This document shows positions 1 through 64,000 of a stretch of DNA of 64,000 nt, piece by piece. The DNA is taken from NCBI GenBank assembly GCA_028716045.1, contig JAQUQO010000001.1, forward strand, positions 862,343-926,342, written 5' to 3'. The DNA comes from Patescibacteria group bacterium. GTDB lineage: Bacteria > Patescibacteriota > Patescibacteriia > JAQUQO01. A program made the position numbers and the translations under genes. Under the pieces are notes generated by a model. The model made no database searches and was not told the DNA's origin. It worked only from the letters and a program-made list of their open reading frames with translations. Positions within the stretch are counted from its first letter, which is position 1; each line of letters begins with the position of its first letter.

Positions 1-29
1 ATATTAAAGAGTTATTGTCAAGATTTTAT

Positions 30-1022
30 TTATAGCAAACCGATTATTTCTTTAACTTCCCCTATGGTTTTTTGCGCTATTTTTTGAGCTGTCTGCCGTC
101 CGTCGGCCAAAATTTCCTCCACGTATTTTTTATTTTTTTGGAGTTCGGCTCTTCTGGCGCGGAAGGGGGCAAGATAATCGGCAATAGCTTTGGCCACGGC
201 GGTCTTCATCTCACCGTATTTGACATTATGTGTGGCCACTTGCGTTTTGAAATGTTTTATAACCTCCTCTTTGCCAAAATATGTCAAGAGGTTCAAAAGA
301 TTTTTCCCTCCGGCTGGCAATTCTTTTTCATCTCCCGTTCCCGTCGGCGCCTTTTTGATTTTATTCAAAATAGTTTCCGGCTCATCGTGGATAGAAATAT
401 AAGTTTTTTCCCCGTCGCTTTTACTCATTTTTTTCTCCGGTTCGATTAAACTCATAATCTTGGCCGTTTCGGTCAGATAACCGGCGGGTTCCTCAAAATA
501 ATTTACTTTAAAGCGATTATTAAACCAGCGAGCGGCGTCTTTGGCGAGTTCTAAATGCTGGGTTTGGTCTTGTCCGACGGGAACCAGGTTAGCGTGATAA
601 AGTAAAATATCGGCGGCTTGAAGAATGGGGTAGGTGAGTAGTCCGGTATTGATATTTTTAATATTTTTTTGAGCCTTGTCTTTATATTGAGTCATTCTTT
701 CTAGCTCTCCGATCGGGGTAAGGGAATTAAATATCCAAGCCAACTCGGTGCATTCGGGAATTTGCGATTGGATGAAAATGGTTGATTTTTCCGGGTCAAC
801 GCCCGCCGCCAGATAATCCAAAACCAAATCTAAAATTTGGTTCTTTTTTTCTTTGGGGTCATAAGCAACGGTAATGGAGTGATAATCAGCCACGAAGAAA
901 AAACATTTATATTTTTTTTGGAGCTCCACCCAATTTTTAAGCGCGCCTAAATAGTTGCCGATGTGCAGGTCGCCGGTCGGCTGCATTCCCGAAAGGACAA
1001 TTTTTTTAGTATCTTTATTCAT
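30..1022 (-). CDS. trpS: tryptophan--tRNA ligase
   Basis: 330 aa. Class I aaRS signatures GDLHIGNYLG (HIGH-type) and KMSKS. N-terminus GMQPTG typical of TrpRS. Confidence 0.9.
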   Translation of the reverse strand: MNKDTKKIVLSGMQPTGDLHIGNYLGALKNWVELQKKYKCFFFVADYHSITVAYDPKEKKNQILDLVLDYLAAGVDPEKSTIFIQSQIPECTELAWIFNSLTPIGELERMTQYKDKAQKNIKNINTGLLTYPILQAADILLYHANLVPVGQDQTQHLELAKDAARWFNNRFKVNYFEEPAGYLTETAKIMSLIEPEKKMSKSDGEKTYISIHDEPETILNKIKKAPTGTGDEKELPAGGKNLLNLLTYFGKEEVIKHFKTQVATHNVKYGEMKTAVAKAIADYLAPFRARRAELQKNKKYVEEILADGRQTAQKIAQKTIGEVKEIIGLL

Positions 1023-1098
1023 ATTATTTTAGTTTAGCAAAAAATTTAGAGAAAGAAAAGTAGTAGTGTGATATGCCCTCGCTCCCTTTAAAACCGAA

Positions 1099-1120
1099 GC
1101 CGCGACATCGATGTCGCGGC
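1099..1120. terminator. perfect 22-bp palindrome GCCGCGACATCGATGTCGCGGC between two minus-strand genes (putative terminator/hairpin)
   Basis: Palindrome read directly in the sequence. Only a weak U-run follows on the minus strand. Confidence 0.4.
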
Positions 1121-1152
1121 TACAAACAACTTTTAATGCCAGAAGTAATTCC

Positions 1153-2283
1153 TTACAACTTATCCAAAACTTTTTGATATAAACTACATGGTATGACCAC
1201 GTCGTCTTTTGGTGGGCATTTACAATTGAATATGCCCTTCCTGACTTTATAATTTTGGCTCCTCTCCCAAATATCTTTTAATTTTTCTTTTTTTACATTT
1301 CCTTCTATTTCTGTGAAGCCCGGGCAGCCAACAACATTACCATTGGCAGTCACATATAGCCCACAGGCAATTTGGTTACAAGGATGAATACCGGGCATGC
1401 AAGAAATACCCTCTCTTTTGATTTGCTCAATTGTTTGTATCCCATTCTCTATGTTCCAAGAGTAAATCTTTATAAATAAATCGTACTTTTGTTTTTCTGA
1501 TAAATCATACCGTTTTAGAAATTCTTTATCAATTTGTTTTCCGCTTGTCATAAGAAAATTAGGAATAAGATATATATTCCTTCGGCGAGCGTAAACATAG
1601 AGATCAAAAATTTCATCGTAATTTTCCTTGGTGATTGGTCCTAATTCAAGAGCCAGCCTAGTGGGGTTTGATTTTGTAAAACCAGCATTTACTAAATTTA
1701 TTAGAGCCTGATTTCTAACGAAAGAATGATTTTTTATGTTCCCCACCAATCCATCTTGTTTATCTGTGTCAAAAGATTGAAAACTGAGCATAAAACTAAC
1801 TTTCAATTTGGAGAGTTCGTTACACAATTCTTGTGCCGACTTAATTCCGTAAGCACGATAGAATTTTTTGGCTTCTTCATCATTTCCCAAAACTTGCCCT
1901 TTTGTAAATACTGCTACCCCAATATTTCTTTCGGTCATGTCTTGAAGAAATTTTAAAAAATTACTATTTTGTGTAGGTTCTCCGGCGCCGCAAATTTTAA
2001 TGCTTTGTAGCCCCAATTCCCTAGCTTCATCTATTACACTAATTAATTCATCATAAGTTAGATCTCCCTTCAGGGTGTCATCAATAACATTTCTTTTTCT
2101 AAAACAAGCAGGGCAATTTAAAGAACAGAACCTGCCGAAATCTATGTCTAGCATTAAAAGTTTGCCTTTGTTTTTTTGAATTTGTTTTTCCGGGAAAAAT
2201 CCGAAATATTCCATAGTATTTTGGAAATTTTGGGGAAATTTACTCGGGAATATTTCCGGTATTTTTGGAATTATTTTGAGCAC
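1153..2283 (-). CDS. radical SAM protein with C-terminal Cys-rich (SPASM-like) region
   Basis: CSLNCPAC (CX3CX2C) near the N-terminus. Several C-terminal Cys pairs. Confidence 0.7.
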   Translation of the reverse strand: MLKIIPKIPEIFPSKFPQNFQNTMEYFGFFPEKQIQKNKGKLLMLDIDFGRFCSLNCPACFRKRNVIDDTLKGDLTYDELISVIDEARELGLQSIKICGAGEPTQNSNFLKFLQDMTERNIGVAVFTKGQVLGNDEEAKKFYRAYGIKSAQELCNELSKLKVSFMLSFQSFDTDKQDGLVGNIKNHSFVRNQALINLVNAGFTKSNPTRLALELGPITKENYDEIFDLYVYARRRNIYLIPNFLMTSGKQIDKEFLKRYDLSEKQKYDLFIKIYSWNIENGIQTIEQIKREGISCMPGIHPCNQIACGLYVTANGNVVGCPGFTEIEGNVKKEKLKDIWERSQNYKVRKGIFNCKCPPKDDVVIPCSLYQKVLDKL

Positions 2284-2320
2284 AATAATTTTTTTAAAGA
2301 ATTGGGCTTATTCCGTCTAA

Positions 2321-4090
2321 CTATACCTCTATGATTACCGGCAAAATCATCGGCCGGCGTTCGGTTTTCATAAAGAGAAATTGTCCGATGTCATTACGAA
2401 GTTTATTTTTCAGGTCGGAACTTTGAGCGGCAGTTCGGGGGTCTTTATCGTCAAGTATTTTTTTGGCTTTGCGGCGGGTTTCTTCAACCAATCGTTTATT
2501 TTCTTTCATATAAATAAAACCCCGAGAAATAATATCCGGATTGCCGACTAAGCGTCCGGTTTTGGCTTCAATGGTGGCGATAATCACGAGCATACCGCTT
2601 TCAGACATCACTTGCCGGTCACGCAGTACGATATTGGAAATATCCCCGATTCCCAGTCCGTCCACAAAGACGTAGTCGGTATTGGCCTTGCGTTCGTAAA
2701 TTTTTACTTTATTATTTTTGAGTTCAAAAACACTGCCGTCGTCCAAAACGAAAACATTGTTTTTATTATAGCCCAAACCATAGGCGATATTTGCCGCTTC
2801 CTTGAGAAAATAATGGTTGGCATACACCGGCAGAAAATAGGTCGGTTTAATTTCCCTGATCATTTCTTTGATGTCCGCCGCCGTGCTGTGTCCCGAAGAG
2901 TGGACATCCATAATATCAGAATGGATAACGTGGTCGCTTAAGCGATAAAGATTGTCTTTGAGTCGTTGGATTGTTCTTTCATTGCCGGGAATAACCGAAG
3001 AAGAAAAAACAATGGTGTCCTGCTTTTGGATTTTGATATTTTTATGAGCGCCGCGGATGATGCGCGATAAAACCGCGTGGCTTTCTCCTTGCGCGCCGGT
3101 GCAAATGACAATAATTTTATTATCCGGATAATTATTGATTTGCTCTATGTTAATTAAAGTCCCTTTGCCGATTTTAATGTAGCCGAGTTTTTGGGCTATT
3201 TCTACGTTAGCTTTCATGCTATAACCGTCCAAAGCAACCTTTTTGTTAATTTGCGTCGCGTATTCCAAAATTTGTTTAATTCTTTCCACTTGAGAAGCAA
3301 AGGTGGCAATAATAATTCTGCCCGGCGCTCCGGAAATAAGCTTCTTCAAATTTTCGTACATAATTTTTTCCGGCACTCTTTCCCTGGAAGAAGTAGCCCC
3401 CAAACTTTCCAGCATCAGAATTGAGGGTTTTGGCGTTTTGGTTAAATAATTGTAGGTAATTTTTTCTCCGTGGATCGGATTTTGTTCCATGGTCCAGTCG
3501 CCCGGGTGAATAACAGTGCCCGCCGGAGTTTCAATTGTCACGCCCATGGCATCCATTATAGAGTGTTCCACGCGGAAGAATCCGACGCGGAAAGAACCCA
3601 GAGCGATTTTTTGTTCAAAATTTTTAACCGCGATAGTTTTCAGCCGGCCCGAACTGCCTTTTTTATAATCCTCTTGGCGGTGCTTTATCATGGCTAAAGT
3701 CAGGTCGCGGCCGATAATAGTCGGGTTGCCGATTTGTTCCAAAAGTATGGGGGCGGCGCCGATATGGTCTAAATGACCATGGCTGAAGATTACTCCCCGA
3801 ACATTTTTTTCTTTACCTTTGAGGTAGGAAATGTTGGGAATAATATAATCAATTCCCGGCATATCTTCCTCGGGGAACTGGATGCCCATGTCTAAAATGA
3901 CAATATCATTGCCATATTCAAAGACGGTCATATTACGGCCGACTTCTTCGTTGCCGCCCAAAATGATGATGTTTAATTTTTTTCCGTCGTCGTTTAATTT
4001 TTTTGCCCCATCGCCATAATGATAAGGACGAGCCGGGCGTCTTTTCATTCGGCGCTCGCTCGGATTTTGTTTTTTGTATTTGTAATACAT
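2321..4090 (-). CDS. rnj: ribonuclease J (metallo-beta-lactamase/beta-CASP)
   Basis: 589 aa. HGHLDH metallo-beta-lactamase motif. Length and architecture typical of RNase J. Lys/Arg-rich N-terminal extension. Confidence 0.8.
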   Translation of the reverse strand: MYYKYKKQNPSERRMKRRPARPYHYGDGAKKLNDDGKKLNIIILGGNEEVGRNMTVFEYGNDIVILDMGIQFPEEDMPGIDYIIPNISYLKGKEKNVRGVIFSHGHLDHIGAAPILLEQIGNPTIIGRDLTLAMIKHRQEDYKKGSSGRLKTIAVKNFEQKIALGSFRVGFFRVEHSIMDAMGVTIETPAGTVIHPGDWTMEQNPIHGEKITYNYLTKTPKPSILMLESLGATSSRERVPEKIMYENLKKLISGAPGRIIIATFASQVERIKQILEYATQINKKVALDGYSMKANVEIAQKLGYIKIGKGTLINIEQINNYPDNKIIVICTGAQGESHAVLSRIIRGAHKNIKIQKQDTIVFSSSVIPGNERTIQRLKDNLYRLSDHVIHSDIMDVHSSGHSTAADIKEMIREIKPTYFLPVYANHYFLKEAANIAYGLGYNKNNVFVLDDGSVFELKNNKVKIYERKANTDYVFVDGLGIGDISNIVLRDRQVMSESGMLVIIATIEAKTGRLVGNPDIISRGFIYMKENKRLVEETRRKAKKILDDKDPRTAAQSSDLKNKLRNDIGQFLFMKTERRPMILPVIIEV

Positions 4091-4145
4091 AGCTCGTTTT
4101 AATTTTTAAAAGATAACGCTCAGCGTTAGAAGATAAATAAAATGT

Positions 4146-4229
4146 GCCGATGGTGGGAGTTGAACCCACATCCCGCTAAGCGGGACAGCGCCCTGAACGC
4201 TGCGTGTCTACCAATTCCACCACATCGGC
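4146..4229 (-). tRNA. tRNA-Leu(CAG), long variable arm
   Basis: Reverse complement GCCGATGTGGTGGAATTGGTAGACAC...TTCAGGG anticodon loop...GGTTCAACTCCCACCATCGGCA. 7-bp acceptor stem, long extra arm. Confidence 0.8.
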
Positions 4230-4317
4230 CTTTCGGTTCGCTCCGCTCACTCAAGACCTGATTAATATTAAACGTCATTTTTTCTAAATAATCTTGAGCG
4301 AAGGGAATGAGTCGAAA

Positions 4318-4335
4318 GATTCCACCACCTCGGCC
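4318..4335 (-). repeat. 18-nt partial copy of the tRNA-Leu 5' end (GGCCGAGGTGGTGGAATC), about 90 nt upstream of the intact tRNA
   Basis: Direct comparison with the 5' ends of tRNA-Leu at 4229 and at 25997. Same upstream context (AAAGGCCGA). Confidence 0.45.
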
Positions 4336-4395
4336 CTTTAACACCGGCAGGCGGGTTTGCCGGATTTCTGTGGCCTTAGCTTTGATTGTCTTTAA

Positions 4396-6405
4396 TTAAA
4401 AGTTTAAATTTTTTTTGGTTTTTATGTACCACTTCTCTATCTTAGCGAAACGGTCAGAGGGTATAGTCAAACGATTAGCAACTATTCCTTTAATTTTTTT
4501 ATCCATGACATACGTATAGGTCGGGGAATAAAGGAAAATAGCCGGCAGTTCTTTGCTCATAATATCCTGAAACTCTTTGTATTTTTTGCTACGCTCTTCG
4601 GTGTTGATAGTTTGCCGGGCGTCTTCTAAAAGTTCGTCAATGTGGCGATTGACAAAAATGGCTAAATTGAGTCCGGGGTGAGAATTTTGTGAAGAATGCC
4701 AGAAAGGATAGGGGTCGGGGTCGGAACCGACGATTTCCGAATATAATAAAATTTCGTAATCTCTGTTTTTAATTGTTTCGCGGCGGATATCGGCGGGCGG
4801 AACAATAATCAGATTAACTTTAATGCCAATTTCCTGCCAGTAATTTTTTATCAGTTCCGCGGCTTTGACATTTTCCGCTTGGTTGACGGTGGTTAAATTT
4901 AAAGCTAAGATTTCCCCGCTTTTTTTCCGGAAAAAGTTTTGACCCTTGTCAATTTCGTTGTTAATTTTTTCACTGATAATTTCAGCGGGATCTTTAGTTT
5001 CCGGATTATTTTCCACCGCCGGTAAATTGTTTTCCCCCGCAGCGGCAGCCGGAGGGGTGCTCGTTGGTTGTTTGGCTTTTTCTTCCTCAAGTTTTTTCAG
5101 TTCTTCGGCCAGGCGATTATTTATATAATCTTCAATAGGTAGGATTTCCCATTTTAATTCGTCAAGAATTTTATTAGCCTCGGATAAATTAAGGTCATAT
5201 TTTTCCGTTTCATTGGTATAGCCAAGATAGCCCGGGAGAATGGGCCCGTCAATTACTACTCCTTCCCCGCCCAGTATTTCTTCTAAAATTTTCTGCCGGT
5301 CCAAACTCAGAGCCAGCGCTTTCCTTAAATTTTTATCCTTAAGGACATCCTTTTTTGACTGATTGAAAAAAAGAGCGGTGTATTGAGGTATTTGTAGGGA
5401 ATAATAGACCAGACCTTTGTTTTTTTCCACCACAGATTTCAATTCCCGGGGCAGAAAATTTACACCTTCGGTATTTTTATTGCGCAAGGCCTCAACGGCG
5501 CTGTTAAAATCAGGATAAAATTTGAAGTTAATTTTTTCTATAAAGGGTCGTCCCAAATAATAATTTTCGTTGCGCGATAGACGATAGGATTTTATGTTGC
5601 CCAGCCGATCTTTGGTCAAGCTTTCAAATCTAAAGGGGCCAGACCCTATTGGTTTTAGGTTGTATTCCGCCAAGTGAATGTTGGCCGGGGGAATCTCGCC
5701 CCAAATATGCCTTGGCAAGATGCCAAAAGTAAGAATTTCAATGAACGGTGCGTAAGGTTCTTCAAGAGAAAAAGAAATCTTATAGTCATCAATTTTAGAA
5801 ACAGTTACTCCGCGAAAGCTCGGCGCGAGCGGACTGCGATATTCTGGGTCTTTAATGCTTTCCACCGTAAAAATAACATCATCGGCGGTAAAGGGGGCGC
5901 CATCATGCCACAAAACATTTTGTTTAAGATAAACAGTATAAACTTTTTGGTCCGCGGTTATTTCCCATTTTTCCGCCAGATCCAAAACTATTTCCTGGTT
6001 CTCGTTGTATTGCAGTAAGCTGGAAAAAATTAAACGGCTCAAATCGCGGTCAACCTCGCTGGTTTGCGCCAACACCGGATTAAGGTAGCGCGGTGTTCCC
6101 ACTAAACCCTCAGTATATTCGCCCCCGTAGGAAGGGGAATAGGTCACCCGCTCCTTGTAAGTCATCCAGCCCAAAATTCCTAAGGCCAGTACCGCTGTTG
6201 CCAAAACAATTTTTATCAGTAAATTTTCAGTGGGGCCGAGAAATTTAGGAAGGTGTTTTAGCTGTTTAAAACTGGGAATACGCGATTTTGACAAAGACAA
6301 AACCAGCTTTTTGTCTAAATCCGCTTGTTTGACAAAAGGCCGAGGATTGTTATTTTTTTGGACTTCGTCATTTTTGGAACGACGAAAAAAATCTTGAAAT
6401 TTCAC
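4396..6405 (-). CDS. ABC transporter substrate-binding protein, family 5 (peptide/nickel type), membrane-anchored
   Basis: 669 aa. N-terminal TM helix. SBP_bac_5-like core. Pro/Ala/Glu low-complexity insert. Confidence 0.65.
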   Translation of the reverse strand: MKFQDFFRRSKNDEVQKNNNPRPFVKQADLDKKLVLSLSKSRIPSFKQLKHLPKFLGPTENLLIKIVLATAVLALGILGWMTYKERVTYSPSYGGEYTEGLVGTPRYLNPVLAQTSEVDRDLSRLIFSSLLQYNENQEIVLDLAEKWEITADQKVYTVYLKQNVLWHDGAPFTADDVIFTVESIKDPEYRSPLAPSFRGVTVSKIDDYKISFSLEEPYAPFIEILTFGILPRHIWGEIPPANIHLAEYNLKPIGSGPFRFESLTKDRLGNIKSYRLSRNENYYLGRPFIEKINFKFYPDFNSAVEALRNKNTEGVNFLPRELKSVVEKNKGLVYYSLQIPQYTALFFNQSKKDVLKDKNLRKALALSLDRQKILEEILGGEGVVIDGPILPGYLGYTNETEKYDLNLSEANKILDELKWEILPIEDYINNRLAEELKKLEEEKAKQPTSTPPAAAAGENNLPAVENNPETKDPAEIISEKINNEIDKGQNFFRKKSGEILALNLTTVNQAENVKAAELIKNYWQEIGIKVNLIIVPPADIRRETIKNRDYEILLYSEIVGSDPDPYPFWHSSQNSHPGLNLAIFVNRHIDELLEDARQTINTEERSKKYKEFQDIMSKELPAIFLYSPTYTYVMDKKIKGIVANRLTIPSDRFAKIEKWYIKTKKNLNF

Positions 6406-6429
6406 AGCAGATTTAAATTAGCTCCGCCG

Positions 6430-6648
6430 TTATTTTTGGAGCACCAGCAAGAGAAGGGCTGTTCCTAAAAAGAGTATGGAGAAGATTATAGTTGAAATAA
6501 AAAGAGATTTCTCGATTCCTCTTTTGGTCCGGTAAACATTGCTTTCTCCCCCAAAAGCTGAACCCAGGCCAGTCCCTCGGCGCTGTAATAAAATCACAAT
6601 CATCAGCAGAACGGCGATAACGATTTGTAGAATAGTTAGATATTTCAT
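6430..6648 (-). CDS. secG: preprotein translocase subunit SecG
   Basis: 72 aa, two TM helices, LLQRRGTGLGSAFGG motif typical of SecG. Confidence 0.8.
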   Translation of the reverse strand: MKYLTILQIVIAVLLMIVILLQRRGTGLGSAFGGESNVYRTKRGIEKSLFISTIIFSILFLGTALLLLVLQK

Positions 6649-6787
6649 AGTATTTAAGAGTTTACCATCGGATTAGATAAATGTCAAGCGCTTTTATGGC
6701 GAAACTCATTTTGGCCGTTTTTTTAGGCCTTTATTTTCTAACCGTTATTTTAATGATATACTATTTATGTAGAAAACACAAAACATC

Positions 6788-7498
6788 ATGGCCTTGAGCA
6801 AAAAGATAGTAAAATTTTTTTTAATTATTCTTTTATCCCTACTGATATTAGCCGGGTTATTTTTTACGGGGATTTTTTATTTTAAATCGTTGAATGACGA
6901 TTTAAAATCAGGGGAAAATATTCCTTCGGCGCCGAGCGAGCTGTTTAATCCTCAATTATTATCTTTACGCTCTCAATTGGAAACCGCTGATGACCCGCGT
7001 TTAGGGCCGGACGATGCGCCAATTACTATTGTGCAGTTTATGGATTTCCGCTGTCCGGTTTGCGCCGAGGCCTTTCCAGTTTTGCGGGAGCTTAGTTATT
7101 TATATAAAGATAAGGTTAAATTTATTTTGCGTGATTATCCTTTAAAAGCCGAGGAGTCGTTAAATTTTGCTTTAGCCGGAAATTGCGCTCTGGAACAAAA
7201 AAAGTTTTGGCCGTTTCACGATAAGATGTTCCAGTATAAAGATAAGATTACTTTGGAAAATTTGTCTCAATACACCGAGCAGGCGGGCCTTAATAAAGAA
7301 AATTTTAGCGCCTGTCTAAATTCGGAAAGATATAAGAAAGAAGTTTATGACGATATTGCCGATGCCCAAGCGCTGGGAGTAAAGGGCACGCCCACTTGGT
7401 TTATTAATGGCTATAAATTTGAAGGAGCCGTCCCATTGGAACAATTTAAGGAAATTATCGGCGGCGTGTTGGAGAGAATGGAGACAGGCAGCAAATAG
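6788..7498 (+). CDS. DsbA-family thiol:disulfide oxidoreductase (thioredoxin fold)
   Basis: N-terminal TM helix, CPVC active-site motif, DsbA-like length. Confidence 0.75.
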   Translation: MALSKKIVKFFLIILLSLLILAGLFFTGIFYFKSLNDDLKSGENIPSAPSELFNPQLLSLRSQLETADDPRLGPDDAPITIVQFMDFRCPVCAEAFPVLRELSYLYKDKVKFILRDYPLKAEESLNFALAGNCALEQKKFWPFHDKMFQYKDKITLENLSQYTEQAGLNKENFSACLNSERYKKEVYDDIADAQALGVKGTPTWFINGYKFEGAVPLEQFKEIIGGVLERMETGSK

Positions 7499-7521
7499 GC
7501 AAGATAATTTTTTATAAAAAG

Positions 7522-7554
7522 AAAAAGCCACTAGTTATTAGCTAGTGGCTTTTA
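7522..7554. terminator. intrinsic terminator hairpin AGCCACTAG-TTATTA-GCTAGTGGCT plus U-run
   Basis: Perfect 10-bp stem followed by TTTT. Downstream of the dsbA-like gene. Confidence 0.6.
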
Positions 7555-7706
7555 TGTCGCCGGTTATTTTTTTTCCAAGGATTACTTTGCCAAGGAATAA
7601 ACCCGCGGTGCTTTAATTCCCCCTTCCTTTCCATTTTGCGGATTATCTCCACATAGTCCTCAACCATTAAAACTGTTTTAGGATTTTTAGGTTTTTTTGC
7701 TCCCAT
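7542..7706 (-). CDS. small hypothetical protein (54 aa, MGAKKPKNPKTVLMVEDYVEIIRKMERKGELKHRGFIPWQSNPWKKNNRRHKSH)
   Basis: Not in the ORF track because it is under 60 aa. Strong SD (AGGTGGGAGGA) 6 nt before the ATG on the minus strand. The stop lies inside the terminator hairpin. Confidence 0.3.
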   Translation of the reverse strand: MGAKKPKNPKTVLMVEDYVEIIRKMERKGELKHRGFIPWQSNPWKKNNRRHKSH

Positions 7707-7878
7707 TTTTTCCTCCCACCTTAGGTTTGTTTCTGTAAAGGCGCTGTTTGTATTTTACCGCCAAGGGAGTGCGTTGTCAAACTAGATGCCCAGCAATTTT
7801 ATATTTTAACCCACCCCTTGACCGTCTCTTGATTTTATCTTATACTTACTATTAATTAATTTACTTATCCACATCCTC

Positions 7879-10731
7879 ATGCCGCAGGAAAAAATAATCA
7901 TCAAGGGCGCGCGAGTCCATAATTTAAAGAATATCAACGTCAATATTCCTAAAAATAAACTCGTGGTGATAACCGGTCTTTCCGGTTCGGGCAAATCCTC
8001 GCTGGCTTTTGATACTATTTATGCCGAAGGCCAGCGCCGTTACGTGGAATCGCTTTCTTCTTACGCCCGCCAGTTTTTAGGAGTAATGGACAAGCCGGAT
8101 GTTGATAAAATTGAAGGATTGTCCCCGGCTATTGCCATTGACCAGCGGTCTTCTTCCACCAACCCCCGTTCCACGGTCGGGACCATGACGGAAATTTATG
8201 ATTATTTGAGATTGCTTTACGCCCGCGCCGGCCGTCCCCATTGCCCGAAGTGCGGCAAGCTGGTGGCTAAGCAGACGGCTAACCAAATTGTTCAAAAGAT
8301 TTTAACTCTTCCCTCCAATCAGGATATTTTAGTCCTTTCGCCGGTTATTCGCGATGTTAAGGGCGACCAGCACGGGACCATTAAAGAAATTAAAAAAGCC
8401 AATTATAAAAATATCAGGATTGACGGAGAATTTTTAAGCGTGGAGGAAGCGGAAAATCTCCATTTTGATAAAAACAGCAAACATACCATAGAGGTCGTAG
8501 TCGGGGGATTTAATACCACTGACATAGATTGGGAAAAATTGCCCAAAGTGATTGACGCCGCCCTAGACCTTGGCAACGGATTTATTTCCGTTTATCTGCC
8601 GGACAACAAAGAGAATATCACCATGAGTGAATTTTTTGTTTGTCCGGAGTGCGATATTTATTTGCCGGAAATTGAGCCGCGGCTTTTTTCTTTTAACTCT
8701 CCCAATGGGGCTTGCGCCAGCTGTTCCGGCCTTGGCACCACACTGGAAGTCATACCTGATTTAGTCATACCCAATAAAAAGCTGACTTTAAATGAAGGAG
8801 CGATTAAGCCCTGGACGCGCATTTCGGGGAATCAAAGCTCGCAGAATAAACTGCTGAAAGAAGTGGCTAAAAAACACGGTTTTACCCTCTCCAAGCCGAT
8901 AGAAAAATTAAAAAAATCGGAAGTGGATGTTATTTTACATGGAACCGGCGAGGAAATTTATAACGTGGATGGGGAGGAAATGAAATTTGAGGGTGTAGTA
9001 AATTATTTAGCCCAAAAATATCGTGAAACCGACTCCGATTATATCCGCAAAGAAATTGAAAATTACATGCAAATTAAGATTTGTAAAACCTGCGACGGCA
9101 AAAGGTTGCGGCCTGAAGCTTTAGCGGTGACTGTCGGAGGATATTCCATTAATGATTTGGTGCGTTTTGATATCGGGAAATTAATTTCCTTTTTTAAGGA
9201 ATTAACCGGCGTTTCCAAAAAATCGGAGTTTAATATAAAGAAGGAAGAAACCCTGTCGGTTTCCGAAAAAAAGATTTCCGACCTTTTAATCAGGGAGGCG
9301 TTGGTGCGCTTGCAACATTTGGCCAATGTCGGCTTAGTTTATTTGAATCTTGACCGTCCTACCACCACCCTTTCCGGCGGAGAGGCCCAGCGCATTCGTC
9401 TGGCCACTCAAATCGGTTCGGATCTCTCGGGCGTAATTTATATTTTAGACGAACCGTCAATCGGTTTGCATCAGCGCGATAATGATAAGCTGATAGAAAC
9501 TTTGCGCGAACTGCAAAAGATCGGCAACACGGTGATTGTGGTGGAGCATGATAAATCAATGATGGAGGCGGCGGACGAAATCATTGATATCGGCCCCGGC
9601 GCGGGAGAATACGGCGGGCACATTGTCGCCCAAGGCTCTCCGGCGGAGATAAAAAAAGACAAGAGTTCGCTCACCGGCAAATATCTAAGCGGGAAATCAA
9701 AAATAGAATTACCCAAAGAGTATCGCCGGGGCAGTAATAAATTTTTAATTATTGAAGGAGCTTCGGAATTTAATTTAAAAAATATCACCGCCAAGATTCC
9801 TTTGGGGAAACTGGTTTGCCTTACCGGCGTTTCCGGTTCTGGCAAATCAACTTTGATGACTGAAATTTTAGCCAAGGCCTTGGCTAAAAAGTTTTATCGC
9901 GCCAAAGATGAGCCGGGCAAACACAAAGCAATTAAGGGCATGGAAAATATAGATAAGGTTATTACCATTGACCAGTCGCCCATCGGCCGTACCCCGCGCT
10001 CCAATCCCGCGACTTATACCGGTGTGTTTACTTACATCCGTGATTTATTTACGCTGACGCCGGAGGCCAAGATGCGCGGTTATGATGCCGGCAAGTTCAG
10101 TTTTAATGTCCGCGGGGGGAGATGTGAATCCTGCGGCGGCGACGGCTTTGTCAGAATTGAGATGCAGTTTCTGCCCGATGTTTATGTGGAGTGCGAAATT
10201 TGTCATGGCAAACGCTATACGGCCGAAGCGCTGGAAATTCATTATAAGGGGAAAAATATCGCTGGTGTTTTGGAGATGACCGTGGAAGAGGCGAGGAAAT
10301 TTTTTTCCGATATTGAAATCATTAAGGATAAATTAAATATCCTCTGCGAAGTGGGGCTGGGTTATATCAAGCTCGGCCAGCCGGCGCCCACTCTTTCCGG
10401 CGGTGAAGCGCAAAGAGTGAAATTGGCGACTGAATTGTCCCGCCGCGCCACCGGCAAGACGCTTTATATTTTAGACGAGCCGACCACCGGCCTTCATTTT
10501 GAGGATATCAAGAAATTATTGATTGTCTTAAACCAATTGGTTGACAAAGGAAATACGGTTTTGATTATTGAACATAATTTAGATGTGGTAAAATGCGCTG
10601 ACTGGGTTATTGATATGGGGCCGGAAGGGGGAGACGCGGGCGGATATATCGTGGCCGAAGGAACGCCTAAAGACGTGGTTAAAGTTAAAAAAAGTTTTAC
10701 GGGAGAATATTTAAAAAAGTTTTTAAAATAG
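7879..10731 (+). CDS. uvrA: excinuclease ABC subunit A
   Basis: 950 aa. Two ABC ATPase modules ([23 protein letters not shown] signatures). Zn-finger Cys clusters. Typical UvrA N-terminus. Confidence 0.95.
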
Positions 10732-10761
10732 TGTTAAAATTGCCAATTAATAAAAATAAAA

Positions 10762-10793
10762 AACGGGCGGTTGATAACCGTCCGTTTTGTTTG
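10762..10793 (+). terminator. intrinsic terminator after uvrA
   Basis: ACGGGCGGTT-GAT-AACCGTCCGT hairpin followed by TTTTGTTT. Confidence 0.6.
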
Positions 10794-10854
10794 AAATTCC
10801 TTTTTAATCATTGGCGAGTAGCCAGTTTCTAATTTTCGTCTTCCATACAGTGGG

Positions 10855-11256
10855 TTATTTAATGTTGTTAAATAACCAGAATAGGTTGTATAGACCAATG
10901 AACAGAATGATGATTATACTGCAGATTAGGCTAATAGCCAGACCGAGAATCAAGCCGAAAATCAGACCGAAAAACAGGCCGAGGAATAGACTGATGAGTA
11001 GGCCATCAACTAGGATGCTGGGGTCTTTCTTTATTACAAATATTATAGTATTTGTAAAAATGAGAGCAGAAAGGATATCCCACCAGCGCGATATAGGGAA
11101 AGGCAGTTGATAAACAGTCCCTTCGCCCAGAGATATTTGGGTTAACTCCGGCACTTCACCGGCAATAAAATACCATATGCCCCAAAAAAGGGCGAAGAAA
11201 GCAGCAGAAAGTATTGACCATCTGACCGTCAGCTTCTTTGTTCTGTTCCAATCCAT
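10855..11256 (-). CDS. hypothetical small membrane protein with repetitive GL/FG-rich C-terminus
   Basis: 133 aa, about 3 TM helices. C-terminal LFLGLFFGLIFGLILGLAISL encoded by periodic CAGACCGA/AATCAGGCCGA DNA repeats. Confidence 0.5.
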   Translation of the reverse strand: MDWNRTKKLTVRWSILSAAFFALFWGIWYFIAGEVPELTQISLGEGTVYQLPFPISRWWDILSALIFTNTIIFVIKKDPSILVDGLLISLFLGLFFGLIFGLILGLAISLICSIIIILFIGLYNLFWLFNNIK

Positions 11257-11363
11257 TTCTATTTCCTCCTATAAATTAAGATTATTTTATTGTCAAAGAC
11301 ATCTGGTTAAATTTAGCATAAGTATATTATTTTGTCAACCCCGCCTTGGACGGGGCTAAGAAT

Positions 11364-11407
11364 AAAAAAACCGTCCCGTCCCGAGTGCTCGGGACGGGAC
11401 GGTTTTT
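11364..11407. terminator. strong bidirectional intrinsic terminator (A7-CCGTCCCGTCCCGAG-TGC-CTCGGGACGGGACGG-T5)
   Basis: Perfect 15-bp stem flanked by A-run and T-run. Downstream of minus-strand rplS. Confidence 0.7.
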
Positions 11408-11415
11408 AGGTCATT

Positions 11416-11757
11416 TTATTTTAGAGGAGTTTCTTCCAGCTTTCTGACAAATCCCTTTTTCAAAAAGTTTAGTTTAGCTCGACGAACTTGCGCTTGTTTG
11501 ACTGGCTCAATTTTAACCAGCGTCGGCAAGTGGAGAGGAAAAATTTTTTCCACGCCAATCCCTTCGGAAATTTTTCTGACGGTGATGGTCCCGCCTTTTT
11601 CTTGGCCATGCTTTTTAGCGATTATCATTCCTTCAAAAATCTGGATGCGCTCTTTTTCTTCGCCCTTAGCGTTTAATTCTTTAATTTTTTGATGGACGCG
11701 CACGGTCATTCCCGGTTTTAATTCCGGCAATTTCATTTCGGTCTGTTGCTCGGTCAT
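11416..11757 (-). CDS. rplS: 50S ribosomal protein L19
   Basis: 113 aa. Typical L19 sequence and length. Confidence 0.9.
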   Translation of the reverse strand: MTEQQTEMKLPELKPGMTVRVHQKIKELNAKGEEKERIQIFEGMIIAKKHGQEKGGTITVRKISEGIGVEKIFPLHLPTLVKIEPVKQAQVRRAKLNFLKKGFVRKLEETPLK

Positions 11758-11829
11758 ATATGCTGATTATTATTTTTTAATACTTGTATTCGGTAGTTTA
11801 TTATAAGTATATAAATATGTCAAGATATA

Positions 11830-11855
11830 AAAACCCCGTTATTTAACGGGGTTTT
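11830..11855. terminator. intrinsic terminator AAAACCCCGTTA-TT-TAACGGGGTTTT
   Basis: Palindromic hairpin with flanking A-run and U-run. Downstream of minus-strand gene 11868-12293. Confidence 0.6.
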
Positions 11856-11867
11856 GGCGATTCTTCT

Positions 11868-12293
11868 TTAGGGCCTTCTTAATTGGGCCAATGTCTTTCT
11901 CATCTCCTCGGGAATAAAGGGGTGGTCAAACTCACAAATTTTCCATTCTTTGATTTCAAGACTTGGGAAATTATGAATTTTGTCGGGAGAAATGGCGCCG
12001 GGCGGGGTAAGGGAGTTCTCTAGGGATTTTGCTGACTTGAATAGTTTTTGAAATTCTTTCGGCGGTTTTTTATAAGAAGAGAAGGGTTTGATGTTATTTT
12101 CCAAATCCAAGAAAATTTCGGCGAGCAATACATGATAAATCATTTTTTGGGCTTCCGGCAAAGTTTTCCCTTGAGCCACCACATCGTATTCAAGGCACTG
12201 AGCGGAAAAAATGGTACTCCCGTCAGTAGTTTTGTTTTTAATAATCAAAATACTGACTACTATTTTTTGTATTTTTTGCTCTTTATTTTCCAT
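11868..12293 (-). CDS. hypothetical protein, possible HicB-like (RNase H-like fold) N-terminal domain
   Basis: 141 aa. FSAQCLEYDVVAQGKTLPEAQKMIYHVL resembles the HicB/UPF0150 pattern. No adjacent hicA-like ORF. Confidence 0.45.
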   Translation of the reverse strand: MENKEQKIQKIVVSILIIKNKTTDGSTIFSAQCLEYDVVAQGKTLPEAQKMIYHVLLAEIFLDLENNIKPFSSYKKPPKEFQKLFKSAKSLENSLTPPGAISPDKIHNFPSLEIKEWKICEFDHPFIPEEMRKTLAQLRRP

Positions 12294-12328
12294 CTTTTTA
12301 CCCTCCTTGGGTTGTAGTTGTAAATGAA

Positions 12329-12892
12329 CTATGGTTTGTTTAATTCTTTTCGTACTATTTTATATATTTTAGCAAATTTTTCTTCAGCTGACAAATTTGT
12401 GGAATCAATCACGTAATCGTAATGGCTTTTGTCGTAGGCGTCAAAACCATAGTATTGTTGGTAGCGTTTTTTGTCGCTGGCGATACGTTCTTGATTAAGC
12501 TGTAAAACATCCTCCACGCTTTTGGCGGTTTTGCCTTCATTGCGTTCCGCGTTTTGCCGGAGGTCCTGCCAGATTCTTTTCGCCCCTTCCATTTCTTCAA
12601 CATCAACAAAGATTTTTAGGGCCCGTGGTATGAAATAAAAACTCGTCCGCCCTTCAATGACAAAGTTATCCTGAGTTTCGCCGAGTTTTTTTTGCAACTC
12701 ATCCACTTCTTTATCGGTTGTCGGGTCGGTTTCTCCCAGTTTGTTATATTCTTCCAGAGTCAGCCCCCGTTTTTTAGCCGCTTCGCGCCTAAGCCCGCCC
12801 ATATAATAATGAGGCCAGCCGAGCTTTTTGGCCAATTGTTTAGCCACGGTGGATTTCCCCGAGCCGGGCATGCCGCCCAACACTATAATCAT
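12329..12892 (-). CDS. P-loop nucleotide kinase, cytidylate-kinase-like
   Basis: 187 aa. Walker A GGMPGSGKST at the N-terminus. Size and layout of the (d)CMP/adenylate kinase fold. Confidence 0.55.
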   Translation of the reverse strand: MIIVLGGMPGSGKSTVAKQLAKKLGWPHYYMGGLRREAAKKRGLTLEEYNKLGETDPTTDKEVDELQKKLGETQDNFVIEGRTSFYFIPRALKIFVDVEEMEGAKRIWQDLRQNAERNEGKTAKSVEDVLQLNQERIASDKKRYQQYYGFDAYDKSHYDYVIDSTNLSAEEKFAKIYKIVRKELNKP

Positions 12893-12896
12893 AAAA

Positions 12897-13826
12897 TTAT
12901 TTTAAAATTTTAAGGATATAATTTAATTCTTGGGGCAATGGGGACGAGAATTCTTTCCAGTCATTATTCAAATCACGCCAACCCAAAAGGGAAGCGTGCA
13001 AAAAAACTCTTCGGCAGGCGACCGTTTCTTTTAATTTTTTTGTTTTATAGAGTTTGTCGCCGACAATCGGATGACCGATGGCTTTCAAGTGGACTCTGAT
13101 TTGGTGAGTGCGTCCGGTTAGCAATTTTATTTTTAACAAGCTAAAATGGGTAAACTTTTTTATAATCTCATATTCAGTTAAGGCCTCTTTGCCCTCGACA
13201 TTTTTGGGCCTGGCTGCCATGAGCCCCCGGCCGGTTCTGGCAATGGGAAAATCAATTACTCCTTCGTTTTTGGGCGGGTGGCCATAAACCAAGGCCGTGT
13301 ACTCCTTTTTTATTGTTCTTTCCCGAAACTGTTTTTTGAGCGATTCAAATCCCGCTTCCGAGCGAGCAATAATTAACAAACCAGAAACGTCTTTATCTAT
13401 CCTATGGACGATTCCCGGCCGAGCGGGGTCAGCGCCGATTTTTGCTACTTCCGGATATTTTTTTATAACTTCATCAATGAGTGTGTTATTTTTATGAACA
13501 TTATCAGGATGAACAACCAGCCCCGCTGGCTTATCAACCACGATGAAATTTTTATCGGCGAACACCACGGGAATGTTTAAGTCACGGTTTTTTCCAATGT
13601 CAGAAGAGGACCTCTTCTCTTTATTTTTTATTTTTTTAACAGTAATAACGTCGCCATCTTTTAAAAAGGCATGGACTTTGGCCGGCCGGTTATTTACCAA
13701 AACCGTCTCTGATTTAATTATTTTTTGGATTTGCGCGCGCGATAAATCATTAAGTTTGGCGGTGAGCCATTTGTCCAGTCGTTCTCCGGAGGTAGTACTG
13801 TCAATTTTAAATTCCCGAATAGCCAT
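12897..13826 (-). CDS. rluD: RluA-family 23S rRNA pseudouridine synthase (RluD-like, N-terminal S4 domain)
   Basis: 309 aa. HRIDKDVSGLLIIAR catalytic motif. S4-like N-terminus. Confidence 0.75.
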   Translation of the reverse strand: MAIREFKIDSTTSGERLDKWLTAKLNDLSRAQIQKIIKSETVLVNNRPAKVHAFLKDGDVITVKKIKNKEKRSSSDIGKNRDLNIPVVFADKNFIVVDKPAGLVVHPDNVHKNNTLIDEVIKKYPEVAKIGADPARPGIVHRIDKDVSGLLIIARSEAGFESLKKQFRERTIKKEYTALVYGHPPKNEGVIDFPIARTGRGLMAARPKNVEGKEALTEYEIIKKFTHFSLLKIKLLTGRTHQIRVHLKAIGHPIVGDKLYKTKKLKETVACRRVFLHASLLGWRDLNNDWKEFSSPLPQELNYILKILK

Positions 13827-13828
13827 AA

Positions 13829-15334
13829 TTATTCCACTTCTTCGTATTTTTTAAAAAATGCTTCCTTGTTTTTCTTTTCGTATTCGCCTAGATTCGGCTC
13901 CAGCTTTTTTAAATCCTCGCCCGGCAGTTTATTTAATTCCCCGGCTCTCTGTTCCAGATATTTTTTAGTATTTTTTTTCTTGTCTTCCAGAACTTCTCCC
14001 AGCAGGGCTTTCAGCAGAAAACCAATACGCGGCCCCGGCGGCATTTTAAAAATTTTCATTAAATCATTACCGTCAATTTTAAGCATGGAAGTGGTAATGG
14101 CGTCCATTTGCACTTCCTGTATTTTTCGTTCCAACACCTGAAGTTTCCAGGGCTTGGCTTTGGGCCGACCCATGCCCAGCCGGTCGCAGATGCGCAGGCG
14201 GATAAGGTCATTGACATTGTCTTTGCCGACGCGCGCCAGCAGACGGCGCACTCCGGCATCGGTCACCTCGCCCAAACTGTAGTAAAACATATGATGGCGG
14301 ACGAGATGAGAAATTTTTTCGGTCAGTTCGTTGGAATAGCGCAGGCGGTATAATATTTTTTTGGCAATTTTCGCGCCCACCAAATCGTGATTGAAAAAAG
14401 TGCTGGTTTTTCCCAGGCCCCTTTTGGTCTGCGGTTTGGCGATGTCATGGAGCAGGGCGGCCAGGCGGATTTCCAAATCGTAATTTCTTTCCGCGGCAAA
14501 ACCAAGTGATTTAGTCAGATGCTCAAAGACGGTATAAATGTGGCTGCGGTTTTGAGTTAACCCCACCCCCGCAGTCAGTTCCGGAATAAAAATTTTTAAC
14601 AGATTTAATTTGTATAAAAGATTCAGGCCTTCTTCGGCTTTGGCCGACATGATTATTTTAGTGAATTCATCGCGAATTCTCTCGGCGCTGATTTTTGAAA
14701 GTCCTGCGGCGTTTTTCTTTATCGCTTCCCAAGTATTTTTTTCAATCAGAAACCCCAGCTGGCAGGCCAGGCGCACGGCCCGCAACATTCTGGTGTAATC
14801 CTCGGCGAATCTTTCTTCCGGCTTGCCGACAGTGCGGATGATTTTTTCTCCCAAATCTTTTTCTCCTTCAAAGGAGTCAATTAATTTCTCCGTTGTGAGT
14901 TGTGAGTTGTGAGTTGTGAGTTTAAGCGCCATGGCATTAACTGTAAAATCGCGACGGGATAAATCTTCCTCAATAGACAGTTTGAAATTTGATTGCACGT
15001 CAAAATCTTTATATTTACCGGTGCCCCATGATTCTTCCGTGCGGGGTAAGGCGATATCAAACGGTTCTTTGATTTTTTTGTTCTTTGGCAGAAATTTAAA
15101 AACTCCGAATGCTCCCCCGACTAAATCCACCCGCCCCTCTTCGGCTAAAAATTTTTCCAGTTGTTCGGGCGCAACATTTCTGACCACAAAATCGTAGTCA
15201 TAAGTGGTTCGTCCTAAAAGCAAATCGCGTACCGCCCCGCCCACTAAAAAAATTTCCGCTTGAGGAAAAGACCTAAGCAATTTTTTTATCCAAGAAAACT
15301 CGGTATTTTTTAAAATTTTTTCCAGATTCTTCAT
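13829..15334 (-). CDS. cca: CCA-adding tRNA nucleotidyltransferase / poly(A) polymerase family with HD domain
   Basis: 501 aa. GGAVRDLLLG...DYDF head-domain motif. HD motif (LLHDIAK). Contains the in-frame 7-bp tandem repeat listed below. Confidence 0.8.
   Translation of the reverse strand: MKNLEKILKNTEFSWIKKLLRSFPQAEIFLVGGAVRDLLLGRTTYDYDFVVRNVAPEQLEKFLAEEGRVDLVGGAFGVFKFLPKNKKIKEPFDIALPRTEESWGTGKYKDFDVQSNFKLSIEEDLSRRDFTVNAMALKLTTHNSQLTTEKLIDSFEGEKDLGEKIIRTVGKPEERFAEDYTRMLRAVRLACQLGFLIEKNTWEAIKKNAAGLSKISAERIRDEFTKIIMSAKAEEGLNLLYKLNLLKIFIPELTAGVGLTQNRSHIYTVFEHLTKSLGFAAERNYDLEIRLAALLHDIAKPQTKRGLGKTSTFFNHDLVGAKIAKKILYRLRYSNELTEKISHLVRHHMFYYSLGEVTDAGVRRLLARVGKDNVNDLIRLRICDRLGMGRPKAKPWKLQVLERKIQEVQMDAITTSMLKIDGNDLMKIFKMPPGPRIGFLLKALLGEVLEDKKKNTKKYLEQRAGELNKLPGEDLKKLEPNLGEYEKKNKEAFFKKYEEVE
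14892..14922. repeat. (GTTGTGA)x4.4 perfect 7-bp tandem repeat inside the cca coding sequence
   Basis: Read directly. On the coding strand it encodes LTTHNSQLTT. The unit length is not a multiple of 3. Confidence 0.9.
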
Positions 15335-15392
15335 GTTTATATTGTAGCATAAAGCGGGGGCTAGGGTAACAAAAGGCGCGGGGATAGTGGTA

Positions 15393-15421
15393 TTGACAAA
15401 ATTTAAGTGGTATGTTAAGAT
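15393..15421 (+). promoter_or_regulatory. sigma70-like promoter TTGACA-N17-TAAGAT
   Basis: Consensus -35, 17-nt spacer, TAAGAT -10. This -10 recurs in several promoters in the window. Confidence 0.5.
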
Positions 15422-15427
15422 GGTTTG

Positions 15428-15558
15428 TTGTTCATTTAAAATCGGGATAGTGGGCCATTCGTGGTTTTAAATCCACGGAAGTCCTTTCCATAAGTACAGG
15501 GTAAAATTTGTTTTACCGGTTTTTGTATTATTCACCTTAATTAAAGGAGAAAAACACA
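15428..15558 (+). promoter_or_regulatory. structured ~130-nt 5' leader with two hairpins; the second is terminator-like and followed by a U-run (possible attenuator)
   Basis: Hairpins CGTGG-N9-CCACG (15460-15478) and GGTAAAA-TTTG-TTTTACC (15500-15517) followed by GGTTTTTG. SD AAAGGAG lies 9 nt before the ATG. Confidence 0.35.
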
Positions 15559-16239
15559 ATGGCAGAAAAGGCAAAGAAAAATCCGTTTTTGGTCTGCTCG
15601 TCCGACGAGAAATGTTTTCTCGTTGAGATAGAGGGTACCGAACGTCTTCTGATGGACCAGATGACAGGAGAAGAGATTGTCGAGACATTGATTCGTCGCA
15701 AAAGGCAGCAAGCTAAGACGGACGTCTCCCTTGAAGATTTGGCATCCGAGTCAATTTACCGCGACGGAGAAAACAAAATTATTATCCCCGCGGTAAATCT
15801 GCTGTCTTGCCTCCGTGAGGCCGGCAAACAGATTCCTTGGGGAGCGACTTCAAGTAAAAAGAGAATCACCAAAGCCGACGGCACCACCATGCTTCACTCC
15901 TTTCTGAAAATCCCCGATGCCAACCTTATTCTTGAGCTTCCCGAAGAGGGAGTTAACAAGGAGGGCTGGGCTGTGGATGTGCGCAAGGGGAAGCTGAAAG
16001 ACGGCACAGCCGTAGGGATTGTCAGGCCCTTGTTTCGGGAATGGTCGTTTAAAGTCAAAATTTACATTGACTTTTATACCTCCGAAGTGACTCCCGAAAT
16101 GGTCGGCAAGCTTTTTTTCACGGCTGGCAAATCGGTCGGACTTTGTGCTTTCCGTCCGGCCTGCGGTGGTCCTTTTGGCACTTTCCACGTCAAAAGCTGG
16201 GAAGAGGTTAAGGCCCCTGCAGCTGAAGAAGCCGCGTAA
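15559..16239 (+). CDS. hypothetical protein, no family recognised; G+C-richer than its neighbours
   Basis: 226 aa. Own promoter and SD. Codon usage visibly richer in G/C-ending codons (CTC, GTC, GAC) than flanking genes. Gly/Cys-rich C-terminal segment GLCAFRPACGGPFGTF. Confidence 0.6.
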   Translation: MAEKAKKNPFLVCSSDEKCFLVEIEGTERLLMDQMTGEEIVETLIRRKRQQAKTDVSLEDLASESIYRDGENKIIIPAVNLLSCLREAGKQIPWGATSSKKRITKADGTTMLHSFLKIPDANLILELPEEGVNKEGWAVDVRKGKLKDGTAVGIVRPLFREWSFKVKIYIDFYTSEVTPEMVGKLFFTAGKSVGLCAFRPACGGPFGTFHVKSWEEVKAPAAEEAA

Positions 16240-16258
16240 AAAGTTGCGTAATGAATTT

Positions 16259-16286
16259 GGGATAGGGTTAAAATTTAACCCTATCC
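16259..16286 (+). other. perfect 13-bp stem-loop GGATAGGGTTAAA/TTTAACCCTATCC just after the stop codon; no U-run, so not a terminator
   Basis: Read directly in the 3' UTR of gene 15559-16239. Confidence 0.5.
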
Positions 16287-16374
16287 AACCGATTGTTATG
16301 GTTTTCGTTTATTCTCAGTGCGTTATTGTTCAGTAGACCAAAGCCTCGTAAGGTGGTGTAACCTACCGCAGCTC

Positions 16375-16412
16375 GGGGCAAGGTCCATTAAGACCTTGCC
16401 TTTTTCTTTTTT
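16375..16412 (+). terminator. intrinsic terminator, copy A of the locus-specific hairpin family (GGGGCAAGGTCCATTAAGACCTTGCC + U-run)
   Basis: Stem-loop plus TTTTTCTTTTTT. Ends the 3' UTR / sRNA-1 of gene 15559. Confidence 0.65.
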
Positions 16413-16436
16413 GCACCCCCCTTGTCATTTAATTTA

Positions 16437-16464
16437 TTTAAAGTTAACAGATTTTTTGTAATAT
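16437..16464 (+). promoter_or_regulatory. candidate promoter TTTAAA-N16-TAATAT (TG immediately upstream of the -10)
   Basis: Motif spacing read directly. Weaker -35 than the other promoters. Confidence 0.35.
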
Positions 16465-16470
16465 AGCTAT

Positions 16471-16630
16471 CTTTTGTGCCGCGTTTTTCACTTGTGCAGC
16501 GTGTTGTCTGGCGTAGCAATCCAGAGCTCAGCACACTTTACAGCCCTAAAGTTTCGTAGAGTAAAGTCTTGCCCCCCACCGTTCAGTTCGCCACAGGGCA
16601 GAGTCCATTGAGACCCTGCCTTTTTTATTT
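16471..16630 (+). ncRNA. putative small RNA unit 2 (~155 nt), ends in terminator copy B
   Basis: No ORF. Bounded by promoter and terminator. Shares the motifs GCGTAGC...CCAGAGC...AGCACA...CAGGGCAG with unit 3b. Confidence 0.4.
16594..16630 (+). terminator. intrinsic terminator, copy B (CAGGGCAGAGTCCATTGAGACCCTGCC + T6)
   Basis: Near-identical to copies C and D. Confidence 0.65.
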
Positions 16631-16688
16631 CCTTTAACTAAGCCCCTGACACGCCCCAATGCTTGGCATCGGGGCACTCCAAAAGTGC

Positions 16689-16717
16689 TTGACAAGTTTT
16701 ATGCTGTTTGTTAAGAT
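16689..16717 (+). promoter_or_regulatory. sigma70-like promoter TTGACA-N17-TAAGAT
   Basis: Consensus -35 and 17-nt spacer. Same -10 as the promoter of gene 15559. Confidence 0.55.
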
Positions 16718-16723
16718 TTTTTG

Positions 16724-16856
16724 TTGAGTAATAATATATAGTTATAAAATGCTTTGTGATCTGCTGTGTTGTTCACCCCGACTTTCTTGGGTTCAGTAAA
16801 GCATAGCGAATTAATGTAGAGCATAGGGCCTCGAATTTTCGGGGCCACTTTTTTTA
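16724..16856 (+). ncRNA. putative small RNA unit 3a (~130 nt) with its own distinct terminator
   Basis: Promoter upstream. Terminator GGCCTCGAA-TTT-TCGGGGCC + T7 at 16826-16856. Body motif AGCATAGCGAATTAATGTAGAGCATAGGGCC is related to units 2 and 3b. Confidence 0.4.
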
Positions 16857-16870
16857 AAACACCGTATTTA

Positions 16871-16899
16871 TTGACAAAAGATGATTTCCATGCTAATAT
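16871..16899 (+). promoter_or_regulatory. sigma70-like promoter TTGACA-N17-TAATAT
   Basis: Consensus spacing. Confidence 0.55.
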
Positions 16900-16905
16900 A
16901 TATTT

Positions 16906-17016
16906 TATATAAGAGTAGCGCTTAGTTTCATTTAGTTAGGCACTGCGTAGCGCATTAAATTTCAGAGCATTGTAGCACAGGGCAGGGTCCAGTGAGATTC
17001 TGCCATTTTTATTTTT
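16906..17016 (+). ncRNA. putative small RNA unit 3b (~105 nt), ends in terminator copy C
   Basis: GTAGCGC...GCGTAGCGCATTAAATTTCAGAGCATTGTAGCACAGGGCAGGGTCC is paralogous to unit 2. Confidence 0.4.
16978..17016 (+). terminator. intrinsic terminator, copy C (CAGGGCAGGGTCCAGTGAGATTCTGCC + U-run)
   Basis: Covarying stem changes relative to copies B and D preserve base pairing. Confidence 0.65.
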
Positions 17017-17020
17017 GCTA

Positions 17021-17049
17021 TTGACAAAAATCAGAGTTTATATTAGAAT
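17021..17049 (+). promoter_or_regulatory. sigma70-like promoter TTGACA-N17-TAGAAT for the helicase gene
   Basis: Consensus spacing. SD AAGGAAA precedes the ATG at 17103. Confidence 0.6.
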
Positions 17050-17063
17050 ATAAAGATTTTTGA

Positions 17064-18923
17064 TTGTTTAAGATTAAACGTTCTTTGAGAAAGGAAATTA
17101 AAATGAATGTAGCAGTAAAGGATTTTTTAAAGCATTTTCCCCATGAAAAGATGAGGGATACACAGGAAAAGGCGTTAGAGAAAGTTGCTAGCTCAGAAAA
17201 GGGCGTAATTCTTGAAATGCCAACCGGTTCCGGTAAAACGGCGGTCGGCATAACTGTTCTTAAGACGATGGCTAAAAAAGGGAGTAAAGGTCTTTTTTAT
17301 ATTACTCCCACCAAAACTTTAGTTGACCAAATACGGCGTCTTTTCCCAAATGATGTGACAGTTATTCTTGGTCGGGCGGAGTATCAGTGCCTTTATTACA
17401 GTTCGCAAGGAATTCTCGGGATAAATGCCGAAGAATCTCCTTGCTATATGCTGAAGTGTCCACATCGCGTTGACCAAGAGACGGGTAAGGTTTGCGAAAG
17501 CGGCGTTGAACCGTGTCCTTATTTCAAAGCCAAGCATGAAGCCAAAAAACGGGCAGAGGAAGGTGGAATTGTTCTTTGCACGACCGCTTTTTTCCTTAAA
17601 AACAGGTTGACGGTAGAGGGTTGGCGTGATAACAAACCGGATGCGGTCGTTATTGATGAAGTGCATCGGTTGGCCAAAATTGCAAGGGATATTTTTTCTT
17701 ACACTCTTACCGATTATCATCTTGGGAGAGTTGCTAAATTGGTAGCGGAGTTTGACGAGAAACAAGCTGAGATTATCAAAAAGTTTAATGGGCGTTTTAG
17801 GCAGATTGCCCGGCGAAGAATATCTTGCAAGCCGTCCCTTTTGAAAATAGAAGAAGTCGAGAGCTTGATCAAGATAATGGAAAATATAGATGACCAATAT
17901 CTTGAGAAAAAAATTAGGGAAGCGGTAGATGCCGGCAAAATTAATCCCGTGGAGCAGAAAGGCGACCTTAAAACATTGGAGAATTTTATTACCAATATAC
18001 CTCGACTTATCCGGTCTCTTTGTTATGCGACTGATTTGGAAAAAGAAAATCCGCTTAATTACGTTGTCGCCTTTTATTACACAAAGGACGACCCGGAATT
18101 TGCTGGCACCAAAAGAAAGGCAAGATATTTTCTTACCATCAAAAGCTATTTTGTTATTCCGATTATCAGGCGGGTGCTTGGCAAAAAGGTAATTGCCTAT
18201 TCCGCTACTATCGGCGATAGTAGAATATTCAGTTTTGAGACGGGGATCAAGTTGCCCTTCTTTAGCTTTCCCTCTATGTTCCCCATAGAGCAGGCCAAGA
18301 TTTTTATGCCGACAGATACAAAAAATTTGGCGGTAAGCAGAAGAAGAAGGGGCGACCTGAGCAAGAGTCTGCGTCTGGTAGTGGAAACATCTTTGCTTTT
18401 TGCCAAGAAGGGCTGTCGTTCTTTGGTGGTAGTGGTTTCAGAGGAAGAACGGCAGAAGTTTTTACAGATTGCGGGCGAAAAAGGGTTGGAGGCGATAAGC
18501 TATGGGAATGGGATAAAGCCCAGAGAAGCGGCCGCTAAATTTTCCCGCGGAGAGGGGCAAGTTCTTGTGGGAACCGCTGCCAACTATTCCGAGGGTGTTG
18601 ATTTCCCCAAAAAACTTGCGCCGGTGATTTTTTTCTTACGACCCGGTTATCAACGTCCTGATGACCCGGAAACCCAGTTTGAAGAAAGACGGTTTACCAA
18701 CGGTCAGGTCTGGGCATTAAGAAATTGGCGGGTGATGTTAGAGGCGTTGCAGGTTCGGGGCCGCAATATTCGCGGCGCTGAAGATATTGGGGTGTGTTTC
18801 TTTATATCCCAGCAGTTCCGCAATTTCCTTTATACTTCTATGCCGGAGTGGTTAAAACCAGCTTACTCGGGGCAACTGACAATGGAGGGGGCAGTGAAGG
18901 AGGCGATGAAATTATTAAAGTGA
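17064..18923 (+). CDS. XPD/DinG-like superfamily-2 helicase with Fe-S (4-Cys) insertion
   Basis: Walker A MPTGSGKT. DEVH box (VVIDEVHRL). Cys cluster (CLYY...CYMLKCPH...CESGVEPCPY) between motifs I and II, as in XPD/DinG. C-terminal GTAANYSEGVDFP helicase_C_2-like motif. The likely true start is ATG 17103 (MNVAVKDFL), which has an SD. Confidence 0.7.
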   Translation: MFKIKRSLRKEIKMNVAVKDFLKHFPHEKMRDTQEKALEKVASSEKGVILEMPTGSGKTAVGITVLKTMAKKGSKGLFYITPTKTLVDQIRRLFPNDVTVILGRAEYQCLYYSSQGILGINAEESPCYMLKCPHRVDQETGKVCESGVEPCPYFKAKHEAKKRAEEGGIVLCTTAFFLKNRLTVEGWRDNKPDAVVIDEVHRLAKIARDIFSYTLTDYHLGRVAKLVAEFDEKQAEIIKKFNGRFRQIARRRISCKPSLLKIEEVESLIKIMENIDDQYLEKKIREAVDAGKINPVEQKGDLKTLENFITNIPRLIRSLCYATDLEKENPLNYVVAFYYTKDDPEFAGTKRKARYFLTIKSYFVIPIIRRVLGKKVIAYSATIGDSRIFSFETGIKLPFFSFPSMFPIEQAKIFMPTDTKNLAVSRRRRGDLSKSLRLVVETSLLFAKKGCRSLVVVVSEEERQKFLQIAGEKGLEAISYGNGIKPREAAAKFSRGEGQVLVGTAANYSEGVDFPKKLAPVIFFLRPGYQRPDDPETQFEERRFTNGQVWALRNWRVMLEALQVRGRNIRGAEDIGVCFFISQQFRNFLYTSMPEWLKPAYSGQLTMEGAVKEAMKLLK

Positions 18924-19031
18924 AACATTATAATAAATGTACAGTCCTTTATTGTAAATTACCGAACAGTATAGTGACGTTTAGTCTTCTGGCGTCACGT
19001 CGACTCGAGTCTTGAACACAACACTACTGTG

Positions 19032-19067
19032 CAGGGCAGGGTCCATTGAGACCCTGCCATTTTTTAT
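19032..19067 (+). terminator. intrinsic terminator, copy D (CAGGGCAGGGTCCATTGAGACCCTGCC + U-run), ~110 nt after the helicase stop
   Basis: Identical hairpin to copy B apart from one stem base. Confidence 0.65.
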
Positions 19068-19076
19068 CAAATCCAA

Positions 19077-19108
19077 CCTCTCCCGACAAATATCGGAGAG
19101 GTTTTTTT
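19077..19108. terminator. second hairpin CCTCTCCCGA-CAAATA-TCGGAGAGG + T7, bidirectional (serves the convergent M23 gene)
   Basis: Stem-loop read directly. Confidence 0.55.
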
Positions 19109-19133
19109 ATTTTCCCGGATAAATATAAAGCGA

Positions 19134-20456
19134 TTATTTTATATATAACAGCGGGTTCATTTTGCGCCCGTTGATGATTACTTCAAAGTGAATATGCGTG
19201 CCGGTGGAGCGTCCGGTGGTTCCCATCATAGCAATAGTTTCCCCGCGGCTGACTTGTTGGCCTCTTTTTACAAAAAGTTTGCTGGCATGGCCGTAGCGGG
19301 TTTTGACTCCATTCCCATGATTGATTAATATTTGCAACCCATATCCGCCCAGCCACCCCGCGGATTCCACCGTCCCACTTTCGGCGGCATAGAGCGGCGA
19401 GCGGTAGTCGCCGTCAATATCAAGACCGCTGTGACGCCAGCTGTAATATTGAGTGATGACACGCCAGCTGGTCGGCCAAAGCATTTTGCCGCTGGCAATT
19501 TGCGTCGACCCGGGCGGTTTCACGGCGCTTTTATCAACCGGACTCCAGGTTCTGGCAGGGGCGCTATAAACAGGAATAATCTTGCCGTCAGGCACCATTA
19601 AAATATCTCCGGTGGCGATGTCACTGGTATCAGTCAGTTTATTGAAAGCAATAATTTTTTCTTCGGTAGAACCGTATTGTTTGGCGATTTTCGCGACCGT
19701 ATCGCCCTTTTTGACTTTGTGCTCCACGCCGTCAGCCGGCAGAATTTTTAATTTGTCGCCCGGCCGGATGTAGCTGTAAGCGCTTAGGTTATTCGCCCAA
19801 AGCATAGTATTCACCGCCAAGCTGAACTTTTCCGCGATACTGGAAATAGTATCATTTTGCTCAACGATATATTCAACCGTTTCGGTGCGGGTTTTTAAGC
19901 CGAGTTTGGTGTTGGAGATATTGGTTCGGACAAGGGCAGTGTCTCCTTGGGCGGTTGGCAAATCACTTTCTTCCTCGGTGACATCTTCAATTAAATAAGG
20001 GACCGGCCGGAGAGTACTCTGAATGCCGCGCGAACTATCCAAGTAGCTCAAGAGTTTGTCTTCTTTTTCCGGTATGGCGCTTTCCTTTTCTACTATCGGG
20101 CCTTCTTCAATGGTGTAATTATAACTCAGGTCGTCTTTGACCATAGAATAAAGAATGCTCTTTTCTCCGAAATCTTCCCGGCGGGTTTCTTGGGCGTTGA
20201 GATTGTCAAAAGTTATTAAAGCGACGATGGCGATGATGACTACGTAGACAGCGTATTGATTGGTAAAGACGGAAAGAAATTTATTTTGCTGATAAACAAA
20301 AATTTTTTGCAGGAACCTTTTTATGGTTAGATAAGTTTTATAAAACGAAATTATCGCTGGCCGTCCGAGAAATTTCCAGGTTTGTCCTGCCAGCCAAGCT
20401 AAGAGCGGTTTTAGATTTTTTCTAAGAAAATTAAAAAATCTGCCAAAATAAATCAA
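19134..20456 (-). CDS. LysM-domain M23 family metallopeptidase (peptidoglycan hydrolase)
   Basis: 440 aa. N-terminal TM helix. Two LysM-like segments. C-terminal M23 motifs HSGLDIDG...HLHFEV-type (HIHFEV). Confidence 0.85.
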   Translation of the reverse strand: MIYFGRFFNFLRKNLKPLLAWLAGQTWKFLGRPAIISFYKTYLTIKRFLQKIFVYQQNKFLSVFTNQYAVYVVIIAIVALITFDNLNAQETRREDFGEKSILYSMVKDDLSYNYTIEEGPIVEKESAIPEKEDKLLSYLDSSRGIQSTLRPVPYLIEDVTEEESDLPTAQGDTALVRTNISNTKLGLKTRTETVEYIVEQNDTISSIAEKFSLAVNTMLWANNLSAYSYIRPGDKLKILPADGVEHKVKKGDTVAKIAKQYGSTEEKIIAFNKLTDTSDIATGDILMVPDGKIIPVYSAPARTWSPVDKSAVKPPGSTQIASGKMLWPTSWRVITQYYSWRHSGLDIDGDYRSPLYAAESGTVESAGWLGGYGLQILINHGNGVKTRYGHASKLFVKRGQQVSRGETIAMMGTTGRSTGTHIHFEVIINGRKMNPLLYIK

Positions 20457-20588
20457 CCCTCTTAAAAAAAGAAGGCCGGATTTAATAGCTATTTTTTTGA
20501 GGTAATTTAAGATATATTTAAGGTTATTTACGCCCGTATTCTCTATAATATCATAACCGCGGCTGTTTTTAAAGATTGTTTTTAGAGA

Positions 20589-20618
20589 TTGACAGTTTGT
20601 TTTGCTTATTGATATGAT
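20589..20618 (+). promoter_or_regulatory. sigma70-like promoter TTGACA-N18-TATGAT
   Basis: Read directly upstream of hppA. Confidence 0.5.
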
Positions 20619-20654
20619 ATATTCAACCCTAAAAATTAATGTAAAAAGAGTTTT

Positions 20655-22640
20655 ATGTCAAGTTCTCTTATTTTTGCTTTGGTCGCGGCAATTTTAGCCA
20701 TCGTCTACGGTTTAGTTCTAGCGAGTTGGGTTATTAAGCGCCCGGCCGGTGATGAAAAAATGCGAGCCATTGCCAGCGCCATTCAAGACGGCGCTAAGGC
20801 GTATTTAGCGCGCCAGTATAAAACCATCAGCGTTATTGCCGTGGTTTTATTTTTACTTTTAGGATTTTTTGTCGGCTGGGTCGTCGCCTGCGGATTTTTA
20901 ATCGGCGCGATTTTATCGGGCTTGGCGGGAATTATTGGCATGAATGTTTCGGTCCGGGCCAATGTGCGCACCGCCGAAGCCGCGAAAAGCGGAATGGCCA
21001 AGGCCTTTCAAGTTGCCGTGCGCGGCGGTTCCGTGACGGGATTTTTAGTGGTTGGCTTGGGACTTTTGGGAGTAGCCGGCTTTTACGCCATTACGAAAGA
21101 TGTTCATGCTTTGATTGGCTTGGGTTTTGGCGGAAGTCTAATTTCTATTTTTGCCCGCTTGGGCGGAGGCATTTATACTAAAGCCGCTGATGTCGGCGCT
21201 GACCTGGTCGGCAAAGTGGAAGCCGGCATTCCGGAAGACGACCCGCGCAATCCGGCGGTGATTGCCGATAATGTGGGAGATAATGTCGGCGACTGCGCCG
21301 GTATGGCCGCTGATTTATTTGAAACCTATGCCGTGACGTCAGTGGCGGCAATGCTGCTGGGCTTTTTATTATTTAAAGGATTTGACAAGGCCCTGCTTTA
21401 TCCCTTGGTGTTGGGCGGGGTTTCTATCATCACTTCTATAATCGGAATTTTATTTATTAAATTGGGAGCCAAACAAAATATTATGGGCGCTCTTTACAAA
21501 GGGCTTATCGTTTCCGGAGTTTTGGCCGCGATTATTTTTTATCCGGTGACTAATATGCTTATGAAGGGTAATGGTCTTTACGAGCCGTGGAAACTTTATT
21601 TGGCTTCCTTGATTGGCTTGGTTGTCACCGGACTTTTAGTTTTTATCACTGAATATTACACCTCCACAAAGTATAATCCGGTAAAATCAATTGCCCGTTC
21701 CTCCGAAACCGGACACGGTACCAACATCATCGCCGGTTTAGCGGTTTCCATGAAATCCACTGCCTGGCCGATTATTGTCATTGCGGGAGCTATTTTAGGA
21801 GCTTACGCTTTAGCCGGAGTATACGGAATCGCCGTGGCCGCCGTGGCCATGCTTTCTCTGGCTGGAATTATTGTGACCATTGATTCTTACGGTCCGGTTA
21901 CTGATAACGCCGGCGGGATTGCCGAGATGGCGAATCTGCCGGAGGATGTCCGCAATATCACCGACCCCCTGGATGCGGTGGGTAATACCACCAAAGCGGT
22001 GACCAAGGGTTATGCCATTGGTTCCGCGGCCCTCGCGGCTTTGGTACTTTTTGCCGATTTCACGCACGCCATCGGCGGCGGCTTCACTTTTGGCATTGAT
22101 AATCCCAAAGTTTTAGTCGGTTTGTTTATCGGCGGACTATTGCCTTACTATTTCGGAGCGTTAGCTATGCAAGCCGTCGGCCGCGCGGCGGGGAAGGTGG
22201 TGGAAGAAGTGCGCAATCAATTTAAGACCAAACCGGGGATAATGCAGGGAACGGAAAAACCCGATTATGGCAAAACGGTTGATATCGTGACTGTGGCCGC
22301 CATTAAACAAATGATTGTTCCCGCTTTGATTCCGGTTGTCGTTCCGATTTTAATTGGCTTTATTTTAGGGATTGAGGCCTTAGGCGGTCTTTTGGTTGGC
22401 AGTATTATCACTGGCGTTTTTGTCGCTATATCTATGACTACCGGCGGCGGCGCTTGGGACAATGCTAAAAAATATATTGAGAAAGGAAATTTTGGCGGCA
22501 AAGGTTCATTCGCTCATCAGGCGGCGGTTACCGGCGACACCGTCGGCGACCCGTATAAAGACACCGCTGGTCCGGCGATTAATCCCATGATTAAAATTCT
22601 TAATATCGTGGCGCTTTTGATAGTGGGATTGTTGTTATAA
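20655..22640 (+). CDS. hppA: membrane-bound proton/sodium-translocating pyrophosphatase
   Basis: 661 aa polytopic. Signature [19 protein letters not shown] and DNVGDNVGD. Confidence 0.9.
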
Positions 22641-22670
22641 ATTTAGAATAAAAATTAAATAATATTTATC

Positions 22671-22706
22671 GTAGAGACGCGATTAATCGCATCTCTACTT
22701 TTTTTT
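22671..22706 (+). terminator. intrinsic terminator after hppA
   Basis: GTAGAGACGCGAT-TAATCGCATCTCTAC hairpin + T8. Confidence 0.65.
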
Positions 22707-22713
22707 GCAGGGC

Positions 22714-22742
22714 TTGACAAAATATTATATTTGTGGTATGTT
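22714..22742 (+). promoter_or_regulatory. candidate promoter TTGACA-N17-TATGTT
   Basis: Spacing read directly. Confidence 0.4.
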
Positions 22743-22788
22743 GTTTTGTTGTTCTATTTTAAAAAATAATGAATTGGAGGAATTTAAA

Positions 22789-22980
22789 ATGGGGAATAAA
22801 AATGGTGAAAAGAAGCTTTCTACTCCTGAAGAGTATTTGAATGATCTTAATAAACGCATAGCTTCGTATTCTGAATTACTGCGGCAGAAGATCGCCAGAG
22901 ATGATTTATACCAATCCCCCGAATATTTAGGGGCAATGGATAAGGTGGATAAAATAATTGAGAAAGAAACGATTACTTAA
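22789..22980 (+). CDS. small hypothetical protein (MGNKNGEKKLS...), in-frame TAA then ORF continues to 23139
   Basis: SD GGAGG 8 nt upstream of ATG 22789. The same frame stays open after the TAA at 22978 for 52 more codons up to the terminator. Confidence 0.35.
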   Translation: MGNKNGEKKLSTPEEYLNDLNKRIASYSELLRQKIARDDLYQSPEYLGAMDKVDKIIEKETIT

Positions 22981-23152
22981 GATGATTTACGGGAAATCAA
23001 AAAAATATTTTTGCAATGGGATCCCGAAGGAGCCAAAATCGCTTTCAGTCAAATACTCAAGAAAACTCCCACAGAAGCACGTCAGAATATGAAAGATACT
23101 TGGGCTCAAGTATGTTCAGAAGAACCCGCAGCCGAGTAAAAAATTCGTCTTC

Positions 23153-23186
23153 AAAAAAGCAGGAATAAATCCTGCTTTTGTTTTTA
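23153..23186 (+). terminator. intrinsic terminator GCAGGA-TAAA-TCCTGC + U-run
   Basis: Read directly. Confidence 0.55.
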
Positions 23187-23261
23187 TAATCAGACACGCG
23201 CTTGACTAAATCGTAAAAATTTACTATAATCCAAGATGTTTTATTAATCATAATTTTTTGT

Positions 23262-24551
23262 ATGCAGGTTAGTTTAAGTAAATTAGCCAAGGGTCAAGTG
23301 GAACTTAATCTGGAGGTTGGAAATGACGAAATGAAAACATTTTTGGAAAAAGCGGCTGAACAATTATCAGTAAATAATAAAATTAAAGGGTTTCGGCCGG
23401 GCAAGGTGCCTTATGAAATCATCAAGAAAGAATTTGGTGAGATGGCAATTTATGAGGCGGCCTTAGACAGAATTGTCAGTAAAACTTTTTTTGACGCGGT
23501 TAAAGAAAACAATCTGGAGACAGTTGGTCAGCCGAAAATTGAGGTAATAAAATTGGCTCCGGGCAATCCTCTTGTTTATAAGGCAACAGTCGCTCTTTTG
23601 CCCAAGGTAACTTTGGTTGACTGGAGAAAAATGAAAGTGGAACGTAAAAAAATAAATATCACCGAAGAAAAACTTAGCAAAGCCCTGGAAGAATTAAAAA
23701 AAATGCAAAACAAAGAGATTTTAGTTGACCGTCCGGCGGAAGGCACTGATAAAATCATCGTGGATATGGAAATGTATTTGGATAAAGTTCCGGTTGATGG
23801 CGGGCAAGCCAAGGGTCACGCGATATTTCTCGGGGAACCGTATTTTGTGCCGGGATTCAGAGAAAAAATTCTCGGTCAGAAAAAAGGTGAGGTAAGAGAA
23901 TTTATTTTGGAGTTTCCTCAAGAACATTATCAAAAGAATCTGGCGGGCAAAAACGTGGAATTTAAAGTGACGTTAAAAGATGTTTATAAAGTGGAACCGC
24001 CGGAGCTAAACGATGATTTTGCCAAAGGTTTGGGACAAAAATCATTAGAAGAATTAAAAAAGATATTAAAAGATAACCTTGACCGCGAAGAAAATCTTTA
24101 TGAAGACCAGCGCAGTGAGGGTGAAATGCTGGAGAAACTGGTTAAGGATTGTAAGGTTGAGGAAATTCCGGAAATTCTTTTAGGGGGCGAAGTGGAAAAA
24201 ATGATTTTGGAATTAAAAGACAATGTTTCAAAACAGGGCATGAAATTTGAAGATTACGTCGCCAATATCTTAAAAAAGAAACCGGAAGATTTAAGGAAAG
24301 ATTTTTTGCCTCAAGCCGAGCGGCGAGTGAAAACCGCTTTAGTGATAAGGGGGGTGGCAGGGCAGGAAAATATCAGCGTGGAAGAAAAAGATATTGACGA
24401 AGAGGTTAAAAAAATGCTATCTTTATATGCAGACAGTCCGGAGATTCAGGAAAGTATTAAATCCCAGAGCGGCAGAGAATATTTAGCCAATTTAATCAGA
24501 AATCGCAAAACAATAGATTTATTAAAAAAACAAATTATTAAAACCGCGTAA
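23262..24551 (+). CDS. tig: trigger factor
   Basis: 429 aa. N-terminal ribosome-binding motif GFRPGKVP. PPIase middle domain. Confidence 0.9.
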   Translation: MQVSLSKLAKGQVELNLEVGNDEMKTFLEKAAEQLSVNNKIKGFRPGKVPYEIIKKEFGEMAIYEAALDRIVSKTFFDAVKENNLETVGQPKIEVIKLAPGNPLVYKATVALLPKVTLVDWRKMKVERKKINITEEKLSKALEELKKMQNKEILVDRPAEGTDKIIVDMEMYLDKVPVDGGQAKGHAIFLGEPYFVPGFREKILGQKKGEVREFILEFPQEHYQKNLAGKNVEFKVTLKDVYKVEPPELNDDFAKGLGQKSLEELKKILKDNLDREENLYEDQRSEGEMLEKLVKDCKVEEIPEILLGGEVEKMILELKDNVSKQGMKFEDYVANILKKKPEDLRKDFLPQAERRVKTALVIRGVAGQENISVEEKDIDEEVKKMLSLYADSPEIQESIKSQSGREYLANLIRNRKTIDLLKKQIIKTA

Positions 24552-24557
24552 CTTCTT

Positions 24558-25415
24558 ATGAAAATCGGCGGGCATTTTGTAACGAATAATGGGATTAAAA
24601 ATATTCCGGCCAAAGCCAAAGAACTGGGGTGCGAATGTTTTCAGTTTTTTTTGCAGCCGCCCCATATTGATTCCGCTTCCATTCCCGTTTTAACCGTAGC
24701 GGAAAGTTATCTGGAGGAATTTGAAGCGGAATGTAAAAAATGTGGTTTGACCGATTTTTATGTCCACGCACCTTATTTTATTAATTTAGCCTCTGACTCT
24801 TTGCGAGTTCGTCAGGAGTCCGTTAATTTTTTAAAAACAGAGTTGAAGGCAAGCGAGATGATTGGCGCCAAATCTTTAGTCATTCATTTAGGAAGTTCGG
24901 GCGGAGAGGATGAAAAAAGCGCGATAAAAAGAGCGGCGGAAAGTTTAAAAGATATTTTGGAAGGTTATAACGGGAAGACGGGAATTCTTATGGAGATTAT
25001 TTCCGGCAGAGGGCTTATTATCGGAAGGAATTTTAAGCAGATTGGTTCTATAATTTCCAAATTGTCAGGGGAAGAGAGAGAAAAAGTGGGCGTTTGTTTT
25101 GATACTTGTCATGTCTTTGTCAACGGTTTTGATTTAAGAACCAGACAAGAGGTGGAGCAGACTTTGAAAGAATTTGACCGGGAAGTTGGCATAGAAAAAA
25201 TAAAGTTAATACACGCGAGCGATAGTCAGGAGAATATTGGTTCGGATATTGATAAACATGAATGTTTAGGTAAAGGCAAAATAGGCAGAGGGGCCTTTTG
25301 GTCTTTGTTACACGATAGCCGATTAAAAGACGTTGATTTCATAGTCGAGTCAAATTGCGGCAGCGCCAATGATGTGGAAGTTTTAAAAGGATTAAGAAAC
25401 GCCGACAAACCTTAA
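24558..25415 (+). CDS. nfo: endonuclease IV (AP endonuclease, TIM-barrel)
   Basis: 285 aa. HAPYFINLAS, GILMEIISGRG and VGVCFDTCH motifs match Nfo metal-binding segments. Confidence 0.85.
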   Translation: MKIGGHFVTNNGIKNIPAKAKELGCECFQFFLQPPHIDSASIPVLTVAESYLEEFEAECKKCGLTDFYVHAPYFINLASDSLRVRQESVNFLKTELKASEMIGAKSLVIHLGSSGGEDEKSAIKRAAESLKDILEGYNGKTGILMEIISGRGLIIGRNFKQIGSIISKLSGEEREKVGVCFDTCHVFVNGFDLRTRQEVEQTLKEFDREVGIEKIKLIHASDSQENIGSDIDKHECLGKGKIGRGAFWSLLHDSRLKDVDFIVESNCGSANDVEVLKGLRNADKP

Positions 25416-25484
25416 GTCTTGATTTTTTTAGCAGACCTGCTATAATTTTTTTACCTTGCGAAATTTAAATTTTTTATTAAGCGG

Positions 25485-25803
25485 TAGTAGTTTCCCGCCG
25501 CAGCGGGACAGGCGCTTGGTAGAACGCCCCGCCATGGCGGGGAGGTCGTCAAAACCTAAATATGGAACATTTCGTTTACATTTTACAGAGTTTAAAAGAT
25601 AGCCGATATTATATAGGTAGCACTAATGATTTAAGTAGGAGATTAGAGGAACATAATAGCGGGAAAAGAAAATCATTAAAATTTAGGAGACCCTTAGAGA
25701 CGGTGTATAGTGAAATTTTTAGTACAAAACAAGAAGCACATAAAAGAGAGTTGCAGATTAAATCATATAAGGGAGGCAATGAGTTTAAGAAGTTAATTAT
25801 TAA

Positions 25804-25815
<12 letters not shown>
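25485..25815 (+). mobile_element. putative mini insertion (~295 bp) carrying a GIY-YIG ORF, bounded by 18-19 bp direct repeats TATTAAGCGGTAGTAGTT equal to the 5' end of tRNA-Gly
   Basis: DR copies at 25485-25502 and 25798-25815. The left copy continues as a degenerate tRNA-Gly 5' half (D-arm TTGGTAGAACG retained, anticodon arm replaced by palindrome CCCCGCCATGGCGGGG). Confidence 0.35.
25562..25810 (+). CDS. GIY-YIG nuclease-domain protein (YhbQ/UPF0213-like)
   Basis: 82 aa. FVYILQS...YYIGSTNDLSRRLEEHN matches the GIY-YIG motif. The stop codon lies inside the first bases of tRNA-Gly. Confidence 0.7.
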
Positions 25816-25876
<61 letters not shown>

Positions 25877-25968
25877 CAAAGAAAAAATTATTGTATTTGG
25901 GTTTTGAAAATGTAAATTTTTTCAGAACGGACCACCCGTTTTTTATTTTTGTCGTGCGGGTTTTGGGT

Positions 25969-25989
25969 GACCCCGCCTTGGCGGGGGAA
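25969..25989 (+). repeat. 21-bp hairpin element GACCCCGCCTTGGCGGGGGAA (exact second copy at 33358-33378; related palindrome at 25537-25552)
   Basis: Exact string match seen twice. Lies immediately 5' of tRNA-Leu(TAA). Confidence 0.8.
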
Positions 25990-25996
25990 CCGAAAG

Positions 25997-26084
25997 GCCG
26001 AGGTGGTGAAATAGGTAGACACGCGAGACTTAAAATCTCGTGGATGAATAATCCGTGCGGGTTCGATTCCCGCCCTCGGCACCA
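25997..26084 (+). tRNA. tRNA-Leu(TAA), CCA encoded
   Basis: GCCGAGG acceptor stem, anticodon loop CTTAAAA, long variable arm, GGTTCGATTCC T-arm, ...CACCA 3' end. Confidence 0.85.
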
Positions 26085-26085
26085 A

Positions 26086-26174
26086 GACAACCAACAACAG
26101 AACAACAGAACAACTGACAACCCAGAACATTCTATCTCGTTGTTAGTTATTGGTTGTAGGTTGTCAGTTCCTTT
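26086..26174 (+). repeat. ~90-nt tRNA-Lys leader, copy 1 (CAACCAACAACAGAAC...GGTTGTAGGTTGTCAGTTCC), with internal inverted repeats
   Basis: Near-identical to 26401-26489. Copy 1 has an extra CAGAACAA duplication. Confidence 0.8.
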
Positions 26175-26250
26175 GCGCCGTTAGCTCAGCTGGTAGAGCA
26201 ACTGCCTTTTAAGCAGAAGGTCACAGGTTCAAATCCTGTACGGCGTACCA
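26175..26250 (+). tRNA. tRNA-Lys(TTT), CCA encoded
   Basis: GCGCCGTTAGCTCAGCTGGTAGAGC, anticodon loop CTTTTAA, T-arm GGTTCAAATCC. Confidence 0.85.
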
Positions 26251-26312
26251 GAGCGGACATCTTCGAACGTTCGTAAATTATTTTTTATTAGTGTAGTGAA
26301 AAGAAAAATTTT

Positions 26313-26399
26313 GGGTCGGTACCAAAGCGGTCAACTGGGGCAGACTGTAAATCTGCTGGCCTTGTGCCTTCGTTGGTTCGAATCCAGCCCGACCCACCA
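26313..26399 (+). tRNA. tRNA-Tyr(GTA), long variable arm, CCA encoded
   Basis: GGGTCGG acceptor stem, anticodon loop CTGTAAA, GGTTCGAATCC T-arm. Confidence 0.85.
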
Positions 26400-26400
26400 A

Positions 26401-26489
26401 GATAACAAGACAACCAACAACAGAACAACTGACAACCCAGAACATTCTATCTCGTTGTTGGTTATTGGTTGTAGGTTGTCAGTTCCTTT
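26401..26489 (+). repeat. tRNA-Lys leader, copy 2
   Basis: Segmental duplicate of 26086-26174. Confidence 0.8.
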
Positions 26490-26564
26490 GCGCCGTTAGC
26501 TCAGCTGGTAGAGCAGTTGCCTCTTAAGCAAACGGTCGCAGGTTCAAATCCTGCACGGCGCACC
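26490..26564 (+). tRNA. tRNA-Lys(CTT)
   Basis: Same body as Lys(TTT) but anticodon loop CTCTTAA. 3' end ACC (CCA not fully encoded). Confidence 0.85.
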
Positions 26565-26603
26565 GATTTTTAAGAGTGTCAGATAAATTTTCAAATTTAA
26601 TAT

Positions 26604-26635
26604 AAAAACCCCTGATATGGAATCCGGGGTTTTTA
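26604..26635. terminator. bidirectional intrinsic terminator between the tRNA array and hup
   Basis: A5-CCCCTGA-TATGGAA-TCCGGGG-T5. Confidence 0.6.
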
Positions 26636-26646
26636 ATTTTGTATTT

Positions 26647-26946
26647 TTATGCCTGCGCCGATGGAGTCGGTTTTTTAAGCGCGTCTTTTAGGGCTTTGCC
26701 GGCTTTGAACTTCGGGACGATGACGGTGGGAATTTGGATTTTTTCGCTCGGTTTTTGCGGATTAACGCCCATTCTGGAAGAGCGAGTTCTGGCAGAAAAA
26801 GTCCCGAACCCCGTGAGCGTCACTTCTCCGCCGGATTTTAACGCGGAGGTGATCGTCCCCAACAAAGTTTCAAGCATATCTTCAGCCTGTTTTTTAGAAA
26901 CATTAACCTTTTCGGAAATTAAATTTATTAATTCAGCTTTATTCAT
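26647..26946 (-). CDS. hup: HU family nucleoid-associated DNA-binding protein
   Basis: 99 aa. MNKAELI...GFGTF...RNP(Q)T arm motif typical of HU/IHF. Confidence 0.85.
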   Translation of the reverse strand: MNKAELINLISEKVNVSKKQAEDMLETLLGTITSALKSGGEVTLTGFGTFSARTRSSRMGVNPQKPSEKIQIPTVIVPKFKAGKALKDALKKPTPSAQA

Positions 26947-26986
26947 ATTATTTTTTCCCCTTTCTTCCGCCCTTGGGCGGGCTTAT

Positions 26987-27787
26987 TTATATTTTTATTT
27001 CTTTATTAATACGTAATATTTTTTCCGCCAGTTTATTTTTTGGATTGATTTCCACCAAAACACCATTGATAATGGCCGTTTCGTCTTCCGCCGCTTCAAT
27101 CGGCTGTTTGACTTGCGTCAAGAAAATTTTCAGCACATTTTCCTTGCTGGCTCCGATTATTGAATTAACACTGCCAGTCATGCCCGCGTCGCTTAGATAG
27201 GCCGTGCCCCGCGGGAGAATTTTTTCATCGGCTGTCTGGACATGCGTGTGCGTTCCGATGACGGCGGCCACGCGCCCGTCCGCATACCAGCCCAAAGCCA
27301 CTTTTTCGGAGGTAGCCTCGGCGTGAAAATCAACAATAATCCCATCTATTTTTTTATTTTTTGTCTTAGTTAAAATATCGTCCAAGGCGCGGAAGGGGCA
27401 GTCAAAGTTTTCCGAGAAAAATACCCGCCCCACCAGATTGATTACCAGCAGAGATTTTGTATCCACGGGAATAATTTTGTAACCCTCGCCTTCAACTCCC
27501 GGCGGGTAGTTGGCGGGGCGAATAATTTTATCTTTAAGCTCCGGATTTTTTAGAACTTCGTAGATTTCTTTTTTATCCCAAACATGATTGCCGGAAGTAA
27601 AAAAATCGACCCCGGCTTCAATAAGTTCTTGCATGCTTTTGGGGGCAATACCCAGGCCGTGCGCCATATTTTCGCCATTGGCAATGACAATATCCGGCGC
27701 ATATTCTTTTTTTAGTTCAGGCAAGGTTTTTTTAACGGCCTCTCTCCCTGTTTTCCCGTCAACGTCCCCCAAAAAGAGAATTTTCAT
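26987..27787 (-). CDS. ymdB: YmdB-like metallophosphoesterase (2',3'-cyclic nucleotide phosphodiesterase family)
   Basis: 266 aa. MKILFLGDVDGK and GNHVWD motifs. Immediately downstream of rny, as in Firmicutes. Confidence 0.8.
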   Translation of the reverse strand: MKILFLGDVDGKTGREAVKKTLPELKKEYAPDIVIANGENMAHGLGIAPKSMQELIEAGVDFFTSGNHVWDKKEIYEVLKNPELKDKIIRPANYPPGVEGEGYKIIPVDTKSLLVINLVGRVFFSENFDCPFRALDDILTKTKNKKIDGIIVDFHAEATSEKVALGWYADGRVAAVIGTHTHVQTADEKILPRGTAYLSDAGMTGSVNSIIGASKENVLKIFLTQVKQPIEAAEDETAIINGVLVEINPKNKLAEKILRINKEIKI

Positions 27788-27833
27788 GATGTTAGATTAT
27801 TTAGTTTTTATATGCCAGTCACTAGCTGTTTAT

Positions 27834-27862
27834 ATTATACAAAATTTAGCTAAGGTTAGCAA
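27834..27862 (-). promoter_or_regulatory. minus-strand promoter TTGCTA-N17-TATAAT upstream of ymdB
   Basis: Reverse-complement reading of 27834-27862. Confidence 0.45.
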
Positions 27863-27892
27863 CCTAATAAAAAGTCTGACCAATCGCCTAAA

Positions 27893-27927
27893 ATAAAAAT
27901 CCCCCGAATTTACTAGGGGGGATTTTT
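27893..27927. terminator. intrinsic terminator downstream of rny (ATCCCCCGAATTTACTAGGGGGGAT flanked by A-run and U-run)
   Basis: Read directly. Confidence 0.65.
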
Positions 27928-27940
27928 ATCAATATAATTT

Positions 27941-29467
27941 TTATCTGGCGTATTCTGTTACGCGGGATTCGCGAATAACATTTACTTTTATTTCTCCCGG
28001 GTATTTAAGCTCATCTTCTATTTTGGAAGCAATATCTCTGGCCAGCTTCATTGCCGCCAGGTCGTCTATTTTTTCCGGCTTGACAAAGACGCGCACCTCG
28101 CGGCCGGCTTGGATAGCGTAAACCTTTTCAATTCCTTCAAAAGACGAAGCGACATTTTCCAATTCTCCCAAACGTTGCAGATATTGTTCGTAAGTATCGC
28201 GCCGCGCGCCCGGACGGGCGCCGGAAATGGCATCTGCCACCTTGGCGATAATTCCTTCCAGAGTTTTGGGGTTATCCTCATGGTGGGCGATAGAAATATA
28301 GGCGACTTCTTCCGGCAGACCGAATTTTTTCATGATGTCATAACCGATTTGGGTATGGGTTCCCTGCACTTCATGGTCCACGGCTTTACCGATGTCGTGC
28401 AACAGCCCGCCTTTCAAAGCCACGGCGACATTGGCGCCCAATTCTTCGGCCAGCAATTTGGAAAGCAAGGCGACTTCAATGGAATGTTGCAAAACATTTT
28501 GCCCATAACTAGTGCGATACTTTAAACGGCCGAGAATCTGAACTAATTTGGGGTCAAGCCCGATGACACCGACTTCGTAAGTAGCCGCTTCGCCGGCTTT
28601 TTTAATATCCAACGCCAATTCTTTTTTGGCTTCTTCCACGGTTTCTTCAATTCTTCCCGGATGAATACGCCCGTCGGTAATTAATTTATCCAAAGTTCTT
28701 TTAGCTAAATGCCGGCGGATGGGATTAAAACCGGAAACCAGAATCGCTTCCGGAGTGTCATCCACGATAATTTCCACTCCGGTGAGCTGTTCAATAACTT
28801 TAATATTACGCCCTTCGCGGCCGATAATTCGTCCCTTCATTTCATCGGAAGGCAGGTTAACCACGGTAGTGGTGGTTTCCGTGGCATGCGAGGCGGCGAT
28901 TCTTTGCATAGTGGAAGTGATAAGAGATTTTGTTCTTCTCTCCACTTCTTCCGAGCCGTATTCTTCCAGTTTGCGGATTCTGGCCAAAAGCTCGTCTTTC
29001 ATTCTTTGTTCCGTTTGCTCCAACAGTAAATTTTTTGCTTCTTCCTTGGAAAGTTCCGCGATTTTTTCTAATTTGGCGATTTGTTCGTCGCGGATTTCGG
29101 AAATTTTTTGTTTGATTTTTTCCACCTCATTGGCCTTATCCTGCAAACGCTGACTTTTATTTTCCAAATCCAGCAATTTTTTGTCAAAAAGTTCTTCTCT
29201 CTTTTCCAGGCGGTCCTGGAGGTGTTTTAATTCCTGCCGGCGCAAAGTTTCTTCCCGTTTGGCATCGTCAATAATTTTCAGGGCTTTATCTTTGGATTCT
29301 AAAAGAATTTCTTTTTGTTTTTGTTTAGCCTCGTTGATTAAATTTTCCGCTTTGATTTCCGCGGAATTTACTTTTTGTTTGGCGATGACCTTGCGGATAA
29401 AATAACCAATAAAAAATCCTGCCAGCGCCAAGACAAGCAAGATTAAAAACCAAAATAAATTTTCCAT
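27941..29467 (-). CDS. rny: ribonuclease Y
   Basis: 508 aa. N-terminal TM helix and coiled coil. KH domain (IIGREGRNIKVIEQLTGVEIIVDD). HD domain (GLLHDIGKA). Confidence 0.9.
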   Translation of the reverse strand: MENLFWFLILLVLALAGFFIGYFIRKVIAKQKVNSAEIKAENLINEAKQKQKEILLESKDKALKIIDDAKREETLRRQELKHLQDRLEKREELFDKKLLDLENKSQRLQDKANEVEKIKQKISEIRDEQIAKLEKIAELSKEEAKNLLLEQTEQRMKDELLARIRKLEEYGSEEVERRTKSLITSTMQRIAASHATETTTTVVNLPSDEMKGRIIGREGRNIKVIEQLTGVEIIVDDTPEAILVSGFNPIRRHLAKRTLDKLITDGRIHPGRIEETVEEAKKELALDIKKAGEAATYEVGVIGLDPKLVQILGRLKYRTSYGQNVLQHSIEVALLSKLLAEELGANVAVALKGGLLHDIGKAVDHEVQGTHTQIGYDIMKKFGLPEEVAYISIAHHEDNPKTLEGIIAKVADAISGARPGARRDTYEQYLQRLGELENVASSFEGIEKVYAIQAGREVRVFVKPEKIDDLAAMKLARDIASKIEDELKYPGEIKVNVIRESRVTEYAR

Positions 29468-29750
29468 AGTTATCTCCTATTTTATTCTCGACCGAGAAGA
29501 GATATTTAGCGAGATGAGTGAAGTTACAAACAAACTATATCCGCGTTTGGCGGGCAATTTTTACTTTCGCAGTTTGCTATATAAATTACTCATGAAGTTT
29601 GCTAATTACCAAAGTTTTATCTATAGATAAACCCTTCTTTTCTTTCATTTCGGCCATTTTTGAGCTTTTCCTTTCGGGTCGAGAACTTTTATTTATTATT
29701 GATGAATCTATCTTAACACAGGGCCGGTAAATTGGCAAGGCCGCGCGTTT

Positions 29751-29779
29751 TTGACATTCTTTTTCAGATTTGTTATAGT
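29751..29779 (+). promoter_or_regulatory. sigma70-like promoter TTGACA-N17-TATAGT for purF
   Basis: Consensus spacing. SD AAGGAGG 7 nt before the ATG. Confidence 0.55.
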
Positions 29780-29839
29780 GGATTTTCCCGAGAGGAACCT
29801 TGAAAACAAAATAACTTTAAAAATAAAGGAGGAAGAAAG

Positions 29840-31276
29840 ATGTGTGGAATAGTAGGCGTTAAAGGCCATCCGGAAGGATTGAATCTTTTATTTTTAGCTC
29901 TTCTGGGGCTTGAACACCGTGGCCAAGCGGCAAAAGGCATTGCCGCTCTTACGCGACTAGATCCTTTGACCATTAAAGTGTTAAAGGACCACGGGTCGGC
30001 GGCCGAGGCTTTGCGTCCCGAAGTATTCGTTAAAGAGGGTTTGCTTAATCAACTGGTTATCGGCCATACTCGTTGGCCGACGCAAGGCGATAATTCCAAG
30101 CGTAATATCCAGCCGCACTTTTCCCAGACCTATGCCGGAAAAATCGCGCTGGCAAGCAATGGTGATATTGTGAATATGGATGAACAGAGGAATTTTTTGA
30201 GGTCGCGCAATATTAAAATTTACAGCGAAAACGATGCCGAAATTATCGCCGCGTCCATCATTTATCAGATGTTTATTAGAAAGCAGAAGAAGGATACGGT
30301 GGAGGCTATTTTTCAGGTAATGGAACATATTAAGGGTTCATTTTCTGCCGTGATGATGACAGAGTTTGACGAGAAGCTTTACGCTTTCTGCGACCCGCGC
30401 GGCATTCGGCCGCTGATTATGGCGCAGATTAATGAGCGCGGCAATCCTTACTTTGTTTTTACTTCCGAGGATTGCGTAATTGATAATTTTGTCAATTACG
30501 GCCAGGATTCTTGCGTAATAGAAAAGCGGTGGTTGGAGCCCGGGGAAATAGTTGAGGTTGATAAAAACAAGGCCAAAAGCTATCTCTACCACGAAAGAAT
30601 GAGTAGGCAATTTTGTATTTTTGAATTTATTTACTTTTGCCGTCCGGACTCTTGCGATTGGCGGGGCCAGTCTTTTTATTCCATTCGTGAAAACTTTGGT
30701 CGCGAATTGGCTCGCGAGCATCCGGTTAAGGCTGATATCGTTGTGCCAGTCCCCGAGAGTGGCATACCCGCAGCTATTGGTTATGCGCAAGAGTCAAAAA
30801 TCCCGTTCGCTTTTGGTATCCTCACCGAGCGGGGGTTTGGTAAGAAAAGAACTTTCATTGAAATGGACCCCCGAGGGTTGAGCAAGATTAAATACCACGT
30901 GATTAAAGATGTGGTTCGCGGGAAAAGGGTAGTAGTGGTAGACGATTCGGTGGTTCGCGGTAATGCTTCGTCCCATATCGTCGCGGAGTTATTCAAAAAC
31001 GGCGCTAAAGAAGTTCATTTACGAATACCCTCCCCGCCCTATCGCTATTCTTGCGATTTAGGAGTAGAAACAAGGGACCCCGATACTTTAATCGCTTCCC
31101 GCGCTGATGGCGATATTGAAAAAATTCGTCTTTATCTCGCTTCAAATGATTGGGGCCCGCCGACCTCGCTCGGCTATCTTTCCCTTGATGGAGCCCTTAA
31201 AGTTGTCGGTCTCAAACGGGATAATATGTGCCACCACTGTTTCTCCGGCGAGCATCCTTTGCGTCCCCAAAAGTAA
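29840..31276 (+). CDS. purF: amidophosphoribosyltransferase
   Basis: 478 aa. N-terminal MCGIVG (Ntn Cys1). C-terminal PRTase motif VVVVDDSVVRGN. Confidence 0.8.
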   Translation: MCGIVGVKGHPEGLNLLFLALLGLEHRGQAAKGIAALTRLDPLTIKVLKDHGSAAEALRPEVFVKEGLLNQLVIGHTRWPTQGDNSKRNIQPHFSQTYAGKIALASNGDIVNMDEQRNFLRSRNIKIYSENDAEIIAASIIYQMFIRKQKKDTVEAIFQVMEHIKGSFSAVMMTEFDEKLYAFCDPRGIRPLIMAQINERGNPYFVFTSEDCVIDNFVNYGQDSCVIEKRWLEPGEIVEVDKNKAKSYLYHERMSRQFCIFEFIYFCRPDSCDWRGQSFYSIRENFGRELAREHPVKADIVVPVPESGIPAAIGYAQESKIPFAFGILTERGFGKKRTFIEMDPRGLSKIKYHVIKDVVRGKRVVVVDDSVVRGNASSHIVAELFKNGAKEVHLRIPSPPYRYSCDLGVETRDPDTLIASRADGDIEKIRLYLASNDWGPPTSLGYLSLDGALKVVGLKRDNMCHHCFSGEHPLRPQK

Positions 31277-31330
31277 AAATTATTCCAATCAAAAAAGAGC
31301 GTCTAAACTTAGCCGCTCTTTTTTATTTTT

Positions 31331-32026
31331 TTATAATTCTTTAAGATATTTTTGCCAATTCTCGGCCGTTATCTCCCCGATGTCAACGGCATCTTTTAAT
31401 TTATATTTTCCAATTTCAGTTCTTTGCAATTCTTCTAGATACGCGCCGCGATTAAGAGCGAGTCCGATGTCATAAGCCAGCGAGCGAATGTAAGTTCCCG
31501 AAGAACACTGGATTTTGATTTTTAGGCAAGGATAGTCGTATTCCAATAATTCTATTTTATAAATCGTAATTTGTTGGGGTTGCCGTTCTATTTTTTTGCC
31601 TTGGCGCGCCAGTTCGTATAGTTTTTTGCCATGGACTTTTTTGGCGGAAAACATCGGCGGGATTTGGGGTTGCGGGCGGAGGAATTTTTTGAGGACTTTA
31701 TTTATGTCGTCTACCGTAGGCGGGATAGTGTCACTTTGCTCGCCGTCTCTTGTATTGAAATCAGTAATTTTTCCTTCCGAGTCATAAGTATCAGATATTT
31801 TTCCGAGTCGCAGGGTGGCAATATATTCTTTATCCAATTTTACAAATTTATTTATTTCTTTAGTAGCTTCCCGTCCCACGCCGACAATAAGCAGGCCCGT
31901 GGCAAAAGGGTCTAATGTTCCGGCATGGCCGATTTTTTGTATACCGGTCATACCTCGCAATTTAGCTATCACGTCATGCGAAGTCCAGGATTTGGGTTTG
32001 TTGATGAGGAGAAATTCGATGTTCAT
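31331..32026 (-). CDS. truB: tRNA pseudouridine(55) synthase
   Basis: 231 aa. [13 protein letters not shown] motif, TruB N-terminus. Confidence 0.85.
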
Positions 32027-32209
32027 ATTTTATATTTCCCCCTCCTTATCTAAGAGAGGAGTTTTTATTACATCTTCAATTCTACCAGTCCTTGACAGAA
32101 TGGGCAAAAATAGTATAATAAAGGTACTCTTTCATAACGAAAGAATCCTGGACCTCGGGGAAGAGGTGAAAATCAAATTTCGGGCAATGTAGCCTGAAAG
32201 GAGTACAAA

Positions 32210-33133
32210 ATGGGTAATAAGTGGATGACTCAGGATTGGACTACTGGCGACTTAAATGCTTTGGTCAAAAATTTAGGCGGAGAAAAAGTCGCCAGAAAAA
32301 TCCAACGAGGAGAAGTAAAGGTAATGTTTAAGGATGTTATGGAGGTGTTCTTTGACAAGCACGGCCGTCGGATTCCTAACGGTCTACAAGCTAGAGTCCG
32401 CGATGCGGACAGGGAATTTCAGCTGGTTCAGCCGAAGCTGGAAACAGATATTGATTATCTTGATCGCCTTAAGCGATTACATGAGGGTCTCAATTCGTAT
32501 ACGAAGATTACCGGCGAACAATTCAAGGCGGAAACTGAACGTCTCTTGGTTCTGATTCGGAGCAACCCCCAAGTTGCCAATATTACCAAGGGTATTTGGT
32601 TGCCAGTGGTTCTACCTCGACTCACAGTTAACAACCTCGGAGTCACTCTTAAGCAGTATCTTGAAGCAGTCGGCAAGAGCTACACTAAAACCTTTAGCGA
32701 TCGGAGGTTTTGCAACATTTGCAAGGGCACTTTGGCGGGCGAGGTCAATATTGTCCCAAGAAGCCGGCATGACCAGCTTATTGAGCGGATGGAGCAAGGG
32801 CCGGTTGTTGGGCTTCACTTCCCAAACCCACTACAGGGGTTTTCCATTGATGCCAGCAGGGAACAAATGTCAGTATTACCGGAATGGTTTTTTCTTTCCG
32901 GCATAGATACTCCCATTGCCATGGTGATGTATCCTGACATCCTAGCTCGCGACTTTAATACGCCCGGACTGTATATGGCCGCTCTTTCTTTGCAGTCCAC
33001 TAGCTGTTCGCTCTATTTTAAGGCCGATAAAGACGAGCTTGACTTCGCCCACACGCCCCTTCTGGCCAGCGTCAACCCCGCCTGGGCTAGCGGTCTTCTT
33101 TTTCTCGGGCCAGCCAATTCAGCGGGTGCGTAG
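32210..33133 (+). CDS. hypothetical protein, no recognisable family; markedly more G+C-rich than its neighbours
   Basis: 307 aa. SD GAAAGGAG upstream. Composition and codon choice differ from the flanking truB and infB. Confidence 0.6.
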   Translation: MGNKWMTQDWTTGDLNALVKNLGGEKVARKIQRGEVKVMFKDVMEVFFDKHGRRIPNGLQARVRDADREFQLVQPKLETDIDYLDRLKRLHEGLNSYTKITGEQFKAETERLLVLIRSNPQVANITKGIWLPVVLPRLTVNNLGVTLKQYLEAVGKSYTKTFSDRRFCNICKGTLAGEVNIVPRSRHDQLIERMEQGPVVGLHFPNPLQGFSIDASREQMSVLPEWFFLSGIDTPIAMVMYPDILARDFNTPGLYMAALSLQSTSCSLYFKADKDELDFAHTPLLASVNPAWASGLLFLGPANSAGA

Positions 33134-33218
33134 TGCTAACCCCACACGCCGTCGGTATAGCCGATATTAGTCAGACTGAAATTCGGTTTTCTCCGTCAAA
33201 GGCAAACAAGTAATCCCC

Positions 33219-33251
33219 AGCTCAATCCATAATCCGGATTGAGCTTTTTTA
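33219..33251 (+). terminator. intrinsic terminator GCTCAATCC-N7-GGATTGAGC + T6
   Basis: Read directly. Confidence 0.6.
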
Positions 33252-33290
33252 TTATCATTTTCCTATATTTTAATGTTGTAATGTATAAAA

Positions 33291-33319
33291 TTGACTATCC
33301 CTTCAAATTGTTATAAGAT
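33291..33319 (+). promoter_or_regulatory. promoter TTGACT-N17-TAAGAT for infB
   Basis: Read directly. A leader of ~100 nt contains the 21-bp hairpin repeat. Confidence 0.5.
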
Positions 33320-33357
33320 AAGAACGCTGTTATAAAATTATTTTTTTATGTCATTGC

Positions 33358-33378
33358 GACCCCGCCTTGGCGGGGGAA
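33358..33378 (+). repeat. second exact copy of GACCCCGCCTTGGCGGGGGAA (flanked by ATTGC/GCAAT)
   Basis: Identical 21-mer to 25969-25989. Confidence 0.8.
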
Positions 33379-33421
33379 GCAATCTCTAAATGTCAGGGTT
33401 TTCGCGAAGACAATAAATTTT

Positions 33422-35386
33422 ATGAATGTCACCGAACTAGCCAGAAAATTAAAAGTGACCACCGAAGATTTGCTCAATATCTTGCCGCAGATTGGTTTTG
33501 ATATTGGCCAAAAAGCCATTAAGGTTGACGACCGCACAGCCGAACGCATTATCCGCGAATGGCCGATGAAGATGAGAGAATTGAAAAAAAGATTGGATGA
33601 GTCAGCTGTGGGAGAAGAAGGTGCAGAGGAAAAAGAAGCAGAAATAAAAGAAGTTAAAATCCCGCCGGTGATTATAGTCAAAGATTTCGCGCAGAGATTG
33701 GGCTTGCCAGTCACCCAGGTTTTAATGGAGCTTATGAAAAGCGGAATCCTTTCCGCCCAGAATGAAAAAATAGATTTTTCCACGGCGACTATTGTGGCCG
33801 AGGATTTGGGCTACCAAACCGTGCCCGAAGGAAGTTCGGAAGAGGAAATTAAAATCAGCGATAAAATTTCGGAATTATTAAAGGATGAAAAGGATTTAGA
33901 ATATCGCGCACCGGTGATTGTGGTTATGGGACACGTTGACCATGGTAAGACCAAACTTTTAGACGCTATCAGAAAAACCAATGTTATGGAATCCGAAGCC
34001 GGAGGCATCACCCAGCACATTGGCGCTTATCAGGTGCAAAAAAACGGCCGGGCTTTGACTTTTATTGACACCCCGGGCCACGAGGCGTTTTCAGCCATGC
34101 GTTCGCGCGGAGCAAAAATCGCCGACATTGCCATTCTGGTGGTGGCCGCTGATGACGGCGTCAAACCGCAAACCCGGGAAGCAGTGGATATAATCAAAGC
34201 GGCTAAATTGCCATTGATTGTGGCGATAAATAAAATAGATAAAGAGGGCGTGAATATTGATAAAGTTAAGTCTGATTTGGCAGAAATCGGTTTGACGCCC
34301 GAGGATTGGGGCGGCAAAACAATTTGCGCGCCCATTTCCGCCAAGCAGAACATCGGCATTGACGAACTTTTGGAAGTTTTGCTTTTAGTAGCCGATATGG
34401 AAAAAGAAAATATCAAAGCTAACCCCGCGGGCAAACCGGTGGGCGTAATCGTGGAATCGCATATTGATGCCGGCGAAGGACCGGTGGCCACTTTACTTGT
34501 CAAAAACGGCGTTTTTAAAGCCGGCCACTTTTTGGGCGTTGATAATTTTCTTTATGGCAAAGTCCGTTCCATGAAAAATTGGAAAGGCGAGCAGGTGATG
34601 AAGGCCGGTCCGTCCATGCCAGTAAAGATTTTGGGATTTAAAATGGCGCCATTTGTGGGCGATGTAGTGGAAGGCAGAGAGAACGACAAGGGTCTGGAAA
34701 GAGATTGGAAAAGCAAAAGGGCTAATGAAGAAGTGAGCGTGATGGTGGGTCAAAAAAAGAAAGCCAGCGCCAAAGACTTGAATATTATTTTAAAAGCTGA
34801 TGTCTTGGGTTCGTTGGAAGCCATAGTCGCTTCCATAGAAAAAATTTCTCATCCGGATTTGAGCATTAATATCGTGGGCAAGGGACTGGGCAATATCACC
34901 GACAGCGATACTATGGAAGCCGAGGCCAGCAATGCCGAAATCATCGGTTTTCACGTTGGCGCCAATCAGGGCGTGGAAACTGTGGCGCAGGAGAAGAAAG
35001 TCGCGATAAAATATTATTCTATTATTTATAAGTTGTTGGAGGAACTTAAGGCGGAATTGGAGGGTTTGTTAGAAGCGCAGATTATTCGCCACGTTACGGG
35101 CAAATTAAGGATTATCGCGTTATTTAAGAGCGCTAAGGATACTATGATTGTCGGAGGGAAAATCACGGAAGGTAAAATTTTTAATGGTTCCAAATTTAGT
35201 ATCTGGCGAGGGAATAATAAAGTCGGAGCAGGAGCTATAAAAGAATTGCAGTCAGCCAAGATGGCGGTTAATGAGGCGGTGGAAGGGGAAGAGTGCGGTA
35301 TAAATGTAAAAACCGATACGGCCATTGCAGTCGGTGATATTTTGGAATGTTATACGGAAGAAAAGAAAGAACAAAAAATAAATTAA
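33422..35386 (+). CDS. infB: translation initiation factor IF-2 (short form)
   Basis: 654 aa. G-domain GHVDHGKTKLLD, DTPGHEAF, NKID. Confidence 0.9.
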   Translation: MNVTELARKLKVTTEDLLNILPQIGFDIGQKAIKVDDRTAERIIREWPMKMRELKKRLDESAVGEEGAEEKEAEIKEVKIPPVIIVKDFAQRLGLPVTQVLMELMKSGILSAQNEKIDFSTATIVAEDLGYQTVPEGSSEEEIKISDKISELLKDEKDLEYRAPVIVVMGHVDHGKTKLLDAIRKTNVMESEAGGITQHIGAYQVQKNGRALTFIDTPGHEAFSAMRSRGAKIADIAILVVAADDGVKPQTREAVDIIKAAKLPLIVAINKIDKEGVNIDKVKSDLAEIGLTPEDWGGKTICAPISAKQNIGIDELLEVLLLVADMEKENIKANPAGKPVGVIVESHIDAGEGPVATLLVKNGVFKAGHFLGVDNFLYGKVRSMKNWKGEQVMKAGPSMPVKILGFKMAPFVGDVVEGRENDKGLERDWKSKRANEEVSVMVGQKKKASAKDLNIILKADVLGSLEAIVASIEKISHPDLSINIVGKGLGNITDSDTMEAEASNAEIIGFHVGANQGVETVAQEKKVAIKYYSIIYKLLEELKAELEGLLEAQIIRHVTGKLRIIALFKSAKDTMIVGGKITEGKIFNGSKFSIWRGNNKVGAGAIKELQSAKMAVNEAVEGEECGINVKTDTAIAVGDILECYTEEKKEQKIN

Positions 35387-35463
35387 ATCCAAATCCTTAA
35401 AGTTTAATAAGTAGTGTAGTTTTTTATAAAAATTATTAACTAAGTAATCTAGGTTATTTTTTT

Positions 35464-35790
35464 ATGTCCAAAGTAGATTTAAATTCACAAAATTTTAAAA
35501 AAGAAGTGCTGGATTCCAAAGAAGTGGTGTTAGTTGATTTTTGGGCGTCGTGGTGCGGGCCTTGCCAGATGCTTGGTCCGATTTTAGATGACCTCGCCCA
35601 CGAGCTTGATGGTCAGGGGATAAAAATCGCCAAGGCCAACATTGAGGAAAACGAGGATTTAGCCAGCCAGTATCAGGTGATGAATGTGCCAACCATGTTT
35701 ATTTTTAAGGGCGGAAAAATTATTGATCAGCTCGTCGGTTTCATTCCCAAGGAAGAATTAAAAAAGAAGCTCATTTCTTATTTAAAATAA
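35464..35790 (+). CDS. trxA: thioredoxin
   Basis: 108 aa, WCGPC active site. Confidence 0.85.
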   Translation: MSKVDLNSQNFKKEVLDSKEVVLVDFWASWCGPCQMLGPILDDLAHELDGQGIKIAKANIEENEDLASQYQVMNVPTMFIFKGGKIIDQLVGFIPKEELKKKLISYLK

Positions 35791-35791
35791 T

Positions 35792-36721
35792 ATGGTTTAC
35801 GATACGATAATTATCGGTTCCGGTCCGGCGGGATACACGGCGGCAATTTATGCTTCCCGCGGCAGTTTAAAAACTTTGTTAGTTGACGGGTTGCAGATTG
35901 GTGGTCAGCTTATTATGACCACTACCATAGAAAATTTTCCCGGGTGGCCGGAAGGAGTTTTGGGAATAGAATTGATGAATAAAATGCGCCAGCAAGCCGA
36001 ACGATTCGGTACGGAAATAAAATCCGGCGAAGTTAAGGAAATTGATTTTAAAGCCCGACCATTCAAGGTAAAAACCGGCGATTCCGAGTTTGAAGGAAAA
36101 ACAATCATTATTGCCACCGGCGCTTCGGCGCGCTGGCTGGGTTTGCCTGAAGAGAAAAGATTGCGCAATGGCGGAGTTTCCGCTTGCGCCACCTGCGACG
36201 GATTTTTTACCAAGGGCAAAGAAGTGGCGGTTATCGGCGGAGGAGATACGGCTATGGAAGAAGCGAATTTTTTGACTCGTTTTGCCGATAAGGTGACGGT
36301 TATTCATCGTCGCGAGGAATTACGCGCTTCTAAAATCATGGTGGACCGCGCCAAGAGCAATCCCAAGATTGAATTTTTACCAAATTATGAGGTGATAGAA
36401 ATTTTAGGCGATAAAAAAGTGGAAGGCCTGCGTCTTAAAAATACTAAAACAGGGGAGTTAAAAGAATTTAAATGCGCAGCGGTATTTTTGGCCATTGGCC
36501 ATCAGCCCAATGTCGGATTCTTGAATGGCAAGATAGAATTGGATGAGAGAGGATATATCAAAACCGAATCTAACTCCACCCAAACCAATATCCCGGGAGT
36601 ATTTGCCGCCGGCGATGTGGCTGATTCGCGCTATCGTCAGGCGATTATTGCCGCCGGCCGTGGTTGTATGGCGGCTAAAGAAGCGGGGTGGTATTTAGAG
36701 GACGGAGAAAATAAAAAATAA
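35792..36721 (+). CDS. trxB: thioredoxin-disulfide reductase
   Basis: 309 aa. GSGPAGYTAAIY FAD motif. Redox-active CATC. NADPH GGGD motif. Confidence 0.9.
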   Translation: MVYDTIIIGSGPAGYTAAIYASRGSLKTLLVDGLQIGGQLIMTTTIENFPGWPEGVLGIELMNKMRQQAERFGTEIKSGEVKEIDFKARPFKVKTGDSEFEGKTIIIATGASARWLGLPEEKRLRNGGVSACATCDGFFTKGKEVAVIGGGDTAMEEANFLTRFADKVTVIHRREELRASKIMVDRAKSNPKIEFLPNYEVIEILGDKKVEGLRLKNTKTGELKEFKCAAVFLAIGHQPNVGFLNGKIELDERGYIKTESNSTQTNIPGVFAAGDVADSRYRQAIIAAGRGCMAAKEAGWYLEDGENKK

Positions 36722-36803
36722 TTTTAAGCTTATTTTTTATTATAAAGTTACTTTGATTTTACGGTTAAGCTTAAAAATCTTTTAGCAAATTAATTATAAA
36801 GAT

Positions 36804-37739
36804 ATGAAAAATATTATAGTTACTGGCGCCACCGGACAAATTGGTTCAGAGTTGGTAATAGAGCTGAGAAAGAGGTATGGAGAACAAAACGTTGTGGCCG
36901 TTGGCCATTCTCGGCCGATAGCCGGAGAATTGGCGGTCGGTCCTTTTGAAATCGTTGATGTCACTAATAAAATTGCGCTGGATGAATTGGTGAAAAAGTA
37001 CCAACCAGATGCCGTTTTTCATTTGGTGGGGATTTTATCTGCCGCGGGAGAAAAAAATCCGGAGTTGGCTTGGAATGTTAACATGGGCGGTTTGAAAAAT
37101 GTTCTGGATATCGCTCGTGATCGCGGTATAAAAAAAGTTTTCTGGCCGAGTTCAATCGCCGCGTTTGGACCAACCACGCCCCGTGATAATACCCCGCAGC
37201 ATACCGTTCTTGAACCAACCACCATGTACGGAGTTACCAAGGTCGCGGGCGAACTCTTGTGTCAATATTATTGGAAAAAATACGGACTTGATGTTAGAAG
37301 TTTGCGTTATCCGGGCTTAATTAGTTATAAAACACCCCCGGGAGGCGGCACCACGGATTATGCGGTAGCGATTTATTTTGAAGCGGTAAAAAACAAAAAA
37401 TATGACTGTTTTGTCGGACCGGATACGGTTTTACCCATGATGTATATGCCCGACGCTGTTCGAGCCACCATCGAACTAATGGAGGCCCCAGCGGAAAATA
37501 TCAAAATTAGAACTAGCTACAATCTAACTGCTTTGAGTTTCTCCGCCGAAGAACTAGCTCAAATGGTCGCCAATCACGTCCCCGGATTTACTTGTGTTTA
37601 TCATCCCGATGACCGGCAAAAAATCGCTGATTCCTGGCCTCGGTCGATAGATGATAGCTCAGCCAGAGCAGACTGGAAATGGAATCATACTTTCGATTTG
37701 GAAAAAATGACAAAGGACATGCTGAATAATATTAAATAG
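36804..37739 (+). CDS. NAD-dependent epimerase/dehydratase family protein, L-threonine 3-dehydrogenase-like (SDR-type)
   Basis: 311 aa. MKNIIVTGATGQIGSEL N-terminus. YxxxK region. Resembles UDP-Glc-4-epimerase-like TDH. Confidence 0.55.
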   Translation: MKNIIVTGATGQIGSELVIELRKRYGEQNVVAVGHSRPIAGELAVGPFEIVDVTNKIALDELVKKYQPDAVFHLVGILSAAGEKNPELAWNVNMGGLKNVLDIARDRGIKKVFWPSSIAAFGPTTPRDNTPQHTVLEPTTMYGVTKVAGELLCQYYWKKYGLDVRSLRYPGLISYKTPPGGGTTDYAVAIYFEAVKNKKYDCFVGPDTVLPMMYMPDAVRATIELMEAPAENIKIRTSYNLTALSFSAEELAQMVANHVPGFTCVYHPDDRQKIADSWPRSIDDSSARADWKWNHTFDLEKMTKDMLNNIK

Positions 37740-37821
37740 AAAGTTGAAGGCGGTCAGAGGGTTAGGCACATAAGATACACACTATATTCACAGGATACTA
37801 AGAAAAGTCAGAAAATAGCTT

Positions 37822-37850
37822 AAAAAAGAGGCCGATTAGCCTCTTTTTAG
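37822..37850 (+). terminator. intrinsic terminator AAGAGGC-CGATT-AGCCTCTT + T5
   Basis: Read directly. Confidence 0.55.
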
Positions 37851-37931
37851 TTATTTTTTAGATTTGATTTTTTTGTTAAAAAGGGGTAGAATTAAAACAA
37901 TTATTTTTAATTTTTTAGTTAAAATAGCCTT

Positions 37932-40900
37932 ATGTTTCCTCGGTATAATTTTAAGAAAATAGAAAAAAAATGGCAGAAGCAATGGGAAAGCGACGGTATT
38001 TATCATTCCACACAAGATTTTAATAAAAAGAAATTTTATTCTTTAATTGAGTTCCCTTATCCGTCCGGTCAGGGGCTTCATGTCGGTCATCCGCGCAGTT
38101 ATACGGCCATGGATTTGATTTCCCGTAAAAAAAGGATGGAAGGTTTTAATGTTTTGTATCCCATCGGCTGGGACGCTTTTGGTTTGCCGGCGGAAAATTA
38201 TGCCATTAAAACCGGCATTCATCCGGCCAAGGCCACCGCCGCCAACATTAAAACTTTCAAAAAACAAATTAAGTCGCTCGGACTTTCTTTTGACTGGTCG
38301 CGCGAGATTAACACCACCGACCCGGCCTATTACAAATGGACACAGTGGATGTTTTTGCAACTCTTCAAACATGGTTTGGCTTACAAAACAAAAATCGCCA
38401 TCAATTGGTGTAAGAACTGCAAAATCGGTTTGGCTAATGAAGAAGTGGTTAATGGCAAATGCGAACGTTGTGGTGGTGAAGTGGAAAAGCGCGAGAAAGA
38501 ACAATGGATGATTAAAATTACCAAATACGCGCAAAGGTTACTGGATGATTTGGACAAGGTTGATTATTTGCCGCAGATTAAAGAACAGCAGAAGAATTGG
38601 ATTGGAAGAAGTGAAGGAGCGCTTATTGACTTTGGACTACGGACTACAGCTGACCGTTTGCGAGAAGATGCGGTAGTCAGTAGTCGGAAAGCCGTAGACA
38701 AAATTAAGGTTTTTACGACCAGACCAGATACTTTGTTTGGCGCGACATATATGGTTCTCTCACCGGAGCACGGGATTATTAAAAATTTAGAATCAAGCAT
38801 TACGAATTACGCAGAAGTGAGAAAATATATTGAGCAAGCCAAGAGAAAGTCGGATTTAGAGCGCACGGAATTACAAAAAGAAAAAACCGGTGTAGAAATT
38901 AAAGGCATTAAAGCAATTAATCCGGTTAATGGCGAAGAATTGCCGATTTGGGTGGCGGATTATGTTCTCGCGAGTTATGGCACCGGTACGATTATGGCAG
39001 TGCCGGCACATGATGAGAGGGACTTTGAATTCGCCAAGAAATATAGTTTGCCCATCAAAACAGTTGTTACTACCCGTAAAGATAATATTGTTGGCGTTGG
39101 CGCAATGATTGAAATAAGGGGCGGTAAATTTTTATTTCAAAGAAGAGATAAAAATACTGACAGAAATCCGGGTATGCTGGCATTTTTTGGCGGCGGTATA
39201 GAAAACAACGAAGATACGGAAGAAGCTTTGAAGAGAGAAATTAAAGAAGAGCTTAATTTAGAAGTAAAAGATAATTTTGTATTATTGAATAAATTAGAAA
39301 GCCATAATTTCCCCGGGAAATATCTGGATATTTTTTATGTCAAAAATATTGACGAGAAAAATATCAAACTTAGTGAGGGTGATGCTATTAAAAAACTTGA
39401 TTTGTCGGAAGCTTTAGCCAGAACCGATGTTACACCCTTTACGAAAAATGTTATAAAGTATTTATTAGAAAAAAAATGTTTTACCGAAGAAGGCATAAGT
39501 GAACATTCTGATTTTTTGAACGGCTTGTCCACCCCTGAAGCTAAGGGAAAAATGATTAACTGGTTAGAAGAAAAAGGCGTGGGCAAAAGGGCGATAAATT
39601 ATAAACTTCGCGATTGGGTTTTTTCCCGCCAACGTTATTGGGGAGAGCCGATTCCGCTCGTACATTGCGAGAAGTGTGCCCATTCGACAAGCTCAGGGCA
39701 GGGCTGGATTCCTGTTCCGGAAAAAGATTTGCCGGTTAAACTTCCCAAAGTAAAAAAATACGAACCGACGGATACGGGCGAATCGCCGCTGGCGACCATA
39801 GAAAAATGGGTAAATGTAAAATGCCCGAAGTGCGGCGGAGCGGCTAAAAGAGAAACGGACACCATGCCCAATTGGGCGGGTTCGTCTTGGTATTTTTTAC
39901 GTTATACCGACCCAGCGAACGATAAGGAATTCGCGAACAGAGAGAATTTGAAATATTGGATGACGGCTTGCCCCGCCAGTCAAAATAAATGTAGCGAAGT
40001 GGGCGGGGTGGACTGGTATAATGGGGGGATGGAACATGTCACTTTGCATCTTTTATATTCCAGATTTTGGTATAAATTTTTATACGATATTGGCGCGATT
40101 CCTAAAGAGTGCGGCGATGAGCCATACAAAAAAAGAACTTCGCAGGGTATGATTTTAGGCGAAGGTGGGGAGAAGATGTCCAAGTCGCGCGGCAATGTTA
40201 TTAATCCCGACGATGTTGTTAAGGAGCATGGCGCGGATACTTTCCGCGTCTATGAAATGTTCATGGGTCCGTTTGACCAGGCGATTCCTTGGGATACGCA
40301 GGGGGTTATCGGCTGTCGTAGGTTTTTGGAAAGAGTGTGGCGGTTACAAGAAAAAATAACTAAAAATGTCATTCCGATCCCGAGTTCTCGGGATGAAGAA
40401 TTTGGGTCGGATCCTTCGGTCGTCCCGAGTGCTCGAGACTCCCTCAAGGATGACAATCTTAAGAAGTTGCTTCACAAGACGATTAAAAAGGTTACCGAGG
40501 ATATTGAAGAGATGAAATTTAATACAGCTATTTCGCAAATGATGATTTTAGTAAATGAGATGGAAAAGCAGGAAAAGATTCCCTCAATTTATTATTCCAA
40601 ATTGTTGATTCTTTTGGCTCCTTTCGCTCCGCATATTACTGAAGAGCTTTGGCAAAAGGTAGGCCCCGCCTCTGCCGAAGCTACGGCGGGCAAGAATAAA
40701 AAAAGTATACATTTGGAGAAGTGGCCGGAACCCAATTTAGAATTAATAAAAGACACAGAAATTATTTTAGTCATTCAGGTCAACGGCAAGGTTCGCGATA
40801 ACATCACCGTTCCCGCAGACATTTCCGAGAAAGAAGCCAAGAAACTGGCGCTGGAGTCAGAAAAAATTAGAAAGTTTGTGCCCGGTGAACCGAAGAAAGT

Positions 40901-40940
40901 TATATTTGTGCCGGGGAAATTAATTAATATAGTTACTTAG
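37932..40940 (+). CDS. leuS: leucine--tRNA ligase carrying an inserted NUDIX-box domain
   Basis: 1002 aa. HVGH (PYPSGQGLHVGHP), KMSKS (KMSKSRGN) and editing-domain motifs (AVPAHDERDFEFAKKY). A ~140-aa insert contains GGGIENNEDTEEALKREIKEELNL, which matches the Nudix box GX5EX7REUXEEXGU. Confidence 0.9.
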   Translation: MFPRYNFKKIEKKWQKQWESDGIYHSTQDFNKKKFYSLIEFPYPSGQGLHVGHPRSYTAMDLISRKKRMEGFNVLYPIGWDAFGLPAENYAIKTGIHPAKATAANIKTFKKQIKSLGLSFDWSREINTTDPAYYKWTQWMFLQLFKHGLAYKTKIAINWCKNCKIGLANEEVVNGKCERCGGEVEKREKEQWMIKITKYAQRLLDDLDKVDYLPQIKEQQKNWIGRSEGALIDFGLRTTADRLREDAVVSSRKAVDKIKVFTTRPDTLFGATYMVLSPEHGIIKNLESSITNYAEVRKYIEQAKRKSDLERTELQKEKTGVEIKGIKAINPVNGEELPIWVADYVLASYGTGTIMAVPAHDERDFEFAKKYSLPIKTVVTTRKDNIVGVGAMIEIRGGKFLFQRRDKNTDRNPGMLAFFGGGIENNEDTEEALKREIKEELNLEVKDNFVLLNKLESHNFPGKYLDIFYVKNIDEKNIKLSEGDAIKKLDLSEALARTDVTPFTKNVIKYLLEKKCFTEEGISEHSDFLNGLSTPEAKGKMINWLEEKGVGKRAINYKLRDWVFSRQRYWGEPIPLVHCEKCAHSTSSGQGWIPVPEKDLPVKLPKVKKYEPTDTGESPLATIEKWVNVKCPKCGGAAKRETDTMPNWAGSSWYFLRYTDPANDKEFANRENLKYWMTACPASQNKCSEVGGVDWYNGGMEHVTLHLLYSRFWYKFLYDIGAIPKECGDEPYKKRTSQGMILGEGGEKMSKSRGNVINPDDVVKEHGADTFRVYEMFMGPFDQAIPWDTQGVIGCRRFLERVWRLQEKITKNVIPIPSSRDEEFGSDPSVVPSARDSLKDDNLKKLLHKTIKKVTEDIEEMKFNTAISQMMILVNEMEKQEKIPSIYYSKLLILLAPFAPHITEELWQKVGPASAEATAGKNKKSIHLEKWPEPNLELIKDTEIILVIQVNGKVRDNITVPADISEKEAKKLALESEKIRKFVPGEPKKVIFVPGKLINIVT

Positions 40941-40950
40941 ATAGAAATAT

Positions 40951-42246
40951 ATGAAGATAAGCATCATTGGCGCTGGCTATATTGGACTTACGTCCGGAGC
41001 AATTTTTGCCGATTTAGGCAATACGGTCTGGATGATAAGAAGGGATAAAGAAAAAATTGAAGATTTGAAAAAAGGAATTTGTCCGATTTATGAGCCCGGG
41101 CTGGAAGAAATAATCAGAAAAAATCTGAAGGTCGGCCGGCTCTTCCCTACCACGGATTACGCAGAAGCCGTTCCTAATTCTGATGCCGTTTTTATTTGCG
41201 TCGGGACCCCTTCTTTGGAAAATGGAGAAGCTGATTTATCCCAAGTAAAGACCGCCGCTCAAGAGATTGCCAAATATTTACAGGGCTATACTGTGATTAT
41301 TGATAAAAGCACCGTGCCCATCGGTACGGGAGATTTAGTCAAAGACATTGTCAGCAAAAATGCTCCGCAGGGAGCCACCTTTGATGTTGTTTCTTGCCCG
41401 GAATTTTTGCGTGAGGGTTCGGCGGTTAATGATTCGCTTAATCCAGACCGCATCGTCATCGGTTGTGACAGCCCCAAGGCCTTGGCAGTGATGTTGGAAC
41501 TGCACAAACCCCTGCCCGGGGAAAGAGTACTTACTGACGTAAAAACAGCCGAAATGATTAAGTATGCTTCCAATGCCCTTTTAGCCACAGAAATTTCTTT
41601 TATCAATAGTATTGCCAATATCTGCGAACGTTCAGGCGCGGATGTGACCAAAGTAGCGGCAGGCATCAGATTAGATAAGCGCATCGGCAAATATGCTTTT
41701 TTGGATGCTGGTTGCGGTTATGGAGGCGCTTGTTTTCCTAAAGACGTTAAAGCGCTTATTTCTTTAGCTAAGGATTATGATTATGATTTTAGTTTGTTAA
41801 AAGAGGTGGAGGAGGTAAATAAAAATCAGCGTAAGTTAATGGTGGGGAAAGTAAAAAAATTACTTCCCGATTTAGCCGGCAAAACAATAGCTGTCTGGGG
41901 GCTGGCTTTTAAACCCAATACCGATGATATGCGCGAAGCGCCGTCAGTTGATGTCATAGAATTTTTACAAAAAGAAGGAGCTAAAATAAATGCCTTTGAC
42001 CCGGTAGCAGAAAAAGTGGCGAGAAAGATTTTACAGGATGTTCATTATTTTAATGATTGTTACGAGTCGGTGCGAGGGGCTGATTGTTTGGTCATTATTA
42101 CCGATTGGAATGAATTTAAGGAATTGGATTTAAATAAAGTTAAAGATTTAATGGCGGGAAAAAACATAGTAGACGGGAGAAATATTTATGACCCGCAAGT
42201 TGTTCGCGACCTTGGCTTTAATTATTTAAGCATCGGGAGAGTTTAA
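40951..42246 (+). CDS. ugd: UDP-glucose 6-dehydrogenase
   Basis: 431 aa. N-terminal GAGYIGL Rossmann motif. Catalytic Cys region (GGACFPKD). Confidence 0.85.
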
Positions 42247-42248
42247 TT

Positions 42249-43175
42249 ATGACTATTTTAGTTACCGGTGGCGCCGGTTTTCTTGGCTCCCACCTCTGTA
42301 AATATTTATTAGACAAAGGCGAAAAAGTAATTTGCCTGGATAATTTTTACACCGGCAGAAAAGAGAACATTGAAGAATTATTAGCCAATAAAAATTTTAA
42401 ATTAATTGAACATAATATTATCAATCCACTTGAGATGGATGTTGACCAAATTTATAATTTGGCTTGTCCCGCTTCGCCACCGCAGTACCAAAAAGACCCT
42501 TTGTTTACTCTAGACACTTGTTATTTGGGGGTAAAGAATATGCTGGAATTAGCGGTTAAGAATAAGGCCAGAATTTTACAGGCCTCAACTTCAGAAGTTT
42601 ATGGCGACCCCTTGGAACATCCGCAGGCAGAAACTTATCGAGGGCATGTTAATCCCATCGGAATCCGCAGTTGTTATGACGAGGGGAAAAGGATTGGCGA
42701 GACACTTTGTTTTGATTATCACCGCCGCAAGAGTGTTGATATCAGAATAATCCGTATCTTTAATACTTACGGGCCGAACATGGACCCGCAAGATGGGCGG
42801 GTAGTCAGTAATTTTATTACGCAGGCGTTGCGGGGGGAAAATTTAACTATTTATGGCGATGGCAGCCAGACGCGTTCTTTCTGCTATGTTAGTGATTTAA
42901 TAGAAGGCATTTATCGCATGATGAACCAAGATGAATTTTTGGGGCCAGTTAATTTAGGCAACCCTAACGAGTTTACTGTTAAAGAATTGGCGGATAAAGT
43001 TTTGAAAACGGTGGGCGCTAAAAGTAAAATTGTCTATCAACCTTTGCCGGCTGATGATCCTCAACAGAGAAAGCCGGATATAAGTTTAGCTAAAGAAAAA
43101 TTGGGCTGGGAACCAAAAGTTCAGTTGGAAGAGGGGCTTAAGAAGACCGTGGAATATTTTAGAAGCGCTATTTAA
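42249..43175 (+). CDS. UDP-glucuronate decarboxylase (UDP-xylose synthase)
   Basis: 308 aa. [16 protein letters not shown]...[14 protein letters not shown], typical UXS. Confidence 0.8.
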
Positions 43176-43216
43176 TTTATTTGTATATTTGTAGCAATTA
43201 TTAATTTGTATATTTT

Positions 43217-43402
43217 ATGAAAGTTAAAGTTGATAAAACTAAATGTATCCATTGCGGGACCTGTGTCGCTTTAGCTCCGAAGTATTTTCGTTTTGGAGAA
43301 GACGGGGAGATTGAAGTAATAAATGAGGAAAAAATTCCGGCAGAGCTTTTAAAACAAGTAGCGGATTCCTGCCCGGGTCAAGCGATAAGTTTTGAAGAAT
43401 AG
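43217..43402 (+). CDS. small ferredoxin (single [4Fe-4S]/[3Fe-4S] type)
   Basis: 61 aa. CIHCGTC...DSCP Cys pattern. Confidence 0.6.
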   Translation: MKVKVDKTKCIHCGTCVALAPKYFRFGEDGEIEVINEEKIPAELLKQVADSCPGQAISFEE

Positions 43403-43415
43403 ATATAATTGAAAA

Positions 43416-44711
43416 ATGTCAACATATAAATTCTATAAAGATAGCGCGATTTATGTTGCCGGAACTTTTTTAAGCGGCGGACTTGGTTATGCTTTTCATT
43501 TTGCCGTTTCACGGTTGATGCCCGTGAGCGAATACGGAGAATTACAGAGTTTAGTTTCTCTTTTTAATATCGCCGGGATTTTTAGCGCAGCGGTGCTGTA
43601 TTTTGTTATTAAATATTCCTCGGTTTTTGCCAAAAATCTTGATTATTCGGCCACTGGACAATTTTTAATAACCGTCCGGAAGAGTTTAACCAAATGGGCC
43701 GGATTTTTTTTATTAGGATTTTTATTGGCCAGCCCGTTGTTTTATCATTTTTTACATTTAGAATCTTGGTGGGGGCTTTTTATTTTTATTTTCAGTTCTT
43801 TTATTGGTCTAATTGCCGTAGTTTACAGCGGAGTTCTTTCCGGTTGGGGGAAATTTTTTGAAATAAATGTTTCAGGAGTAGTTGGTTCTTTGATAAAATT
43901 TATTGTCGGCATAATATTAGTTATATTTTTACCGTCGGCCCCCAGTGCGGCCATGGCATTTTTGTTATCCGCGATTGTCAGCTGGATAGTGGTTGAGAGA
44001 TATTGCGGTAGATTTAATTTTTTCTCCAGCATATCCGTTGCGGGGGAGAATTGGCAGAAGCGATATTTCCCTCAGATTGATATTAGAAAGAGTTTAGTGC
44101 CGATTTTTATTTTTTCCGCGCTGGTGACTTTTATCGGTAATATCGACGTAATTTTAGTGAAATGTTTTACCAGCGCCGAACTCACCGGTTATTACAGCGC
44201 GCTTTCTCTTTTGGGTAAAATTATCTTTTGGGTGAACTCGGCAATTATCGCCGTAGTCCTGCCCTCGGCCTGTGCCAATGGTTGCGAGGGGCGCGGGTTA
44301 AGCCGCAGAATGTTTTGGGGCGCTTATGGGTTGTTAGCCGGTTTTAGTATTATTTCCACGGTTATTTATTTTTTCTTCCCCGGGCTTATCATTTCCTTGC
44401 TTTTTGGGTCTCGCTATGTTATATTTATGCGAGAATTATGGCTTTTTGGAGTCCTCGCCTTAGCGATGTCTTTTTTAATTTTTGAAGCAAATTTGGCGTA
44501 TGCCCGGCATGATTTTAGAATTTCTTATATTTTAGGTATTGTAGCGGCGTTAATGGCTAGCGGTGTCAGTTTATATCATCAATCAATAACGCAAGTGGCC
44601 ATGGCAATAATCGGGAGTTTGGCGGTTGGTTATATTTTCGCTTTAATCCTAAATTTTCGCCGCCATCAACGGCCGATCCTTGAGGTAAACACGGAGATTT
44701 TAAATAAATAA
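43416..44711 (+). CDS. polysaccharide biosynthesis membrane protein (Wzx/MOP-flippase-like)
   Basis: 431 aa, ~12 TM helices. Location in the glycan cluster. Confidence 0.5.
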   Translation: MSTYKFYKDSAIYVAGTFLSGGLGYAFHFAVSRLMPVSEYGELQSLVSLFNIAGIFSAAVLYFVIKYSSVFAKNLDYSATGQFLITVRKSLTKWAGFFLLGFLLASPLFYHFLHLESWWGLFIFIFSSFIGLIAVVYSGVLSGWGKFFEINVSGVVGSLIKFIVGIILVIFLPSAPSAAMAFLLSAIVSWIVVERYCGRFNFFSSISVAGENWQKRYFPQIDIRKSLVPIFIFSALVTFIGNIDVILVKCFTSAELTGYYSALSLLGKIIFWVNSAIIAVVLPSACANGCEGRGLSRRMFWGAYGLLAGFSIISTVIYFFFPGLIISLLFGSRYVIFMRELWLFGVLALAMSFLIFEANLAYARHDFRISYILGIVAALMASGVSLYHQSITQVAMAIIGSLAVGYIFALILNFRRHQRPILEVNTEILNK

Positions 44712-44721
44712 AATTACGGAG

Positions 44722-45663
44722 ATGTTGAAATTTATTTCTATCATTATTCCGGTATGTAATGAAGAAAAGAATATCCCCCTGCTTTATGGGGGACTTTTTA
44801 GGGTTTTAAAAGAGCTGGAGAATTTTTATCAAGTCGAAATAATTTTTGTAAATGATGGCAGTAACGATAAGTCGGGGGAAGTTTTAAATAATTTGGCAAA
44901 GCAAGACCCAAAGGTAAAGTTTATAGATTTTTCCCGTAATTTTGGCAAAGAGATTGCTCTCACCGCCGGTTTGCATCACGCCACGGGCGAAGCGGCGATT
45001 ACTATGGACGCCGACCTCCAACACCCAGCGGAGCTGATTCCGGAATTTTTAAAGAAATGGGAAGCCGGTGCCGAGGTGGTTATCGGCGTGCGCAGTAAAG
45101 ATAAAAAGGAAGGGTTAATAAAGAGAATTGGCTCTTCTTTATTTTACACAATTATTAATTTAATCAGCGAAACCAAGGTTGTCCGCCGGGCGACAGATTT
45201 TCGTTTGATTGACAGAAAGGTTATTAACGAATTCAATCGTTTCAGCGAACGCAATAGAATGGCGCGGGCCTTGATTGATTGGTTAGGATTTAAGAGGGGA
45301 TATATCTATTTTGACGCCAATTCCAGAAAATTTGGCAAACCAAGATATACCTATTGCAAATTGATTAAGTTAGCCTTGTCCAGTTTTATTTCCTTGAGCT
45401 TATTGCCTCTTAAGCTGGCGGCTTATCTTGGGACATTGATAACCCTTAGCAGCGGAAGTTTTCTAATAGTGATGTTTATAGTGCGGTGGTTTTTTGACGA
45501 AATATACTTTAGTTCAATCTCATTTGTTATTATGTTCAATGTTTTGTTATCCGGGGTTGTTTTAATGTGCCTCGGTTTTATCGCTTTATACATAGGGAAT
45601 ATCCATGGTGAGTTATTAAACCGACCTCTATATATAATTAAAGATAAGCGTAATTTTAGGTAA
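44722..45663 (+). CDS. family 2 glycosyltransferase, polyprenyl-phosphate sugar transferase type (GtrB/ArnC/DPM1-like)
   Basis: 313 aa. IIPVCNEE, DGSND, MDADLQH motifs. Two C-terminal TM helices. Confidence 0.75.
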   Translation: MLKFISIIIPVCNEEKNIPLLYGGLFRVLKELENFYQVEIIFVNDGSNDKSGEVLNNLAKQDPKVKFIDFSRNFGKEIALTAGLHHATGEAAITMDADLQHPAELIPEFLKKWEAGAEVVIGVRSKDKKEGLIKRIGSSLFYTIINLISETKVVRRATDFRLIDRKVINEFNRFSERNRMARALIDWLGFKRGYIYFDANSRKFGKPRYTYCKLIKLALSSFISLSLLPLKLAAYLGTLITLSSGSFLIVMFIVRWFFDEIYFSSISFVIMFNVLLSGVVLMCLGFIALYIGNIHGELLNRPLYIIKDKRNFR

Positions 45664-45672
45664 GTATTTTAT

Positions 45673-46776
45673 ATGGGCAAGAAATTTTATTTTTTTGTGG
45701 GCACGGAAGCGGAGCTTATAAAAATCATGCCGGTTATGAAAGAATTTAAGGACCGCGGTCTTGATTTTAAAATCATCGCCTCCGGACAAAATGTTATCAA
45801 GGGCAGTGAGATGCTTAAGTTTTTAAATATAGAAAAAGTTGACCTCTGCCTTTATGATAAAAAAATCAAAGCCTCGGCCCTGAGTTTATTTTGGTGGTTT
45901 TTGAAAACCTTGATTAAAGCCCCCTTTGCCCTAAGAAAAGAATTCGCCGGCTTAGACAAGAGCAATACTTTTTTAATAGTCCATGGAGATACGGTGACTA
46001 CCGTTATGGGGGCCATAGTTGGTAAATTTTATGGGTTGAAGATAGTGCATTTGGAGGCCGGATACAGATCATTCAATTTTTTCCGGCCCTTCCCCGAAGA
46101 AATTGACAGAGTGCTGACTTCATATTTTGCCGATATTCATTTTTGTCCCTATGAAAAAAATTTGGAAAATTTAAAAAATAGGAAGGGGCAAAAAATAAAT
46201 ACTTTTTATAATTCCGTTATTGACAGCTTGCACTTGGCTATAGCCGCGGATTCGTCTGGTGGCGTATTTAGTAAATTACAGGGCAAAAAATATTTTATTC
46301 TTATTTTGCATAGGCAGGAAAATTTATATAATGATAAATTAGTAAAATCTTTGGTTAAATTTGTTTTTGACTTTTTTCCGGATAACCTTTATTGTCTTTT
46401 TGTAATGCATGCTCCCACCAGGTTTGTTTTGGAAAAGCTCGAACTCTTGGAAGACATAAGCAAAAAAGAAAATATTATAACCGTAGATCGCCTGCCCTAT
46501 ATGCAGTTTATTAAATTATTTAAACAAAGCGAATTTATTATGACCGATGGTGGCAGCAATCAGCAAGAAGCGTATTATTTAGGGAAGCCATGTTTGATTT
46601 TAAGGGAGATTGTCGAAGTGGATTCCGAGGGAGTTGGAGAGAATATGGTGTTAAGCGAGTTAAGTCTTGATAAAATTAAGGATTTTATACTAAACTATAA
46701 TCAATATAAGAGGCCTATAATTTATCCTAATATAAAGCCCAGTAAGATTATAGTTGACACTTTGTTGTCTTATTAG
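45673..46776 (+). CDS. UDP-N-acetylglucosamine 2-epimerase family protein
   Basis: 367 aa. Epimerase_2 motifs (GTEAELIKIMPV, HLEAGYRSF). Confidence 0.65.
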   Translation: MGKKFYFFVGTEAELIKIMPVMKEFKDRGLDFKIIASGQNVIKGSEMLKFLNIEKVDLCLYDKKIKASALSLFWWFLKTLIKAPFALRKEFAGLDKSNTFLIVHGDTVTTVMGAIVGKFYGLKIVHLEAGYRSFNFFRPFPEEIDRVLTSYFADIHFCPYEKNLENLKNRKGQKINTFYNSVIDSLHLAIAADSSGGVFSKLQGKKYFILILHRQENLYNDKLVKSLVKFVFDFFPDNLYCLFVMHAPTRFVLEKLELLEDISKKENIITVDRLPYMQFIKLFKQSEFIMTDGGSNQQEAYYLGKPCLILREIVEVDSEGVGENMVLSELSLDKIKDFILNYNQYKRPIIYPNIKPSKIIVDTLLSY

Positions 46777-46787
46777 ATTATTTTCTA

Positions 46788-47890
46788 TGATTAATATCAA
46801 TATTTCCAAGCCAATAATTGAGAGGGAGGAGATAGAGGCCGTTAATGCCGTTTTGAATTCCGGCATGTTGGCGCAGGGACCAAAAGTCAAGGAATTGGAA
46901 GAGAAATTTGCCGAGTATAGCGGCACTCGGTATGCGGTCGCAGTCAATAGCGGTACGGCCGCTTTGCATGCGGCGATGTATGCCGTCGGCGTTGGGGAAG
47001 GAGACGAGGCGATAACTACCCCCTTTACTTTTGTGGCTACGGCCAATTCTATTTTAATGCAGAAGGCCAAGGTTGTGTTTGCCGATATTTCCGAAGAAGA
47101 TTTTAATATAGATATTAATAGTATCAAAGAAAAAATCTCTGCCAAAACCAAGGTTATTGCTCCCGTAGACTTATTTGGTCAGATATATAATATAGAAGGA
47201 TTAAATCGCTTAGCGGCCGAACGGGGCATAAAAATTATAGAAGACGCCTGCCAAGCAGTGGGAGCGGAATATAAAGGCAAGCGAGCGGGTAGCTTTGGAA
47301 CCGCTGGGACTTTTTCTTTCTATGCCACAAAAAATTTAATGTCCGGAGAAGGGGGGATGATAGTGACCGACGATGCGGAAGTTTACGAACAGGCCAAAAG
47401 ATTTAGGCACCATGGGCAATCGGAAAGCACCAAATATGAATATTTTGATTTGGGGTACAATTATCGGATGACCGATTTGGCGGCTGCTATCGCCCTCGTC
47501 CAACTTTCAAAAATTGAAAGGTTTAATGCCCGCCGCGCGGAGAATGCCGAAATTTTGGGGAGCGGGCTGGCAGATGTTGAAGGCCTTATTGTGCCAAAAG
47601 TAAAAGATGATTATAAACATGTTTTTCATCAATTTTCCGTAAGAATAACACCGGAGTTTAAACTGAGCCGCGAGGAATTAATGGACGCTTTGAAAAATAA
47701 AGGTATCGGCACGGCTGTTTTCTACCCTAAGCCGCTTCATTTGCATCCGCATTTCAAGAAATTTGGCTATCAAGAGGGAGATTTTCCGGTGGCTGAAAAA
47801 ATCAGCCGAGAAATTTTATCATTGCCCGTGCATCCTCTTTTGGGAAGAGAAGAAATGGAGTACATCATAAAATCAATCAGAGAAATTTAA
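46788..47890 (+). CDS. DegT/DnrJ/EryC1/StrS family PLP-dependent sugar aminotransferase
   Basis: Start taken at ATG 46788 (the longer ORF overlaps the upstream gene). Motifs GTAALHAA, SFYATKNL. Confidence 0.85.
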
Positions 47891-47893
47891 AAT

Positions 47894-49063
47894 ATGCCTT
47901 CTTCAAAAAAAATAATTTTATCGGGTAATGAGGCCATCGCCCGCGGCGCGTATGAAGCCGGGTTGCGTTTGGCTGCGGGCTACGCCGGCACTCCTGCCAG
48001 CGAAGTGATGAATTATCTTGTGGCCAGGCAATCAGATGATTTTTATGCCGAATGGAGCAGCGATGAAAAGGTGGCGTTAGAAGTTTGTTTGGGTGCCAGC
48101 ACTCTCGGCCAGAGGTCGCTTTGTTCCATGAAAGCAAATGGCTTTAATATCTGTTTAGATACTCTAATGAGTTTAACTAAAAAAGGAATTACTGGCGGCA
48201 TGGTTTTTGTGGTTGTTGATGATCCGGAAGTGAGGTACTCCGATGTTTATCAAGACACTAGGGAATTTATGAAAATTATTGGCTTCACTATTTTGGAGCC
48301 GCAGACCATTGAAGAATGTTATAGCGCCGGGAAAGAATCTTTGGCTATGTCGGAAGAAAAAGGCCAGCCGGTATTTATCAGAATTACCAACAAGTTGGGG
48401 CATCTTTACGCGCCCCTTGAGGTTGGAGAAAGGGAAGCGCCCCGACCGCCCAAGTTTGATGACACCCCTTTCAAATTTAATCCTTATTCCAAAGAGAAAG
48501 AAAAAATAATTCCTTATTTTTGCCCCGGCTGTCCGCACGAAGGATTTTATAGAAATTTTTCCGTACCGGAAGGCTATATAATAAATGGCGATATTGGCTG
48601 TTATGAAATGGCCGGTTTTGGCAACAACGGGAAAGATGATAAACCCATCAGGGAAATTATTGATACTTTATTTGTAATGGGTTCGGGATTAAGCGTGTCT
48701 CAGGGGCAGTTGATTTGCGGACAAAAATCAATAGCTTTTTGCGGAGATGGAACTTTTTGGCATTCCGGAATTAATGGCTTGATTAACGCCGCTTACCATA
48801 AACATAACATTATACTTATCATAATGGATAATTCTTGCACGGGCATGACTGGACAACACCCGGTGCCCGATTTGTCCATAGAAAAAATGTGCGAGAATCT
48901 TGGCTGCCATGTAAAGATTGCGAATCCTTATAAAAAAGAGGAGGTCCAATCGGCTGTTGCCGAAGCTCTGGAAAATCCTGACCGAATCAACGTTATAATC
49001 AGCCGGGCGATGTGTATGATTAAATTTAAAAGATTACAAAAATCCAATGAAGTACATAATTAA
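47894..49063 (+). CDS. TPP-dependent 2-oxoacid:ferredoxin oxidoreductase alpha-like protein (IorA-like, lacks an Fe-S domain)
   Basis: 389 aa. N-terminal SGNEAIARGAYEAG...YAGTP. TPP motifs CPGCPH, GDG...DNSCTGMTGQ. Confidence 0.5.
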   Translation: MPSSKKIILSGNEAIARGAYEAGLRLAAGYAGTPASEVMNYLVARQSDDFYAEWSSDEKVALEVCLGASTLGQRSLCSMKANGFNICLDTLMSLTKKGITGGMVFVVVDDPEVRYSDVYQDTREFMKIIGFTILEPQTIEECYSAGKESLAMSEEKGQPVFIRITNKLGHLYAPLEVGEREAPRPPKFDDTPFKFNPYSKEKEKIIPYFCPGCPHEGFYRNFSVPEGYIINGDIGCYEMAGFGNNGKDDKPIREIIDTLFVMGSGLSVSQGQLICGQKSIAFCGDGTFWHSGINGLINAAYHKHNIILIIMDNSCTGMTGQHPVPDLSIEKMCENLGCHVKIANPYKKEEVQSAVAEALENPDRINVIISRAMCMIKFKRLQKSNEVHN

Positions 49064-49382
49064 AGGCCTCGGCGGTCAAGGCGCTTGGTTTTTGGCCCAA
49101 ATCACAGCGGAAGCGCTGCTGAAGAAAGGAGTGGAAGATTTTACTTTTTTAAAAGAGTTTGATGAGGGTCAAAGAAACGGAGAAATTAAAATTACCTTTA
49201 ATCTACCTTTTGATTTTCCGGACAGAGAGCTCGTGTTAAAGGAACATAATATGGTTGAACTGCGCGGCATAGTAAGGGATTTGGATTTAGATGAATCAGC
49301 CGTCGAAGAGGCTCTTAAAAAATTAAAACCAAATTCTTTCGTAAAAAATATAGAAATATTTAAAAACGCAAAAATTAATTAA
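49047..49382 (+). CDS. small IorB/PorG-like subunit (GLGGQG motif)
   Basis: 111 aa. MKYIIKGLGGQG N-terminus. Overlaps the previous gene by 17 nt. Confidence 0.4.
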   Translation: MKYIIKGLGGQGAWFLAQITAEALLKKGVEDFTFLKEFDEGQRNGEIKITFNLPFDFPDRELVLKEHNMVELRGIVRDLDLDESAVEEALKKLKPNSFVKNIEIFKNAKIN

Positions 49383-49392
49383 TTTTAATAAT

Positions 49393-50454
49393 ATGTCCGA
49401 AGAAAAAAATTACGAAACAAAAATTAAATTAGTAATCTGGGATGCCGATAACACCCTTTGGGACGGCACAGTTTATTATCGAGACAAAGAAGCGATAAAA
49501 ATAAAGCCGGGCACTAAAGCCGCCCTGAAAGAGCTTGATAAGAGAGGAATTATTAGCACGATGTGCAGTAAGAATAATTATGAAGACGTGGACGAAATGT
49601 TAAAAAAGTTTGAAATTAACGAATATTTTAAGGAGCCGCAAGTGGGGTGGGGGTTAAAATCCGAAGCCATTAAAAAATTAGCCGATATTTTTAAAGTTTC
49701 TTTTGAGCAGATATTATTTATTGACGATGATCCTTTTCAGAGGGCAGAGGTGACAGCTACTATCTCCGGTCTTAATGTTACTGAGTTAGCCGATCCCATA
49801 GATATTTTAAATATCGATGGCATTAAACCAAAAAATGAGACAGACGAAGACAAAGAAAGAGTAAAGATTTTAAAAGAAGCGAGAGACCGAGAAGAGGCGG
49901 AAAAGAGTCATGGCGGTAACTATAAAGATTTTTTGCGTCAGTGCGGAATTAAAATGTTTGTCAGAAATGTAGAAGAGAAAGATTGGCCGCGAGTGACCCA
50001 GTTATTAAATAGGACTAACGAATTAAATGCCACCGGCAATCGTTACCAACTAGACGAACTAAAGAAATCTTTTGAAGTTAATAAAGATAAAGTGTTTATA
50101 GTAGAGCTAACTGACAAATTTGGTGATTATGGTTTGATCGCCGAAACCATCATTGATACTACCGAACCGGGCGTTTGGTCAATCCGCGACCTTACCGTTT
50201 CTTGTCGCACCATGGGGCGCGGCATAGGAAGCACTTTAATTTTAGTCACTTTACATTTAGCCAAAAAGGAAGGAATCAGAAAGGTCAAAGGTTACGTTAA
50301 GACCACTGAATCTAACTGGAGAATGCAGCCATTATTTGAAAAAAGGGGATTTACCCAAATTTCTGACGAAGGGGAGGTAAAAAGATACGAATTTGATTTG
50401 AATAATGAAATTATGAAATATCCCGATTGGCTTGATATAACTATAAATATTTAA
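49393..50454 (+). CDS. HAD-superfamily (FkbH-like) phosphatase domain fused to a GNAT acetyltransferase-like domain
   Basis: 353 aa. LVIWDADNTLWDG (HAD motif I). C-terminal CRTMGRGIGSTLI GNAT motif A. Confidence 0.5.
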   Translation: MSEEKNYETKIKLVIWDADNTLWDGTVYYRDKEAIKIKPGTKAALKELDKRGIISTMCSKNNYEDVDEMLKKFEINEYFKEPQVGWGLKSEAIKKLADIFKVSFEQILFIDDDPFQRAEVTATISGLNVTELADPIDILNIDGIKPKNETDEDKERVKILKEARDREEAEKSHGGNYKDFLRQCGIKMFVRNVEEKDWPRVTQLLNRTNELNATGNRYQLDELKKSFEVNKDKVFIVELTDKFGDYGLIAETIIDTTEPGVWSIRDLTVSCRTMGRGIGSTLILVTLHLAKKEGIRKVKGYVKTTESNWRMQPLFEKRGFTQISDEGEVKRYEFDLNNEIMKYPDWLDITINI

Positions 50455-50466
50455 TTAAATATTTTT

Positions 50467-51042
50467 ATGGCAGACGGAAAGAATATTCTTATCCATCTAA
50501 CAGTAGAAGTTTCTCCGGAGGCCGAAATCGGCGAGGGCACGCGCATTTGGCAGAATTCGCAAATCCGAGAAGGGGCAAAAATAGGGAGAAATTGTATTTT
50601 AGGGAGAAATGTTTATGTGGACAGCGATGTGGTGATTGGCAACAATGTTAAAGTACAAAGCAATGTTATTGTGTGCCGCGGTCTTATCATTGAAGACGGA
50701 GTATTTATCGGACCCTATGCGTGTTTTGTTAATGACAAATCGCCGCGGGCTATTAATCCCGACGAATCTCTTAAGACGAACAGCGACTGGGAGATGGCCA
50801 AAACTATCGTGAAAAAAGGGGCTTCCATAGGAGCAAATGTCACCTTGACCGGAGGCCTGACAGTCGGAGAATTTTCTTTGATCGGTGCTGGCGCTTTAAT
50901 TACAAAAGATACCCTTCCTTTTGGGCTTTATATCGGGCACCCCGCCAAACTTGTGGGTTATGTTTGCAAGTGCGGCAAACGGCTTGAAAATAAATGCCCT
51001 GTTTGCGAGATGTCCTTAGCGGATATAAAAAAAGAAGAATAA
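50467..51042 (+). CDS. hexapeptide-repeat sugar N-acetyltransferase (WbpD/PglD-like) with C-terminal Zn-ribbon
   Basis: 191 aa. LbH repeats. C-terminal CKCG...CPVC. Confidence 0.7.
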   Translation: MADGKNILIHLTVEVSPEAEIGEGTRIWQNSQIREGAKIGRNCILGRNVYVDSDVVIGNNVKVQSNVIVCRGLIIEDGVFIGPYACFVNDKSPRAINPDESLKTNSDWEMAKTIVKKGASIGANVTLTGGLTVGEFSLIGAGALITKDTLPFGLYIGHPAKLVGYVCKCGKRLENKCPVCEMSLADIKKEE

Positions 51043-51051
51043 AGTTAAATA

Positions 51052-52025
51052 TGGATAAATTGAAGGTTGCTGTTATTGGGACCGGCAATATGGGCCGCAA
51101 CCATATGAGAAATTATTTTGAAATGCCGCGAGTTAACTTAGTGGCTATTTGTGATGTAAACCGAAAAGCAGGTGAACAGCTGGCGCTTAAATATGGCTGC
51201 CTTTTTTATGAGGACTACCATAAAATGTTTAATGAGCAACAGATTGATGCCGTTTCCATAGCAGTACCTACTTTTTTGCATCATCAAGTTGCTAGCGATG
51301 TTTTAATGAAAAAAGTACATGTGTTGTTGGAAAAACCCATTGCGGTGAATTTAGAAGAAGCACGCGACATAATTACCAAGGCGAAAGAACAGGGAGTTAA
51401 ATTAATGATCGGGCACATTGAAAGATTTAATCCGGCAGTGCAAAGAGTTAAAGAATTGATTGACACCGGACGATTTGGAAAAATTATATCTCTAAATATC
51501 AAAAGAGTGGGGGGCCTGCCTCCGCAGCTTAAACAAGCTAATGTGGTTATAGATTTGGCCATTCATGATATCGATATTTCTAATTATTTGTTTGGTGATC
51601 TGCCCGAGAAAATTTATGGCTATAAATCCAAAAATTTATTACAAGAGCAAGAAGATAGCGCCAATATACTACTGCAGTACAAAAGGGGATGTTCATTTAT
51701 TGAAGTTAATTGGGTTACTCCGGTTAAAATAAGAAATATGGACATTACCGGAACTAAAGCCTTTGCTCGGTTGGATTTTATCCATCAGAAAATTACTTTG
51801 TATGAAAATTGTTATCTGAATGAAGGATTGGATAGTTCCTATAAAGATTTTGGGGAATTCGTTTCTAAATTCAGTTTAACGGATAAAATAGAAATTGGTG
51901 TAAATGCCAAGGAATCGCTTCAATGTGAATTGGAAGAATTTATCAATTGCATAGTAGAAGATAGAGAGCCAATTGTTTCCGGGGAAGATGGTTATAAAGC
52001 CCTGGAAGTCGCTTTAAAATTTTAA
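51052..52025 (+). CDS. Gfo/Idh/MocA family NAD(P)-dependent sugar oxidoreductase (WbpB-like)
   Basis: Start taken at ATG 51052 (MDKLKVAVIGTGNMGRNH Rossmann N-terminus). Confidence 0.75.
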
Positions 52026-52026
52026 T

Positions 52027-53091
52027 ATGACGGAAACAGCCAAAGTAAGCATCATCATGCCGACGCTTAATTCCTCTTCCACTATAAGAAAGGCGCTGGA
52101 GTCCATTCGCAAACAAAAATATGACCAGAGTTTGGTTGAGATACTGGTAATTGACGCCGGTTCGTATGATCAGACCAAAAAAATAGCGGCTGAATATGGA
52201 TGTAAGATTTTGCCAAACCCTAAAACTCAGCAGGAATATGCCAAGCATATTGGAATATTGTCAGCCAGTGGCTCGGTAGGAATTTTTTTAGATTCTGACG
52301 AAGTGTTGAGTAATGATTTGGCTATAAAGAGAAGGGTGGATATTTTGTCTGGAAATTCTTCTTTGAAAGTCGTCCATTCGGGTGGGTACAAAAAACCGGC
52401 AGGGTTTTCTTCAGTCAATGATTATATTAATAATTTTTCCGATCCCTTTGTATTTTTTATGTACGGGATTTCTTCCCAGTATCCATTTTTTTTGGATTGC
52501 TGGAAGAGAAAATATTTGTACACCGGAGAATCGGAATCTTTTGTGTCTTTTAAATTTAAAAAGAACGATGCTATACCCGTGGTTGATATGTGCGCCGGTA
52601 ATGCTATGGATTTGGATTATTTCCGGGAAAAGTTCAAAGATATTTTGCAGGATGAAAAAATCGTTCCGCGCATATTTTATTTGATAGTTGGGGACGGCAA
52701 AGAGGTGGCCTTACTAAAAAATGATTTTATCATCCATTACTCCGCGGACAGCTATAAAAAGTTTATTAATAAAATAAAATGGCGGGTCATTGTGAATTTG
52801 CATTACAGAGAAATGCCGGGGACAGGATTTTCAAACAGGGAAGAATTTCAACCGCGTTGGTTTAGGTTTAAAAAATATTTATTTATACCCTATTCATTAA
52901 GTATTATATTGCCATTCGCGTCCGCCGCTTATTTTTCCATTAAAAGAAAAAAGCCGGTTTTAATGGTCCACCTTCCTTTGACTTTTTATACCGCCTGTAT
53001 TATATTATGCCAGTATTTCCTAAAAATTTTGGGCATCAAGCCGAAGATAAAAACATACGGAAATGAAGAAAGAGAATTAGTAATAAATTAA
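52027..53091 (+). CDS. family 2 glycosyltransferase with C-terminal membrane segment
   Basis: 354 aa. SIIMPTLNS...[13 protein letters not shown] motifs. Confidence 0.65.
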
Positions 53092-53093
53092 CT

Positions 53094-54134
53094 ATGGAAA
53101 AGAAAAAAGCTTTAATCACGGGAATCACGGGGCAAGATGGCAGCTACTTAGCTGAATTTTTATTAGATAAAGGATACAAGGTTTATGGAATTCAGCGCCG
53201 GTCCAGTAGCTTTAATACGGAGCGCATTAATCACCTTTATGACAATCCGAATTATCCGGATTTTTTAACCTTTTATGGAGATTTGTCCGATGGGGGAAAT
53301 ATAAGGAAGATTCTGCAGGAAGTGCATCCTGATGAAATATATCATTTGGGCGCGCAGTCGCATGTGCGAGTAAGTTTTGACATTCCCGAATATACCGGAG
53401 ACGTTACAGCCCTTTCCACTGTCAGGATATTGGAAGCGATCAGGGGAGAGGGTTTGAAGACTAAATTTTATCAGGCTTCCTCATCTGAAATGTTTGGCCA
53501 AGCGGTGGAAATCCCCCAAAAAGAAACAACCGCCTTTTACCCCCGTAGCCCCTATGGTTGTGCCAAAGTTTATGCTTATTGGATAACTAAAAATTACAGG
53601 GAAAGTTATGGTTTATTCGCCTGCAATGGCATTTTGTTTAATCACGAATCCCCGCGCCGCGGAGAAACTTTCGTGACCCGCAAAGTAACCAGAGGATTAT
53701 CTAGAATAAAATTAGGTAAGCAAGATATATTAAAAATAGGAAATTTGGAGGCACGGAGGGATTGGGGCTATGCGCCCGACTATGTCAAGGCAATGTGGTT
53801 AATGATGCAGAGAGAAGTGCCCGATGATTATGTGATTGCTACCGGAGAATCGCATTCGGTCAGGGAATTAATTGAAGAAGTGGCTCGTTGCTTGGATTTT
53901 GACTTGGTTTGGCAGGGAGCCGGCCTGGAAGAAAAGGGAGTTGATACCGAAAGCGGAAAGATAATTGTAGAAATAGACCCGGTATATTATCGTCCGTCTG
54001 AAGTGGATGCTTTGCTTGGCGATGCCAGTAAAGCAAAAGAAAAGCTGGGTTGGGAACCCGTGGTTAAGTTTAAGGAATTAATAGGTATAATGGTTAAGGT
54101 TGATTACGATCGGGAAAGCAAAATAAATTATTAA
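53094..54134 (+). CDS. gmd: GDP-mannose 4,6-dehydratase
   Basis: 346 aa. [21 protein letters not shown]-terminus and ESPRRG motif. Confidence 0.9.
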
Positions 54135-54136
54135 AT

Positions 54137-55072
54137 ATGGCGGTTTCAAAGAAAATTTTTGTGGCCGGAGGCACTGGTTTTTTGGGTAAAAGAGTAATCA
54201 AGCGGCTGAAAGAAGACAGTTTTTCTTATTGCACGACATCTTTAAGTAACGGCGTCGATTTTAGAGACAGGAAGCAGGTGCAAGATTTTTTTGATAAAGA
54301 AAGACCAGATATTGTGATAAATTGCGCCGCTTATGTCGGCGGAATTAAATTTGGTTTGGAGCATGAAGGGGAAATTTATTACAATAACATTTTGATGAAC
54401 GCAAATCTTATAGATGTTTCCCGCGAGCACACAGTGAAAAGATTTATAAATCCGATTTCCAATTGTTCTTACCCGGATGTTACGGAAAAAGATTTTAAAG
54501 AAGAAGAGTGGTGGGATGGCCCGCTCCACCCCTCAGTTTTAGTTTATGGTTTTGCGAAAAAGGCGACCTGGGTTCAATCTTACGCTTACCATAATCAGTT
54601 TGGCATGGATTTTATAAATCTTTTGGTGCCCAATATGTATGGCCCCGGAGACCACTTTGAAGAAGTCCGCTCTCATGCCCTCGGTGCGTTGATTATGAAG
54701 ATAGTTGAAGCGAAAAAAGCAGGCAAACCGGAAGTAATTGTTTGGGGAACGGGCAAGCCCGTGAGGGAATGGCTTTACGTTGATGATTGCGTGGAGATTT
54801 TATTAAGGTCTATGAATATTGACGCTATTTCCGAGCCGATTAATATAGGTCAAGGGCGGGGGGTTTCTATAAAAGAAATGGCAGAAATTATACAGCAAGT
54901 CGCCGGTTATGAAGGGAAATTGGTTTTTGATGCTTCCAAGCCGGACGGGGCTCCTTATAAAATTATGAATGTAGAAAAAATGAAAAAGATTTTTAACTGG
55001 GTGCCGGAAACAAAATTAGAAGACGGCATAAAGCAAACCGTGCAATGGTATTTAGAAAATGTTAAAAAATAA
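54137..55072 (+). CDS. fcl: GDP-L-fucose synthase-like NAD-dependent epimerase/reductase
   Basis: 311 aa. SDR/epimerase fold (VAGGTGFLG). Directly downstream of gmd. Confidence 0.6.
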   Translation: MAVSKKIFVAGGTGFLGKRVIKRLKEDSFSYCTTSLSNGVDFRDRKQVQDFFDKERPDIVINCAAYVGGIKFGLEHEGEIYYNNILMNANLIDVSREHTVKRFINPISNCSYPDVTEKDFKEEEWWDGPLHPSVLVYGFAKKATWVQSYAYHNQFGMDFINLLVPNMYGPGDHFEEVRSHALGALIMKIVEAKKAGKPEVIVWGTGKPVREWLYVDDCVEILLRSMNIDAISEPINIGQGRGVSIKEMAEIIQQVAGYEGKLVFDASKPDGAPYKIMNVEKMKKIFNWVPETKLEDGIKQTVQWYLENVKK

Positions 55073-55076
55073 AAAT

Positions 55077-55487
55077 ATGGTCGAAGAAGAAATTAAAGAA
55101 GGTGATTTATTGATAGCTAAAATAATCAGAGACCAGGGGTGGCCAGATAATTTGCAATTTTATTCGAACGATTCTGATTTTTTGCAGGTGGCCACCTGGA
55201 ATTATGGCGCCGGTAAGCATCTAAAGGCACATGCCCATAAAATATGCGAAAGAACTTCCGATAGAACAAACGAGGTCCTGTTTATTAAACAGGGGAAAAT
55301 TAAAGGTATATTTTATGGCGAAAACGATAAATTAATTTCTGAAAAGGAATTAAGCGCCGGCGATATTGTGATAATTTATGCCGGCGGGCATGCTTACGAT
55401 ATTTTAGAAGATAAGACCCAGGTTTTAGAAATTAAGAATGGCCCTTATCCCGGGTTAGAATTGGATAAAAAAATTATAGAACGATAA
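55077..55487 (+). CDS. cupin-fold protein (possible sugar ketoisomerase, FdtA/WxcM-like)
   Basis: ~136 aa from ATG 55077. His cluster HLKAHAHK and Gly-rich beta-strand pattern of cupins. Family assignment is weak. Confidence 0.3.
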   Translation: MVEEEIKEGDLLIAKIIRDQGWPDNLQFYSNDSDFLQVATWNYGAGKHLKAHAHKICERTSDRTNEVLFIKQGKIKGIFYGENDKLISEKELSAGDIVIIYAGGHAYDILEDKTQVLEIKNGPYPGLELDKKIIER

Positions 55488-55513
55488 TTTCAATTTTTTA
55501 ACTCATAATTATT

Positions 55514-56437
55514 ATGAGCGAAAAACGTTTTGAGATAAAAGAGCATGATAAACAATCTTTTTCACCAGAACAAAAGGAGTTAGTCGATGAAATAAAAGAA
55601 ATTACCGAATTACAACTTCGGAATATCCCCGAATCCCATGGCATAGAACATACGAAGTTGGTTGAAGGGTTTGCTCATTATTTAGCCACTCAAGAAGGGG
55701 CTAATGTTTTTGAAATAGCCATCGCCGCTTGGCTGCATGATTGGGGCAGAGTTGGTGAAAAAGAACGAAGAGAAAAGAATACTTCTGTCCCCCATGCTAA
55801 AATTTCACGAGTCAAGTCGCAGAGGATGTTATTAGGCCCTCTTTTGGAGGAAGGCAAATTAAATTCCGGCGAGTATCAGCGAATTTTAAAGATTATAGAA
55901 ACACACAGTGATTTACCCGGAGAACCGATGTTGGAAAAAAAGATTATTCGCGATGCCGATCGCCTAAGTCGCATGGGCGCGATAGGTTTATGCCACTTAA
56001 TGGAAGCAGGGGAAGAAAATAAATTACCCTTATATAAAGAAGGAAGGCCTATTTTACGATCGCCAGATCCCAAATCAGTAATGGATGTGCAATGCGTGAT
56101 TGACGACATAAATTATTGTATTGATTGGGCAAGTATTTTAGAGACAAAAGCCGCGCGGAAATTGGTAGAAGAATACCACTTAGTGGATCTTTTACAGGAA
56201 TTTCTAAAAACTTTTGCTAAATATAAAAATCAGATTCGTCCGGAAATTTTAATAAAATGGGTTTCCGAAGAAGTAGGCGCGATAAGAGTAAAACGGGCTG
56301 AAATTGAAGAAAAATTCAAAACAGATAAAATAAAATGCGAGAAAGAATTATTAAAATTAGAGGACCCTGGTATTTTTAACGAAAATCGATTAAAGAAATT
56401 TTTAGCGCGGATGGAAAATAACGAAATTTTGATTTAA
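55514..56437 (+). CDS. HD-domain metal-dependent phosphohydrolase
   Basis: 307 aa. HGIEH...AAWLHDWGR...D HD motif. Confidence 0.6.
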   Translation: MSEKRFEIKEHDKQSFSPEQKELVDEIKEITELQLRNIPESHGIEHTKLVEGFAHYLATQEGANVFEIAIAAWLHDWGRVGEKERREKNTSVPHAKISRVKSQRMLLGPLLEEGKLNSGEYQRILKIIETHSDLPGEPMLEKKIIRDADRLSRMGAIGLCHLMEAGEENKLPLYKEGRPILRSPDPKSVMDVQCVIDDINYCIDWASILETKAARKLVEEYHLVDLLQEFLKTFAKYKNQIRPEILIKWVSEEVGAIRVKRAEIEEKFKTDKIKCEKELLKLEDPGIFNENRLKKFLARMENNEILI

Positions 56438-56452
56438 TTATTACGTTTAATT

Positions 56453-57553
56453 ATGGCCGAGCAAAAATTTATTAATCAAATGGAGCCCTGGTATGGGGAA
56501 GAAGAAAAGAAGGCAATAGCGGATTATTTAAATTCTGGCGGGTGGATTATGGAATTTAAAAAAACCAGAGAGTTTGAGCAGATGATAGCGGAATTTTGCG
56601 GAGCGAAATATTGTAGCGTAGTGGCTAACGGGACGGTGAGCTTATTTATAGCTTTAAGGGCGATTGGTGTCGGACCCGGCGATGAAGTAGTGGTTCCTGA
56701 TTATACTATGATCGCCACTCCCAATGCCGTAGTGCTTGCCGGCGCCAAGCCAATTTTTGTAGACGTGGATGACTCTTTGTGTTTAGATGTTGATAAAGTT
56801 TCAGGGGTTATCAATGAAAAAACTAGGGCGATTTTTCATGTAAGTATAAACGGCCGAGCCGGCCGGTTGGAAGAATTGAAGGAGTTATGCGACAGAAAGG
56901 GTTTAATTTTGCTTGAAGACGCGGCGCAATCCCTCGGATCCTTTTATAAAGGAAAGCATTTGGGTAATTTTGGGGCGATCGGCAGTTTTTCTTTCAGTGT
57001 TCCTAAAATTATCACCACCGGACAGGGCGGGGCGCTTATTACTAATGACGAAGATTTATATAAAAAAATTTGCAAAGTAAAAGATTTCGGCCGGGTTAGC
57101 GGCGGCTGTGATATTCATGATGAATTTGGGTGGAATTTTAAGTTTACCGATTTGCAGGCGGTTTTCGGTATTGAGCAAATGAAAAAGCTTAGAGACCGCA
57201 TAACAAGAAAGAAAAATATTTGCAAGTTTTACGCGGAAAAACTTAAGGGAGTGCCCGAGGTGGAATTAATAGGCACCGATTTAGAAGAAGTTTCCCCTTG
57301 GTTCATAGAAATACTGGTGGAAGATCCGCAAAAGCTAAGTGATTTTTTAAAGGAAAAAAATATAGGTTCCAGGGCGTTCTATCCCGCCATCCATACGCAA
57401 AAGATATACAGCGATGTCGCCGGAGAATTTCCCAAAGCATCACGTTTTGCCAAGAGGGGGCTATGGCTGCCATCAGCGAGCCAGCTTGGAGAAGAAGATG
57501 TAAAGAGAGTTTGCCAAGCCATAAAAGATTATTTTGCGACTAACCATAATTAA
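56453..57553 (+). CDS. DegT/DnrJ/EryC1/StrS family sugar aminotransferase (second copy)
   Basis: 366 aa. GTVSLFIALRA, SFSVPKII motifs. Confidence 0.85.
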   Translation: MAEQKFINQMEPWYGEEEKKAIADYLNSGGWIMEFKKTREFEQMIAEFCGAKYCSVVANGTVSLFIALRAIGVGPGDEVVVPDYTMIATPNAVVLAGAKPIFVDVDDSLCLDVDKVSGVINEKTRAIFHVSINGRAGRLEELKELCDRKGLILLEDAAQSLGSFYKGKHLGNFGAIGSFSFSVPKIITTGQGGALITNDEDLYKKICKVKDFGRVSGGCDIHDEFGWNFKFTDLQAVFGIEQMKKLRDRITRKKNICKFYAEKLKGVPEVELIGTDLEEVSPWFIEILVEDPQKLSDFLKEKNIGSRAFYPAIHTQKIYSDVAGEFPKASRFAKRGLWLPSASQLGEEDVKRVCQAIKDYFATNHN

Positions 57554-58212
57554 TGTTATTGAAGTTGAAAGATTTTTTAGATTTATCTGTTTATACTCTA
57601 AAGGAAGAGGGTTTTTTTTCTTTTTGTCAAAAGGCATTAGCACATTTGGCGGGGAGTATTTTTAGTTATAATACCATTTTGGTTTACGAAAAAGATTTAA
57701 CCAAATTAGATAACATTTATTTTTACCCTCGTTTGGACGGCGCTGTTCTAAAAATTATTTCTTCTATTGACGAATATAACAAAGCAAAAGAAGGGGGATA
57801 TAGTTTAGATATAGCAGTTTCCGAGCGTTGGATCGGAGAAGGTGCCATAGCTTTTTGTGTGTTTGTTGGCAGGGATTTGGCCCATCTAACATGGGTAGCT
57901 CTTAATCAAGAGACAAAGTCGCATATAGATTCAAATAATTACCAAGTCGATTTTTTAAACAAAGAAGTGGCTTCGGGAGCTTCCAAAACAAAGAAAAAAT
58001 ATTTGAGAAAGGGTTTGTATCTTTTTGTTTATTCGGAAATTTTTATCTTTTTGCATAATTTAGGCAAAACTAGGGATAAATTTACAATAAATGAAAGCAA
58101 TACGGCATCCCGCCGAGCTTTGGAAAAATTTAACCCCAGAATAATTAAAAAAATAAAGTGTCTTAGAATATTATTTTTTTCAAAGTGCCGAGAGCTTCCT
58201 TTAATTTTTTAA
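57553..58212 (+). CDS. hypothetical protein, possible GNAT-like acyltransferase
   Basis: 219 aa. Weak resemblance (C-terminal NTASRRALEKFN). Overlaps the previous stop. Confidence 0.3.
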   Translation: MLLKLKDFLDLSVYTLKEEGFFSFCQKALAHLAGSIFSYNTILVYEKDLTKLDNIYFYPRLDGAVLKIISSIDEYNKAKEGGYSLDIAVSERWIGEGAIAFCVFVGRDLAHLTWVALNQETKSHIDSNNYQVDFLNKEVASGASKTKKKYLRKGLYLFVYSEIFIFLHNLGKTRDKFTINESNTASRRALEKFNPRIIKKIKCLRILFFSKCRELPLIF

Positions 58213-58215
58213 AAT

Positions 58216-59385
58216 ATGGGCAGTACAACCGACAATAAATCTTTTTTAATAATCACCCACGGATCTTTTTCTTCTGGCTATGGCCCGGCACAGGAATTGC
58301 GCGATCTTTTGGTGCGACAAAAAAATTTGGTGGGATTTTTAGAACACCCCTTCCCTTATAGCAAGGAGATGAAAAATTCCAGAATAACCATTTTTCAAGA
58401 TGGTGAGAAGACGGAATACTGGGAGGGGCGGAAAATATGGGGCCCGGATTTTTTTTATTACATCAAAGATTTTTTTTCCACTATATTTTTTGTAATTAAG
58501 TTCAAGAAGAAATTTGATTTTTGCATCGCGGCTGATAATTTAAATTCTTTTGCCGGCTGGTTTTTAAAAAAATTAGGCGCAGTAAATAAATTGGTTTATT
58601 GGACCATTGATTACACTCCTCGCAGATTTGACAATTATATTTTGAATGAGATTTATCACTTTATAGACAGATTTTGTTGCTATCACGCCGATTTTTTATG
58701 GAATAGTTCTGTAAGGATGAAAGAAGCCAGGAGAAAAAATGGCGTTAATATTAATCGCTGTTGTCGAGAAATTATTATTAAGGACGGTTGCCGTTTTGAA
58801 AAAATAGAGCGTTTGCCCGATGAGCAAGTTGTCCCTGACAAATTGGTTTTCATGGGCCATTTAATAAAATTAAAAGGCCTAGAGCTTTTAATTCAGGCCC
58901 TGCCGCTTGTTTTAGAGGAAAATCCGGAAGCGACGCTTACTATTATAGGCACCGGCGGGGAAGAGGAAAATTTAAAGAAGATGGCGGCTGAATTGGGCCT
59001 CAAGGACAAGGTCATTTTTACTGGCTATATAGAAGATCACGCCGATGTCGAGAGAATTATAGCTTCATGCGGAATTGCCTTGGCTCCATATGTACCCGAC
59101 CCCAATAGTTTTACTTTTTTTTCTGAGGTGGGGAAAGTCAAAGTTTATCTCGCTTGCGGCTTGCCGGTTATTATTACCAATGTGCCGGAAATTGCCATGG
59201 ATATAGAAAAAGAAAGAGCTGGTTTTATAATTGATTATAAAAAAGAAGATTTAGCCGATAAAATAAATAAGTTGCTGTCCGATAGAGAACTTTATTTCGT
59301 TTTCAGGCGCAATGCCATTAAACTCGTTGAAGGATTAAGTTGGGAGAAGGTTTTTTCCCGGGGACTCCAAGAGATTGAAAAATAG
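58216..59385 (+). CDS. family 1 (GT4-type) glycosyltransferase
   Basis: 389 aa. C-terminal EX7E-like segment (EKERAGFIIDYKKED). GT-B layout. Confidence 0.7.
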   Translation: MGSTTDNKSFLIITHGSFSSGYGPAQELRDLLVRQKNLVGFLEHPFPYSKEMKNSRITIFQDGEKTEYWEGRKIWGPDFFYYIKDFFSTIFFVIKFKKKFDFCIAADNLNSFAGWFLKKLGAVNKLVYWTIDYTPRRFDNYILNEIYHFIDRFCCYHADFLWNSSVRMKEARRKNGVNINRCCREIIIKDGCRFEKIERLPDEQVVPDKLVFMGHLIKLKGLELLIQALPLVLEENPEATLTIIGTGGEEENLKKMAAELGLKDKVIFTGYIEDHADVERIIASCGIALAPYVPDPNSFTFFSEVGKVKVYLACGLPVIITNVPEIAMDIEKERAGFIIDYKKEDLADKINKLLSDRELYFVFRRNAIKLVEGLSWEKVFSRGLQEIEK

Positions 59386-59397
59386 AAAATTAAATTC

Positions 59398-61947
59398 ATG
59401 ATAAATTTTTTTAAGAGAAATAAAAATATTTTATTTTTCTCATTTTTTTCTTTAGTGCTCGCGGCACCGTTTATTTATAATATTTTTTTATATGGAGGCT
59501 CTTCGGGTACGCTATTGATGGATTCTTCCATTTTTTCTCTTAATTTGGGGAAATATTTTTCCGATTTGTTTTATAATAAATCTCATTTTCTTTTCGGCCA
59601 GTACTCCATTTTTACCATAAATTATTTTGTCTTTTATGCTTTTTGGTTTTTATTGAAAATTTTATTTACCCAGATTGTTGCTTATTTTATTTTTTGTATT
59701 CTTGCCTATTGGGCGGGATTTTATTTTTTTGTTAAACTATTTTTAGAATTAAAGCAAACTGATGATAAGCGACCGTCTTTTGCCACTGCGGATTTTAAAG
59801 AATTTGCGGTTATAATTATTTTGGGGCTGCTTTTTTTTACCTCCGTTTCTTTTTTTATCTATTTAAAAAATTCCATTACCTATGAGATCCCTTATTTATT
59901 GTTGCCCCTCGGTCTTTATTATTCCTTGAAGTTTTTAAAGACGGGCAGAAAAATTGAGCTTTTACCGCTATTGGCCTTTTCTCTGATTTTAAGCAGTATT
60001 AACTTCACTTATTTTTTGATAGATATTATTTTTATTAATTTTTTTGTTTTAGTTTTTAATTTAAGCGTCAAAAAGCCATGGAAAGAATTTTTTAAAAGAA
60101 TAATTATCGTTGATTTTCTTTTTTTGCCGACTTTTATATTACTGGCCATTTCCGTAATTATCGGCTCCCTGTATTTCGGCAGTGTTTTTGATTTGGCGGG
60201 AAAAGTATCCGAAGATTTTTATAGTTTAAATGCAACTTATTTCAATATCTTTAGGCAAACCGCCGACTGGGGTTTTTTCGGCAGCTGGCAGGGGAAATTA
60301 TATTTTGAATTTGCTAAGTTTTACGCCGAAAAATTTGCAATAATTTTTGCCCTGGCCCCGTATATTTTATTGGTTTATCTTTTGATTAAAAATAAATTAA
60401 GGGACAACCTAGGAATTATCGTTATTTTTTTAGTATCTTGGCTCACGGTTTTCCAGATGATGCTCGGGTTGAACAATCCGGTTTATAAATTTTTTTATGA
60501 TAATATTTTAGGATTCCAGGTATTTAGGAATATCACGAAGTTTTCTCCGTTGTTGAATTTTATATGGATTCTAGTCGTTTATTTATTATTTTTGAATTTT
60601 TTTAAGCAAAAACGGAATTTATGGATAGTATCTCTGCTTTTGGTTGCCGGCTTGTTGTATAATTTGCCGTATTGGCTGTATGCAGAGTGGTTTTTTGGGG
60701 ATAGAGTTGTGGGGGAGGTCCCGGCATATTGGTATGAGACCGTAGATTATTTGAATCATAATACAGACCAAAATAGCAGAGTTCTGTTTTTGCCCGCCAC
60801 CTATATTAATGACGCTTATAATTGGGGCGGGAAGATGGTTCAGATTCAGGGTAGTTTGGCCGATATTTTTTTGGATAGGAAATCTTACAGATTAAGCGAA
60901 ATTTTAATAGGAGATGCTTTTATGCAGTCCGATATGAGCAAGTTGTTTATTAACAGCCCACGCACCTTAAGAGGGAAAGAAGTGGATTATGGGTTGCTTT
61001 CCGGTTTTGTAAAAAATTATAATATGGACTATATTGTTGTTACAAAAGATTTGGTCTCCGAGTATGAGGGCGGGGCGGATTTGCCGCGGTGGCTCGAAGA
61101 AAATGGCTACAAAAAGAAAGGGGATTTTGGAGAAATGAATATTTATTATAATGAAGATAATTTTTTGCCTCTTTTCAGCGCCGGCCAGATATATTTTAGT
61201 AAGTTAGACAATAAAAAATACAGAATTTTCATAAAAGGTCTGGCCGGAACGGAAGACCTGGTATTTTTAGAGCCATATGATAAGCAATGGGAGTTATATT
61301 TGGAAAAATCCCCCGATAATAATTGGTGCCTGGAAGATAAAAAATATTGTTTAAATGGTTTGTTGGAGAGGGAGAGAGAGGAGCAGTTGACGGAAAAGTT
61401 TAATAACTTATCCGAGCCGAAGCCGTTCGCCTACGAAGTTTTGGAAGGAGAAAGTTATAGTAGCGTTGCTAAAAAATTTGAAGTGGGTTATAATGAATTA
61501 CTAAGGATAAATAAGTACCAACGGATAATGTCAGGCAAAGAGATAATTATTCCGGTAAGCCAGAAGGCGCAAGATGAATATTTTGTTGCCAAGAAAAAAA
61601 TTGAGAATGAGATTATCGGCTTGGATAAACAGCGGGTAGTGCAATGCCAGAGTCGCCACGGATTTTTTCCCGCGTTCAAGGATTTGTTTTATTCTTGGCA
61701 GAGCCCATTAGGCAAGAATGATAGCCATACTTTAGCGGGCAGTTATGCAAATGGGTGGGTTTTAGATCCCAATTATATCAAGAATAATTATCCCAAAAAT
61801 TTTTATAAAAAAAATTCGGACGGTTCTATTGATATTGAGTTAATTGTTTATTTTCGCCCACAGTCGTATTTTTATTTGGCCCTATCCTCAGTTGTGCTTT
61901 CGTTGTTTATATACGTGTTGTTTGTTTTTAATTTTTTAAAAAGATGA
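59398..61947 (+). CDS. large polytopic membrane protein with C-terminal extracytoplasmic domain (putative GT-C-type glycosyltransferase / arabinofuranosyltransferase-like)
   Basis: 849 aa. ~10-12 N-terminal TM helices, a large soluble C-terminal part, and a final TM helix. The call rests on architecture. Confidence 0.4.
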   Translation: MINFFKRNKNILFFSFFSLVLAAPFIYNIFLYGGSSGTLLMDSSIFSLNLGKYFSDLFYNKSHFLFGQYSIFTINYFVFYAFWFLLKILFTQIVAYFIFCILAYWAGFYFFVKLFLELKQTDDKRPSFATADFKEFAVIIILGLLFFTSVSFFIYLKNSITYEIPYLLLPLGLYYSLKFLKTGRKIELLPLLAFSLILSSINFTYFLIDIIFINFFVLVFNLSVKKPWKEFFKRIIIVDFLFLPTFILLAISVIIGSLYFGSVFDLAGKVSEDFYSLNATYFNIFRQTADWGFFGSWQGKLYFEFAKFYAEKFAIIFALAPYILLVYLLIKNKLRDNLGIIVIFLVSWLTVFQMMLGLNNPVYKFFYDNILGFQVFRNITKFSPLLNFIWILVVYLLFLNFFKQKRNLWIVSLLLVAGLLYNLPYWLYAEWFFGDRVVGEVPAYWYETVDYLNHNTDQNSRVLFLPATYINDAYNWGGKMVQIQGSLADIFLDRKSYRLSEILIGDAFMQSDMSKLFINSPRTLRGKEVDYGLLSGFVKNYNMDYIVVTKDLVSEYEGGADLPRWLEENGYKKKGDFGEMNIYYNEDNFLPLFSAGQIYFSKLDNKKYRIFIKGLAGTEDLVFLEPYDKQWELYLEKSPDNNWCLEDKKYCLNGLLEREREEQLTEKFNNLSEPKPFAYEVLEGESYSSVAKKFEVGYNELLRINKYQRIMSGKEIIIPVSQKAQDEYFVAKKKIENEIIGLDKQRVVQCQSRHGFFPAFKDLFYSWQSPLGKNDSHTLAGSYANGWVLDPNYIKNNYPKNFYKKNSDGSIDIELIVYFRPQSYFYLALSSVVLSLFIYVLFVFNFLKR

Positions 61948-64000
61948 AATTTTTTAAAAAGCATAAATTAATTATTTTAGCCGTGGCATTAGCGGCAGTG
62001 ATTATTGCCGCTTCGTTTTTTCATTATTTGACAAATTGGCGATTCGCCGAGAGTGAGGAGTATAATTTTAACGGTTTATCTTACGACAATTTGCTCTCCG
62101 ACCATTCTTTTGAAGATGAAAATTCGTGGGGTTTTAAAATTAGTATTGACGACAGTTTTTACAAAAATATTAAATTGAGCGGTGTTCAGTCATGTCAAGG
62201 AAGGATAAGCCTTTCCTACCTAACCGAACCCATCCGGGTAAGGTATTATCCCGAGAAATTTGAAGGTCCGGAAGCCAAAAGCACGGTTATTTTCAAATTT
62301 TACGACCCGGATGGTAACTTTGTTTCCAACCTAACCTATGTTCTAAATGGCGCTACTGACCATTGGGCCAATATTAATACGATCGCCGGCGGTATTAGTT
62401 TTATAACTAATATCAGGAATAACCATAAAGTGGGGGAAATTTCCGAAGTCAGTTTTGACAATATCTTGAAAGATCAAAACAACGGCGCTAAAAGAATCGG
62501 CGCTCCTGCCCTCAAGAAAGAAAATATCAGCAAAGTGGAGCTGGAGCTGTGGAGCTGGTACAGCCCCGCCGGAGGAGACGTTAAAGTTTCTTACGAGGGA
62601 TGGGAAAGGTACGCCTACGTTGATAGCAATGTTAATTTTAAATTTATAGATGTTTTGCATGATGAAAACTTGCAGGAGCGTTCTCCAATTTATAAAGCCC
62701 GTTATTTTCCGAGCGATGGTCAAAAATATTTGGAATTATCCGCGCCCCTCCATCATTTTTCCGAATTTACGCAAAAAATTAATTTGGAGCCGGGAACGGA
62801 ATATATTTTATTAGCCGATGCCCGCGTAAGGGCCGGTAAAAGCTCGCCCATTATAGAGATAGTTGATTCTCAAAACAACACTCTTTTTTCAGAAAGTTTG
62901 GATTTTTGTCTGGGTCAGGCGGGTTGGTACCGGTTCGGAGGAGTGTTTTCTTCAAATGGCTCCGAGGCCTTGTTAAAGTTAAAAGTTTTTAATGCGCTAA
63001 ATAAAATTAATTCCGATCGTGTTGATTTTGACAATATTTGGCTGATTAAAGTGCCGTCCGATTATAGTAGAAAGAGATATTTATCCGATATAGCGAAAGT
63101 TTTTAATATCAAAGAAGACAATAAAAATTTTATTCCCACCGCCTTGGATTATTCCAAGCTTTACGGGGAAGAATTCGCGAATGAACTCTCGGCCGCTTAT
63201 GATGGGCTGGGCGTGCCGATTTACGATTTGTATTTTGACGAAAATAAATTTTATTCCGGGGATATTAAAAGTGACAAGATAGCCGCCACTCTTGTTTATA
63301 ACGGAAATTCCTATAAAACTAAAATGAGGGTGAGGGGCGATTACGGAGTTCATTCCGTGGCACCCGTCAAGTCGTTGCGAATTGATTTTTCGGGGTCGGA
63401 ATCTTTTTATGGCAAAAGCTCCATAAATTTAATCAGGCCGTTGGTTCGAGGGTTTATCAATGAGGAATACAGTTATTATGTAGCCGCAAAATTGGGTTTA
63501 ATTAACCTGGATAATCAATTTGTGTTTCTTAGAGTCAATGGTCGACCCTATGGCTTAATGCATGAAATGGAACAATGGTCGGAGGAATTGCTTGAAAAAA
63601 ACCAAAAACCGCTAGGTGATCTGTATAGCGGCGAGGGAGATGACATGGGGACTGAAGCGCATATTAATGCTTATAAAAAAGTTACGCCAGTTTTTTGGGA
63701 TAAGTATACCAAAGACCCTTTTCAGAATAAAAATGATAATACCAACATTCTTTTGCTGATTAATTTTTTGGATTGGGGGATGCTGGACAAATTCGAAGCA
63801 ATGATTAATATGGAAAAATTTTTAATATGGAATGCCCACGCTATTTTAGTGGGTAGCACCCATCAAGACCAAGTCCATAACAACAGATTTTATTTTGACA
63901 ATACTTATGGCGGGTTTGAGCCGATACCTTGGGATATGAGGGCTTATTACGGTCCGGAGCAGATAGGCAATATCATATATAATACTTTTGCCGACTTTCT
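61945..64000 (+). CDS. CotH-like protein with N-terminal signal/TM anchor and carbohydrate-binding-like region; partial, runs off the window end
   Basis: Not in the ORF track. The frame stays open from ATG 61945 (MKFFKKHKLIILAVALAAV) to position 64000 with no stop. The C-terminal part (VNGRPYGLMHEMEQWSEE...NNRFYFDNTYGGFEPIPWD) resembles CotH kinase-fold proteins. Confidence 0.4.

What the first reader, a model, noticed from the sequence alone, without database searches (positions are those of the whole stretch)
15335..19110. Candidate uncharacterised module: unknown 226-aa protein, sRNA array and XPD/DinG-type Fe-S helicase, all closed by one terminator family
The locus is organised in the order unknown gene, sRNAs, helicase, all on the same strand. 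The unknown gene (15559-16239) is G+C-richer than its surroundings. It has its own TTGACA-N17-TAAGAT promoter and a structured attenuator-like leader. The sRNA units 2 and 3a-3b follow. The helicase (17064-18923) has Walker A, a DEVH box and the 4-Cys Fe-S insertion between them, which is diagnostic of XPD/DinG/Csf4-type helicases. The same terminator hairpin closes the unknown gene's 3' UTR, two of the three sRNA units and the helicase 3' UTR. The other six terminators I found in this window are unrelated to it. XPD/DinG helicases act with small guide RNAs in type IV CRISPR systems (Csf4) and occur in other defence systems. There is no CRISPR array, cas gene or RT here, so if this is a functional unit it does not match a described system. 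Housekeeping DinG plus unrelated sRNAs is the null hypothesis.
Basis: inference. Interest (0 to 1): 0.75.

Follow-up and report, generated by a model that had tools for sequence, protein, structure and literature searches.

The report
VIPR RNA-guided system with helicase
The "unknown protein, small RNAs and helicase" are one unit: a VIPR system, a CRISPR-like but array-less RNA-guided DNA-binding system first described in 2026 preprints, here in a Patescibacteria chromosome with an XPD-type helicase as its accessory enzyme.

Summary
It is no longer undescribed: it is a VIPR (Viral Interference Programmable Repeat) system.

- **Protein.** The 226-aa protein is a Vipr, a minimal single-RRM RAMP. 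Its family profile hits PDB 36pp "SUSP1 Vipr protein" at E=5e-13, and the AF2 model matches Csm3/Cas7.
- **RNAs.** The sRNAs are five vrRNAs. Each is a tract of 14-25 in-phase YNNNG pentamers running into a hairpin plus U-run tail. These are the only five such tracts in 64 kb, all on the + strand. The "shared terminator" is the vrRNA tail.
- **Helicase.** The XPD/Rad3-type 4-Cys helicase is the accessory (vap) gene, not housekeeping DinG. Of 67 Patescibacteria loci holding its orthologue, 61 carry a vipr within 5 kb. Those loci hold 324 pentamer tracts on the helicase strand against 4 on the other.
- **Code.** Asp177 binds the first G of GGY in SUSP1 Vipr. Here it is Ala197, which fits the relaxed YNNNG repeat.

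No targets were found, and the helicase's role is inferred by analogy with type IV-A CasDinG. The attenuator-like leader is not supported.

Novelty: new member of a known, very recent kind, probably the uncharacterised helicase-carrying type.

The parts
15393..15421 (+). sigma-70-type promoter of vipr (TTGACA-N17-TAAGAT, TG-extended)
   Evidence: (family D2)
15422..15558 (+). 5' leader of vipr. It has no pentamer periodicity, and its predicted structure is not significant.
   Evidence: z = -1.7
15559..16239 (+). vipr: a 226-aa single-RRM RAMP (Vipr). G-loop is GLCAFRP (A197, F198, R199); the thumb Arg is R156.
16260..16286 (+). perfect 13-bp palindrome just after the vipr stop codon. Possible processing or pause element between the vipr mRNA and vrRNA1 (inferred).
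   Evidence: I7
16309..16410 (+). vrRNA1, in the vipr 3' UTR. It has 14 pentamers (16309-16378; 9 are YNNNG, 14 of 14 have Y1), then tail hairpin 16375-16402 and a U-run. No promoter of its own was found.
16437..16473 (+). weak promoter-like region for vrRNA2 (TTAACA-18-TATCTT from the scan, or TTTAAA-16-TAATAT read by eye)
   Evidence: sequence
16472..16626 (+). vrRNA2: 25 pentamers (16472-16596; 17 are YNNNG, 24 have Y1), then tail hairpin 16597-16620 and a U-run
16689..16717 (+). promoter of vrRNA3a (TTGACA-N17-TAAGAT)
16722..16856 (+). vrRNA3a: pentamer tract to 16826 (16 counted from 16747; 10 are YNNNG). A variant tail hairpin lies at 16827-16846, followed by a U-run. It shares the AGGGC junction with the other tails.
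16871..16899 (+). promoter of vrRNA3b (TTGACA-N17-TAATAT)
16906..17010 (+). vrRNA3b: 14 pentamers (16911-16980; 9 are YNNNG), then tail hairpin 16981-17004 and a U-run
17021..17049 (+). promoter of the helicase gene (TTGACA-N17-TAGAAT, 11 of 12 consensus positions)
17103..18923 (+). VIPR accessory (vap) helicase: a 606-aa XPD/Rad3-type SF2 helicase with Walker A, DEVH and a conserved 4-Cys Fe-S module
18906..18934 (+). promoter-like site (ATGAAA-N17-TATAAT) at the end of the helicase ORF. It may drive vrRNA4 independently.
18935..19065 (+). vrRNA4, in the helicase 3' UTR: 20 pentamers (18935-19034; 12 are YNNNG), then tail hairpin 19035-19058 and a U-run
19077..19108 (+). second, unrelated intrinsic terminator that closes the locus (CCTCTCC...GGAGAGG followed by T7)
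   Evidence: sequence

Best explanation
Window 15393-19108 is a complete VIPR system of the helicase-accessory kind, sitting in the chromosome of a Patescibacteria (CPR) bacterium. Its parts are vipr (226 aa), five guide RNAs (vrRNAs) and an XPD/Rad3-type Fe-S helicase as the accessory (vap) gene.

Each vrRNA is a tract of 14-25 pentamers of consensus YNNNG. Each tract ends in an invariant AGGGC junction and a GC-rich hairpin with a U-run. That hairpin serves both as the vrRNA 'tail' and as an intrinsic terminator. Three vrRNAs are separate small transcription units. Two lie in the 3' UTRs of vipr and of the helicase gene.

1. One Vipr protomer binds each pentamer. The conserved G is clamped by thumb R156 and G-loop F198, and the following pyrimidine by R199.
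2. The variable bases are presented for gapped pairing with double-stranded DNA, and an R-loop triplex forms on the target.
3. The residue that reads the first G of GGY in SUSP1 (Asp177) is Ala197 here. This accounts for the relaxed N-G-Y (YNNNG) repeat.

Further inference, by analogy with CasDinG in type IV-A CRISPR: the helicase is recruited to the bound filament or displaced strand. It then translocates 5'->3' and turns simple binding into stronger interference with transcription or replication of the target, without a nuclease.

The most likely biological role is nuclease-free defence against phages or other mobile elements of a CRISPR-poor lineage.

The confidence of 0.88 refers to the identification as a VIPR system. 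The helicase's role and the defence function are considerably less certain.
For: Protein identity (shown):
- The family has 780 cluster representatives.
- All 73 aligned members hit phrog_4652.
- The family profile hits PDB 36pp_D 'SUSP1 Vipr protein' at E=5.2e-13 over its full length. This is the only PDB hit.
- The AF2 model (pLDDT 78.5, pTM 0.75) matches Csm3/Cas7 of type III-A, type VII Cas7 and Cmr4 at E~1e-6. It also matches uncharacterised phage and archaeal-virus proteins.

RNA (shown):
- Tracts with at least 8 of 12 in-phase YNNNG pentamers occur only at the five sRNA positions, all on the + strand. The minus strand reaches at most 6 of 12. Shuffles give 0-2 clusters.
- Across 89 pentamers, position 1 is Y in 91% and position 5 is G in 69%.
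- The tail hairpin occurs 4 times against 0 expected. The AGGGC junction is invariant in all 5 tails.
- Positive control: the same scan finds three canonical YNNGG tracts next to the Vipr homologue of Pseudomonas phage LESphi2.

Linkage (shown):
- 61 of 67 species-level Patescibacteria loci holding the helicase orthologue have a vipr within 5 kb, nearly always on the same strand, either upstream or downstream.
- Those loci hold 324 tracts on the helicase strand against 4 on the opposite strand.

Recognition-code fit:
- Loci with Asp at the position equivalent to SUSP1 D177 have G at pentamer position 4 in 0.34 of pentamers. Loci with Ala or Ser there have 0.17 (Mann-Whitney p=4e-6).

Literature:
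- The VIPR definition, the alternative YNNNG consensus and helicase accessory genes are described in bioRxiv 10.64898/2026.04.26.720920.
- The residue contacts are in 10.64898/2026.04.26.720927.
Against: - There is no expression, RNP or binding data for this locus.
- No target was found in the window under nine pairing rules. Seed-and-extend scans of IMG/VR and JGI metagenomes gave only chance-level extensions. Defence against mobile elements is therefore unproven, and the pairing rule for YNNNG repeats is unknown.
- Only 57 of 89 pentamers (64%) fit YNNNG strictly.
- vrRNA1 has no recognisable promoter.
- The helicase's role rests on analogy alone.
- I could not see the paper's supplementary data. 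Assignment to its helicase-carrying type (type IV, by elimination from the text) is inference.
- The Asp/G4 correlation is not corrected for phylogeny.
Confidence: 0.88

Rival explanations
1. Null hypothesis: the helicase is the lineage's housekeeping DinG/XPD repair helicase. The neighbouring small protein and sRNAs are unrelated.
For: The helicase has >340 homologues across Patescibacteria at 45-60% identity, which looks like a conserved core gene. The flanking genes are all housekeeping.
Against: Of 67 orthologue loci, 61 carry vipr within 5 kb, and the six that lack one are mostly short or truncated contigs. Tract counts are 324 on the helicase strand against 4 on the other. NCBIfam DinG, YoaA and Rad3 scores are 39-49 bits against cut-offs of 247-789. 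The helicase's own 3' UTR is a vrRNA.
Confidence: 0.03
2. A degenerate or minimal type IV CRISPR-Cas remnant, with a Cas7/Csf2-like protein, a Csf4 DinG helicase and a decayed array.
For: The PADLOC model 'typeIV_DinG' (PDLC01439) hits the helicase at E=2.6e-48 over its full length. The small protein has a Cas7-like fold.
Against: There are no CRISPR repeats and no Cas5, Cas6, Cas8 or Cas1 in the locus. The canonical Csf4 model matches only at 5.8e-4. No CasDinG structure is hit; the nearest solved relative is archaeal XPD. The RNAs are pentamer tracts, not spacer-repeat units. By sequence the protein is specifically Vipr.
Confidence: 0.03
3. It is a VIPR system in composition, but it has been domesticated for endogenous gene regulation. 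The vrRNAs would silence host chromosomal genes rather than defend against mobile elements.
For: The context is chromosomal and housekeeping, with no defence island or prophage. No helicase relatives were found in IMG/VR. No viral or metagenomic targets were found. There is partial synteny with a relative: UvrA and a pseudouridine synthase lie near the locus in both the window and L002.
Against: No self-target was found in the 64-kb window under nine rules. The published VIPRs that were analysed showed no self-targeting and hit phages or satellites. vrRNA number varies widely between relatives (0-19 tracts at the 9-of-12 threshold). That pattern is typical of arms-race repertoires.
Confidence: 0.12
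4. An inactive relic: the genes are intact but the vrRNAs are decaying and non-functional.
For: Only 64% of pentamers fit YNNNG strictly. One tail copy has an A.C mismatch and another has two G.U pairs.
Against: Both ORFs are intact with conserved catalytic and RNA-contact residues. Near-consensus promoters and terminators are kept at each unit. Position 1 is Y in 91% of pentamers. The paper itself notes frequent internal degeneracy in functional vrRNAs.
Confidence: 0.05

Closest known systems
VIPR type II systems (Escherichia phage SUSP1; Pseudomonas fulva prophage). Sources: bioRxiv 10.64898/2026.04.26.720920 and .720927; PDB 36pp.
   Same: Homologous Vipr protein, with the conserved thumb Arg (R156 = R138) and the G-loop aromatic and Arg (F198/R199 = W178/R179). 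Guide RNAs are made of tandem pentamers followed by an invariant structured 3' tail. The locus is two genes flanked by vrRNAs, with no CRISPR array. vrRNAs lie both upstream and downstream of the genes.
   Different: The repeat is YNNNG rather than YNNGG, and Ala replaces Asp177. The accessory gene is an XPD-type helicase rather than a small DNA-binding vap1. The host is a cellular CPR chromosome, not a phage. The tail is a plain terminator hairpin rather than a pseudoknot. Tracts are longer (up to 25 repeats). The pairing rule has not been tested for this repeat type.
Helicase-carrying VIPR type(s) in the seven-type classification (types III-V 'encode predicted nucleases or helicases'; by elimination probably type IV)
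   Same: A Vipr plus a predicted helicase as vap. The paper lists alternative pentamer consensus forms, including YNNNG.
   Different: I could not verify that this Patescibacteria XPD-like clade is the one in the paper, because the supplementary data are not held. The paper reports no experiments or target analysis for the helicase type.
Type IV-A CRISPR-Cas (Csf complex plus CasDinG/Csf4)
   Same: A RAMP filament on a guide RNA, paired with an SF2 DinG/XPD-family helicase and no nuclease. The likely outcome is nuclease-free interference or silencing.
   Different: There is no CRISPR array, adaptation module, Cas5, Cas6 or Cas8. The protein is Vipr, with a single RRM. The helicase keeps a conserved 4-Cys Fe-S module and is nearest to archaeal XPD. 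From my own knowledge, CasDinG has only a vestigial Fe-S domain. The guide code is gapped pentamers rather than a contiguous spacer.
Housekeeping XPD/Rad3/DinG/YoaA helicases
   Same: Walker A, a DEAH-type box, a 4-Cys insertion between them and a Helicase_C_2 domain.
   Different: Scores are far below every NCBIfam equivalog cut-off. The gene is near-obligately linked to vipr and vrRNAs, and its 3' UTR encodes a guide RNA.

Membership tests
VIPR system | A Vipr protein: a minimal single-RRM RAMP homologous to the characterised Vipr proteins | tested here: met
   The profile of 73 family members hits PDB 36pp_D 'SUSP1 Vipr protein' at E=5.2e-13 over residues 14-207. All 73 hit phrog_4652. The AF2 model matches Cas7/Csm3 RAMPs.
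VIPR system | G-loop and thumb residues that hold the conserved repeat bases (SUSP1 R138, D177, W178, R179) | tested here: met
   Alignments give R156=R138, F198=W178 and R199=R179; R156 and R199 are nearly invariant in the family, while F198 is not among the >=90% conserved columns. D177 is Ala197 here, matching the loss of the first G in the repeat.
VIPR system | vrRNAs made of tandem pentanucleotide repeats (YNNGG, or the related NNNGG, YNNNG or NNNNG; at least 4 units, typically 9-16 and up to 30) | tested here: met
   There are five tracts of 14-25 in-phase pentamers of consensus YNNNG. They are the only ones in 64 kb, all on the + strand, and exceed shuffles.
VIPR system | An invariant structured 3' tail after the repeat tract | tested here: met
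   The same hairpin follows 4 of 5 tracts, against 0 expected. The AGGGC junction is invariant in 5 of 5. One G-C to A-T compensatory change is present in copy 1.
VIPR system | A minimal locus of vipr plus one accessory (vap) gene, with no CRISPR array or cas genes | tested here: met
   The two genes are flanked by housekeeping genes, and there is no CRISPR array. Helicase and vipr are linked in 61 of 67 relatives.
VIPR system | vrRNAs are expressed, bind Vipr and direct gapped recognition of dsDNA | not testable with these tools
   This needs sRNA-seq, RNP pull-down and binding or repression assays. The computational target search found nothing.
Type IV CRISPR-Cas | A CRISPR repeat-spacer array processed into crRNAs | tested here: not met
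   There are no CRISPR-like direct repeats in the window. The RNAs are pentamer tracts.
Type IV CRISPR-Cas | A multisubunit Csf effector (Csf1/Cas8-like, Csf2/Cas7, Csf3/Cas5, and Cas6/Csf5) | tested here: not met
   The locus holds only one RAMP-like gene. PADLOC gives no hit for it, and the neighbours are housekeeping genes.
Type IV CRISPR-Cas | A CasDinG (Csf4)-clade helicase | tested here: inconclusive
   The generic PADLOC typeIV_DinG model hits at 2.6e-48, but the Csf4_0_IVA model only at 5.8e-4. No CasDinG chain appears among the PDB hits; the best hits are archaeal XPD.
Housekeeping DinG/YoaA/XPD | Score above the curated equivalog cut-offs | tested here: not met
   YoaA scores 48.9 against 680, DinG 39.8 against 789 and rad3 39.3 against 247 bits.
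Housekeeping DinG/YoaA/XPD | A genomic context independent of guide-RNA genes | tested here: not met
   vipr lies within 5 kb in 61 of 67 loci.

The most novel reading that the evidence does not exclude
The Patescibacteria XPD-helicase VIPR would be a distinct, cellular, largely vertically kept branch of VIPR with three properties.
- It uses a different recognition code: only G-Y is anchored, leaving three free bases per pentamer. The target spacing may therefore differ from the published 1-nt-skip rule.
- It has independently converged on the 'RAMP filament plus Fe-S helicase' solution of type IV-A CRISPR.
- It serves as a major RNA-guided immunity, or gene-control system, of the CRISPR-poor candidate phyla radiation.

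My data do not exclude this. No helicase relatives were found in IMG/VR. The context is housekeeping. The Asp-to-Ala change tracks loss of the first G. The published rule found no targets.
Probability: 0.3. Interest if true: 0.75.

Novelty: new member of a known kind. Interest (0 to 1): 0.58.

Why it matters
VIPR was reported only in 2026 preprints, as a gapped-code, RNA-guided DNA-binding system proposed to predate CRISPR. Its helicase-carrying form has no experimental or target data.

This locus is a compact, cleanly delimited example: one vipr, five promoter- and terminator-bounded guides, and one helicase, in about 3.7 kb. It could be moved into a heterologous host to ask what a helicase adds to a Vipr filament.

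The comparative data add three points:
- The XPD-like helicase clade widespread in Patescibacteria is a VIPR accessory gene. Annotation pipelines now call it a generic helicase, and PADLOC's model would tag it 'type IV DinG'.
- CPR genomes can carry up to about 19 vrRNA tracts within 5 kb of the helicase (at the 9-of-12 threshold).
- A single G-loop residue (Asp against Ala or Ser) tracks whether the repeat is GGY-like or NGY-like. This is a testable handle on the protein-RNA recognition code.

Tried and rejected
- **Word-indexed protein search.** It found only the query itself for the 226-aa protein, and only 12 proteins with the family profile. The exhaustive HMMER search was needed.
- **Single-sequence AF2.** The model was useless (pLDDT 41).
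- **Pfam, NCBIfam and PADLOC.** None gave a hit for the small protein.
- **The search for related loci with Vipr alignments.** It failed because no stretch was conserved enough. I anchored on the helicase instead.
- **Plain G-only period-5 Fourier scan.** It did not single out the locus. The signal appeared only when Y at position 1 and G at position 5 were scored jointly in phase.
- **Target search.**
  - The window itself under nine pairing rules gave no better than shuffled-order controls, apart from two marginal one-position excesses (vr1 N3N4_skip2 19 v 18; vr4 NNN_skip2 36 v 35).
  - Five IMG/VR scans used 8-repeat seeds and one JGI metagenome scan used a 9-repeat seed. The rule was positions 2-3 with a 1-nt skip, which also covers contiguous 3-nt pairing. 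Extensions were at chance level; the best were 12 of 34, 11 of 24 and 10 of 22.
  - Period-4 and period-5 target spacings were not scanned in public collections.
- **Attenuator-like leader.** Rejected as unsupported (z = -1.7). The Rfam hit there is noise.
- **Hammerhead-interspersed array architecture.** No Rfam match in the locus.
- **Specific CasDinG relationship.** Not supported by PDB sequence hits.
- **Paper supplements.** Not held, so I could not confirm the paper's type label.

Full report
**1. Observation**

- ORF 15559-16239 encodes 226 aa. Its G+C is 50.1% against 41.1% for the window, which puts it in the top 1.4% of 680-nt windows.
- Four near-consensus promoters of the form TTGACA-N17-TA..AT lie at 15393, 16689, 16871 and 17021.
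- The hairpin GGCAGGGTCCATTGAGACCCTGCC occurs four times within 3 mismatches, at 16377, 16597, 16981 and 19035. All copies are on the + strand, none lies elsewhere in 64 kb, and shuffles give none.
- The helicase ORF carries Walker A, DEVH and four conserved Cys out of the five present in that stretch. Its likely start is ATG 17103, behind a GAAAGGAAA ribosome-binding site, not TTG 17064.
- The proposed attenuator-like leader folds no better than many shuffles (z = -1.7).

**2. The small protein is a Vipr**

- Pfam, NCBIfam and PADLOC give nothing for it. The word-indexed search found only the protein itself.
- The exhaustive HMMER search found 780 cluster representatives at E<1e-3.
- All 73 aligned members match phrog_4652, a phage family of unknown function.
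- A profile of the 73 members hits exactly one solved structure: 36pp_D, 'SUSP1 Vipr protein', at E=5.2e-13 over nearly its full length. The window protein alone hits the same chain.
- With a 12-sequence alignment AF2 gives pLDDT 78.5 and pTM 0.75.
- Foldseek places the model among Cas7-type RAMPs (Csm3, type VII Cas7, Cmr4; E~1e-6). It also matches uncharacterised phage and archaeal-virus proteins.

**3. What the literature says**

Two 2026 preprints define VIPR systems (10.64898/2026.04.26.720920; 10.64898/2026.04.26.720927).
- A VIPR system has a ~20-kDa Vipr RAMP and ~100-nt vrRNAs.
- Each vrRNA is made of 9-16 (up to 30) YNNGG pentamers, or the related NNNGG, YNNNG or NNNNG, followed by an invariant structured 3' tail.
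- There is usually one accessory vap gene.
- One Vipr protomer binds each repeat. It sequesters GGY and presents NN for gapped pairing to dsDNA, skipping every third target base. The result is an R-loop triplex that silences transcription.
- Seven types exist. Types III-V carry predicted nucleases or helicases. Types III and V are stated to be the only nuclease types.

**4. The sRNAs are vrRNAs**

- I scored in-phase pentamers with Y at position 1 and G at position 5. Windows with at least 8 of 12 occur only at 16309-16398, 16457-16606, 16762-16846, 16916-17002 and 18940-19034.
- All five are on the + strand. The minus strand reaches at most 6 of 12, and shuffles give 0-2 clusters.
- Laid out in register, the five tracts hold 14, 25, 16, 14 and 20 pentamers. 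Position 1 is Y in 91%, position 5 is G in 69%, and positions 2-4 are variable.
- Four of the five tracts run in phase into the tail; in vr1 the hairpin is offset from the pentamer register by 2 nt. The AGGGC junction is invariant in all five.
- Four tails share the hairpin. Copy 1 carries a compensatory G-C to A-T change. vrRNA3a has a different GC hairpin.
- The 'terminator family' is therefore the vrRNA tail doubling as an intrinsic terminator.
- vrRNA3a and vrRNA3b have strong promoters of their own. vrRNA2 has a weaker one. vrRNA4 has a promoter-like site inside the end of the helicase ORF. vrRNA1 appears to be co-transcribed with vipr.
- Positive control: the only phage BLAST hit of the protein is a hypothetical protein of Pseudomonas phage LESphi2. 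Three canonical YNNGG tracts sit immediately upstream of it and were found by the same script.
- Rfam finds no known RNA family and no hammerhead in the locus.

**5. The helicase belongs to the system**

- It has more than 340 homologues across Patescibacteria at 45-60% identity.
- In the first relatives examined, a Vipr homologue lies upstream of the helicase in L001 (31% identity, E=2e-21) and downstream in L002 (38% identity, E=6e-39).
- L002 has its own locus-specific tail hairpin after an sRNA, after the helicase and after vipr.
- A helicase-anchored scan of GTDB species representatives returned 67 loci. Almost all are Patescibacteria/CPR MAGs by their record titles, though some titles carry other labels (Gammaproteobacteria, Woesearchaeota, Aenigmatarchaeota, Bdellovibrionales), probably mis-assigned.
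- Of these, 61 have a Vipr hit within 5 kb. Most of the six without one are truncated contigs.
- Those loci contain 324 YNNNG tracts (at least 9 of 12) on the helicase strand against 4 on the other.
- L024 shows dense arrays of units about 125-310 nt apart (mostly 125-150), each a pentamer tract plus a conserved tail hairpin with compensatory variants.
- The helicase scores far below the DinG, YoaA and Rad3 equivalog cut-offs.
- Its nearest solved relatives are archaeal XPD (Ta0057, E~2e-14), and no CasDinG chain is hit.
- The strong PADLOC 'typeIV_DinG' hit (2.6e-48) comes from a generic associated model. The Csf4-specific model scores only 5.8e-4.
- No relative of the helicase was found in IMG/VR.
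- The window's flanks are housekeeping genes: UvrA, Cmk, RluD and the CCA-adding enzyme on one side; an M23 peptidase, H+-PPase, trigger factor, Nfo, tRNAs, YmdB and RNase Y on the other.
- The window holds a single vipr and a single helicase of this clade, and no CRISPR array.

**6. Recognition-code detail**

- In SUSP1, R138 (thumb) and W178 hold the second G. R179 holds the pyrimidine. D177 reads the first G.
- The alignments put R156, F198 and R199 of the window protein at the first three positions, and Ala197 at the fourth.
- Across the relatives, loci with Asp at that position have G at pentamer position 4 in 0.34 of pentamers (n=21 loci). Loci with Ala or Ser have 0.17 (n=13). Mann-Whitney p=4e-6, not corrected for phylogeny.
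- This explains why the window's repeat is YNNNG rather than YNNGG. It predicts that the geometry of three displaced bases and two or three presented bases is retained.

**7. Mechanism and what remains inferred**

- Shown: protein homology, RNA architecture and gene linkage.
- Inferred from the SUSP1 and P. fulva work: filament assembly on the pentamers, gapped dsDNA recognition and silencing.
- Inferred by analogy with type IV-A CRISPR, from my own knowledge of CasDinG studies: the XPD-like helicase is recruited to the R-loop and strengthens interference without cleavage.
- Unknown: the targets.
  - Nine pairing rules found nothing in the window beyond controls.
  - Seed-and-extend scans of IMG/VR and JGI metagenomes gave only chance-level extensions.
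  - Defence against CPR phages is the most likely role. Endogenous regulation is not excluded.

**8. Verdict**

- The module now has a name. It is a new member of the VIPR kind, most likely the helicase-carrying type, which the preprints list but do not characterise.
- Interest is moderate to high. The system class is new and important, and this locus is a compact experimental entry point to the helicase type. The kind itself, however, is already described.

Noticed in passing
window 15559-16239; also L001:4246-4950 and L002:8067-8762: The vipr gene is markedly G+C-richer than its genome: 50.1% against 41.1%, in the top 1.4% of windows. The vipr genes of L001 and L002 also look GC-rich against AT-rich flanks. 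The cause is not determined; it could be codon or expression bias, or foreign origin.
   Followed up: partly
window 16260-16286: A perfect 13-bp palindrome (GGATAGGGTTAAA/TTTAACCCTATCC) with no U-run lies directly after the vipr stop codon and before vrRNA1. It could be a processing or pause site that releases vrRNA1 from the vipr mRNA.
   Followed up: no
L007, L026, L049, L050, L052, L066 (loci): Several relatives carry two Vipr-like genes. Some are in tandem, and some have one on each side of the helicase. The second copy is much more divergent (E 1e-17 to 1e-41), which suggests paralogous Vipr subunits in some systems.
   Followed up: no
L055 (whole 11.9 kb); L048:1156-7428; L024:3663-7986: These are very large vrRNA repertoires, with up to about 30 tracts per locus at the 8-of-12 threshold. 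L055 has tracts spread over more than 11 kb on both sides of the helicase and no vipr within 5 kb.
   Followed up: partly
window 17103-18923: PADLOC model PDLC01439 ('typeIV_DinG, CAS-IV-A associated') matches this VIPR helicase at 2.6e-48 over its full length, while the Csf4-specific model barely matches. Defence-system annotators could therefore mislabel these CPR helicases as type IV CRISPR components.
   Followed up: partly
window 7879-10731 and 12897-13826; L002:1-1140 and 10116-11147: UvrA and an RluD-type pseudouridine synthase lie within a few kb of the VIPR locus in both the window and L002. This hints at partial synteny and vertical inheritance in this sub-lineage. L001 and L004 have different neighbours.
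   Followed up: no
L004/L005 (P0027 locus), L016, L058: A few helicase orthologues have no vipr hit and no pentamer tracts within 5-6 kb. L004 and L058 are not truncated. In these loci the helicase may act alone, or the partner may lie elsewhere.
   Followed up: no
window 25804-26564: A cluster of five tRNA genes (Gly-GCC, Leu-TAA, Lys-TTT, Tyr-GTA, Lys-CTT) lies on the + strand. It is ordinary.
   Followed up: no
window 19077-19108: A second, unrelated intrinsic terminator lies about 12 nt after the vrRNA4 tail. It faces the convergent M23 peptidase gene that ends at 19134, and acts as a back-up stop for the VIPR locus.
   Followed up: no

Follow-up and report, generated by a model that had tools for sequence, protein, structure and literature searches.

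The open reading frame under study belongs to a locus at about positions 15393 to 19066 of the window (the whole 64,000-nucleotide stretch analyzed) that is very probably a VIPR (Viral Interference Programmable Repeat) system carried on a Patescibacteria chromosome, its likeliest role being defense against the host's phages or other mobile elements. Two 2026 preprints (10.64898/2026.04.26.720920, 10.64898/2026.04.26.720927) describe VIPR systems, and the locus fits their helicase-associated form with YNNNG repeats; the kind is known already, and this member is new. VIPR was introduced as non-contiguous RNA-guided DNA recognition and proposed to be older than CRISPR (10.64898/2026.04.26.720920). 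The accessible part of that preprint reports helicase vaps, repeats of YNNNG form, and vrRNAs that occupy the flanking intergenic regions and share a 3' tail; 25% of the VIPR loci it describes are carried by cellular chromosomes. It also assigns alternative repeats such as YNNNG to the helicase- or nuclease-associated types III to V, some of them proposed for host defense, and in that part none of the helicase systems is described mechanistically (10.64898/2026.04.26.720920). According to the accessible portions of both preprints, experiments so far concern phage type II VIPR only (10.64898/2026.04.26.720920, 10.64898/2026.04.26.720927). At 3.7 kb, with one 226-amino-acid protein, five guides, most of which have promoter-like sites, and one helicase (Table 1), the locus is a compact and delimited helicase-associated VIPR, and its host, a member of the candidate phyla radiation, has a small genome.

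Table 1. Features of the VIPR locus, in window positions
Feature	Positions	Strand	Description
vipr promoter-like site	15393-15421	+	TTGACA-17-TAAGAT with TG extension
vipr leader	15422-15558	+	About 130 nt, two hairpins; fold -29.6 kcal/mol, z -1.8
Second leader hairpin	15496-15524		ACAGGG-TAAAATTTGTTTTACC-GGTTTTT; similar to the vrRNA tail
vipr	15559-16239	+	226 aa, Cas7-like RAMP; ATG preceded by AAGGAG
Perfect hairpin, 20 nt past vipr stop	16260-16286	+	12-bp stem, 3-nt loop, no T-run
vrRNA1	16314-16410	+	About 13 YNNNG pentamers 16314-16378; tail hairpin 16375-16402, T-run; 23.8 bits
vrRNA2	16444-16627	+	About 20-23 pentamers 16482-16596; tail hairpin 16597-16620, T-run; 35.6 bits
vrRNA2 promoter-like site	16444-16473		Weak
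vrRNA3	16689-16856	+	Pentamers 16737-16826; variant tail hairpin GGCCTCGAATTTTCGGGGCC 16827-16846, T-run; 22.9 bits
vrRNA3 promoter	16689-16717		TTGACA-17-TAAGAT
vrRNA4	16871-17012	+	About 13 pentamers 16916-16980; tail hairpin 16981-17004, T-run; 16.9 bits
vrRNA4 promoter	16871-16899		TTGACA-17-TAATAT
Helicase promoter-like site	17021-17049	+	TTGACA-17-TAGAAT, 11/12 matches
VIPR-accessory helicase (vap role)	17064-18923	+	XPD/Rad3/DinG-family SF2 helicase
vrRNA5	18906-19066	+	15 pentamers 18940-19014, 20-nt linker, tail hairpin 19035-19058, T-run; 22.0 bits
vrRNA5 promoter-like site	18906-18934		Within the helicase gene, at its 3' end

The Vipr protein and its predicted fold

The earlier note had delimited the reading frame correctly and had taken its product for an orphan of no recognizable family. 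The latter view did not survive: the product has 780 homologues at E<1e-3 and 297 at E<1e-10, and phrog_4652 of PHROG matches it over the full length (E 1.6e-14). Searches of the frame with Pfam, PADLOC and NCBIfam returned no match, cas models included, and a word-indexed search of 5.8 billion proteins recovered the product itself alone. When a 58-member family profile was compared with PDB sequences, it retrieved the "SUSP1 Vipr protein" (36pp_D) over the full length at E 3.6e-12, with profile positions 13 to 201 of 207 aligned to chain residues 4 to 192 of 202, and Cas7 chains were absent from the matches at E<=1. The sole non-Vipr match in the same search was a capsid/scaffold protein (E 0.68), and a phage structural protein was rejected as a candidate. 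SUSP1 Vipr is described as an ancestral RAMP in the accessible text of the preprint (10.64898/2026.04.26.720920).

A RAMP-like glycine-rich loop had been raised before, with a motif that could not be fitted and with structure prediction as the proposed check; both the profile match and the predicted structure bear the idea out. The AlphaFold (AF2) model, built from a 14-sequence alignment, reached pLDDT 78 and pTM 0.75, compared with only pLDDT 41 for single-sequence input. Against a Foldseek PDB library from which the solved Vipr structure is absent, the top 50 matches of the model were all Cas7-type RAMPs, among them Csm3, Cmr4, Cas7-11 and type VII Cas7 (E 1e-6 to 5e-4, TM about 0.45 to 0.55, identity 10 to 15%). 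The best viral match was an uncharacterized viral protein (E 2e-10). The glycine-rich C-terminal segment GLCAFRPACGGPFGTFHV is present as reported and aligns with the Vipr G-loop (about residues 190 to 209), whose motif AGxxxGLxxFRPxxxGPFGxF hardly varies across the family alignment; the thumb arginine is R156. Judged from these alignments, the glycine-rich C terminus is the RAMP G-loop, and the flagged frame encodes a Vipr, a minimal Cas7-like RAMP with an RRM core, a thumb and a G-loop.

The composition of vipr, previously called atypical, is so only in part. Its GC3 (0.553) is the highest of the 51 window ORFs (mean 0.43, sd 0.056, z about 2.2), followed by runners-up at 0.52 and 0.51, and its synonymous-codon likelihood is the third worst among 49 genes (z -1.8); vipr is therefore a borderline gene for this window, not a far outlier. 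Among the codons named as frequent, GTC (0.50 versus 0.19) and GAC (0.70 versus 0.36) are enriched, whereas CTC (2 of 19) and CGC (0.27 versus 0.25) are not. Horizontal acquisition of vipr, which had been suggested on these grounds, is plausible but not proven, given the mild composition bias, the differing genomic contexts that Vipr relatives occupy and a linked helicase type that occurs only six times among the species genomes scanned.

The linked helicase and the setting of the locus

The helicase gene, for which the ATG at 17103 is the more probable start codon, encodes four invariant cysteines (C109, C127, C132 and C151), which suggest an intact Fe-S domain. Its best match in the defense libraries is the PADLOC model typeIV_DinG (PDLC01439), full length at E 2.5e-48, whereas the CCTyper model Csf4_0_IVA gave only 5.5e-4 and no solved CasDinG chain appeared in the PDB search at E<=10. 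The nearest solved relatives are archaeal XPD proteins (E 2.5e-14), and NCBIfam returned weak YoaA/DinG/Rad3 matches below their cutoffs. An Fe-S domain is not known from CasDinG. Kinship with the type IV-A CasDinG is, on these sequence scores, a lead and is not established.

Related loci were surveyed from an alignment of this helicase, with which species genomes were scanned. All six close homologues in other Patescibacteria genomes adjoin a Vipr gene and similar RNA tracts, in contrast to none of the 13 control loci, which hold distant homologues. Periodic tracts of at least 18 bits numbered 26 on the plus strand and 1 on the minus strand in the helicase-Vipr loci, and 0 in the controls. 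In two divergent relatives, with Vipr identities of 28 to 31% and a helicase identity of 55%, the gene order is the same as here (vrRNAs, vipr, vrRNAs, helicase, vrRNAs).

A true VIPR could also serve to regulate host or plasmid genes, or to aid DNA repair or replication, instead of acting against phages. We regard this as improbable, even though the locus has housekeeping neighbors (cca, a pseudouridine synthase, an M23 peptidase and an H+-PPase) on its 928-kb chromosome contig and its helicase is conserved far better than its Vipr. The helicase clade is rare and was always found linked to Vipr, unlike what a housekeeping repair enzyme would show. Natural guides of type IV-A CRISPR with DinG do regulate chromosomal genes, according to the available part of one report (PMC11551745), whereas in the accessible part of the VIPR preprint self-targeting is reported for no VIPR type, and chromosomal types have viral targets (10.64898/2026.04.26.720920).

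The target searches bear on this alternative in both directions. Scanning the window with its own guides gave no self-match under skip rules 0 to 2, and under skip 3 the only matches were the vrRNA genes themselves; thus, no skip rule yields a target in the 64 kb. Viral targets were likewise not found in the seed searches: five 8-unit NNx seeds gave 4, 10, 6, 35 and 34 matches in IMG/VR and one 9-unit NNx seed gave 9 in metagenomes, none extending past the seed, which is the chance level. The best case, 25 of 30 matches for vrRNA5 in phage contigs of 66% GC, was judged to be chance because the seed is GC-rich as well. For the vrRNA4 seed in related phage contigs of 37% GC, 3 of the 8 remaining positions matched, again the chance level.

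It is very unlikely that the locus is instead what remains, degenerate or orphaned, of a class 1 CRISPR-Cas system, in which a stray Cas7 (Csm3/Csf2-like) and a DinG of type III or IV would have persisted with no guide function. The fold matches to Csm3, Cmr4 and Cas7-11 and the type IV-A-associated DinG model as the best helicase match would suit such a remnant; however, the family profile finds Vipr and not Cas7, and the helicase scores poorly with Csf4 and not at all with solved CasDinG. Furthermore, neither a CRISPR array nor a CRISPR-like repeat family is present in the 64-kb window, and the flanking genes checked are housekeeping genes, with no cas or csf gene among them. The layout of two genes plus pentamer RNAs is kept across divergent genomes, which is not expected of a decaying remnant. 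What is found fits a minimal VIPR locus, with a vap gene and without a CRISPR array or other cas genes.

The predicted guide RNA genes and their repeat code

The sequences flanking vipr had been described as long structured untranslated regions, with a perfect stem-loop after the stop codon and, some 130 nt further on, a terminator of which copies exist. The hairpins are real, including the one with a T-run that ends vrRNA1 (one of four 33-nt copies, family D2). The flanks, however, are separate genes for small RNAs, the predicted guides; several of these genes have their own promoter-like sites, and the terminator copies are the tails of vrRNAs in an array. Four of these genes lie between vipr and the helicase gene, and the fifth just past the latter. 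The promoter module of vipr is one of three 31-nt copies (family D3, at 15391, 16687 and 16869). A strong promoter of its own is absent from vrRNA1, which is probably transcribed together with vipr. The perfect hairpin after vipr folds at -20.7 kcal/mol (z -4.5; none of 200 shuffles folds equally well), has a counterpart hairpin at the same post-vipr position in loci L001 (6708) and L005 (6711), and is probably an mRNA 3' stabilizer or a processing boundary before vrRNA1. No YNNNG periodicity was detected in the vipr leader, and its second hairpin may serve as an attenuator or be what is left of a vrRNA.

A vrRNA is recognized by at least four tandem pentamers of the form YNNGG or a related one (NNNGG, YNNNG, NNNNG), intergenic and flanking vipr; here there are five such tracts of 13 to 23 units, with the consensus YNN(A)G. 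They are the five best period-5 YNNNG segments on both strands of the 64-kb window, and all lie on the plus strand. Four of them exceed all 30 shuffles (shuffle maximum 12.5 to 17.7 bits), and vrRNA4, on periodicity alone, falls within the shuffle range, at its top. Tandem Repeats Finder did not detect the tracts because they are too degenerate, and Rfam found no known ribozyme or other known RNA in 15300-19200.

Each tract ends in a conserved tail, ACAGGGC-hairpin-GCC-A-U-run. Over 21 copies from three loci the tail stem is 94.6% paired, compared with at most 59% in slid registers, and it shows 41 double-change cells versus 12.4 in shuffles. A covariance model of the tail gave the five vrRNA sites as its only matches below E 0.7 in the 64 kb (vrRNA3, 36.2 bits; vrRNA4, 40.3; vrRNA5, 41.1) and also recovered tails in loci outside its training set. 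Repeats between units are limited to the tail and the promoter, while the repeat bodies are unrelated. Pentamer periodicity combined with a covarying tail hairpin is a usable signature for VIPR loci in raw sequence.

In a logo of 240 pentamers, position 1 is Y in 96% of units (0.83 bits), positions 2 and 3 are hypervariable (about 0.04 bits each), position 4 is A in 53% and G in 8%, and position 5 is G in 59% and C in 24% (0.46 bits). With G at position 5 in only about 60% of units, this consensus is looser than the characterized GGY/NN. In SUSP1, the residues that sequester GGY are H17 and D177 for G1, R138 and W178 for G2, and R179 for Y3 (10.64898/2026.04.26.720927). The G2 and Y3 contacts are retained in the protein studied here (R138 to R156, W178 to F198, R179 to R199), whereas those for G1 are replaced (H17 to D33, D177 to A197). 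G has become rare at repeat position 4 in parallel with the replacement of these G1 contacts, and from this we infer a changed code more readily than a lost function. The single helicase-linked relative with Asp at the D177 site carries G at repeat position 4 in 45% of its units, compared with 4 to 14% in loci with Ala or Ser there.

That the tracts are ordinary small RNAs, terminator modules or promoter-terminator cassettes with an incidental 5-nt periodicity, next to a generic RNA-binding protein, is scarcely credible, since the resemblance of each unit to a promoter plus an intrinsic terminator and the shuffle-range score of vrRNA4 stand against four tracts above all shuffles, five on one strand, the recurrence of periodicity and tail beside Vipr in unrelated genomes and in no control locus, positional information (1 and 5 conserved, 2 and 3 hypervariable) that is the VIPR code, and G2- and Y3-contacting residues that are invariant across the helicase-linked VIPR loci compared.

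Proposed mechanism and significance

For the VIPR system proposed here, we infer the expression, the binding and the targeting rule of the vrRNAs and Vipr. Each vrRNA gene would yield about 13 to 23 Y-N-N-(A)-G units followed by the tail, which would act both as 3' handle and as intrinsic terminator. By analogy with SUSP1, one Vipr protomer would bind each pentamer to form a helical filament, in which the conserved (A)GY bases are buried and the two hypervariable ones in every unit are left accessible. The exposed bases would then read double-stranded DNA by a gapped NNx code, and 24 to 40 base pairs would thus be specified per guide. In the accessible parts of the preprints, the 1-nt-skip rule is shown only for type II GGY/NN systems (10.64898/2026.04.26.720920, 10.64898/2026.04.26.720927). 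The XPD/DinG-type helicase probably comes to the bound target by recruitment or loading, and it would there unwind or clear DNA in the manner of Cas3 or CasDinG downstream of Cascade-like complexes.

We consider it possible, although doubtful, that the Patescibacteria clade represents a distinct form of VIPR, in which matched changes in the Vipr pocket, with the G1 readers His and Asp lost, have shifted the code from GGY/NN to (A)GY/NN and the filament works with an Fe-S XPD/DinG-type helicase akin to the DinG of type IV-A CRISPR. If true, this form would be a present-day counterpart of the step between VIPR and class 1 CRISPR interference that depends on a helicase, or would connect the two in evolution. 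The locus is a test bed for the recognition of a relaxed (A)GY repeat by Vipr and for the contribution of a helicase to an RNA-guided filament that has no nuclease.

Comparison with known systems

The closest characterized system is the type II VIPR of the Escherichia phage SUSP1, which comprises Vipr, vap1 and four vrRNAs (PDB 36pp; 10.64898/2026.04.26.720920, 10.64898/2026.04.26.720927). Both systems share a Vipr that is homologous over its full length by profile, with the thumb arginine, the G-loop aromatic residue and the G-loop arginine conserved, and in both the guides are built of tandem pentamers, two bases of each being hypervariable, and end in an invariant structured 3' tail. In both, the vrRNA array occupies the intergenic regions flanking vipr, and a CRISPR array is absent. 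They differ in the repeat (Y-N-N-(A)-G, AGY/NN-like, here versus YNNGG in SUSP1), in the readers of the first G (Asp and Ala versus H17 and D177), in the tail (a simple terminator hairpin versus a pseudoknot) and in the longest guide (about 20 to 23 units versus 9 to 16). The accessory is an XPD/DinG-type helicase here and the DNA-binding vap1 there, and the host is a Patescibacteria chromosome instead of a phage. In being chromosomal and having an enzyme, a helicase, as accessory, the locus resembles VIPR types III to V as outlined in the accessible part of the preprint (10.64898/2026.04.26.720920).

With the Cas7-family RAMPs (Csm3, Cmr4, Csf2 and Cas7-11), the protein shares the predicted fold, an RRM core with a beta-hairpin thumb and a glycine-rich loop, and presumably also the formation of a filament along the guide RNA. 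In contrast to class 1 Cas7 systems, the locus has no Cas5, Cas6, large subunit or CRISPR array, and its guides carry a gapped pentamer code in place of a contiguous spacer. Type IV-A with CasDinG (Csf4) has a similar overall design, an RNA-guided Cas7-type filament paired with a DinG/XPD-superfamily helicase, without a nuclease, and with nuclease-independent interference or silencing as the predicted outcome. The low Csf4_0_IVA score, the absence of solved CasDinG chains from the matches and the predicted intact Fe-S domain are points in which the helicase of this locus may differ from that of type IV-A.

Vipr family and fold

The vipr ORF (226 aa) begins with an ATG preceded by AAGGAG, and its product is named at NCBI only as a hypothetical protein of a Patescibacteria group MAG, on a contig of 927,681 bp. 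Searches of Pfam, PADLOC and NCBIfam with this ORF gave no match, a word-indexed protein search recovered no sequence besides Vipr itself, and the one PHROGs match, full-length, was to phrog_4652 (E 1.6e-14), a family with no assigned function. The earlier note had called the gene an orphan, a label that proved wrong, as 780 homologues emerged from an exhaustive HMMER search (E<1e-3), with lengths of 200 to 250 aa and identities of 30 to 47%. Their alignment carries a near-invariant C-terminal motif, AGxxxGLGxFRPxxxGPFGxF.

Searched singly against PDB chains, the sequence weakly matched (E 0.12) 36pp_D, "SUSP1 Vipr protein", the solved protein of the type II VIPR of Escherichia phage SUSP1. 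A 58-sequence profile matched the same chain at E 3.6e-12, nearly end to end in both proteins. The AlphaFold model built from a 14-sequence alignment reached a pLDDT of 78 and a pTM of 0.75 (pLDDT 41 from one sequence). All of the top 50 Foldseek matches of this model in the PDB were Cas7-type RAMPs (Csm3, Cmr4, Cas7-11 and type VII Cas7; E 1.6e-6 to 5e-4), and among viral predicted structures an uncharacterised viral protein ranked first (E 2e-10, TM 0.63 to 0.67). Therefore, the RAMP idea, raised only tentatively before, was correct, and the glycine-rich C-terminus is the G-loop. The Vipr family has been described as a minimal RAMP and as the proposed ancestor of Cas5, Cas6 and Cas7 (10.64898/2026.04.26.720920, 10.64898/2026.04.26.720927).

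The atypical codon usage attributed to this gene was borne out in part. Its GC3 of 0.553 is the highest of 51 window ORFs (mean 0.43, sd 0.056). Of the four codons named in the earlier note, GTC and GAC show enrichment and CTC and CGC do not. Scored against the codon usage of the other genes, its synonymous-codon likelihood is the third worst of 49 (z -1.8), and in composition the gene reaches no further than the margin of the local distribution. Horizontal acquisition of the locus is plausible, since vipr and the neighboring helicase gene rank third and fifth for the least host-like codon usage, the relatives stand in differing genomic contexts, and the clade is rare.

Guide-RNA genes and their 3' tail

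Both strands of the window were scanned, in all registers, for pentamers that begin with a pyrimidine (position 1) and end in G (position 5). The five highest-scoring period-5 segments of the 64 kb lie without exception on the + strand of the vipr locus (see the table), with maxima of 12.5 to 17.7 bits in 30 window shuffles. Four of them (vrRNA1 to vrRNA4) lie between the vipr ORF and the helicase gene and the fifth directly 3' of the latter, and every tract leads into a hairpin and a U-run. Strong promoter-like sites (TTGACA-17-TAAGAT or TAATAT) precede three tracts, two of these sites being copies of the vipr promoter module. Only a weak site was found for vrRNA2, and vrRNA1, which has none, is probably co-transcribed with vipr through the hairpin after the vipr stop codon. 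Similarity between the units is limited to promoter and tail; the repeat bodies have the register alone in common.

Features of the vipr locus and of the rest of the window
Feature	Positions	Strand	Score (bits)
7-nt tandem repeat in cca	14892-14922		
Tail-like element in vipr leader	15496-15524		
vipr ORF	15559-16239	+	
vrRNA1 pentamer segment	16314-16413	+	23.8
Hairpin and T-run beyond post-stop hairpin	16375-16402		
vrRNA2 pentamer segment	16462-16596	+	35.6
GC-rich hairpin	16652-16681		
vrRNA3 pentamer segment	16737-16826	+	22.9
vrRNA4 pentamer segment	16916-16980	+	16.9
Helicase gene	17064-18923		
vrRNA5 pentamer segment	18940-19014	+	22.0
Second terminator-like hairpin	19073-19110		
Five-tRNA cluster	25804-26564		
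Duplication in tRNA cluster	26060-26249, 26375-26564		

A fixed-position logo of 240 pentamers from the window and two related loci has a pyrimidine at position 1 (Y 96%, 0.83 bits), near-uniform positions 2 and 3 (0.04 bits each), an A-biased position 4 (A 53%, G 8%; 0.33 bits) and mostly G at position 5 (G 59%, C 24%; 0.46 bits). This is the VIPR pattern in its YNNNG variant, in which conserved bases alternate with a hypervariable dinucleotide. Described vrRNAs comprise 9 to 16 YNNGG pentamers, with NNNGG, YNNNG and NNNNG as alternatives, followed by an invariant structured 3' tail (10.64898/2026.04.26.720920, 10.64898/2026.04.26.720927). The sequences previously taken for vipr UTRs are guide-RNA genes.

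The stem-loop reported after the vipr stop codon is real, folding as a 12-bp stem with a 3-nt loop (-20.7 kcal/mol, z -4.5) and without a U-run. The following stretch of about 130 nt, read before as a 3' UTR ending in a terminator copy, does end in a hairpin and T-run, one of four 33-nt copies, but the region is a guide-RNA gene. Alignment of 21 tails from the window and the related loci L001 and L005 gave the consensus (Y)ACAGGGC, an 8-bp stem, GCC-A and a U-rich run. Pairing holds in 94.6% of stem cells, and 41 cells have changes on both sides (12.4 ± 2.8 in column shuffles); with the register shifted by 1 to 3 columns, pairing is 59% at most. A covariance model of the tail finds exactly the five vrRNA sites of the window, with no other in the 64 kb below E 0.7, as well as many more copies in L005 and in another related locus, L008. 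Four non-training loci have weaker matches (E 6e-4 to 0.03), each of them on the + strand. Thus, the "terminator copies" are the conserved 3' handle of the vrRNAs, and this tail very probably also terminates transcription.

Several smaller elements accompany the locus. The vipr leader contains ACAGGG-TAAAATTTGTTTTACC-GGTTTTT, which resembles a vrRNA tail (ACAGGG, hairpin and U-run) with no pentamer tract ahead. This element may represent an attenuator or the remains of an upstream vrRNA; in relatives, vrRNA arrays stand upstream of vipr. The motif GGGATAG(T)GG, with seven occurrences only in the whole 64 kb, is found three times around vipr (15381, 15444 and 16259): across the -35 box, within the leader, and forming the 5' arm of the post-stop hairpin. 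It might serve as an operator or as a signal for processing. A GC-rich hairpin, GCCCCAATGC-TTG-GCATCGGGGC, lies outside the pentamer tracts, between the vrRNA2 terminator and the vrRNA3 promoter. Directly 3' of the vrRNA5 tail, a second terminator-like hairpin (CTCTCCCGACAAATATCGGAGAGG and a T-run) faces a convergent M23/LysM peptidase gene and is probably the terminator of that gene. Elsewhere, the window holds a perfect 7-nt tandem repeat (GTTGTGA x 4.4) inside the cca gene, opposite strand, and a cluster of five tRNAs (Gly, Leu, Lys, Tyr, Lys) with an internal 190-nt duplication (88% identity).

A helicase linked to Vipr

The helicase gene encodes ResIII, DEAD, DEAD_2 and Helicase_C_2 domains, and ATG 17103 is the probable start codon, given the conservation of its Met. 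In the loci of two distant Vipr relatives (28% and 31% identical, one from a Candidatus Parcubacteria MAG), a helicase of about 610 aa, sharing 55% identity with the window helicase, is encoded about 600 nt after vipr. Both loci also have periodic tracts upstream of vipr, between vipr and the helicase, and after the helicase, and the genes around them differ from those of the window. A helicase-alignment scan of 185,579 species genomes yielded six close homologues, from Patescibacteria, Parcubacteria and Saccharibacteria MAGs and two MAGs titled "bacterium". A Vipr gene stands beside the helicase, on the same strand and within about 1.2 kb, in 6/6 of these (hmmsearch E 1e-63 to 1e-78) and in 0/13 distant helicase matches. 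YNNNG tracts of at least 18 bits occur in five of the six helicase-linked loci (26 in total on the + strand, 1 on the - strand) and in none of the 13 control loci. Therefore, the helicase is an accessory (vap) gene of this form of VIPR. In one of the related loci, L007 (isolate WY5.bin166, a MAG titled "bacterium"), two Vipr paralogues (583-1206 and 1202-1918) lie in tandem upstream of the helicase and overlap slightly.

Judged by its sequence, the helicase belongs to the XPD/Rad3/DinG superfamily. Its nearest solved relatives are archaeal XPD (E 2.5e-14), and NCBIfam gave weak YoaA, DinG and Rad3 matches, all under the cut-offs. Four Cys are invariant in three aligned helicases, which suggests an Fe-S domain. 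In PADLOC, the helicase (17103-18920) is matched best, along its full length, by a DinG model associated with type IV-A (E 2.5e-48). Csf4_0_IVA, a second type IV model, reached E 5.5e-4 only, and no solved CasDinG chain is among the PDB matches even at E<=10. The link to type IV CRISPR is taken as a lead only.

Possible protein-RNA co-variation

The SUSP1 contact residues, with roles from 10.64898/2026.04.26.720927, were mapped onto the window Vipr through the family profile. The thumb Arg (SUSP1 R138 = R156) and the G-loop aromatic residue (W178 = F198), both contacting G2, are kept, as are the G-loop Arg contacting Y3 (R179 = R199) and the basic residue touching the target backbone (K33 = R49). 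The residues reading G1 are replaced (H17 by D33, D177 by A197), which parallels the repeats: there, G2 (position 5) and Y3 (position 1) show conservation, and position 4, which corresponds to G1, favours A and has G in only 8% of units. In all eight loci compared, the contact Arg residues do not vary, and F, Y or W fills the aromatic position. Within the helicase-linked set, the D177 column is Asp in L011 only, where position 4 is G in 45% of units. That share is 4 to 14% in four Ala loci and the Ser locus L009, 32% in the other Ser locus, L007, and 21% in L002, a phage-like locus with Asp. In this small sample, the pattern is suggestive of co-variation between protein and RNA.

Proposed mechanism and targets

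In the SUSP1 work, one Vipr protomer binds each repeat, GGY is sequestered, and NN reads double-stranded DNA with every third base skipped (10.64898/2026.04.26.720920, 10.64898/2026.04.26.720927). By extension, the window Vipr would polymerise along each vrRNA, one protomer per pentamer, and the filament would conceal the (A)GY bases and display the two variable ones. It would then bind double-stranded DNA with a one-base skip, about 24 to 40 bp being specified per guide, and the helicase, by analogy with Cas3 and CasDinG, may act on the bound target.

The guides have no match in the window under skip rules 0 to 2, and at skip 3 the perfect window matches are the vrRNA genes themselves. This agrees with the 2026 VIPR preprints, which report no self-targeting (10.64898/2026.04.26.720920, 10.64898/2026.04.26.720927). 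Exact NNx seeds of 8 to 9 units from four guides, a search far less sensitive than the preprint's nhmmer procedure, gave 4 to 35 matches per scan of IMG/VR and metagenome contigs, and none extends past the seed beyond chance to indicate a natural target. The best candidate of all, for vrRNA5 (25/30), was rejected, as its contigs are from phages with 66% GC and the GC-rich seed accounts for the match.

Comparison with known VIPR systems

A more distant Vipr relative, P0156, is found on 57%-GC phage-like contigs (L002 to L004) with an HTH_3 gene and no helicase. At least 10 CNNNG/CNNGG pentamer arrays surround it (about 4170-9600 in L002), all with CAAGG at the end and several of them overlapping called ORFs. 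Since the reverse complement of CNNNG is again CNNNG, the arrays give scores on both strands. These contigs probably represent a different VIPR type with a large array.

As far as sequence can tell, the window locus has every VIPR feature that could be assessed here, namely Vipr homology and a RAMP fold, five pentamer RNA genes with a co-varying tail, and conserved linkage to a helicase; no CRISPR array was found in the window. It differs from the characterised type II VIPR in repeat consensus, guide length, accessory gene and host, and its tail is a hairpin, whereas that of type II is a pseudoknot. About one quarter of VIPR loci are on cellular chromosomes, and the text of the preprints distinguishes seven types, with enzymes such as nucleases or helicases as vap genes in types III to V (10.64898/2026.04.26.720920, 10.64898/2026.04.26.720927). 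YNNNG repeats, helicase vaps and chromosomal loci already appear in that text, so the window locus lies within what it describes. The locus probably belongs to the helicase type, which, by elimination from the same text, would be type IV. The VIPR class is new and important, and its uncharacterised helicase-linked form is cleanly exemplified by this locus in the genome of a candidate-phyla-radiation bacterium.

Follow-up and report, generated by a model that had tools for sequence, protein, structure and literature searches.

A probable VIPR locus with five pentanucleotide-repeat RNA units and a neighbouring XPD-type helicase gene on a Patescibacteria chromosome

Results

Genes and RNA units of the locus

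The window, that is the whole 64-kb stretch of Patescibacteria DNA that was analyzed, contains two genes on the plus strand, one for a 226-aa and one for a 606-aa protein, and five related non-coding units (Table 1). Three of the units lie in the gap between the two genes, and one lies 3' of each gene. The surroundings consist of housekeeping genes (CCA-adding enzyme, RluD-like synthase, L19, H+-PPase), and Pfam annotation indicated neither a prophage nor a defence island. As originally predicted, no ORF of more than 60 aa spans the gap: no ORF of at least 60 aa lies wholly within 16240-17063, and only a 63-aa ORF (16145-16336) and a 77-aa ORF (17018-17251, minus strand) overlap its edges. A repeat search and TRF on the window did not detect a CRISPR-like array, and the only CRISPR-associated PADLOC match in the window was the helicase, with no other cas genes. 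The units do not correspond to a known Rfam RNA. At gathering thresholds, the only Rfam matches in the whole window were tRNAs, and when 15300-19200 was scanned by E-value, the sole result was a chance-level match to rli37 (21.9 bits; gathering score 90).

Table 1. Promoter-like sites, genes and putative vrRNA units of the locus (window coordinates; z, period-5 score against shuffled sequence)
Feature	Position	Strand	Description
Sigma-70-like promoter-like site, 5' of vipr	15393-15421	+	TTGACA-N17-TAAGAT, TG-extended; local TATTGACAAAA promoter-like repeat family (D2)
vipr gene	15559-16239	+	226-aa Vipr-family RAMP (Cas7-like), G-loop GLCAFRPACGGPFG
vrRNA unit 1	16265-16410	+	vipr 3' region; ~22 pentamers 16265-16374, tail hairpin 16376-16400, T-run; own promoter not found; z = 5.8, 0/2000 shuffles
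Weak promoter-like site, unit 2	16437-16464	+	TTTAAA-N16-TAATAT; read from sequence, under scan threshold
vrRNA unit 2	16468-16630	+	25 pentamers 16468-16592 (position-5 Y in 24/25), linker ACA, tail hairpin 16596-16620, T-run; z = 7.6, 0/2000 shuffles
Promoter-like site, unit 3	16689-16717	+	TTGACA-N17-TAAGAT; 10/12, TG before -10
vrRNA unit 3	16718-16856	+	~19-21 pentamers 16718-16822, linker ATA, variant tail hairpin GGGCCTCGA/TCGGGGCC 16826-16846, T-run; z = 6.9
Promoter-like site, unit 4	16871-16899	+	TTGACA-N17-TAATAT; 10/12, TG before -10
vrRNA unit 4	16902-17014	+	13-15 pentamers 16902-16976, linker ACA, tail hairpin 16980-17004, T-run; z = 4.8
Promoter-like site, helicase gene	17021-17049	+	TTGACA-N17-TAGAAT; 11/12
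Helicase gene (putative vap)	17103-18923	+	606-aa XPD/Rad3/DinG-family SF2 helicase
Promoter-like site, unit 5	18906-18934	+	ATGAAA-N17-TATAAT; overlaps helicase stop codon
vrRNA unit 5	18936-19066	+	3' of helicase gene; ~19 pentamers 18936-19030, linker GCA, tail hairpin 19034-19058, T-run; z = 6.4

The unit bodies are tracts of degenerate pentanucleotide repeats

The body of each unit is a tract of 13 to 25 degenerate pentanucleotide repeats with the consensus NN-H-G-Y. Every tract keeps a single register, with a pyrimidine at position 5 in 24/27, 24/25, 19/21, 13/15 and 16/21 pentamers of the five tracts, or 88% of the 109 pentamers. Position 4 is a G in 56% of the pentamers, and positions 1 and 2 are close to random (entropy 1.91-1.97 bits). 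The period-5 signal (z = 4.8-7.6) was not reached in any of 2000 dinucleotide-preserving shuffles. When both strands of the 64 kb were scanned for it, the plus strand yielded the five tracts only, and the minus strand a single borderline window (19016-19090) that scored exactly at the cut-off and overlaps the tail hairpin of unit 5. A sixth unit was not found: no period-5 signal was seen in the leaders of vipr (15428-15556) and of the helicase gene or in the DNA past unit 5. TRF at a minimum score of 30 missed the tracts.

The original prediction had described the bodies of the small transcripts as diverged paralogs. The three body strings that it quoted are all present and the resemblance is real, but it is due to a common 5-nt periodic scaffold and not to ordinary paralogy.

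Promoter-like sites and tail hairpins

A separate sigma-70-like promoter-like site precedes four of the five units, at a distance that would let transcription start in the first one or two pentamers; counted from the start inferred in this way, unit 4 is about 107 nt long. The three promoters that had been proposed for the gap are present as sequences. Those at 16689 and 16871 match 10 of 12 consensus positions, and the weaker one at 16437 falls under the scan threshold. The window contains further promoter-like sequences of the same style, one of them being TTGACAAAAT at ~22713.

The hairpin GGGCAG(G/A)GTCCA(T/G)TGAGAYYCTGCC was found, with at most 3 mismatches, at 16376, 16596, 16980 and 19034, always on the plus strand and each time followed by a T-run (4/4 copies, repeat family D1). 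These are the four copies expected for two units of the gap and both flanking 3' regions. There were no further copies in the 64 kb and no matches in 100 shuffles, so within the window the hairpin is a feature of this locus and not a generic terminator. The terminator of unit 3 (16826-16846) is a variant of the common design, with a GGGC-initiated stem 3 nt after the last pentamer. The linker between tract and tail measures 3 nt (ACA, GCA or ATA) in four of the five units and 1 nt in unit 1, and all five tails form the expected hairpin in folding predictions. A terminator had been proposed after each unit of the gap, and one is indeed present in each case. A scan for intrinsic terminators listed 16375-16402, 16827-16846 and 16981-17004; the hairpin at 16596-16620 is absent from this list despite its T-run and was identified by the pattern.

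The stem differences between copies had been considered compensatory. Among the 9 stem pairs, 6 are invariant and one has changed on both sides (G-C to A-U, copy 1), as claimed; the remaining two involve G-U wobbles (copy 3), and copy 2 contains an A-C mismatch. With only four copies, these changes are statistically indistinguishable from shuffles, and covariation within the locus was not significant (235/500 shuffles). The exact tail hairpin pattern had no match in genome contigs or metagenome contigs outside this genome. Support for the tail comes instead from sequence comparison with other genomes, where the corresponding place is taken by a different GC-rich hairpin, for the most part in the same register (see below).

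Each unit on its own resembles a plain sigma-70-like promoter followed by an intrinsic terminator, and the promoter style recurs in the window. One might thus regard the units as independent regulatory sRNAs, or as terminators and promoters stacked in a spacer, with a generic terminator that was duplicated locally. We consider this extremely improbable. Neither generic sRNAs nor spacer DNA would be expected to show the 5-nt periodicity seen in all five bodies, the hairpin is restricted to the locus, and the same architecture is found beside homologs of the 226-aa protein in unrelated genomes. The anatomy agrees with the proposal that the gap holds promoter-to-terminator mini-genes for a family of guide-like small RNAs with a common 3' module, and is not spacer DNA.

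The 226-aa protein is related to Vipr

The 226-aa protein had no Pfam match, but matched phrog_4652 (E = 1.6e-14). A word-indexed protein search returned only the query, and a search of viral contigs with the single sequence found no relatives; an exhaustive HMMER search yielded 780 representative homologs. A profile built from 80 family members matched the PDB entry 36pp_D, "SUSP1 Vipr protein", with E = 8.1e-13 over residues 1-192 of 202, and hhalign aligned the two with a probability of 97.3% (E = 2.4e-11, 174 columns), whereas the single sequence alone reached only E = 0.12. The AF2 model was of high confidence (pLDDT 93.6, pTM 0.88). In a Foldseek comparison with the PDB, its top matches were Csm3, Cmr4 and Cas7 (probability 1.00, TM 0.45-0.55, identity 10-15%). 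In the G-loop, G194 and G207 are invariant in the family. A beta-hairpin (137-159) carries R156, which aligns to the thumb residue R138 of SUSP1 Vipr, and we call it thumb-like on the basis of this alignment rather than of a superposition. Together, profile matches and the predicted structure identify the ORF as a Vipr-family protein with a Cas7-like RAMP fold.

In SUSP1 Vipr, R138, W178 and R179 read G2 and Y3 of the repeat, and H17 and D177 read G1 (10.64898/2026.04.26.720927). According to hhalign, the former residues align to R156, F198 and R199 of the protein studied here, and the G1 readers to D33 and A197. In the tracts of the locus, the G-Y is kept and G is depleted at the G1 position (9/109 pentamers). 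The repeats thus match the pattern of contact residues, in which the G2/Y3 readers have aligned counterparts and the G1 readers are substituted.

The helicase and related loci in other genomes

The 606-aa protein matched the Pfam families Helicase_C_2, ResIII, DEAD and DEAD_2. Its best PADLOC model was typeIV_DinG (2.6e-48, full length). In the PDB it matched XPD-family structures, with archaeal XPD as the best (Thermoplasma XPD, 2.7e-14) and no CasDinG chain among the matches. A cluster of cysteines lies between Walker A (PTGSGKT) and the DEVH motif, which is the place of the 4Fe-4S domain in XPD.

Homologs of both proteins were inspected in other genomes. In phage-like contigs, NNxGY tracts immediately follow the genes of four Vipr homologs, and the phage-type Vipr loci (L002-L005) lack the helicase. 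Among five sampled loci with helicase homologs (49-60% identity), four have an adjoining Vipr-family gene on the same strand (hmmsearch 8e-44 to 8e-80), three of them in Patescibacteria-labelled genomes. These four loci (L006-L009) contain many period-5 tracts on the same strand, and the three that were examined for repeats (L006-L008) have repeated GC-hairpin tails that are specific for the locus. The junction of last pentamer, 3 nt and G(G/A)GC stem occurs in the same register in 4/5 units of the window, in the main tail family of L007 (3/3), in the type D3 tails of L008 (7/7) and in the type D2 tails of L006 (3/3). Other registers are seen in the second tail types of L007 and L008 and in the other hairpin families of L006. 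The genes around the vipr-linked helicase loci are entirely different (LigT, L19, PheRS/HicAB, ThrRS/ArgRS). L007, like the locus described here, adjoins an L19-kinase-pseudouridine synthase cluster.

We considered whether the helicase is an ordinary housekeeping XPD/DinG repair enzyme that adjoins vipr and the RNA units by chance, in which case vipr and the vrRNAs alone would make up the system. Close homologs (45-60% identity) abound in Patescibacteria, sequence conservation across loci is far higher for the helicase than for Vipr (54-60% versus 31-38%), and the phage-type loci do without it. Within 5 kb of the fifth sampled homolog, L010, neither vipr nor pentamer tracts were present, which indicates that the helicase family is not obligately linked to VIPR. 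Nevertheless, this explanation appears quite unlikely to us. Four of five sampled homologs adjoin vipr on the same strand in spite of wholly different surroundings, and helicases are listed among the vap genes in the preprint (10.64898/2026.04.26.720920). Moreover, vrRNA units flank the helicase gene on both sides here and in L006-L009, which places it inside the array. We take the helicase gene to be the accessory (vap) gene of the locus.

Comparison with VIPR and CRISPR systems

VIPR (Viral Interference Programmable Repeat) is an RNA-guided system for DNA recognition that resembles CRISPR; it was first described in 2026 and is proposed to be older than CRISPR (10.64898/2026.04.26.720920). 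According to the preprint, it comprises a Vipr protein of ~20 kDa, a vap, and ~100-nt vrRNAs, which consist of pentanucleotide repeats and a conserved 3' tail and are located both upstream and downstream of the VIPR genes (10.64898/2026.04.26.720920). The same text gives NNNGG, YNNNG and NNNNG as alternative repeat consensuses and a nuclease or helicase as vap of types III-V (10.64898/2026.04.26.720920). The characterized examples are the type II system of Escherichia phage SUSP1 and one from a Pseudomonas fulva prophage (10.64898/2026.04.26.720920, 10.64898/2026.04.26.720927).

For vrRNAs, we looked for at least four tandem pentanucleotide repeats (YNNGG, NNNGG, YNNNG or NNNNG) in intergenic DNA beside vipr. 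The window holds such tracts with a structured 3' tail in a minimal two-gene locus, together with a homologous small RAMP (~20-25 kDa class) with predicted RRM core, G-loop and thumb. The Vipr-family ORF, the five pentamer tracts, and the fact that the helicase neighbours vipr, tracts and hairpins elsewhere lead us to conclude that 15393-19066 (plus strand) is very probably a single VIPR locus, with vipr encoding a minimal Cas7-like RAMP, five vrRNA genes, and an XPD/Rad3-type helicase gene as vap. What had been taken for the 3' UTRs of flanking protein genes are two further guide-RNA units, and the flanking genes encode the proteins of the system itself. The feature is therefore 15393-19066 and not only 16240-17016.

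The locus shares with characterized VIPR systems a single small RAMP, tandem pentamers with a conserved G-Y and variable bases, a conserved structured 3' tail, and several intergenic vrRNA genes around a two-gene operon, without CRISPR array or other cas genes. It differs in the repeat, which is NN-H-G-Y (the "YNNNG" class of the preprint) instead of NN-G-G-Y, has thus lost the first G of GGY and forms a weaker consensus than the canonical GGY, in the number of repeats per tract (13-25, compared to 9-16 in published cases), and in the promoter-like sites that most of its vrRNAs have for themselves. Compared to SUSP1, the tail is a simple 9-bp hairpin with U-run that also resembles an intrinsic terminator, whereas the SUSP1 tail has a pseudoknot; the vap is an XPD-type helicase and not a DNA-binding protein; and the host is a Patescibacteria chromosome, with housekeeping genes around the locus, and not a phage. 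The locus resembles the helicase-associated type in its two-gene arrangement of Vipr and helicase and in its non-canonical pentamer consensus. Types III and V are named there as the only nuclease types (10.64898/2026.04.26.720920), and by elimination the numbered class is probably "type IV".

Type IV-A CRISPR-Cas (Csf and CasDinG) is similar in combining a RAMP-RNA filament with an XPD/DinG-family helicase in the absence of a nuclease, and by analogy interference would likely occur by binding and unwinding rather than cleavage. In contrast to type IV-A, the locus has no CRISPR array, Cas6, Cas5, Cas8-like subunit or adaptation genes, its guide is not a contiguous spacer, and its helicase keeps a Cys cluster at the XPD FeS position and matches XPD-family structures in the PDB. 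A remnant of type IV CRISPR was ruled out, as there is no array, no other Csf gene and only one RAMP gene. With the Csm3/Cmr4 Cas7 backbones of type III and type I systems, Vipr shares the predicted RRM core, thumb-like beta-hairpin and G-loop, and one protomer per fixed RNA step would be expected here as well. However, the step is 5 nt instead of 6, there is a single kind of subunit, and identity is only 10-15%.

Discussion

The system to which the locus very probably belongs is already known (bioRxiv 2026, 10.64898/2026.04.26.720920), and the locus adds another example. Its layout suggests a simple route of guide production. Directed by their promoter-like sites, units 2 to 5 would be transcribed from within the first one or two pentamers up to the tail hairpin and U-run, which would serve as intrinsic terminator. 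The primary transcript would already be the mature guide, and neither Cas6-like nor ribozyme processing would be required. For unit 1, read-through from vipr would supply the guide. By homology to SUSP1, one Vipr protomer per pentamer would sequester the conserved G-Y and present the variable bases, and the filament would read double-stranded DNA non-contiguously (by a 1-nt-skip rule in SUSP1) and in this way silence or mark foreign DNA. The helicase would presumably join the R-loop in a manner similar to CasDinG in type IV-A CRISPR.

Target searches did not identify a target, so the target class, phage or other mobile DNA, is put forward by inference. Seven skip rules applied to the window gave nothing above order-shuffled controls. 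Six patterns (xNN on the last 10 repeats of vr2, vr3, vr4 and vr5, contiguous NNN on vr2 and vr4) had no matches in IMG/VR. In metagenomes, the vr4 xNN pattern matched three loci with one identical sequence (10 of 10). The match sits in a TonB-dependent-receptor-like gene of a GC-rich bacterium, in codon phase and without upstream extension, and we judge it to be at chance level, the number of hits being of the order expected by chance.

It is also conceivable that VIPR has been domesticated here and regulates genes of the bacterium itself or of its host organism instead of acting against phages. The position amid housekeeping genes (CCA-adding enzyme to H+-PPase), the similar neighbourhood of L007 and the lack of a viral target would fit such a role. 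On the other hand, no self-target was found in the 64 kb searched, which represent 7% of the ~928-kb contig, and missing viral matches are weak evidence because CPR phages are sparse in the collections searched. On balance, we regard regulation in place of defence as unlikely. A decayed, non-functional relic, for which one might cite the degenerate repeat consensus and the tails with an A-C mismatch in one case and two G-U pairs in another, appears very unlikely: neither ORF is disrupted or shortened compared to its family, the promoter-like sites match at 10-11 of 12 positions, all five tails fold as predicted, and most pentamers keep the Y phase.

Standard tools (TRF, Rfam, Pfam, CRISPR-type repeat searches) miss arrays of this kind, which a simple period-5 G-Y scan detects. 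VIPR is a minimal form of RNA-guided DNA recognition with obvious potential as a tool, and the locus, from a bacterium of the candidate phyla radiation, represents its helicase-associated branch in clean and compact form. The repeat code is a natural one that lacks G1, and the residues that contact G1 in SUSP1 are substituted to match. As read from the sequence, guide biogenesis apparently takes place without a processing enzyme, with one promoter-like site and one terminator-tail per guide, and the conserved partnership with an XPD-like helicase parallels CasDinG of type IV CRISPR.

More tentatively, and with doubts outweighing confidence, we propose that Patescibacteria possess a widespread chromosomal VIPR subtype that anchors only the G-Y, uses stand-alone guides in need of no processing and is coupled to an FeS-type XPD helicase. 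Loss of the residues that read G1 would leave three bases of each pentamer free in this subtype, and the read-out may differ from the published NN/1-nt-skip code. If the proposal is true, the helicase coupling would be a functional, possibly even an evolutionary, bridge from VIPR to type IV CRISPR-CasDinG, and these episymbionts with reduced genomes may have domesticated the subtype for host purposes.

A Vipr family protein beside the pentamer tracts

The 226-aa protein encoded directly upstream of the gap (PHD51_03285 in NCBI nr) had no match in Pfam, NCBIfam or PADLOC, and a word-indexed protein search returned only the protein itself. The phage family phrog_4652 matched it over its full length (E = 1.6e-14), and an exhaustive search recovered 780 representative homologs of ~190-250 aa. 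A profile of 80 homologs identified a single PDB entry, 36pp_D, the "SUSP1 Vipr protein" of an Escherichia phage (E = 8.1e-13, residues 1-192 of 202), and hhalign aligned the two families with 97.3% probability. The AlphaFold2 model was confident (pLDDT 93.6), and the structures closest to it were the Cas7-family proteins Csm3, Cmr4, and type VII and III-D Cas7, all with probability 1.00. The two nearest homologs (39-44% identity) lie on short contigs, each with another gene immediately adjacent to vipr. According to tblastn, this neighbor is a second vipr paralog in one case (L001); on the other contig (P0003) it encodes a 237-aa protein with no family assigned.

As described in the two VIPR preprints, a minimal locus consists of vipr, which encodes a small RAMP protein, and one accessory gene (vap), without a CRISPR array (bioRxiv 10.64898/2026.04.26.720920). 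The vrRNAs, of ~100 nt, flank these genes in intergenic DNA and combine 9-16 YNNGG pentanucleotide repeats with an invariant, structured tail at the 3' end (10.64898/2026.04.26.720920). Vipr polymerizes with one protomer per repeat, sequestering GGY and presenting NN; the resulting filament skips every third base as it reads double-stranded DNA (10.64898/2026.04.26.720920, 10.64898/2026.04.26.720927).

Five tandem-repeat units with a common tail

Counting pentamers back from the terminal hairpin gave each unit a single register in which position 5 is a pyrimidine (24/27, 24/25, 19/21, 13/15 and 16/21 for units 1 to 5). In other registers the pyrimidine fraction was mostly ~25-55%, with one out-of-phase register in unit 2 and one in unit 4 reaching 72-73%. 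The combined score for Y at position 5 and G at position 4 exceeded dinucleotide-preserving shuffles by z = 4.8-7.6, and none of 2000 shuffles reached the observed score in any unit. Among all 109 pentamers, positions 1 and 2 were close to random, with entropies of 1.91 and 1.97 bits; position 3 was A/T-rich and depleted of G (9/109), position 4 was G in 56%, and position 5 was Y in 88%. TRF missed the tracts. Rfam gave no match for them; a match to a known housekeeping RNA would have spoken against the original prediction.

Scanning the window in full, on either strand, for the period-5 signal found five places on the plus strand, and hence five units rather than the three first proposed: what had been taken for 3' UTRs of the two flanking genes are themselves units. 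The supposedly homologous body strings (GCGTAGC..., AGCATAGCG...) reduce to the repeated A-G-Y scaffold.

The hairpin GGGCAG(G/A)GTCCA(T/G)TGAGAYYCTGCC occurred four times with up to 3 mismatches, each time followed by a T-run; there was no match elsewhere in the 64-kb window and none in 100 shuffles. A pattern search of GTDB representative genomes and JGI metagenomes did not return the exact local sequence. Consensus and ORF scans likewise bore out the two predicted TTGACA promoters, the terminators and the ORF-free gap, where no ORF of at least 60 aa lay wholly inside and two overlapped the edges only. The prediction that stem differences are compensatory held in part. Six of the nine stem pairs were invariant, one showed a true double change from G-C to A-U, and two contained G-U wobbles. 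One copy had an A-C mismatch, and covariation among the four local copies was indistinguishable from shuffles (235/500).

Coordinates of features in the window and in the compared loci (L001-L005, loci of Vipr homologs; L006-L010, of helicase homologs; L011-L013, metagenome loci matching the pattern of unit 4)
Feature	Sequence	Position	Strand	Detail
vipr	window	15559-16239	+	226 aa
Helicase (vap) gene	window	17103-18923	+	
Interval without internal ORF	window	16240-17063		≥60 aa
Period-5 scan window, unit 1	window	16315-16389	+	
Period-5 scan window, unit 2	window	16498-16572	+	-10 end 16464, tract start 16468
Period-5 scan window, unit 3	window	16748-16822	+	-10 end 16717, tract start 16718
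Period-5 scan window, unit 4	window	16912-16986	+	-10 end 16899, tract start 16902
Period-5 scan window, unit 5	window	18936-19010	+	-10 end 18934, tract start 18936
Borderline period-5 window	window	19016-19090	-	22 of 30
Promoter-like site	window	15393	+	same type, precedes vipr
Promoter-like site	window	16689	+	TTGACA-N17-TAAGAT
Promoter-like site	window	16871	+	TTGACA-N17-TAATAT
Promoter-like site	window	17021	+	same type, precedes helicase gene
Shared hairpin	window	16376, 16596, 16980, 19034	+	
Terminator-like sites	window	16375-16402, 16827-16846, 16981-17004		
12-bp hairpin	window	16260-16286	+	GGATAGGGTTAA / TTAACCCTATCC
Second hairpin	window	19077-19101		CCTCTCCCGA / TCGGAGAGG
M23/LysM peptidase gene	window	19134-20456	-	
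L19/kinase/RluD-like cluster	window	11416-15334	-	
L19/kinase/RluD-like cluster	L007	8063-10147	-	
tRNA genes	window	25804-26564	+	Gly-GCC, Leu-TAA, Lys-TTT, Tyr-GTA, Lys-CTT
vipr and paralog	L001	1-459, 675-1391		
IS605 OrfB/TnpB gene	L003	11320-12453		Cas12f-like
Array	L008	4300-9900		
Tracts	L009	2850-4820		~2.3 kb
Lone helicase homolog	L010	5001-6827		54% identity
29-nt stretch	L011	8500-8528		
29-nt stretch	L012	5755-5783		
29-nt stretch	L013	4509-4537		

Several further features were noted in the window. A perfect 12-bp hairpin that lacks a T-run lies 20 nt past the vipr stop codon, within unit 1's Y-phased tract; it could be an mRNA 3'-end stabilizer or a processing mark that separates vipr mRNA from vrRNA 1. 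A second hairpin, with T-runs on both sides, directly follows the tail of unit 5 and probably acts as a terminator in both directions, serving the convergent peptidase gene as well. The borderline minus-strand period-5 window, which overlaps the tail hairpin of unit 5, had a score equal to the cut-off. A cluster of five tRNA genes is also present.

Repeat code and relation to published VIPR

The anatomy of the locus agrees with VIPR point by point, and the flanking vipr and helicase genes are parts of the feature. The feature is real and looks functional, and the original prediction of a guide-like RNA family pointed in the right direction. Its kind is already described in the 2026 preprints, to which this locus adds a member. 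PHD51_03285 may be among the 2,664 PSI-BLAST hits of the system preprint. That preprint distinguishes seven VIPR types, with alternative consensuses NNNGG, YNNNG and NNNNG, and assigns nuclease or helicase vaps to types III-V (10.64898/2026.04.26.720920). Read in tandem, the NN-H-G-Y repeats of the window equal the YNNNG consensus. By elimination from the wording of the preprint, the locus is probably the helicase-associated "type IV".

In SUSP1 Vipr, G1 of GGY is contacted by H17 and D177 and G2 by R138 and W178, while the residues that read Y3 include R179 (10.64898/2026.04.26.720927). In the hhalign alignment, the window protein has D33, A197, R156, F198 and R199 at the positions of H17, D177, R138, W178 and R179, so that the G2/Y3 readers are conserved (W to F) and both G1 readers are replaced. 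The window repeats keep G-Y and are depleted of G at the G1 position, a pattern shared by three helicase-homolog loci (L006-L008), whose repeats have G3 in 8-24%, G4 in 46-73% and Y5 in 92-96%. Together, the replaced G1 readers and G1-depleted repeats suggest that Vipr proteins of this clade hold each repeat by two bases, not three.

An XPD-like helicase partner

By sequence, the vap gene encodes an SF2 helicase of the XPD/Rad3/DinG family, with Pfam matches to Helicase_C_2, ResIII, DEAD and DEAD_2, a PDB match to Thermoplasma XPD (2.7e-14) and a full-length PADLOC match to typeIV_DinG (2.6e-48). In XPD, the 4Fe-4S domain is located between Walker A and DEVH, and the cysteine cluster of the window protein sits in the same interval. 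Close homologs number in the hundreds at 45-60% identity, and the named ones are nearly all from Patescibacteria.

Conservation of the module in other genomes

Four of the five sampled helicase-homolog loci (L006-L009) contained a Vipr family gene on the same strand as the helicase (hmmsearch E 8e-44 to 8e-80) and many same-strand period-5 tracts on both sides of it. At the fifth (L010), hmmsearch and the period-5 scan found neither within 5 kb of the helicase homolog, so that linkage to VIPR is not universal in this helicase family. Four Vipr homologs (L002-L005) occurred in phage-like contigs, alongside numerous small ORFs, HTH regulators and an integrase. In each, the locus had its strongest NNxGY period-5 windows directly downstream of vipr, sometimes also just upstream, and the helicase of the window was absent. 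In one of these contigs (L003), an IS605 OrfB/TnpB gene lies ~5 kb from vipr.

Since the genes around the vipr-vrRNA-helicase modules differ at each locus, the module itself is the conserved unit. A direct-repeat search found locus-specific GC-rich hairpins repeated 3-8 times at L006-L008, and L006 also carries repeated TTGACAAAA promoter-like sites. The junction after the tract also keeps its register across loci: 3 nt (ACA, GCA, GTA, CTA or ATA) separate the last pentamer from a stem beginning G(G/A)GC. Four of the five window units have this arrangement, among them unit 3 with its "different" terminator. It was also seen in the main tail family of L007 (3/3), the type D3 tails of L008 (7/7) and the type D2 tails of L006 (3/3), while the second tail types of L007 and L008 and the remaining L006 hairpin families use other registers. 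Such positional conservation across genomes, with different stems, argues for a functional tail more strongly than do the four copies in the window.

The five-unit array of the window is small compared with L008, a very large array of at least 17 period-5 windows with two alternating tail types, and with L009, where the tracts lie between vipr and helicase. A similar L19/nucleotide-kinase/RluD-like pseudouridine synthase cluster adjoins the module in the window and at L007, two different Patescibacteria genomes, on opposite sides. This recurrence hints that the module has long resided in the chromosome and been rearranged locally, rather than inserted recently.

Search for targets

Within the window, seven skip rules yielded no targets above order-shuffled controls, and six exact patterns had zero matches in IMG/VR. 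A metagenome scan returned three contigs from three metagenomes that share one 29-nt stretch, located in a gene of a GC-rich bacterium for a TonB-dependent-receptor-like protein. Under the 1-nt-skip rule this stretch matches 10/10 NN dinucleotides of vrRNA 4, in codon phase and with the skipped base at the wobble position. We rejected it as a target because the upstream repeats do not continue the match and a single independent hit is close to chance: about one is expected for 20 specified bases in a collection of that size.

Proposed biogenesis and mechanism

In four units the tract is preceded by a sigma-70-like promoter-like site, with the -10 element ending 1-3 nt ahead of it. All five end in a hairpin and T-run, and minimum-energy folding predicts the hairpin for each of them. 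Each vrRNA may thus be a primary transcript of ~105-160 nt, and because it would start in the repeat tract and stop at its own tail, Cas6-like or ribozyme processing would not be needed. No promoter of its own was found for unit 1, which might be made by read-through of vipr mRNA. By homology with published VIPR, Vipr would coat the pentamer tract, the tail would cap the filament, and the variable bases would choose the DNA target. In SUSP1, vap1 is reported to enhance protection (10.64898/2026.04.26.720920). More speculatively, by analogy with CasDinG and SUSP1 vap1, the XPD-like helicase could act on the bound target, perhaps loading on the displaced strand.

What makes this VIPR member worth following is its G1-less code, the apparent biogenesis of each guide from one promoter and one terminator-tail, its conserved XPD-like helicase partner, and its place among housekeeping genes on the chromosome of a CPR bacterium.
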